DNA of 28,823 nucleotides from Catajapyx aquilonaris (Eukaryota), in assembly GCA_000934665.2 (NCBI GenBank), contig KZ538431.1, forward strand, positions 62,001 to 90,823, written 5' to 3'. The notes under the pieces are model-generated. The model did not search any database. It was given only the letters and a program-made list of their open reading frames with translations, and was not told where the DNA came from. Position numbers and translations under genes: made by a program. Below, one piece after another: positions 1 through 28,823 of the stretch (position 1 is its first letter; each line of letters begins with the position of its first letter).

Positions 1-3000
1 TACAGCGTTATTATATGAAGCAGTTTCTCTCTAGCAGCTCCCTATAATTTTTATTTCAAAAATTTGCTTAATAAAAACAGTCTGACAATAACTAATATGC
101 AGACTGTTAAGTGATGGGAACTATACCATGCTTCAGTTCATACCTGTACAGCATACAGCCGTTGGGTTACCTACAAGTACCAAGTATAGTTCACCTTCCA
201 AGAGTGGATTTGTATGTTAGACTGGTGAGCAACATATGCGCTGAAGCTGGTTTGACATGCTGTGCATCCGGCTTATAATACCTTCTCCGGAAGTTACTTC
301 ATGTCCGGTCCTTGACGTTTCCCCGGAGGATCCTTCCCAAGTCTCCGGGAGTGGAGGGAAGCCCCCGGAAAAATGCGTTTGGCCGTTTCCTTCCGTGGGA
401 AGAAGAAGAGGAAGAAGAAGGAAGAGGAGGGAGAGAGAAAGAGAGAAAAAGTCGGTAACGTCTGCGATGATGGGTGTTCCCAACTTGGACTTCCTTCTGA
501 AACTCCTCCGGTTGTAAATCAGAGTGGTAGGGTGCGGCTGTTGCTGTCCATTTTCTAAGGGAGGGGTCTGCCCGAACAGTTACACCCAATATTACTCCTT
601 GACAACGATGGAAGCGGAACAAGTACAATAATTTTCAAAATACCTTTTTAGCACGCTTAAAAAGGAAGGGGGGAGGGGCGTATATCAAAGTTGGCATAGC
701 GAGTGCATAAACACGGTGTAAACGATGAACTTTGCAGAATCTACACGCCTGTGGGTGCAGGGCTTATTCCTGTGGCAAAAGATTCCCTCGCACTGGCGCG
801 GCTCTCCCGCGTGCAGCATTGTAAACTATGGTTTTATAGAGCTGCAAACTTCAAAGCTATAACCAGTATGTGTACGTCAATCGCTTTTGTATGCATATCC
901 AGGGCCGGAGGGGTGACTGGGGGGCATTACAGTCAAAACCCCATCCCCACATCCCTATAACCCTCATTCCCACCCACCCATCCACCCACCCATGAACAGC
1001 CCCCCCTTCCTCTCTTGTCCACTGCCCCTCTCCATATATTTTTGTATCATCGAGTATGTGGGTTGGGTGATGGGAACGAGAGGATTTTACGCAGAACATG
1101 CATTTGCAACTGATAGCATTGCTATATAGCAAGGGTATATACAAAGTGGTACATTCCCAGCCCGAAAAGTGCGGCGGAGGTGCCAACAGATTCTTCATGT
1201 TGTGCTGATTGGTCATTCTTTTTGACGGATGCGGATACAGCAAAAACATGTGGAAAAATAATTATGCTGATTAAAAATCGCTTTGGGACTGCGGCGTTGC
1301 GTAACTGTTTGGGCCAAGTAAATAAATTGTTGACTTGCGGTAAATAGTCCGAAATTGTTTCCACATTACGGTACAACTGATGAATTTTTAAAATTCGGTG
1401 CAACACACGCATTGACTTAGTGTTTGTTTGCATTAAGGCTTCATAAAATAATTCGCAAGCGAATCAAAATGCGCATTTGCGTATTATTCTAGCGTGCTAA
1501 TCCGAATTAAATTAGTCAGTACAGTAAAAACATCATATTGGTATAGTAATATGATAATTTAAATGGCATTATTTTCGATTGCACACATTACACTCTCTTA
1601 TATTGCATTATCTTCAGTGTTAGCATAGTTTTGATATTCATAAAACGATCATTTGACTGTATATGCCAAAGGAAAATAATTACGGTACGTTAGTATAGCA
1701 TGTCTTGTGTATTTTTTTTTTTCCTCAACTCGGCTCCTTATATGTATCAGGTTTACACTGCATGCGGCAGCCTTGAGCTAATCTAATATCTCTTCAAAAT
1801 TCAAGACACGCCATCATAAGTAACTATTACGGAGACGACAGATTATCAAATATTGAATTTTTCCATAGTGCCTTTTATTTCAGTTTCTGTATTGCTATCC
1901 GGGGCCCGCGTGTATACTCACAGTCCAAAGGAAAGTCAATCATTTGCAGGGCATGAATATTAATTTGTGACCCTCCCCCACCACTTTTCCGGTTCGTGTG
2001 TTCCGTTGTGCTACTCTACGGGCATTGATTCCGATATATCACCTGTGACACTTGCCAAGGTCGACTGCGATCGACTCTGATGAATTCGCAGAAAGTCTTG
2101 CTGCAGAAAAGTGCGTGTACGTCTCCAAGACCTGCTGTGTAATAACTTGCACATCTCGTAACATGGACGTGCTGCTGATAATAAAAAAACCTTGCAGTAT
2201 AGAGCATAGGGTTGGGTGCAATTTAATTTGAGACACCCGTAACATACAGGGTACGGTCGGGGGTGAAAATCCGTCGGTCCCGCTACCACAGGAAGGCCAC
2301 CGAACCGTGTGGCGAACACGATAATGCGTAAATTGGGCCCATAAAAGCGTATTTCATTGCAGTGCATTAGCTTATGACATAGTACACATACTTTTGGATT
2401 ACCCCTTATTATACCGTCATTGACTCATTTTGGGGAAAAGCGGCCCCGGTGAACTGGCTGTGGGTTTGGGTGCTGCTGAGGGGAGGGGGGGAAAATTATA
2501 ACAAGGCTCGACTGATGCCATTTCTTTGTTCAGTTGGGGAACAGAATTTTGCGCTCGTTTGGGGGGAGTGGAGGCATAAATTAATATGCAAAGTTTTTTT
2601 TCTTTCTTTTTCCTTGCCGGGTAGAAAATACTCGAGGTAGACTTATGACGCCTAAAAAGGCTTTCTAATGGTGTCTGAGCGGAATCTGATTAGGAGGTGC
2701 TGGTAACATATAATCGAGTTGGTTGCAAAGATGCTGAAAATGGGGGGAGTGGTTAATGGTGGCTGGATAAATAACCTGACTCGCAAATTATTTTCGGGGG
2801 GGGGGNGGCGTCGGAAATATACAACAGTGTGGGGCGTTGTTTTTCGCCCCCCTCCATCCCTCCACCCACCCTGCTGAATCAATGTATGCCTTGTGATTGT
2901 GCAAGAATGAAAGGTCTGATACGAATCGTGTTTGTAGCCTGCACCGACACTGCTCCCATGAGTCTCCACTATGTTATCCTGTATGCAAACTGGCCCTGAC

Positions 3001-5024
3001 CATATTGGAATCCTATCTGAAGTTGCATATCCAATTCGCGCATATCGTATGGTTGCGGGGGATATCCGGGGGGGTGGAAATGGGTGGGAGGGGGGAAAAA
3101 ATAATAATAAAAAAATTGGCGCATGCCATCCGGTAGCTTTTGGTACGCGGCTTTTGTCTTGTCAATGTAATTAAAGATGAATTATACATGCAGATGAGTA
3201 CGCAATTGCTGGCAACCGAAGTGGACTAATACATCGGCGGTGTGTATGAACAGTCAATTTAACCTAATGCATGTGATGTCATTTGATTCTGCGGCGTTCA
3301 TCATAGCCTATTATAATTAGTTCAGTTGGAACGGTTTCAAAATTAGCTGCCGGCTGAGTAAAGATGGATTTACTGCCTTCGTGCATGTTTCGACCCACGA
3401 TTTTTTTTTAAATTGCGACAAAATTGCATATTGTTTTTTTTTGTGTTGTTGAATTATTTAGTAATTCTCAATAATGCAATGACAGCTTGGTTTTTAAATG
3501 TAGTTACGTTTAAGTATGAAGCTTCTGTTATACTGTATATAGGTATACGCGGCTATACTTTTACCAGCAGAGTGTATATATACATTGTTTATTAAAATTA
3601 ATAATACCTGATGGTGATCCATTTGGTCGAAAAATCTTTTAAAAAACATCCTGGAAAAAGTCTCATACGAAAATTCTCCCTTTTTATGGCATGTAATTGA
3701 ATCATTTTCAATGATGTTATGAGGACTATTTTGGGCTGTAAGCTCTCTCAATGGAGTTGAACTCTGGGAAGGCAATATTTGTGGCAAGGGAATATTTAAC
3801 AGTTCTTCTGTGTATATGCGGCGGCTTGAATATCACGCAACATTGCTTGCTTTTATCGCAGCTGGTTTATTATTGAATTTCTCTACATGTGTGTATACGT
3901 ATACGTTATTAGAAATTATTCATCATTATTGTATCCAATTCATGCAATAAGAAATCTTCACGTCATGGAAATCAGTCAAATGTATCATGTGAAGTTTAAG
4001 AGTCATTAATATTGAACCATGCCCTATACTTGCTTTCTTAATCATGATTACCTAAAATACACTGCAAATCGTGTGAGCGAACACCCGAAACAAAGACTTT
4101 GCAACCGAGTTAATTTATAAATGGCGACAAATAATGCAGGCGTGCTTGACTATATAGGGAATTTGGGGACACTTGACCTATTCAACTTTGTAGCCCCCCC
4201 CGTAAGTGACACGGGCATAAAAAAAGGAGGGGCTTGGAACAAAGGAGGATCCGGATTCCCCAGGCTGATGTCACCCCGGAGCAAAGTTGACTAGTGTAGG
4301 CCCCCACACATGATCAAAAGTAGGCAGTGGCAGGGGACTTCTATCCAAAGGCCTGGCGTCCCCTTGTCAAGAGCGTTTGTCCCTGGATAATAATTTATTA
4401 GGCTACAAGCTGGGCCGGAATAGTCGACTTTGTCCCCGGAGGGTGAGGACTCTACCTCTTGTCCGATCGTGTAGTGCTAGCTTGCCCTAGTAGGTCTCTC
4501 TCTGTCTCTTTTTTTTTAGCTGCTTGACAGCTTGCTGCGACAATGCAATGCACTGCCCACATGTAACGCTTGGACAGGACCGATGCGGAACTTGCTATTT
4601 TTGCGGAGGGAACAATAAAAAAAAGGCAGGAACTGCATAGCACCCCATCAGTATAGTAATTTCGAAACGTGCGCTCATCTCAAAATACTGTCATCAGAAG
4701 AATATATATAAAAAAATGTCAACTCGCAATCCAGATGCCACTGTTGGCCTTGAGACCTACTTCCAGAGATAACCTCCATTAAAATAATTGCCCATGCAAG
4801 TCCGTTTTTGTGCTGTCTCTACAATGTCGGGGGAAAGGCAGCAGCAGGAGATTCTATCACATGATTGCGCACGCAATGAAATAATGTATAGCCCGTCCGC
4901 GTAAGTGACGCGCCGGGTTCACTTTGGACTAATGAAGTGGATGGGAGAATCATTGTCATATATTTTGACCGCACTTAATGACTCCTGTACTTGCACGCGT
5001 ACTTATTTTGCCAATGTCTTACCA

Positions 5025-5559
5025 GGGTCATACTAGGCATAAATAAGAGCAACAAACATCAACTTCCAGAGGTATGCTTTTACACCTTGTAATGTTGACA
5101 CTTTTGGCAGCTGACAGTATAGGGTGCGGTATAAGTGCTTGTGTCCAAAGCGCGGTGACTTGAAAGAAAGGGATGTAAGCCTAGGTCCCCGAGAGCCAAT
5201 TAAGGACGATCCGTCGGTGACCTTTGCACGGATATATCTCGGCTGAGAGGAAAAGCTTGTAGGTGGTGCTGCCCGAGAAAAGTCCGGCGCGGTAAATCCT
5301 GAGGCGGTGCCGCAGAATGAATCCATTTTTGACCCTTCTTTTCGGTTCTAGAGGGTTCAAGAGAGGGGCCTCCCAAAATAATCCTTTGCCGAAAGGAGGA
5401 TTTTTCCCCCCCTAAATTGTGCCGATCTTCGTCCGTCCCAGGCTTGACTCAGGGTCAAGGCCACTATGTCGGGTCACACTCCGTCTATTTCAAGACCTGT
5501 CTGTACTTCAAACAGTAGTGTCTGGCCCGACAAGGAGCCGCCTGTGTGATTTTTGACCT
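5025..5559. promoter_or_regulatory. Cluster of nuclear-receptor half-sites (RGKTCA), candidate distal enhancer
   Basis: Half-sites at 5025, 5218, 5330, 5354, 5452, 5471 and 5554. Also a FTZ-F1-type TCAAGGCCA at 5455 and an AP-1 TGACTCA at 5445. Confidence 0.35.
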
Positions 5560-6994
5560 CTCTGAACCACACTCATTGCACTGATATTTAAGTGTTTGAA
5601 TATAAAAATATGGACTTGAAAATTGAGAATCTGCAATAAATTCGCATCTAAAACCCTGGCATGTTTTATATGGTGGCCATAATGCAAACAATATTGTGGA
5701 AGAGATCATTTAAAATCCGACGCCCCTATTTGTTTTTGCAAGAGTGTAGAAAGAATGAAAAGATAATTGAGAGAGAGAGAGAGAGCACAGCAGGAGCCAG
5801 ATTTTTAGCGAATTCGTCCACGGCCCGCATTTGGCGCAATGAGTTAGTTTTCGCGTCCGCAAACCTGCTGGCGGACAGCTCAGGTCTATTCCACTGGGCA
5901 ATTAAGACTATGTATATGTAGAGGGGGTGGCTCGAAAATAATAGAAAACTCTAGTGCTATGGCAAGCGCTCCTAGGATGTCAAAAAGCGCGCGGAAAAAT
6001 TAATGGGTCGCTCCTGGACATAGATGCAGACATGGCGACATGTATACACAAGCAGCAGAGGCAGGCAGGCAGGCCTCATTTCCATAACAATTTATACCCG
6101 GTGGGGAGAGGCGGATTCCAAGCACTTGTGGTAGCAACGTCCATCAAGAGCGTACCCGGGAGGACCCCAGGCTGGCTGGGTTGATCTTCAACCCTGCGTT
6201 TGCCCAGACTATCCTGGTAATAGATTTATGGCAGGGCCCGTTGGGGAGGGGTGACCAGTGGCGAAGGGGATATACCAGTGGCGTCTAAGCCGCAAAAGTA
6301 TAGTGGCGGAGGGCTGTGGTCAGGTGAAGGGGGGGTGGGCTGTGCTGTACAATTCCAGTAGCCGACAGTCCGTGTAAATGCCACTCAAATGGTTGGGTCT
6401 GCCTCGGGGAGTTTTGTATACAGAGAGGATGGGGCAGATGCACAGGTGGCTGCCACGGATATAATGACCACCTGCTGGGTTGGCTGGGGTCAGTCACGGT
6501 GGCCCGAAAAAGGGTGCACTCCGCCCACCTCTCTCCGAAAAGATCCGACCCAAGCAGGAGACGTCTCAGGATGGATTAGGACATTAGGATGGAATGCAAA
6601 CCCTTTCTTATCAAAATGCGCTACCTTAGGGGTGGACATGCTGTAAATCTCCAGGATGTGTCGTTGACCATGATGAGTCAGTCCAAATATTCCAGTTATA
6701 TATGGAAAACAACTAATACCAGCGTGCAGTGAGCTGAAAATCATGGTAATGGAAATTCATCGTGAAATAATTATTTAAAACAACTCGTGGAGCCTCCTGT
6801 TATGCAAAGCTGATAAAGGGAGTAAATTTGGTGTAAATTGGTTATAGTGGTAGTGTGTGACATCACGCGCTGTAATAATAAATATTACCATAATGTTTTG
6901 ATATCACGCTTCCAAAATGTGTGAGCCAAAATACGTCAATACGACAATGTGCATTGTACTTTTCGGTTAAAAGTATAAGGGTGGAAAATTCGTT

Positions 6995-7077
6995 CTACTG
7001 TTAGCTACTGATAACTTAGCAGTATCCATTATTGCCAACACTGGTACTGATGCTAAGTTAGCAGTAACTAGCAGTAG
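6995..7077. repeat. Imperfect inverted repeat / hairpin (27-nt arms, 24/27 complementary)
   Basis: CTACTGTTAGCTACTGATAACTTAGCA (6995-7021) pairs with TGCTAAGTTAGCAGTAACTAGCAGTAG (7051-7077). Confidence 0.85.
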
Positions 7078-8585
7078 CACAAAAATTCAAGTTTGTAGGT
7101 CCAGACTGTTGACGTTACTTTCCAGCACAGATAATTACCCGATGGTCATCCGCATATTCCGAAATTGTGGTTCCTTGAGAGTGTCGCATCAGGCCGGGAT
7201 CCCTGTAAATTGCATTACCATAACAGGAAATAACGCCGGCCATTCTAAAAGGATAATCACGGGCCATTAGCTCATCCCCACCGAAAAAGGAATCCTTAAT
7301 GTCATTACCAAGGTCGGGCCCATTTTGGATAGCCGGAAAAAGGATCATATGTTCACGTCATAATCATCACACACAATAGACTCTTCCTGATGATTCCCTC
7401 GAGATGAGGACCATAAAAATTTTGATGGCCACCCTGCAAGGCTTCCCCGAAAAACTGGGCACAGGTCCTCCCGGCCATGAAGGGATAGAAATCGAAATTT
7501 TCTCTTTTGCCACGAGTTATATGGTCCCTGGAGCCAAGGTGGCAAAAAGATGGCCGCCGTTATTATCCGGGACCGTCCCCCTTTTTTGCAAGATTTCGAA
7601 GACAGCACAGAGAACGGTAATTCAGGAGACTCGAAATGGTGGGTCATTTTGCCAGGATGACGGCGAAGTAACGTCACTCGTTAAACACACGTGAGGTCCC
7701 CCCCCCTTCCCAGATGATTAAATGGTCTCTTGTCCAAAGGGAAAGAATCTCCCCCAAAAGGCGGGGGAAAAGGTTGCGGTACATGAGGGAGGGGGGGGGG
7801 GAAGTCATAGATGTCACAATACTTGGCTATTTTTTTATTCATGCCGACCGTGTACGTGCATGTGTTGTAAGTAAGGTCTCATTAAAAGTGAAGGCAAGGC
7901 GCGGTTAGGGACGGCGTGTCATATATATATATGAACACACGCATGTAAGGCAATGCGACAGCCGTATCATGCGACGTCTGCCAGCCGAAATTAATTAAAG
8001 AGCGTTGTTAAGGAGCTTGTCCAATCATGAAGATCCTCAGGAATAGCTTTTATGTCCGCGGAGGGAGAGATGTTGGGCAACGAGAGAAAAAAAGAGAACA
8101 GTTCTTTTCCACGACTTAGCAGATGAGACACGTACGTCCTGTCATGTAATTGTCATTGAAGTCGGTTTGGCAAAGCGGTCCAAAGTCCCTTTATGCAATT
8201 CCAGATGGATCGTGTGGATGGTACAGCAGAGGTCCTTGGATCGCACCCCGGAGGAACCTGGAGTCCCAGGCCATGCAGGTAAAGGCTCGCTTACGTCGTG
8301 GCCTAATCACCTGATCTGTCCCGTAATGAGGGCCAAATGGTTCACGCGAACGAGCACTTTTTTCCCCCCCCCCTTACTGCATGAGACTACTCTCAGGCAA
8401 CCCTTTCGCCTCTGGGAATGCTCAAGCAGACCCCGAGATATAACCAGAGGACAATGTGTTCCAATTGAGCTCAGAGCACACAAGGAGCCGACACAAAAAT
8501 TGTGGAAAAAATCGTAATGGGCGACCTAATGTGGCAGGAGTAGGGGCACGCTGCACCAACCTATCCCATGGGCAAACTTCCCGGC

Positions 8586-8700
8586 GGATACACCCCTATT
8601 CTTAGAGGATACACGGCTATCCTTCAGCGGATACAGCGATATTCTTAGAGGATACACTGCCATCCTTCAGCGGATACACCATATCTTTCAACAGTATACA
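8586..8700. repeat. Minisatellite of 21/22-nt monomers forming a 43-nt higher-order unit
   Basis: GGATACA starts at 8586, 8607, 8629, 8650 and 8672 (degenerate copy at 8694). Monomers alternately end in TATTCTTAGA and ATCCTTCAGC. Confidence 0.9.
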
Positions 8701-10475
8701 TGCCTAGGAGAATAGTTACAAGTGCGGGGTCTCCTGATACGAAAGTGTAGCTGAAAATTTTGTGTCGACGATGTTATCGAGCGTTTGCGCCGAATTTTCG
8801 CCAAATTTTTGCATCTTTTATTCCAACACTTGGGCTATATCCAGGAAAAGACCCGTTTCTCGTCCAGTGTAACTAACCATTTCCCGGGGCCTAGTATCTA
8901 CCTACTAGCCCAACCAGGCTCCCGAAAATAAATGAAGAGCTAAATGGCGGGTGATGGTGCGGGCGCACAAGGCAAGCGGTTGATGAGGCGCGCCGACTGA
9001 CTGCGGTCACTCTGATGGCACCTGCGAGATCTGTTGATGTTATCGCCAATCATTGTTTCGCCGGCCAAAAGCTGGGGGGGTCCCTCCAATGTGGCCCCGG
9101 GGGGTCGTGTGGCCCATGGTGGTATAGGAGAGGGGGTGAGTGGGGCTAAGTTTAGGTTGGTGGAAAACCTCCCCAAAATAAGGACTAGCCATGCAACCGA
9201 GCTGACCAGTAGACGACTCATCATGCAGTGTGTACACATGCTGCGGAAAAACAGAGAGCGGGGGTCTCCCAAATGGAATTTTCCAAAAGATCAATTGACC
9301 AAATGGAGCAGAGAAAGAGTGACCGAACGGCTGGAATTTCCGTCGCATTCTTCCCATTTCACGCCCAATTTCCAATCGCCCCGAGGGGTCCAGGGGGAAA
9401 GCACCAAACGACCAGAATTCGACATTAGGATCCGGGAGGGTCTTAATTGTTCGTCCTGTTTTAGAAACCAGGTCAGAACTAGTCTGAACCGGAAAAAAAT
9501 ATATTGTTAATCGTATTTTAAGTGTATTCGCAATTTATTGTTTAAATTCCAGTTGTCGCCAAGGGAGCGTGAATAGTGTAGGTGCTTTTTTTTGGGATGG
9601 TGGTCTGCTGCGGATGTGTTCATCTCCCGGCGGATGAGTCGGACCTTCTTGCAGTTGGGGAGGGCATCGGTGGACTTTATTCACTTGTAACGTGACAATA
9701 AGTGCCTTTGCGTGGCTGCGGCCTGATCGTGCTCTTGGGAGGGGAAACCCGGGACGCCAGGCCTCTTCAAAATACGCACGACATGCCTTGCCTTCACATG
9801 TGGCCCGGCATTCGAATTTCACCTGCTCTCGTCTCTCTCTCTTTTTTTTGACTCTGGTTGTGTTGTTGTTGGTTGGTTTGTGGCGGTGTGGCTTTCCCTC
9901 CCTTCTAACCAAAACTATTGCGACTCCCGATTGGGAATGGTCTACAGGATCATTTTCCAGGTGGGACTGGGGAGATACTTGTCGATATAAAGTCCAGGTG
10001 GAACCGACTTCGAAACTCGGCTCTGACGATATTACTGGCGGGCGTCATTTTTCAACCTTTCCAACCAGAAAAAAAAACTCAGAGGGGGAGACCGGATGAA
10101 ATAAAGAAAATAAAAAAGTGAGGTCGGATGTAATCAGCATTAATTTCACCTTGATGGTATAGGTCAATTTTTGTGATTGAAAATATGGAGGTTTGCACCA
10201 CATGGTATTCCTCTAAGAGGAAAGTTTTCAAAACGAAAAAATGCTATGATTTATATTGACCCAACAATTTTAGCGACAATTTCGTAATTTGGCATTAAGC
10301 TGCTTGTATCGCGGGTTTCTCTGCACATAATGAAATGACATAGTTGATTTATTTTTCCATGACATTATGAGGCATGAAAACTTATTTGCTAAAATGCAAC
10401 GATGAGCTATTTGCAACAGAATTTGCAAAATGTTGGACTATATTAGTACAGCGATTCTCTTTAAAATGAAATAAT

Positions 10476-10631
10476 CAGCGCCGGATTACCCATTGGGTAC
10501 AATAGGCAATTGACCGCCCATATTGGCAGCCGTATAAATTGTAATTAATAATTTTAAAAATCAAATAAAGGCCAGAACACGATTAATTCTTAATTCTAAT
10601 TCTCAACTGCCTAAGGGTAAATCCGGAGCTG
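10476..10631. mobile_element. MITE / non-autonomous DNA transposon (156 bp)
   Basis: Imperfect TIRs CAGCGCCGGATT-ACCC and GGGTAAATCCGGAGCTG, flanked by near-direct repeats TGAAATAAT / TAAAATAAT (8/9). AT-rich non-coding interior. Confidence 0.7.
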
Positions 10632-13600
10632 TAAAATAATGTGCAAGTTCACATTTTGATAGTCATTTGCTGTAAGCTTAACAACATTAAATAATATGAG
10701 CTGATAGATGAAATCACTGATACATTATTATTTTTGGAGAACACAATGAAGAGTTAGAATCAAGCTTAAGTGCGGATGCGCTTTATCCTGCTTTTCTCTT
10801 CTTTTTTTTTTCTTCCTCCTCCTCCCCCTTTAACATCCTCCCCCCTTCCCACTCTAGTCGTTCATAAAAGTTGCCGGAATAACTCTTGCGCCTCACAAAA
10901 CATTGAGAAGGGAAAAGGAGGCTCTCAGCATGCCGGAGAACCAATATTTGCGATCTGGCGGATATAGAGATCCATTTGACTTTGATGCGAGCCAGGAGAC
11001 TTTTTTGATGGGCCATACACCAACTAGAATTCATTATAACGTACATTTGTAGCCTGGCGATTTCTGCGCTGAAAGCTGCCATAGTCATAACCTCTTGTTG
11101 GTCGCGGGGAAAGGTATATAAGAGGGAAGGGAGGGGGTTGAAGCTTGAACTGCAAGCTAAGAGAGAGAGAGACCCCAGCAGCATCTCTTCTGCCTCTTTT
11201 TTTTGGTGCAGCAGGAGCAGCTATCAAAATGACTCATCCATAGTGAAATGGGGGCTTCCCAAAGTACCTGCGGATGAGAATTTATTGTTTTCCTTTCACC
11301 AGCCAGGCCTCAAACACATTAAAAGGAGGAAGGGAACAGGGAAACGCACTACCCTCATGATACGGACTGACTTGCGGTATTTTCACATTATCCTGTCGAT
11401 ATTCATAACAGCTCCTTTCGCGGCCTGTGGGATTGTTCATTAGTGGCATTCTGGCTCACATCAAACCCAATATCCGAGAGGCCTCCGGCTCCCTTAATTC
11501 GCCCTCAGGATCCCCCCCCCCCCCCACCCACCCACTCTAACCTTTTTTTTCTATCTCTCTCTTCAACCAGATGCTNGTAGGGGGGGGGGGACTCAGGATA
11601 CGATAGACGTGGGAGGCAAAGCCGGCCTTCATTTGCCATAAACGGGTTATAATAGGCACTTATAGGCCTCGTAATAAAGGAGAATCATACCAGGAGATGC
11701 TTGCGCTGATTTTGAACTGCTTCGTGCTGCATTTTCAGTGCGATTCTATATATTGTCGCCCCTGTACGAGGTGAGAATAATAAGTGCTGTAAATTTTCAC
11801 ATTGTTCTTATACAAAGTTTGCGAAGCCAAATGTAGTTTTAGGTGTAATTCACTGATATATTGAACACGCTGAATTGATGCATGCTCACCGTTACAATAG
11901 TTATGTTGTTTCTGCCTATGGATAAATAAAGTGTGGTTACGTGTCACGTCTTGTAATCACACAAGCAATTCCACATAGAACAGTTAACTTTGGTGACATA
12001 AGCGCCATCCTAACATGTTTTTTAATATTATTATCTTTTCAAGCTATATTTTCACAGCTTTTTGCTATCGTCAGGACTGGAATAAGAGATAGGCCTGTAT
12101 GAGCGTCAGTGTCTATACTCAAGTATACTGGACCAACGTCAAAGTGACCAGAATTGTTCTCAAAACTTCAAAGTTCCCCAGAATGCACAACAGAATAATG
12201 TATGCTCCCATAATTATACGATGGGAGATGGAAACGTATATGTGCAGTGCTATATACAGAGCGCTTCACGAGTATGCCAGAAATTTTGGTCGAAAAATTC
12301 AAAAGTGCAATGCTATACCACTTGTGTAAAATAATGCACAATACCATGCCGCGTAGACGACCTTGTTATAATATTATTCATGCAATATTGGTGACTACCC
12401 ATATAGGCTCGATAAAGGCCAATAATATTATTTTGGTCATTGTAACTTTATTATACTCTCAAGTGTGAAAAGGAAACCAACTGATTGTTTCATAATTTGA
12501 GAATAATTTTAATTGGATGAACTACTTCTGAATCATGGTTCATACAGTCTATAATGTAGGTCTTTAAAACACAGTGACCGTTACATACATTTCAAGACCG
12601 CAAAAATTCCAAAGTGGCCAAAGTGTTCACGAGGCGAATAAAACTATTTCCGTTTCCGATCATAATTATCAATATTTTGGAAACCTGCTTCAGATTCTTC
12701 TATATACTCTATAGTGACATTTCGGCTCTTCTTGCATTACCTAAGAATGGGTATTCACCAAATGGAGTACAGCATGCCATAAAAGCTATACTTTGTAACT
12801 AAATTGAAATATGGACCCCTATAATAATATTTGCTTCATTTTTCAATACAATAATTACTATATGCTGACTTTAGGTATCTGCAAAGTATATTCTTGACAT
12901 TATTTTTGACAGATGATATAGTATTGGCCTATAGTCTCCTTATTCAATTCATTTCAGAATTGTTTAAAATTATTGCAAATGATTGTTTTGCATCGTTGCT
13001 CTTGAATGGCAACACATAATAACTAATATAGATCGTATAATGTATAAGTTTGCAGTATCATGAATCGTGCCGTATAGAGTTTATCTCATATCTATATAAT
13101 ATATATAGGTACAGCACATTGCACATCATTTTTCTAAGGGCTGCTTTTCTGCAATATTAATAACGGAAACATAATGCGGTGTGATGCTGCCTAATATCTT
13201 AATTTTCAGGCTCCAATCTCGAAATAAACACTATTGTAATAGTAACCTAATTTCCAACAATGTCACGTGTTTTGAATATATAAGTGCAGTACCACCTTCA
13301 GTTTGCATTCTGCAGCACATGCTGTGAACAAAATGTGCCCTGCTGCCTTTATAGGCCCAGGAAATCCAAGTAATTTGGGTTTCGTTGGGAATATATATCA
13401 GAGAGAAAATCTGTGCCTCTATCTCTCCGCTGTCTCCGGCTTCCTCTGGCTGCTGGGCTGCTGCGCTCTATGTCTATTGATTCATTGAAACAGATCGAAT
13501 TGGAAACTTGGAAGCCCGACGCAAGTGATGGATTACCAAGTACCGACGGGACCCGGCAAATCTCAACAGGAAGCCGCACTTATCGGCAATGATTATTCGT

Positions 13601-16600
13601 CAAAAACATCCTACAAGCTCCTTTTAATTCTCGGCTAGGGGAAATCTCTACGGCATCGAAATGCCCCAGAACTGAGCTCGTTTGGCATCAGGCCGTGCCA
13701 TTTATTTGCAGAGAGGCATATGCTGGTGCAAAGGATGAAGAGGGGGTGGTGCTGGGTGGGTGGGTGGGTGTTGGGGAGAAGGGGTTATATAGGAGGAGAA
13801 GTGGGGGAGGGTGAAAAGAGGGGGGTGCAGATGGAAATGAGTTTCCATGTCGCGCGACGCAGGGGAAGATTTATTAGGCTGAATATGTGATAGGCGGATG
13901 AGTCCTGGCATATCTTAACTATAGAGAGAGACGAGAGAGAGAGGAGGTGGGGCCAGGCCTGCTGTCAGGCATCTTGTTTCAATTTGCTGCTCTCGCGGAT
14001 CTATTATTGCGGTTTTCATATTATTCGCAGGGTGCGGTATGATGACACCAATGATGTTTATTTTGCACATGTTCTTAGCCAGAAAGTGGTGATGTTCTAT
14101 AAGAAAAACAAGGAGACGTGTGCCTGTGTGTTAACAGATAATAAAGATATTGCATGCTGAAGTGTCACAGAGTATATGAAAATTAGTGACGAGGCTTGTG
14201 GAATTGTTAAAACATTCGCACCAATAACAAAAAATTTAACTTAATTAATGACCAAAATGCGAATCTGGCACGGAGTAATGCATTGTATGTCTTCATTGTA
14301 AATTATTACAGTATGTTTACAGGATTTGTGAGGCGATAAGTTGCAATTTATGTTTAAAAACTCACATGCAAAACACTGATGTTAGTCGTAAAAATGACGC
14401 CTTCTCCATAATTTAAAATGAGATACCTGATGGAGCACAAAATACTGTGTTCATACATCGAGCTCCGAGAGCAAAACATTGTGTGACCCAACATTTTCAT
14501 ATTCCTTGTAAACAGCGGGTAAACAGTGGCCTTGGTACAATAATTCTGCCACGATAATTAATTAAGTATTTGCGGTTCTTAACAGAATTAATTTATTTTT
14601 GTTAGGAAATGGTAATATCACAGACCTCGTATTAAGAATACATCACATTCTTTGTTTCTCATATGTAATTGTATTTTTGTTGGAAATATTTTGTCGGTGT
14701 TCTTTCAGTGCTAAGACTTCTGCACCACCCTGTGTGAATATATACTATCCAAAACACATCCGAACCATGTCATCGGTTTCGGGCACATTATGTGACAGTG
14801 TTGCGGTGCGTGTATATAGTGTGAGTATATATATAGACAGGAGTATAGTTGGTAATCCCAGGGCGGAATTGTGTGCAATGGTATGGCACGAGCGGACCTA
14901 AAGAAGCACCTTGAGCAGACAGCCCGAATAATCCGACCGGATGGAATCCTTCATGGCTCTTCACCTACTATTAGAGCGTGGTGAAAGCTTCATCTCAATT
15001 GACCCTAGGCCCTTTTAGACCCACTTTTCCCGGGGACAAATTACCGCATGCCGCTTTATTTCTAGCGGGTGTGAGTGTAATAGGTAATAAAACATGATCG
15101 TGGCGGTTCCCTGAATGGCAGCTCTTCTTCTTTTTGCTCAGCACTGGCCGAGTCCTCTGTGGCCGATTCCACTGCTCCATTCGTCTACCCTGCTAATGAC
15201 GGCCTCTCGATGGCTAACTCATCCAAACGGCACTCTTCTCTCTCTCTCTTTCCCTCCCTCCCATAGTAACATCTACACCGTTGGGTAGATGCCAGCTGAT
15301 TGGATCCCCCCACGACTATAAAACCGAATTCTAAGGACAGCACTTCTGTATATAACTGCGCTCTTTGTTTATGTGGCTGGAATTAGTTCGGCCTGATAAC
15401 TGCTGGTCTGCTGTTATTGCTTTATGTGGATGCCCACGCGTGTAACGTTTTCAACTTGATATGTGTAATGTTTCACATGGTGGATGGAGCAACTGAGCAT
15501 GCCATCACTATAATATTATCTGTGTATCGCAACCAGGGTGTCAATGAAAATGGGATGTTCAATAACTGGATCCATTCAGAGAATGTAAACTATTTGCCCA
15601 CACATGCAACTAAAAACCTGTCCAAAAAAATGTGCATTCTTGTGCATCGTCAGCATCACCTGCCTGTCTGTCAGTCCTTATAATCCCCCCAGTAAATCAA
15701 AAGCGGCACAAAAGGATAAGTTGGTGGTATGCTGGTGATGGTTCTATACACACAGAAGCAGTGTTGGGTGTGCGGAAAAGGCCCGTCTCTTGAGGAGTCA
15801 TTAGCCCCCGGCTGCAGAGCCATGGCAGTAAATCACACTTTTCAGCGCACAAAAGGGTTGGGTGGGGCCATAAGGTGCTCCAATTCGGGGCTGGGTGGCC
15901 CCGTGTCCGGCGGCACGGGGTCAAAAAGGAGGCCTCCGGAGTTCGAGAGGGGTCGGGGAGGTGGGTTGTTGCAACTGGGGGATGGAGGAGGAGGAGGAGG
16001 AGGAAGAGGGAGTTTTGTGGGGGGGCCAACAGACCGAAAACAAAAATGTCCTTAGGGGGATGCACTGGAATGCAAGCCGCTGGGCCTTTTTTTTACTGCT
16101 GAAAGGGAGGGGGGATCCGAAATCAGCACTTGATGAGGATTTAGGCCTAGTGCATAACTTTGTTAATTTAATTCTTTCGGTTTATTGGGACGGGCGCAAA
16201 AAAATGGCGTTTGTTGTTTATGGAGCGGTAAGTACTGAACACTATACCTTTTGTAGGTGAAAGTGCCTAGGCGAAAGCGAATGGGTTCTATCAGTTGGAA
16301 TAATAACGCAGCTAGAACATAATATCATTCAACAATTTTAAACTATTGAAGTGTATTAAATTTGGTAAATCACAGCTGTAATCCTCATTGCTGCAAGATA
16401 TTAGAAAATATAATAATTATTAAGTTTTCGCATTTTTCCAAATACATATTACAAATACGACAAATTTTCTCCAATGGACAAGCTGCTTGATGCCTATTCT
16501 ATAATTGATAGTCTATATATAGACATCTATAGCATGTATAATAATATATTGTGCTGTGTAATCATGTGATCTGTGGAAGTTTTTTTCTCTGTCTTATTCA

Positions 16601-18247
16601 ATTGACCTTCGCAGCAGTACTGCATGGTTTTCTAGCGATCAGGATAGGAACCAAGTTGCGTGCGGTTGTTCAAAGTATATTTTCTGTGATATCAAGATTT
16701 TAAACAGCACTAAATATTCATCGCAATCTCTGCATTTCAGCTCTAAAAAGTAACGGCATGTGGAAACCTTTTTATACTGATAGCAATGTTGACATTTCTA
16801 GTTTTGTTGCATGCGTACTGCTGTTGTGACTATCACGACAAACACAGTCAACGCTGCTGTGCTATCCTTTCCGTTGATCAGTTAACATGCGGCTGACAGT
16901 GGTCTAAAATTGAGGACTGCAAAATGTTGGCGCGCTTTCCGCTAAAGACGATGAACATTATTTGGTACACCGCCTCAAACTACATAGGCTATTTCATAAA
17001 ACTTTCAGTTCGTGCACACACGTGTTCTAACAGCTAATGTTCATATAGTTGGAACGTGTTTATACCCTAAATCTGCGAATATTGAAATTTAATTTTTTTT
17101 TCGTGATTGTCACAAATGCAGGTATAATATCGATAAAATTTGTCATCTTTAGGTTTTCGGAAATTAATATTGTAAAAAAATTAATACCCTTCCAACAATT
17201 TTAAAATGTTCCGTATATGAAGGATAGTATACCGGCAAGATATAAAAGCTGCTTGTCCCCGTGTCCAATGAGTCTGCACAATAACGCGACAATTTCGAGA
17301 TGTTTTCACGTGCGGTAAATGTGATCAACATTAGTCCTTACTTTGAAAAATTACACAACAGCCTATAGCAGCGTGTAAACGCTGCTCAAACGAGAACTGA
17401 ATATAAAACAGCAGGTGTAATACCCCCCATCAACTTTTTTATATTTTTTGAGGGGGTGAGGGTGAAGGGTGGGAGGACAACGTTTCCATGTTCCATCCGC
17501 GTGGGTTTGTGCGAATCGGGTAGGTATATTTAATATTTCTCTCCAGTACAAAAGTGCGGTTATGTCGAGCATTATATTTTTGGCGCATTTCGGATGGGAC
17601 AAGCCCCCGACAGTACTGGGTGGTGGTGGTGGGGGAGAGGAAAAAGCGGGGTGTTTTCCACTGCCTGGAAATGCAAACCCCCTCTCCACCCCCACCCAGC
17701 ACCCCCACCCCCTCTAAACACGGGTTCAAAATTGTCATCACGCTCGGTCGCTCTCTGCCGGAGAACAAAAGGAAGAAAACAATTCGGGAGCGTCGGTGGA
17801 AATGATTCGTGTGATGTAGTTGTCCGCACTTGTTATCTCCATGCAAGGCTGCTGCCACTCTATCTAACTGTATGCCCGGCCTATTGGGAGTTTCGATAAT
17901 AAGTCTCCGTTTGCATTAACATGATTTGTGACACGTAGCGGGGGTGAGAGGGGGAGGCACAAACCCCGGTTTTGCAGCCAGGGCAGGTTAAATGTGACTG
18001 CATGACCTATCAGCTCATTTGAATTTGTGTAATAGATAGTGCAGGATTTTTTTTTTCCTGTTATAGTGCTATAACTTGACTACTTGCAACAATGTGGGTA
18101 AATTATTCGGTAAAGGCCATGTCCAGTGAGTATAATTTTTTTAAATAATAATAAGTCGGTTAAGTCCATCTCCAGTAGGTATATGAATATACCGTATACC
18201 GTATAGCCTATATATTTTTAAAATCGAGCGGAATATTTCTTTTGAAA

Positions 18248-18521
18248 TCTTATACAATATATATAAAGCAGAAAGTTTGTTGGTGTTTATGTATGTCACG
18301 GCTACCTCACCCACTTTCAATGCTGAGAGTGCTGAAATTTGGCACACAGACGTCGTGCCGCTGATTCAGGTAAAAGTCCGAAAACTGTACTTTTAAAAGT
18401 CTATAAACCACCCAAATATTTGTAAATTTTTAAAATGATGTTTGGTGTTTCATCTGAGGAAATTGTGGCGCAGATGTCTTTTATTTACGGGTATCAATCA
18501 CCGTGCGAAATTCCGTGATAG
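18248..18521 (+). mobile_element. Degenerate non-autonomous Helitron-like relic (Lep1-like 5' end)
   Basis: A|TC start, then TATACAATATATATAAAGCAGAAAGT, a GT-rich microsatellite-like stretch and TGAAATTTGGCACAC. This resembles, from memory, the 5' architecture of arthropod non-autonomous Helitrons. The 3' end is tentative (weak hairpin ATCAC..GTGAT, then ATAG|T instead of CTAG|T). Confidence 0.45.
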
Positions 18522-19345
18522 TTATAAACCTTTTTAAAAAAAATTCGGTATCAATGTTTGTTTGGAAATTATGTGTAATATATAGGATATATACCTCTTG
18601 TGCACTATTTTTTGCCAGCTGACTCGAATAACACCTTTTATGCAGTGTACCGGATCAGCACCGGAACAATTTATTCTGAACATTTACGGGCGTGGATTTT
18701 GCTTCTAATTAAGCCCTCCCCTACTTATAGAGCCCGGTTTTAGAAACACACAAAGTTTCCATTCCGCGCGCCAGAAGCAGGCTGGCAGCGAGCGGGGGGG
18801 TTGGAAGAGTATACGGCGGGGCTCTCCGAAAAAAAAAAAAAAAAAGTGTTAACACATTCATGCATATCAAAAATTACTTGCCACAGAATTAGCATTTAGA
18901 TTGTGGTAAGCAAGTCTAGGGAGAGTTAGCGAGGTGAGGCGTCTCTGGGGGCCATCACATGCAAACTTAGGCTTGTTTATTCATGACTGGGGGTAAGGCT
19001 GGAAGCGGGCGGGTTGGTGGGGGTAAAAAAAAGTGTGTGTGTATGTATACAAGGGGTATAAGAGAGAAAAGGCCTACCAAAAAGGATGGAGCGGGAAGGT
19101 GGATGGTGTCTGTTGGGCGGTCAGCCATCCTCTGAAAGAAGCTCTAGTTGGTGGTGCCGCCGGCCACCAGAGCTATCCTCCTCCTCCTCCTCTTCTTTCT
19201 TTTTTTTGGGGGGTGGGGAGGGTGTGGGGGGCCCAAGGATGATGCTGGGTGTGGGGCCCCTGTGCAGCCCCGGTGCAGCCAAAACAGATGATAATTGTAT
19301 GACACGGCGCGGCTGGCGGATCGTGACGTGTGTGGCCCCGGATTG

Positions 19346-19541
19346 GCCCCCGGGAGCGTGCGCGCGCGGGGATAGGACGAGGTCCGGGGCCTGAGAGGCG
19401 TGGCCTGGCGCCGGGACTAACATGTCAATAGTACTCGCGTGGCTTTATGTCTCTCCTGGGGGGAGGGGCCCATGGGAGCCCGGCTGAATGCGAACAATAT
19501 TTGTGAGCAACAAAATCCCCCCCCCCCCCCTTCCCCAGAGC
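19346..19541. promoter_or_regulatory. Promoter-proximal cluster of COE/EBF-like sites
   Basis: GCCCCCGGGA 19346, TCTCCTGGGG 19452, GCCCATGGGA 19468 and TCCCCAGAGC 19532, versus the consensus TCCCNNGGGA. Confidence 0.4.
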
Positions 19542-19585
19542 TTCGACATCAAATTGTCTGGACCTAGTGAGCCATTCGATGGTTA

Positions 19586-19620
19586 TCATTCGGGCGTTTA
19601 TCTAGCCCTTAGCCGCACAC
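19586..19620 (+). promoter_or_regulatory. Candidate TATA-less core promoter (Inr plus DPE-like element)
   Basis: TCATTC at 19586-19591 matches the arthropod Inr TCAKTY (+1 = 19588). GCACAC at +28..+33 fits the degenerate DPE set DSWYVY. GC/CpG-rich region upstream and a GAGA tract at 19671-19690 downstream. An alternative Inr match TCAGTC lies at 19907-19912. Confidence 0.4.
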
Positions 19621-19916
19621 ACACTGGCTTTGCTGCAACCTGCTGGTTGGGTAGTAGTGTGGTGGTGGATAGAGAGCAAGAGAGAGAGAGGTGTGTGTAC
19701 CTGCAGGGTCTGAGCGCGACTGGCCCGGTTCTCTCTTCTGGGGGGATTTGTACACTGGCAGCGTCGGCGGCGTCGTGGAGCAAGGCAGGAGCTAGGAAGC
19801 AGGCGTGCACACAACGCAAAGGACTGGACCACCGCCGCCGCATCTCAAGCCTCCAGTTGGGACTCGGGGTGTCCAGGGTCGAGCACCGCCCCTACTCTCC
19901 ATCCACTCAGTCTCTC

Positions 19917-19958
19917 ATGAGAGCCGCAAGTGGGCCCACCTCAACCTCAACTTCCTAA
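19917..19958 (+). other. Upstream ORF (MRAASGPTSTSTS*) in the putative 5' leader
   Basis: The only ATG I found between the candidate TSS (~19588) and ATG 20317. It is out of frame with Collier and ends at TAA 19956-19958. Confidence 0.5.
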
Positions 19959-20007
19959 CCTGTCCCTTGGACATAGTCTCCCTGGTGACCCCTGCTGGGC
20001 CAGCACC

Positions 20008-20316
20008 GTGGCCTCCTCGACGGACGGCCTGGCGACGCTCGGCCTTTGCTGCTTTCCCCCGACGCACCATCACCACCACCATCACCACCACCACCATCAT
20101 CCGGCTGAGTGCGGGTGTGGTTTGCGGACTGCTCCACCGACGGCCAACGTCGTGCCCGCGGCATCGTCACCGTCGGTAGCCGCCGTTGCACCGCCACCGC
20201 CGCCGGCACCACCGCCGCCTCCGCCGCCGCCGCCGCCTCCCTCAGCGGCCGCCGTTTCCTCTCCATCCTCCGTCGCCGCCGCTACCACCACGGCGACGCC
20301 CTGGCCCACCAAGTTC
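20008..20316 (+). CDS. Putative in-frame N-terminal extension of Collier (His12, Pro-rich and Ala/Ser-rich), candidate GUG start
   Basis: The frame is open from the TGA at 19918-19920 to ATG 20317 with no in-frame ATG. GTG 20008 lies in accGTGg context. CAC/CAT and CCN repeat variation falls on third codon positions in this frame. The start position is inferred. Confidence 0.5.
20065..20100 (+). repeat. (CAY)12 trinucleotide repeat, poly-His in the Collier frame
   Basis: CAC CAT CAC CAC CAC CAT CAC CAC CAC CAC CAT CAT. Confidence 0.9.
20191..20241 (+). repeat. (CCN)n repeat, poly-Pro in the Collier frame
   Basis: 16 CCN codons (CCG/CCA/CCT/CCC) interrupted by one GCA. Confidence 0.9.
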
Positions 20317-20450
20317 ATGTTCGGCCTCCAGGACGCCGCCGCCCTGCACCAGCCCCGAGGGCCCGTCACCTCCCTCAAGGAAGAGCCGCTGTCCACCTCG
20401 CAGCTGGGGCCCAGGTCATGGATGCAACCGGCTATGGTTGACCAGAGCAA
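20317..20450 (+). CDS. kn: Collier/Knot (COE/EBF) transcription factor, conserved coding exon 1 (134 nt, ends in phase 2)
   Basis: Translates MFGLQDAAALHQPRGPVTSLKEEPLSTSQLGPRSWMQPAMVDQS. MFG...KEEPL...WMQ is the COE N-terminal signature, and QPRGPVTSLKEEPL...MQP..DQS matches Drosophila Collier as recalled. Followed by the donor AA|GTGAGT at 20451. Confidence 0.93.
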
Positions 20451-23400
20451 GTGAGTGTCCAACCAACAACATCCATCCTTATATAATTATTGGTTGCTCG
20501 CAAGTGTAAGCACGTGGCTATAAATGCATATCAGGCCTAATCACAAATATATATAAGTAAGCACGCGGTTGACAGAAACAAAATGGCGTGTGTTGTGGTT
20601 TAAGATTACGTGATTACCTGGCTAAATGCTTTGTAAATATGTATGGGGATGTTCAGCCGGTGTTTAGAGATAAAGAATACATGCCGGTGCCAGAAGCTAG
20701 GCCTAATTTGCAGCACATGTGTACAGGTTGAACTATTCTGATAATAGTGTTTTCGGGTAGTCCTAAAGTGGTTGTGTGCAGTGTGTGCCCTTGACCTCCA
20801 AAAAGTGTGTGTTTGTGTGCTGTGAACAATGTGTTGTAAGCTCAATTTCGGCCTAAAATTACAGAGCAATCTATGAGCCGTATTGACAGTGGAATAGTAG
20901 GCATACTTGCACGCATGCGAGTGTGAATAGCTATAGGTATGCCACTGGGGGGTTCGTAAATGTGTGTTTACACATTTTTGGGACTCTGGCCAAACATCTC
21001 CCATCGCGAGCATTTGTGCTTTGAAACAACAAAAAAAAAAAGTATAGCAAACGAGCGATAAACCCTAATCTATAAACCTTCAGGGAATACTTTCTTTCCG
21101 GAGCAATTTTCCAACACAAAAAAATGATAGTGTTAAGAAAAAGGTCAAAAGTTTACAACCCGAGCTGATCAAAATCACTGTTGCGTCTGCTCCCAAATTT
21201 GCGGGAATTCATAGTAAAATGCATCCCTGTGTGTTATTGAATAGTACAGGGTGTGTCCCCAGGGTGACATATCGTGGGTGGGCCTCCCCCCACTTGTAGG
21301 CAGCCCTTGGGCACTTGGGGGGGTTGCCCGCAGGCAATACCCGCGGAGATTACCCCCACGGGTGGTCTCTCTCTCTTGGGTCATTCGCCGCTGGGGGCAC
21401 ATTTTAAGCCCCCGTCTCTTGCAAACCGTACCCCACACCTTTTAGATGCCGAGAGACGAAAAAAAGGAGTTTCTGGAAAGGAGCAAATGTTCCTCACTTC
21501 CTTTTTTTTTTGTAGCTAACCACCCACAAGTTGTATGTCAATCGATTGTTGCGATGCTGATGTTTTTAAATTGGGTCCAGGCAGTTTAACCCTGAGCATC
21601 TCGCGATTGCGGGGCCCCAAAGCACGTGTTTTCTTTTCCAAATGGCGCAGGCATGTGCGGGGCGGATGGGGGTTTTTCAAAAAAATAAAATAAATTTTGG
21701 TGGGGATTCTGCATGGAGATGGATTAGATGCTTTTTGCATCAGGACGAACTGCTGGAAGACAGGCGGAATTTGTAACTGCGCAGCCGAACCCCTCTTTTT
21801 TCTCCGTCTTCTTCTTTCTTGGGGGCTCTCTCTCTCTCGCTCTTGCCTTGCTTCTGCTGGATAGAAAACTGCTGGCATTAAAGTGCCGGCAGAACCCTGC
21901 GGAATGAATGTTTCCAAGTGTATATAGTTGTTCGTAAATCAATAAGTAAGAACATTGATCCTATTCCGGGGAGGCTGGCTATTTGTGAAAGTCTCGGAAC
22001 GAATGCAGTGCTGCAGAAGAATATTTCAAAACACTGCTCGTATACTGCTGGCCAGACTTATTGAGGTTAGTTTGTGTTTTGGGTAAGTTAGCATTTTCCA
22101 TTGCGCCAGTGAATGTTACATTTACTTGTTTTAGTGCAGCCGTATAGATGCACATGAATATTTAAAAATAAGATGTAACCGAAAAATGTGCATAATAACG
22201 CAACAAGATGCTGTGAATCTAGCAGGTTAACCGAAGCTATATAAGCGCAATTGCATTTATTTAGTGGAGTAATGAATTAATAATGTAGCACACAAAATTG
22301 TGATCTGATTATTGTAATGGGAATATTAAAATTATCAATATTGCAATAAGCCCACATTTTACGTGTTCATGTTAATTCCATTAATTCTTGCTAAATTCCA
22401 TACTAGAAGTATGTGGTTTTATTTATCATTTCAGACTGTGTACAGAATGTTACAGAGAGTGACAAAATCATGTTACTTTGTCGATGCATGTTGCGTATGA
22501 ATCCTCAGTGGGCTGCCATAGTTGTATAGAGTAAGTCATAATCGCGCAACAAATGATTCGACATAAAATCACACTATCAGAGCACATTATGGCTGCACTG
22601 AAAAGAGCAGTGGTCATAAAAGTTATTTATTAACTGCCTCGTGAAAAATTATTCGGGCCACGGTTTGTGCCTCGCACCGTGACCGTAATCGTCGCCTGTT
22701 TTTTTTTTAAACAAGTATCCTTGTATGTGTGCAGCACATTCAGCAAAATGATACCTGCGAAATTTTGGCTCCGGACATTTGACATGACGTAGACGTTTTG
22801 TTTCTACCCCCCCNCCCCCCCCCCCCTGCCACTTTTGCAGAGAAAATATCAGCTATATGCAAGAGAGAGAGAAAAAACTCGAAAAAAAAAATCCCCAAAA
22901 TGAGACTCGCGGATGTAGTTAACGCGCTAGATCCCTGGGCTTAATCGAAACAGCATTGGGTTAGTCCGGCGCATAATCGGGTTAAAATTTAGATTGCTGC
23001 ATGATACAAAGGAATTTTGTGTGTGGGTGTGTGTCTGTTGTTATACGTTTTGGGATGGGGTGTCCAACCACTGGCGGCGGATACAAAATTAATATAGCCC
23101 CTCGACAGCACATGACCTTCGTCCAGGATCATTATCAAAGGCAAAATAAACTCTAAGCAGATTCAAAGTAACGCAATTAGCCGCTGTAATCTAGTCAATT
23201 GCGGCGCACCTGGAATGAATGTTCCATGCTATGTGCAAGTGTCTTAACTGTCAGGGAGAGTTTCAAGCGCCGCTCGAAAAGTGTTTTGGCACCGTGCAAA
23301 CTCTGGTTAAATTTTCCTGCCCTGCTGCCCCCCCTCCTATATACTCTGTACCTCTCACCTCACTTATTGCTGCAAGCCATGTCCCGCAGCCTACCACATC

Positions 23401-26400
23401 ACATAATATCGCCATAGCCCATCGTGCGAAATTATAGTGCCATGAAAAATAACTGCGGCTGAAATATCCATCCAATTAAGCAATAGGAGACCTATAGACT
23501 TCATCTGCATACCGTTAATCAATCATGAAATAGGGATGCACGCGTGCAATAAGCCCAAAAACTACGCTGGGTGGGTGGGGATGGGCAGCATATAGGTTTG
23601 GGGGGGATGCTGCCGGCGCGTATAATATTCAGAACGCAACACGGCGGCGTCACCCCGGCCATAATTACATGCATCGATGTAGTAGTGGCCTTCATTTAGG
23701 AATTGAACACTGTTTACTAATGATAGGTGCTGGGGTTTTGTGTCCCACACTTTCGAGGATATATTGCGCCTCTTGTAAATCACTGCCCGCCGGATGTGAG
23801 TAGTATAATATATACATGTGTGGTATCCAGTGTTATATAACGGATAGCTGGATGTATTAACATACAGACGACTCGGCAAGCGCTCTCGGGCCAGGGCGGA
23901 TTTCAAATGGAGCAGCATGTAACTTTGAATATCGGCCAAATTATTTTAACGCGCTCTGCTGGCCGGCATACTCCGCAGGATGAGATGAGGGAGGTTTTTT
24001 TTAAAAAAAAAACACAAAATTGCAAGCTTGCGTGCTGTATCGGGATGTTCGTTTCCCAAGCATGGGATGCGCGCAAATTATTTTGGTTGAGCACAAACTT
24101 GAGGTTACATTTGCGAAATGCCATCTGAGGGTGTCCAACACGTTGTCTGACATATGGACACCAGCCACTCTGGTTATTGATGCGGCCATAAATATTTCTT
24201 CTACTATTAGGTTAAATATAGAGGTCATTTTGAAAGTCCTAAATATGTGATCTGAGATATACAGGAGCATTTTAGTCGAAGGTTATGTAGGCCAAGTCTT
24301 ACTCATCAATTCTCGTTGAAAGAGTGCTGGTATTTACTGTATATTCAAGAATTACAGTATAATGTTACATATCTACTTGTACAACTGTGATAATTTACAC
24401 CACATCTGCAAGCAGTGATAAAATATTTATTGCTAATATTCTTGCTAGCAAATGTAAGGTTTTGCCATAAGCAACTGTTTCTTTTCCGTTTGAGAGCTTA
24501 CAATATATTTTTTGAACATTAATATGAACAGTTACATGATGTGATATATATCGAGTCATAGACATAATATGGAGGACACCAAATTCTCGTGCAAGTGTCA
24601 CGTCCATCTTTCTTCCCCCCTTTTTTAAAAAAACAAGGCCTTGCATCCAGTGGAGTTTTTTTTTAAAAATGCGAATATTTACTGCGGGCCAGGGGATGAA
24701 TCGGCAACGTTTTAGTCATAAATGTAAAACCGAGCGATTCCAGTAGAGGTCGAGCGTGCAGCGAAGCGTCCATCCGGGGATTGGGAGAAATGGCGCCCCG
24801 AATTCATTTTGTGGGGAGAGGGTTGTGATGTTGGAAGGGGGGGAGAGGGGGTGGGAGGAGAGAGAGAACTGGAAATGGCGTAAGAAAAAGGGGGTTAGCA
24901 TACTCTGCAATTCATTTTAGGGACGATGGCTAAGTCGTGCGAAGGCACAAGGTCTACGCATCACAGCAGAGGGATGGACCTAGCATATAGGTGCAGCACC
25001 AGGGATGAGAGAGAGAGAGAGGGTTGGGGGAAATGAGTAATAGAAGGACTGTGAAGTTGGGCGGAGAGGGAAACGCAATTAGGCTGTCGTCCTAATGTTA
25101 TTACCATCCGTGGTGCCAGCTATTGATTTTGAAAACACGGGCGAGTCCGGGTCTGCTTTTGCTGCGGAATCCGGCTTGCCTCGGATGCAAACACTCGAGC
25201 TCTAATGGCACAGCCGTCGGGGAAGAGGGGCTTTTGGGTGGGGGGGGGGGGNAAAATTGGTGAGGGGAGGCTGGGGGGGGGGGGGAGGACATACATACAA
25301 TACCAAGTCTTTGCCAGGTTCCCCCTCTCGTCCTTGCTCTCTCGAGTCCATCCATTACATAATGAAGCACTTATCAAAATATTTCCTCTTGTGCTCAATT
25401 AATTAATTAGGAAAAATCAGATTAGGGAAATGCCACGGCGTGAGGGCGACAAAGGGTCGGTCTGTGGAGAAAGAAGCTTGCTGTTGGTGCGATGGAAGGA
25501 CAGGGACCGTGGATGTTTTTTTTAAATATTTTATTTTAATAATATTAAAATCTGGGTTGAAGGTTGCGAAAGATTGGGTGGAGGTAAGGGTGGCGGTGGA
25601 GGGGCTCATTACCTGGCTGGGACGCATTTCTAATACGAGATCACGCAGAAACCTCGGCGAGCAAATCCTTTCCCGCTCCATCCCACCGCATCTTAATACA
25701 TTCATCAACCCCCCCTTTCCCCTCCTCTACCTTGATGATGATTAGAGTGAAGCTACCAAAATGCGGCGCTGGCTGCCTCTCCACCACCTCCTCCTCCTCC
25801 TCCTTCCACAGCAAGCTTCCTATTAATAAGTAAGCCCAGGTTGTGACCGCTGGAAATTGTACAGTGAAGCGGAAAATTGCTAGTTGATGTTGAGGAAGCA
25901 ATCTTGTTATCTCACGTCGCCATCTCCTTTCCTCCTTTCCCTCAACATTAGTTTGGGTCGCAAGGTGAGATTGGGAGAAGATACACGTGAGATTCGTTAC
26001 GACAACATAATTGCCTCCTAATGGAGTCTATTTTAGCGGCTCACTGAGAATAAGTTAGTCAAGGTGTTGACACTGTTTCGGAGCCGTGTGAGAGAGGACA
26101 CCAAGCGAAACCCACGAATTTAAAGAAATTTGCGGATTGTTTCATACACATCTACTGTATATGTTGAGCAGTCGAGTATTTTTTAATAAGTTACATACAG
26201 CGGCATGGTGAAAAATTATTCCAACGTTATGTCATGTAGGCTGTCCATTTTTCGTAGCCAAGTATATAGGATTCGGTTTAGCTTATTTATGGTTCCACAT
26301 TTTTAGCAATTGAGGCGTTGACATCATGATGGGAAAAGGGCATAAGTCACAAAGAGAAATGTGCATCAAAAACAAGAAGAAAAATGTTAAACTCATAAAT

Positions 26401-26755
26401 TGCTTTGAGATCACGTCTCGTGGCTTTTTGTAACGAAATCCAACAATGAGAAAGCTTTTGTGTAATAAAATCTCCTTCACGGTGTTGCCTATAGCCCTTG
26501 TAAAAAATATTTTTGTGACTTTTTCCCTTTCCCAGCAATTGTTGCATGCAAATTAATCCTGCCTTGATTTTACAAAAATGATTACTATACGGTAAGAGCA
26601 AAAATTACAGTGTGAAAACACTAAGAATCTACACTGTTAAGGTTAATAAAAAAAATACGGAAAATATGTTTTTACACAATTTCCGCTCGGGGCGTGTTAT
26701 AATTTCTCTAAATGCGTGTTTTTTTTGTTTTTTTTTAAATTTATTGTTCTTTCAG
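20451..26755 (+). other. Intron 1 of collier/knot (6305 nt, GT-AG, phase 2)
   Basis: GTGAGT donor and T-rich tract plus CAG acceptor. Joining the exons restores ...[12 protein letters not shown] in frame. Confidence 0.92.
21256..21381. promoter_or_regulatory. Intron 1 candidate enhancer with COE-like and Ci/Gli-like sites
   Basis: COE-like: TCCCCAGGGT 21256, GCCCTTGGGC 21303, CCCCACGGGT 21354, TCTCTTGGGT 21372. Gli-like: TGGGTGGGC 21275, CGGGTGGTC 21359. Confidence 0.45.
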
Positions 26756-26909
26756 TGTGGGCATAGGGCGGGCCCACTTCGAGAAACAGCCACCCAGCAA
26801 CCTCCGAAAGTCCAACTTCTTCCACTTCGTCATCGCCCTCTACGACCGAGCGGGTCAGCCCATCGAGATAGAGCGCACAGCCTTCATCGGCTTCGTGGAA
26901 AAGGACCAG
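26756..26909 (+). CDS. kn: Collier/Knot (COE/EBF) coding exon 2, start of the COE DNA-binding domain (154 nt, phase 2 to phase 0)
   Basis: Poly-T tract plus TTTCAG| acceptor. AA+T completes Asn, then [51 protein letters not shown], the near-invariant COE motif. Donor CAG|GTGAGA at 26910. Codons are GC3-rich compared with the AT-rich flanks. Confidence 0.97.
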
Positions 26910-27031
26910 GTGAGATATACTATATGCATTCTGTTCTCACCCACCCATTCCGTCCCCCATCACCTATGAGTATATGCGAAAGAGTGAAAAAAGGGCTGGT
27001 GCAAATTGGGCCCAGGGCGACAAAGGTAGTC

Positions 27032-27244
27032 TCCAAAGGGACCTTCACAAGAGCCATGCAAATGGCCGCCTGAGAGATGGGGTTGTTGCCCTTGGGACTG
27101 GATGATTTGTCTCTTGAGAGGCAAACCCTCCCCTTTCCACCCCCTCCCCAGTCCAGTAAACGTTACGACCGATGGATTGCGGGAGGTCTCTTACTAACTT
27201 ATTCACAGGCCAAAAGGATTTTTTTTAAACCTCTTCCCATGGGC
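27032..27244. promoter_or_regulatory. Intron 2 cluster of COE/EBF-like sites
   Basis: TCCAAAGGGA 27032, GCCCTTGGGA 27088, TCTCTTGAGA 27110, TCCCATGGGC 27235. Confidence 0.45.
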
Positions 27245-28289
27245 CTGTTAGGAGTCTTTGCGCCGAGTGCTGTTTGCCGTACCACTTATAGGTTCTTTTG
27301 TAATTCTGTTTCACGTCCGGTCCGTGAAACTATCTTGGTGCTGCTACTGCACTATTTTGCACGTAAAAAAAGAGCAAGTCTCACGGGTCATCTATTCCAA
27401 GATTTCAGCGGAAGTGTGCGTTGTAAGTTGTAAATAATCACACGAAAATAATTATAGAGTAAATAATATTATGCACTTACAAGTACAAGCTGGAATTTCA
27501 CAAAAGTTTTGTAATGTTTTTGTACCCAGCAACATTTTGTCCTACTTGTTTATACAAATTGGCTAAGCCTTCGTGTGTTCTGCTCACACTTTTCTGAAAC
27601 CTTGCACAAGTTGTCCCCATAGTATAAGAGACACACACATTTTTCCTCCCCTAAGCTGCATGGTTGCAAATGCTCGATGCGATAACCCGAGGCTATCTGA
27701 TGTGTTTGGGTTTCAGAACCGAACATGTGAGAGTAGTGGTCAAGCAATCGATCAGTAATAAGCATTACATTGAACGGCAAGTCGAAAGAGGGGGGAGGTT
27801 ATAGCAAAACCGTGAATTTGATCCGATACCGCTCGAGGGTTACAGATCCAAAAGAACACGACAATAGTGATAGTTTTTTGAGAGGTCAAAAGGAGAACCA
27901 GAATAGATCAGTAGATGCTGCGAGGGTAATGCCTGGGTTTTTCTTACCGTAACATGCAACCAAACCGCGGGTACACCATAAACCATTAATGCTTATAGCT
28001 CTCTTTTTTTCCTGCAAATAACTGTATTTAACCCCCTGAACCAAGCAAGGAGCAACTAAACTCAATCATTATGCCGGTCCCTCATTTTCCTTGCTTTTTC
28101 CTCTCGAAAATAACTGCACGTGCAGAGAGCAACATCGTGCCCATCAATATTTCAAACCCAGCAACGATGTCGCTACAAGACTGAGTGACGTCCACGACAA
28201 TATTACCCGTCCTATTTACTTGTCAGTGTGCACGGAAAGCAGTTTTTTTCTCTCTCCCCCTGTATAGTAACACCAACACACATATGTTA

Positions 28290-28359
28290 CAGGGTGAGTC
28301 AGAACTGCCAGCTGTAAGGATTATTCCTAGACTTTTGGACTTAGTTTTGACTCACTGTG
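28290..28359. mobile_element. Tiny Tc1/mariner-type MITE (70 bp, TA target duplication)
   Basis: TA-CAGGGTGAGTCAGAACT ... AGTTTTGACTCACTGTG-TA, 14/17 TIR match, with TA on both sides. Confidence 0.6.
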
Positions 28360-28823
28360 TATAAACTGTACGGGAGCGTGTAAATGAAAGAGTGAGGCCC
28401 GAGTGTCAGTAAGCAAATATCTGCAGTCGCGTGAGACTTCCAGCCCATTCATTACATAGACCCCCAGCAACTATCGTATATCACCCACCCCTCGGAGTTG
28501 ACTTATCGGAACGGGGATCCATGCATAAAATTATGATTAATAGAGGCAAAGAAGAAGGCAGCAGCGGCATGCAGTATAGGCGTCTTTTGGCCAGCGCCAT
28601 AATTTGAGATCTAATTCCCAGCTCCGAACCAAATTAGTGTCCAGTGTTCCAGGCTGGACTTGTGTTCCCCGAAATTTGCATAATTAGGCAGCCAGTGAAG
28701 GGGGCAGCAGCAGGCGTTGGTAGTGAAGTGCTGGACACAATCTCCGCCTTCAGAAATCGGCTAGCTGCTATACTGGGAGTGGACGTCGCAACATCTAGGC
28801 CTTTCCATCAAGTGTGCAAACAC

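Follow-up and report, generated by a model that had tools for sequence, protein, structure and literature searches.

Developmental regulator genes include some with GC-rich 5' leaders that bear triplet repeats. Insect Collier proteins with AUG-started N-terminal extensions are likewise already present in annotated gene models, and extensions that begin at non-AUG codons are recognized as a class. A link between these last two was not found in the literature searched. Conserved non-AUG-initiated N-terminal extensions are the subject of Ivanov et al. 2011 (PMC3105428), in whose main text the terms EBF, COE, and collier have 0 occurrences. Among the papers listed by our literature searches, none concerned non-AUG initiation of collier/knot, and the peptide string "WGRKLYP" occurred in 0 papers. 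The terms N-terminal, start codon, RACE, full-length, and alignment are all absent (0 occurrences) from a paper on myriapod collier (PMC3053236).

Here, we analyzed a window of 28,823 nucleotides from Catajapyx aquilonaris (contig KZ538431.1, positions 62,001 to 90,823 of the forward strand), for which a sequence-only reading had proposed a hidden, probably non-AUG-initiated extension of Collier/COE. The explanation that we rank as most likely, with middling confidence, is that the stretch in question (19921-20316) is a GC-rich triplet-repeat 5' leader of Collier/COE exon 1, with protein synthesis starting at AUG 20317.

Results

Structure of the collier locus

On its plus strand, the window carries coding exons 1 and 2 of a Collier/COE (EBF-type) transcription-factor gene.

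20317-20451, plus strand: conserved coding part of exon 1, MFGLQD...QPRGPVTSLKEEPL...WMQPAMVDQS, with the donor GTGAGT next, at 20452
26756-26909, plus strand: exon 2, the start of the COE DNA-binding domain, preceded by a pyrimidine-rich acceptor

Both the identity of the gene as a COE (Collier/Olf/EBF) transcription factor and this exon structure are directly documented. Exon 2 (26757-26909) matches the Pfam profile PF16422 COE1_DBD with 94.9 bits (cutoff 27; profile positions 32-81 of 231), and it is 96% identical to Cryptotermes collier over 52 residues. Exon 1 carries the N-terminal COE block MFG[LI] ... Q[PV]RGP.T.LKEEPL ... WMQP, and the residues Q, R, G, P, T, L, K, E, E, P, L, R, W, M, Q, and P are invariant across an alignment of 13 sequences that includes the window. 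No COE exons beyond these two were found within the window.

Exon 1 lies at the 3' end of a single continuous GC-rich island (19000-20460; 59-68% G+C), the rest of the window having 32-56% G+C and the downstream intron 42%. Two kinds of sequence in which assemblies often err occur in the island upstream of the leader, namely, about 13 consecutive C (19517-19530) and GA/GT dinucleotide repeats (19676-19700). Far upstream of collier, a tandem repeat at 8584-8684 can be described with a period of 43 (2.4 copies) or 21 (4.4 copies).

The region immediately before the conserved coding part of exon 1 contains the following features.

19917-19958, plus strand: upstream ORF of 13 codons, MRAASGPTSTSTS, from the out-of-frame ATG 19917 to the stop at 19956-19958
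19918-19920, plus strand: in-frame TGA, the 5' end of the open Collier frame
19921-20316, plus strand: candidate extension of 132 sense codons in the Collier frame, free of ATG in any frame; 5' leader in the leading reading
20008-20010, plus strand: in-frame GTG (accGTGg; A at -3, G at +4), 103 codons before the ATG
20029-20031, plus strand: in-frame CTG (ggcCTGg; G at -3, G at +4), 96 codons before the ATG
20065-20100, plus strand: (CAC/CAT)12 tract, His12 in the Collier frame (8 CAC and 4 CAT; TRF periods 3, 12, and 15)
20098-20115, plus strand: HPAECG codons, weakly resembling HP[AV]E[RC]GY at the start of the conserved insect extension
20191-20241, plus strand: Pro-rich tract of 17 codons, 16 Pro and 1 Ala (11 CCG, 2 CCA, 2 CCT, 1 CCC, 1 GCA)
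20244-20245, plus strand: acceptor-like AG after 16 pyrimidines in 20 bases, at which an upstream exon might be spliced in
20284-20310, plus strand: TTTATPWPT codons, weakly resembling insect TASPWPA (TTATPWP core at 20287-20307)
20290-20292, plus strand: in-frame ACG (accACGg; A at -3, G at +4), nine codons before the ATG

Several observations of the sequence-only reading are borne out by this inventory, namely, the run of 132 in-frame sense codons without an in-frame ATG (19921-20316) between TGA 19918-19920 and the MFGL ATG, the mixed codons of the His and Pro tracts, and the contexts of the candidate starts at 20008, 20029, 20290, and 20317. The MFGL ATG at 20317 has a weak context (ttcATGt; T at -3, T at +4). 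The ATG at 19917 is the sole one within 19580-20316, and there is none in any frame from 19920 to 20316.

Coding signals in the candidate extension are weak or neutral

An open frame of this length is unremarkable for its composition. Of 5000 dinucleotide-preserving shuffles of 19717-20316, 22.6% had a frame open for 132 or more codons ahead of the ATG (P = 0.226). The other five frames of the island (19000-20460) have open runs of 127, 156, 90, 120, and 108 codons. G+C at the first, second, and third codon positions is flat in the stretch (0.72/0.69/0.69), the corresponding values being 0.67/0.49/0.87 in the coding part of exon 1 and 0.59/0.35/0.82 in exon 2, and the third-position value reaches 0.73-0.93 only in the last 65 bases upstream of ATG 20317. 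The codon-position composition of 19921-20316 thus does not support coding.

Departures from the repeat unit fall on the third codon position in 4/4 cases in the His tract (all CAT) and in 6/7 cases away from CCG in the Pro tract. According to TRF, the His tract contains exact repeat units of 12 and 15 bases, so its CAT codons may not have arisen independently. On the minus strand, an ORF of 129 codons (20097..20486) translates the Pro tract into G11-A-G5, again varying at third positions; the Pro tract is therefore equally synonymous in this poly-Gly frame, and the strand cannot be told from the synonymous pattern. The claim that the interruptions are synonymous in the Collier frame stands, but it does not discriminate in the way proposed, leaving an argument that is real but soft.

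A significant departure from expectation concerns ATG itself. The span 19580-20316 holds 1 ATG versus 5.0 expected (P = 0.0105), and 19000-19579 holds 11 versus 12.1 expected, with the depletion starting near 19580. This suggests that 19921-20316 belongs to an mRNA leader that is scanned by ribosomes, and it fits a leader start near 19580-19900; the depletion does not separate an untranslated from a coding leader. Two Inr-like hexamers are found in the ATG-poor span, TCATTC (19587-19592) and TCAGTC (19907-19912), and a transcript start may lie near either of them. No start-enhancing RNA structure was found downstream of GTG 20008, CTG 20029, or ACG 20290 in comparison with shuffles (z = 0.28, -0.47, and 0.92, respectively).

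Insect Collier proteins have a conserved N-terminal extension

In insects, both exon-1 ORFs and gene models encode, directly before MFGL and in the same exon and frame, a conserved extension with the pattern KTRSDE ... E[RC]GY ... TASPWP ... [DE]LDPV.AAWGRKLYP ... GL-MFGL. WGRKLYP is its best conserved part, and the extension and MFGL form one contiguous genomic ORF. An AUG start is placed 58-70 residues upstream of MFGL in the Coccinella septempunctata X2-X4 and Ceutorhynchus assimilis models, the Popillia japonica model also annotates the extension with an AUG start, and a fly-like ORF (P0029) begins with MEWGRKLYP. Three models have MFGL as their start, namely, those of RefSeq for Cryptotermes secundus and Bemisia tabaci and one for Menopon, and extension-bearing ORFs with near-identical exon-1 sequence exist beside those of Cryptotermes and Bemisia. 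One insect ORF (P0009) has VFGL after ASPWP...WGRKLYP, where all others have MFGL; translation must therefore start upstream in that species, the canonical Met being missing. Several gene models omit the well-conserved N-terminal extension of insect Collier. Insect orthologues P0002-P0011 also have His runs inside the conserved block (MFGLHHHQD ... LHHHHHHHHQPRGP).

A metagenome scan for collier exon 1 returned seven loci (L001-L007), six of which (L001-L006) are termite-like, with 56/58 residues of exon 1 matching the Cryptotermes N-terminus. Upstream of MFGL, their frame runs without a stop for 74 codons (71 in L006), as far as an invariant TAA. This open frame is the full insect extension (KTRSED ... 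TASPWP ... AAWGRKLYP; e.g., L004:2956-3180), and the number of in-frame ATGs in it is 0 across the six loci. The 231 bases before the ATG have three substitution columns, 3/3 at third codon positions, and one 9-base deletion, and the first 170 coding bases have nine variable columns, eight at the third position and one at the first. Between -598 and -232, about 51 variable columns fall in all phases, together with single-base indels. Low divergence alone is not proof of coding, because L001 and L004 also differ little over -950 to -551 (L004:2231-2630; 6 differences in 400 bases); this block, nearly as conserved as the coding part, could represent promoter, enhancer, or 5' exon sequence. The coding case for the termite-like extension comes instead from the phase pattern together with protein conservation across insect orders.

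Judged on this comparative evidence, the termite-like extension is coding, yet it has no AUG in its own exon; its start would be either an AUG from an unannotated upstream exon or a non-AUG codon, for which the AUA/ACG immediately after the TAA is a candidate. The termite RefSeq model starts at MFGL, so the extension looks unannotated there. A TATAAA that precedes the termite-like extension by 60 bases was rejected as a possible promoter mark, as it carries a substitution in 1/6 loci. In the remaining locus, L007 (MMFGIQDS), a stop closes the frame five codons upstream, and there is no extension. A coding extension that lacks an in-frame ATG in the termite-like loci means that an untranslated reading is not the default for this gene family.

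The Catajapyx frame compared with the insect extension

Homologues were sought with the 177-residue ORF (extension plus MFGL...DQS) as the protein query. Among the 31 matches from 1.84 billion representative proteins, nothing aligned to residues 1-125 except low-complexity proteins, and all genuine matches fell on the MFGL...DQS block. P0012, P0013, P0015, P0030, P0034, and P0035 aligned to residues 44-141, and the four of them that were inspected (P0012, P0030, P0034, and P0035) are repeat or low-complexity proteins. Word-based protein searches, in which low-complexity words crowded the scoring, gave 8 matches, and 2 among 8000 scored candidates, all restricted to the MFGL...DQS part. No relative of the Catajapyx lineage was found in the protein or contig searches. 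Pfam found no domain on the extension or on the 177-residue ORF, Rfam had nothing in the window at gathering thresholds, and tblastn with beetle Collier matched nothing upstream of 20314, leaving the beetle extension unmatched.

WGRKLYP is absent from the window, none of the variants W[GS]RKL, GRKLY, RKLYP, and W.RK.Y occurs in any of its plus frames, and LDPV and KTRSDE were not found there either. The two weak matches, HPAECG and TTATPWP, are in frame and in the same order as in insects, with about 55 low-complexity residues between motifs that are adjacent in insects. A profile of 17 insect extensions gives the window frame 4.0 bits, a score reached by 16/2000 composition shuffles (0.8%). 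With 19 extensions, the score is 3.2 bits, reached by 52/5000 full and 133/5000 tract-preserving shuffles (1.0% and 2.7%, respectively). The minus-strand frame scores 2.5 bits on the 19-extension profile, so 3.2 bits is close to noise. The likeness, spotted post hoc, is a hint in the 1-3% range and does not demonstrate homology.

Discussion

In the explanation that we favor, 19921-20316 would be transcribed as the 5' leader of collier, and the main protein would start at the conserved MFGL AUG 20317. The rarity of stop codons at 70% G+C would explain why the Collier frame is open, (CAC)n and (CCG)n would keep phase because slippage adds or removes whole triplets, and a low number of upstream AUGs would be a requirement for a scanned leader to reach an AUG in weak context. 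We infer both the transcription of the stretch and the absence of its translation. It can be read in frame with Collier and is thereby a candidate extension. In favor of a leader, we count the open frame at chance level, the flat composition over codon positions, the failure to find a homologue of the extension, the missing WGRKLYP, the ATG depletion, and the lack of an unusual RNA fold at the candidate starts. Against it, we count the conserved coding extension of insects in the same exon and frame, the ATG-less but codon-like extension of the termite-like loci, the position of the window frame above 97.3-99.2% of composition-matched shuffles on the insect profile through HPAECG and TTATPWP, the third-position interruptions, the high GC3 of the last 65 bases, and the weak AUG context.

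The first rival explanation is initiation at a near-cognate codon, which would yield a longer Collier isoform beside the AUG form, either from GTG 20008 or CTG 20029 (with His12 and poly-Pro) or from ACG 20290 (nine residues). We hold this as a tentative possibility. Scanning ribosomes would meet no AUG after 19917 before the MFGL AUG with its weak context, and the open, ATG-free frame offers three near-cognate codons with a purine at -3 and G at +4. The synonymous repeat interruptions point the same way, as does the weak resemblance to the insect extension (4.0 and 3.2 bits on the two profiles). The family also provides a precedent in L001-L006, where the extension has no in-frame ATG and all its substitutions are at third positions. 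The Cryptotermes and Bemisia models begin at MFGL despite the existence of extension-bearing ORFs. However, a frame that is open at chance level and compositionally flat over codon positions, without homologues among the proteins searched and without WGRKLYP, argues against translation, as do the 2.5 bits of the minus frame, the equally synonymous Pro pattern on the minus strand, and the lack of an enhancing hairpin. Family precedent and motif hints raise the odds of a non-AUG start, which are lowered in turn by codon statistics that are flat, by the absence of the core motif, and by the lack of homologues.

A broader evolutionary scenario, which we consider rather doubtful, would make the Collier extension old in Pancrustacea and ancestrally non-AUG initiated. 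Termites would have retained this state, beetles and flies would later have gained AUGs at different places, and the window would hold a divergent version with His12 and poly-Pro expanded between ECG and PWP and a start at GTG 20008 or CTG 20029.

The start could instead be an AUG supplied by an upstream exon, spliced, for example, at AG 20244/20245, so that the part proximal to MFGL would be coding and His12 and poly-Pro intronic. This is unlikely. The AG follows a tract of 16 pyrimidines in 20 bases, the third-position G+C rises to 0.73-0.93 only in the last 65 bases, TTATPWP lies downstream of the AG, and the beetle Colliers (Coccinella X2-X4 and Ceutorhynchus) begin with an AUG some 58-70 residues before MFGL. 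On the other hand, the whole insect extension is contiguous with MFGL in one genomic ORF, the block 19000-20460 is one GC-rich island unlike the 42% G+C intron, and HPAECG lies upstream of the AG. No insect-like N-terminal exon was found in the 19.9 kb upstream, although one of a few codons would escape detection.

An assembly error in the repeats, hiding a frame change that joins an upstream ATG such as 19917 to Collier, is highly improbable in spite of the repeats and C-run nearby, because the change would have to fall in 19920-19958, before the stop of the upstream ORF (19956-19958), where there is no homopolymer or repeat, and because 98-99% of the words sampled from the stretch are present in four DNA runs, although these runs are probably the source of the assembly and hence not independent. 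In other runs, the share of sampled words was 0.11 in one metatranscriptome run and next to none in another.

If the favored account of 19921-20316 as a plain leader is correct, the finding is an ordinary one. If the stretch is translated, about 100 extra disordered residues (His12, poly-Pro, and Ala/Ser/Thr runs) would precede the Collier DNA-binding domain in an isoform missed by standard annotation; such tracts can alter nuclear localization, condensate behavior, or activation strength. The more useful result lies outside the window, in an insect extension that is omitted by gene models and ATG-less in termite-like loci, which allows a straightforward family-wide test of a non-AUG start or an unannotated first exon.

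Among the known systems, the class described in PMC3105428 is defined by cross-species coding conservation, and the window resembles it in sequence features, with an in-frame open leader without AUG, near-cognate codons in good context, and high G+C. Compared with the insect Collier extension, the window is without WGRKLYP, LDPV, KTRSDE, and an AUG and has His12 and a 17-codon Pro tract, both of which are missing from insect extensions. The His runs of insects lie downstream of MFGL, whereas the window has none there and carries His12 about 70 codons upstream of it. The two are alike in gene, exon, and frame, in being contiguous with MFGL (the window frame being open over 19921-20316), and in their internal low-complexity Ala/Pro runs (A8-PPP in the termite-like loci). 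A plain leader predicts neither interruptions confined to third positions nor two insect-like motifs. Yet the window shares with the triplet-repeat leaders of developmental regulators its (CAC)n and (CCG)n repeats, its 70% G+C, its few upstream AUGs, and a frame whose openness is at chance level.
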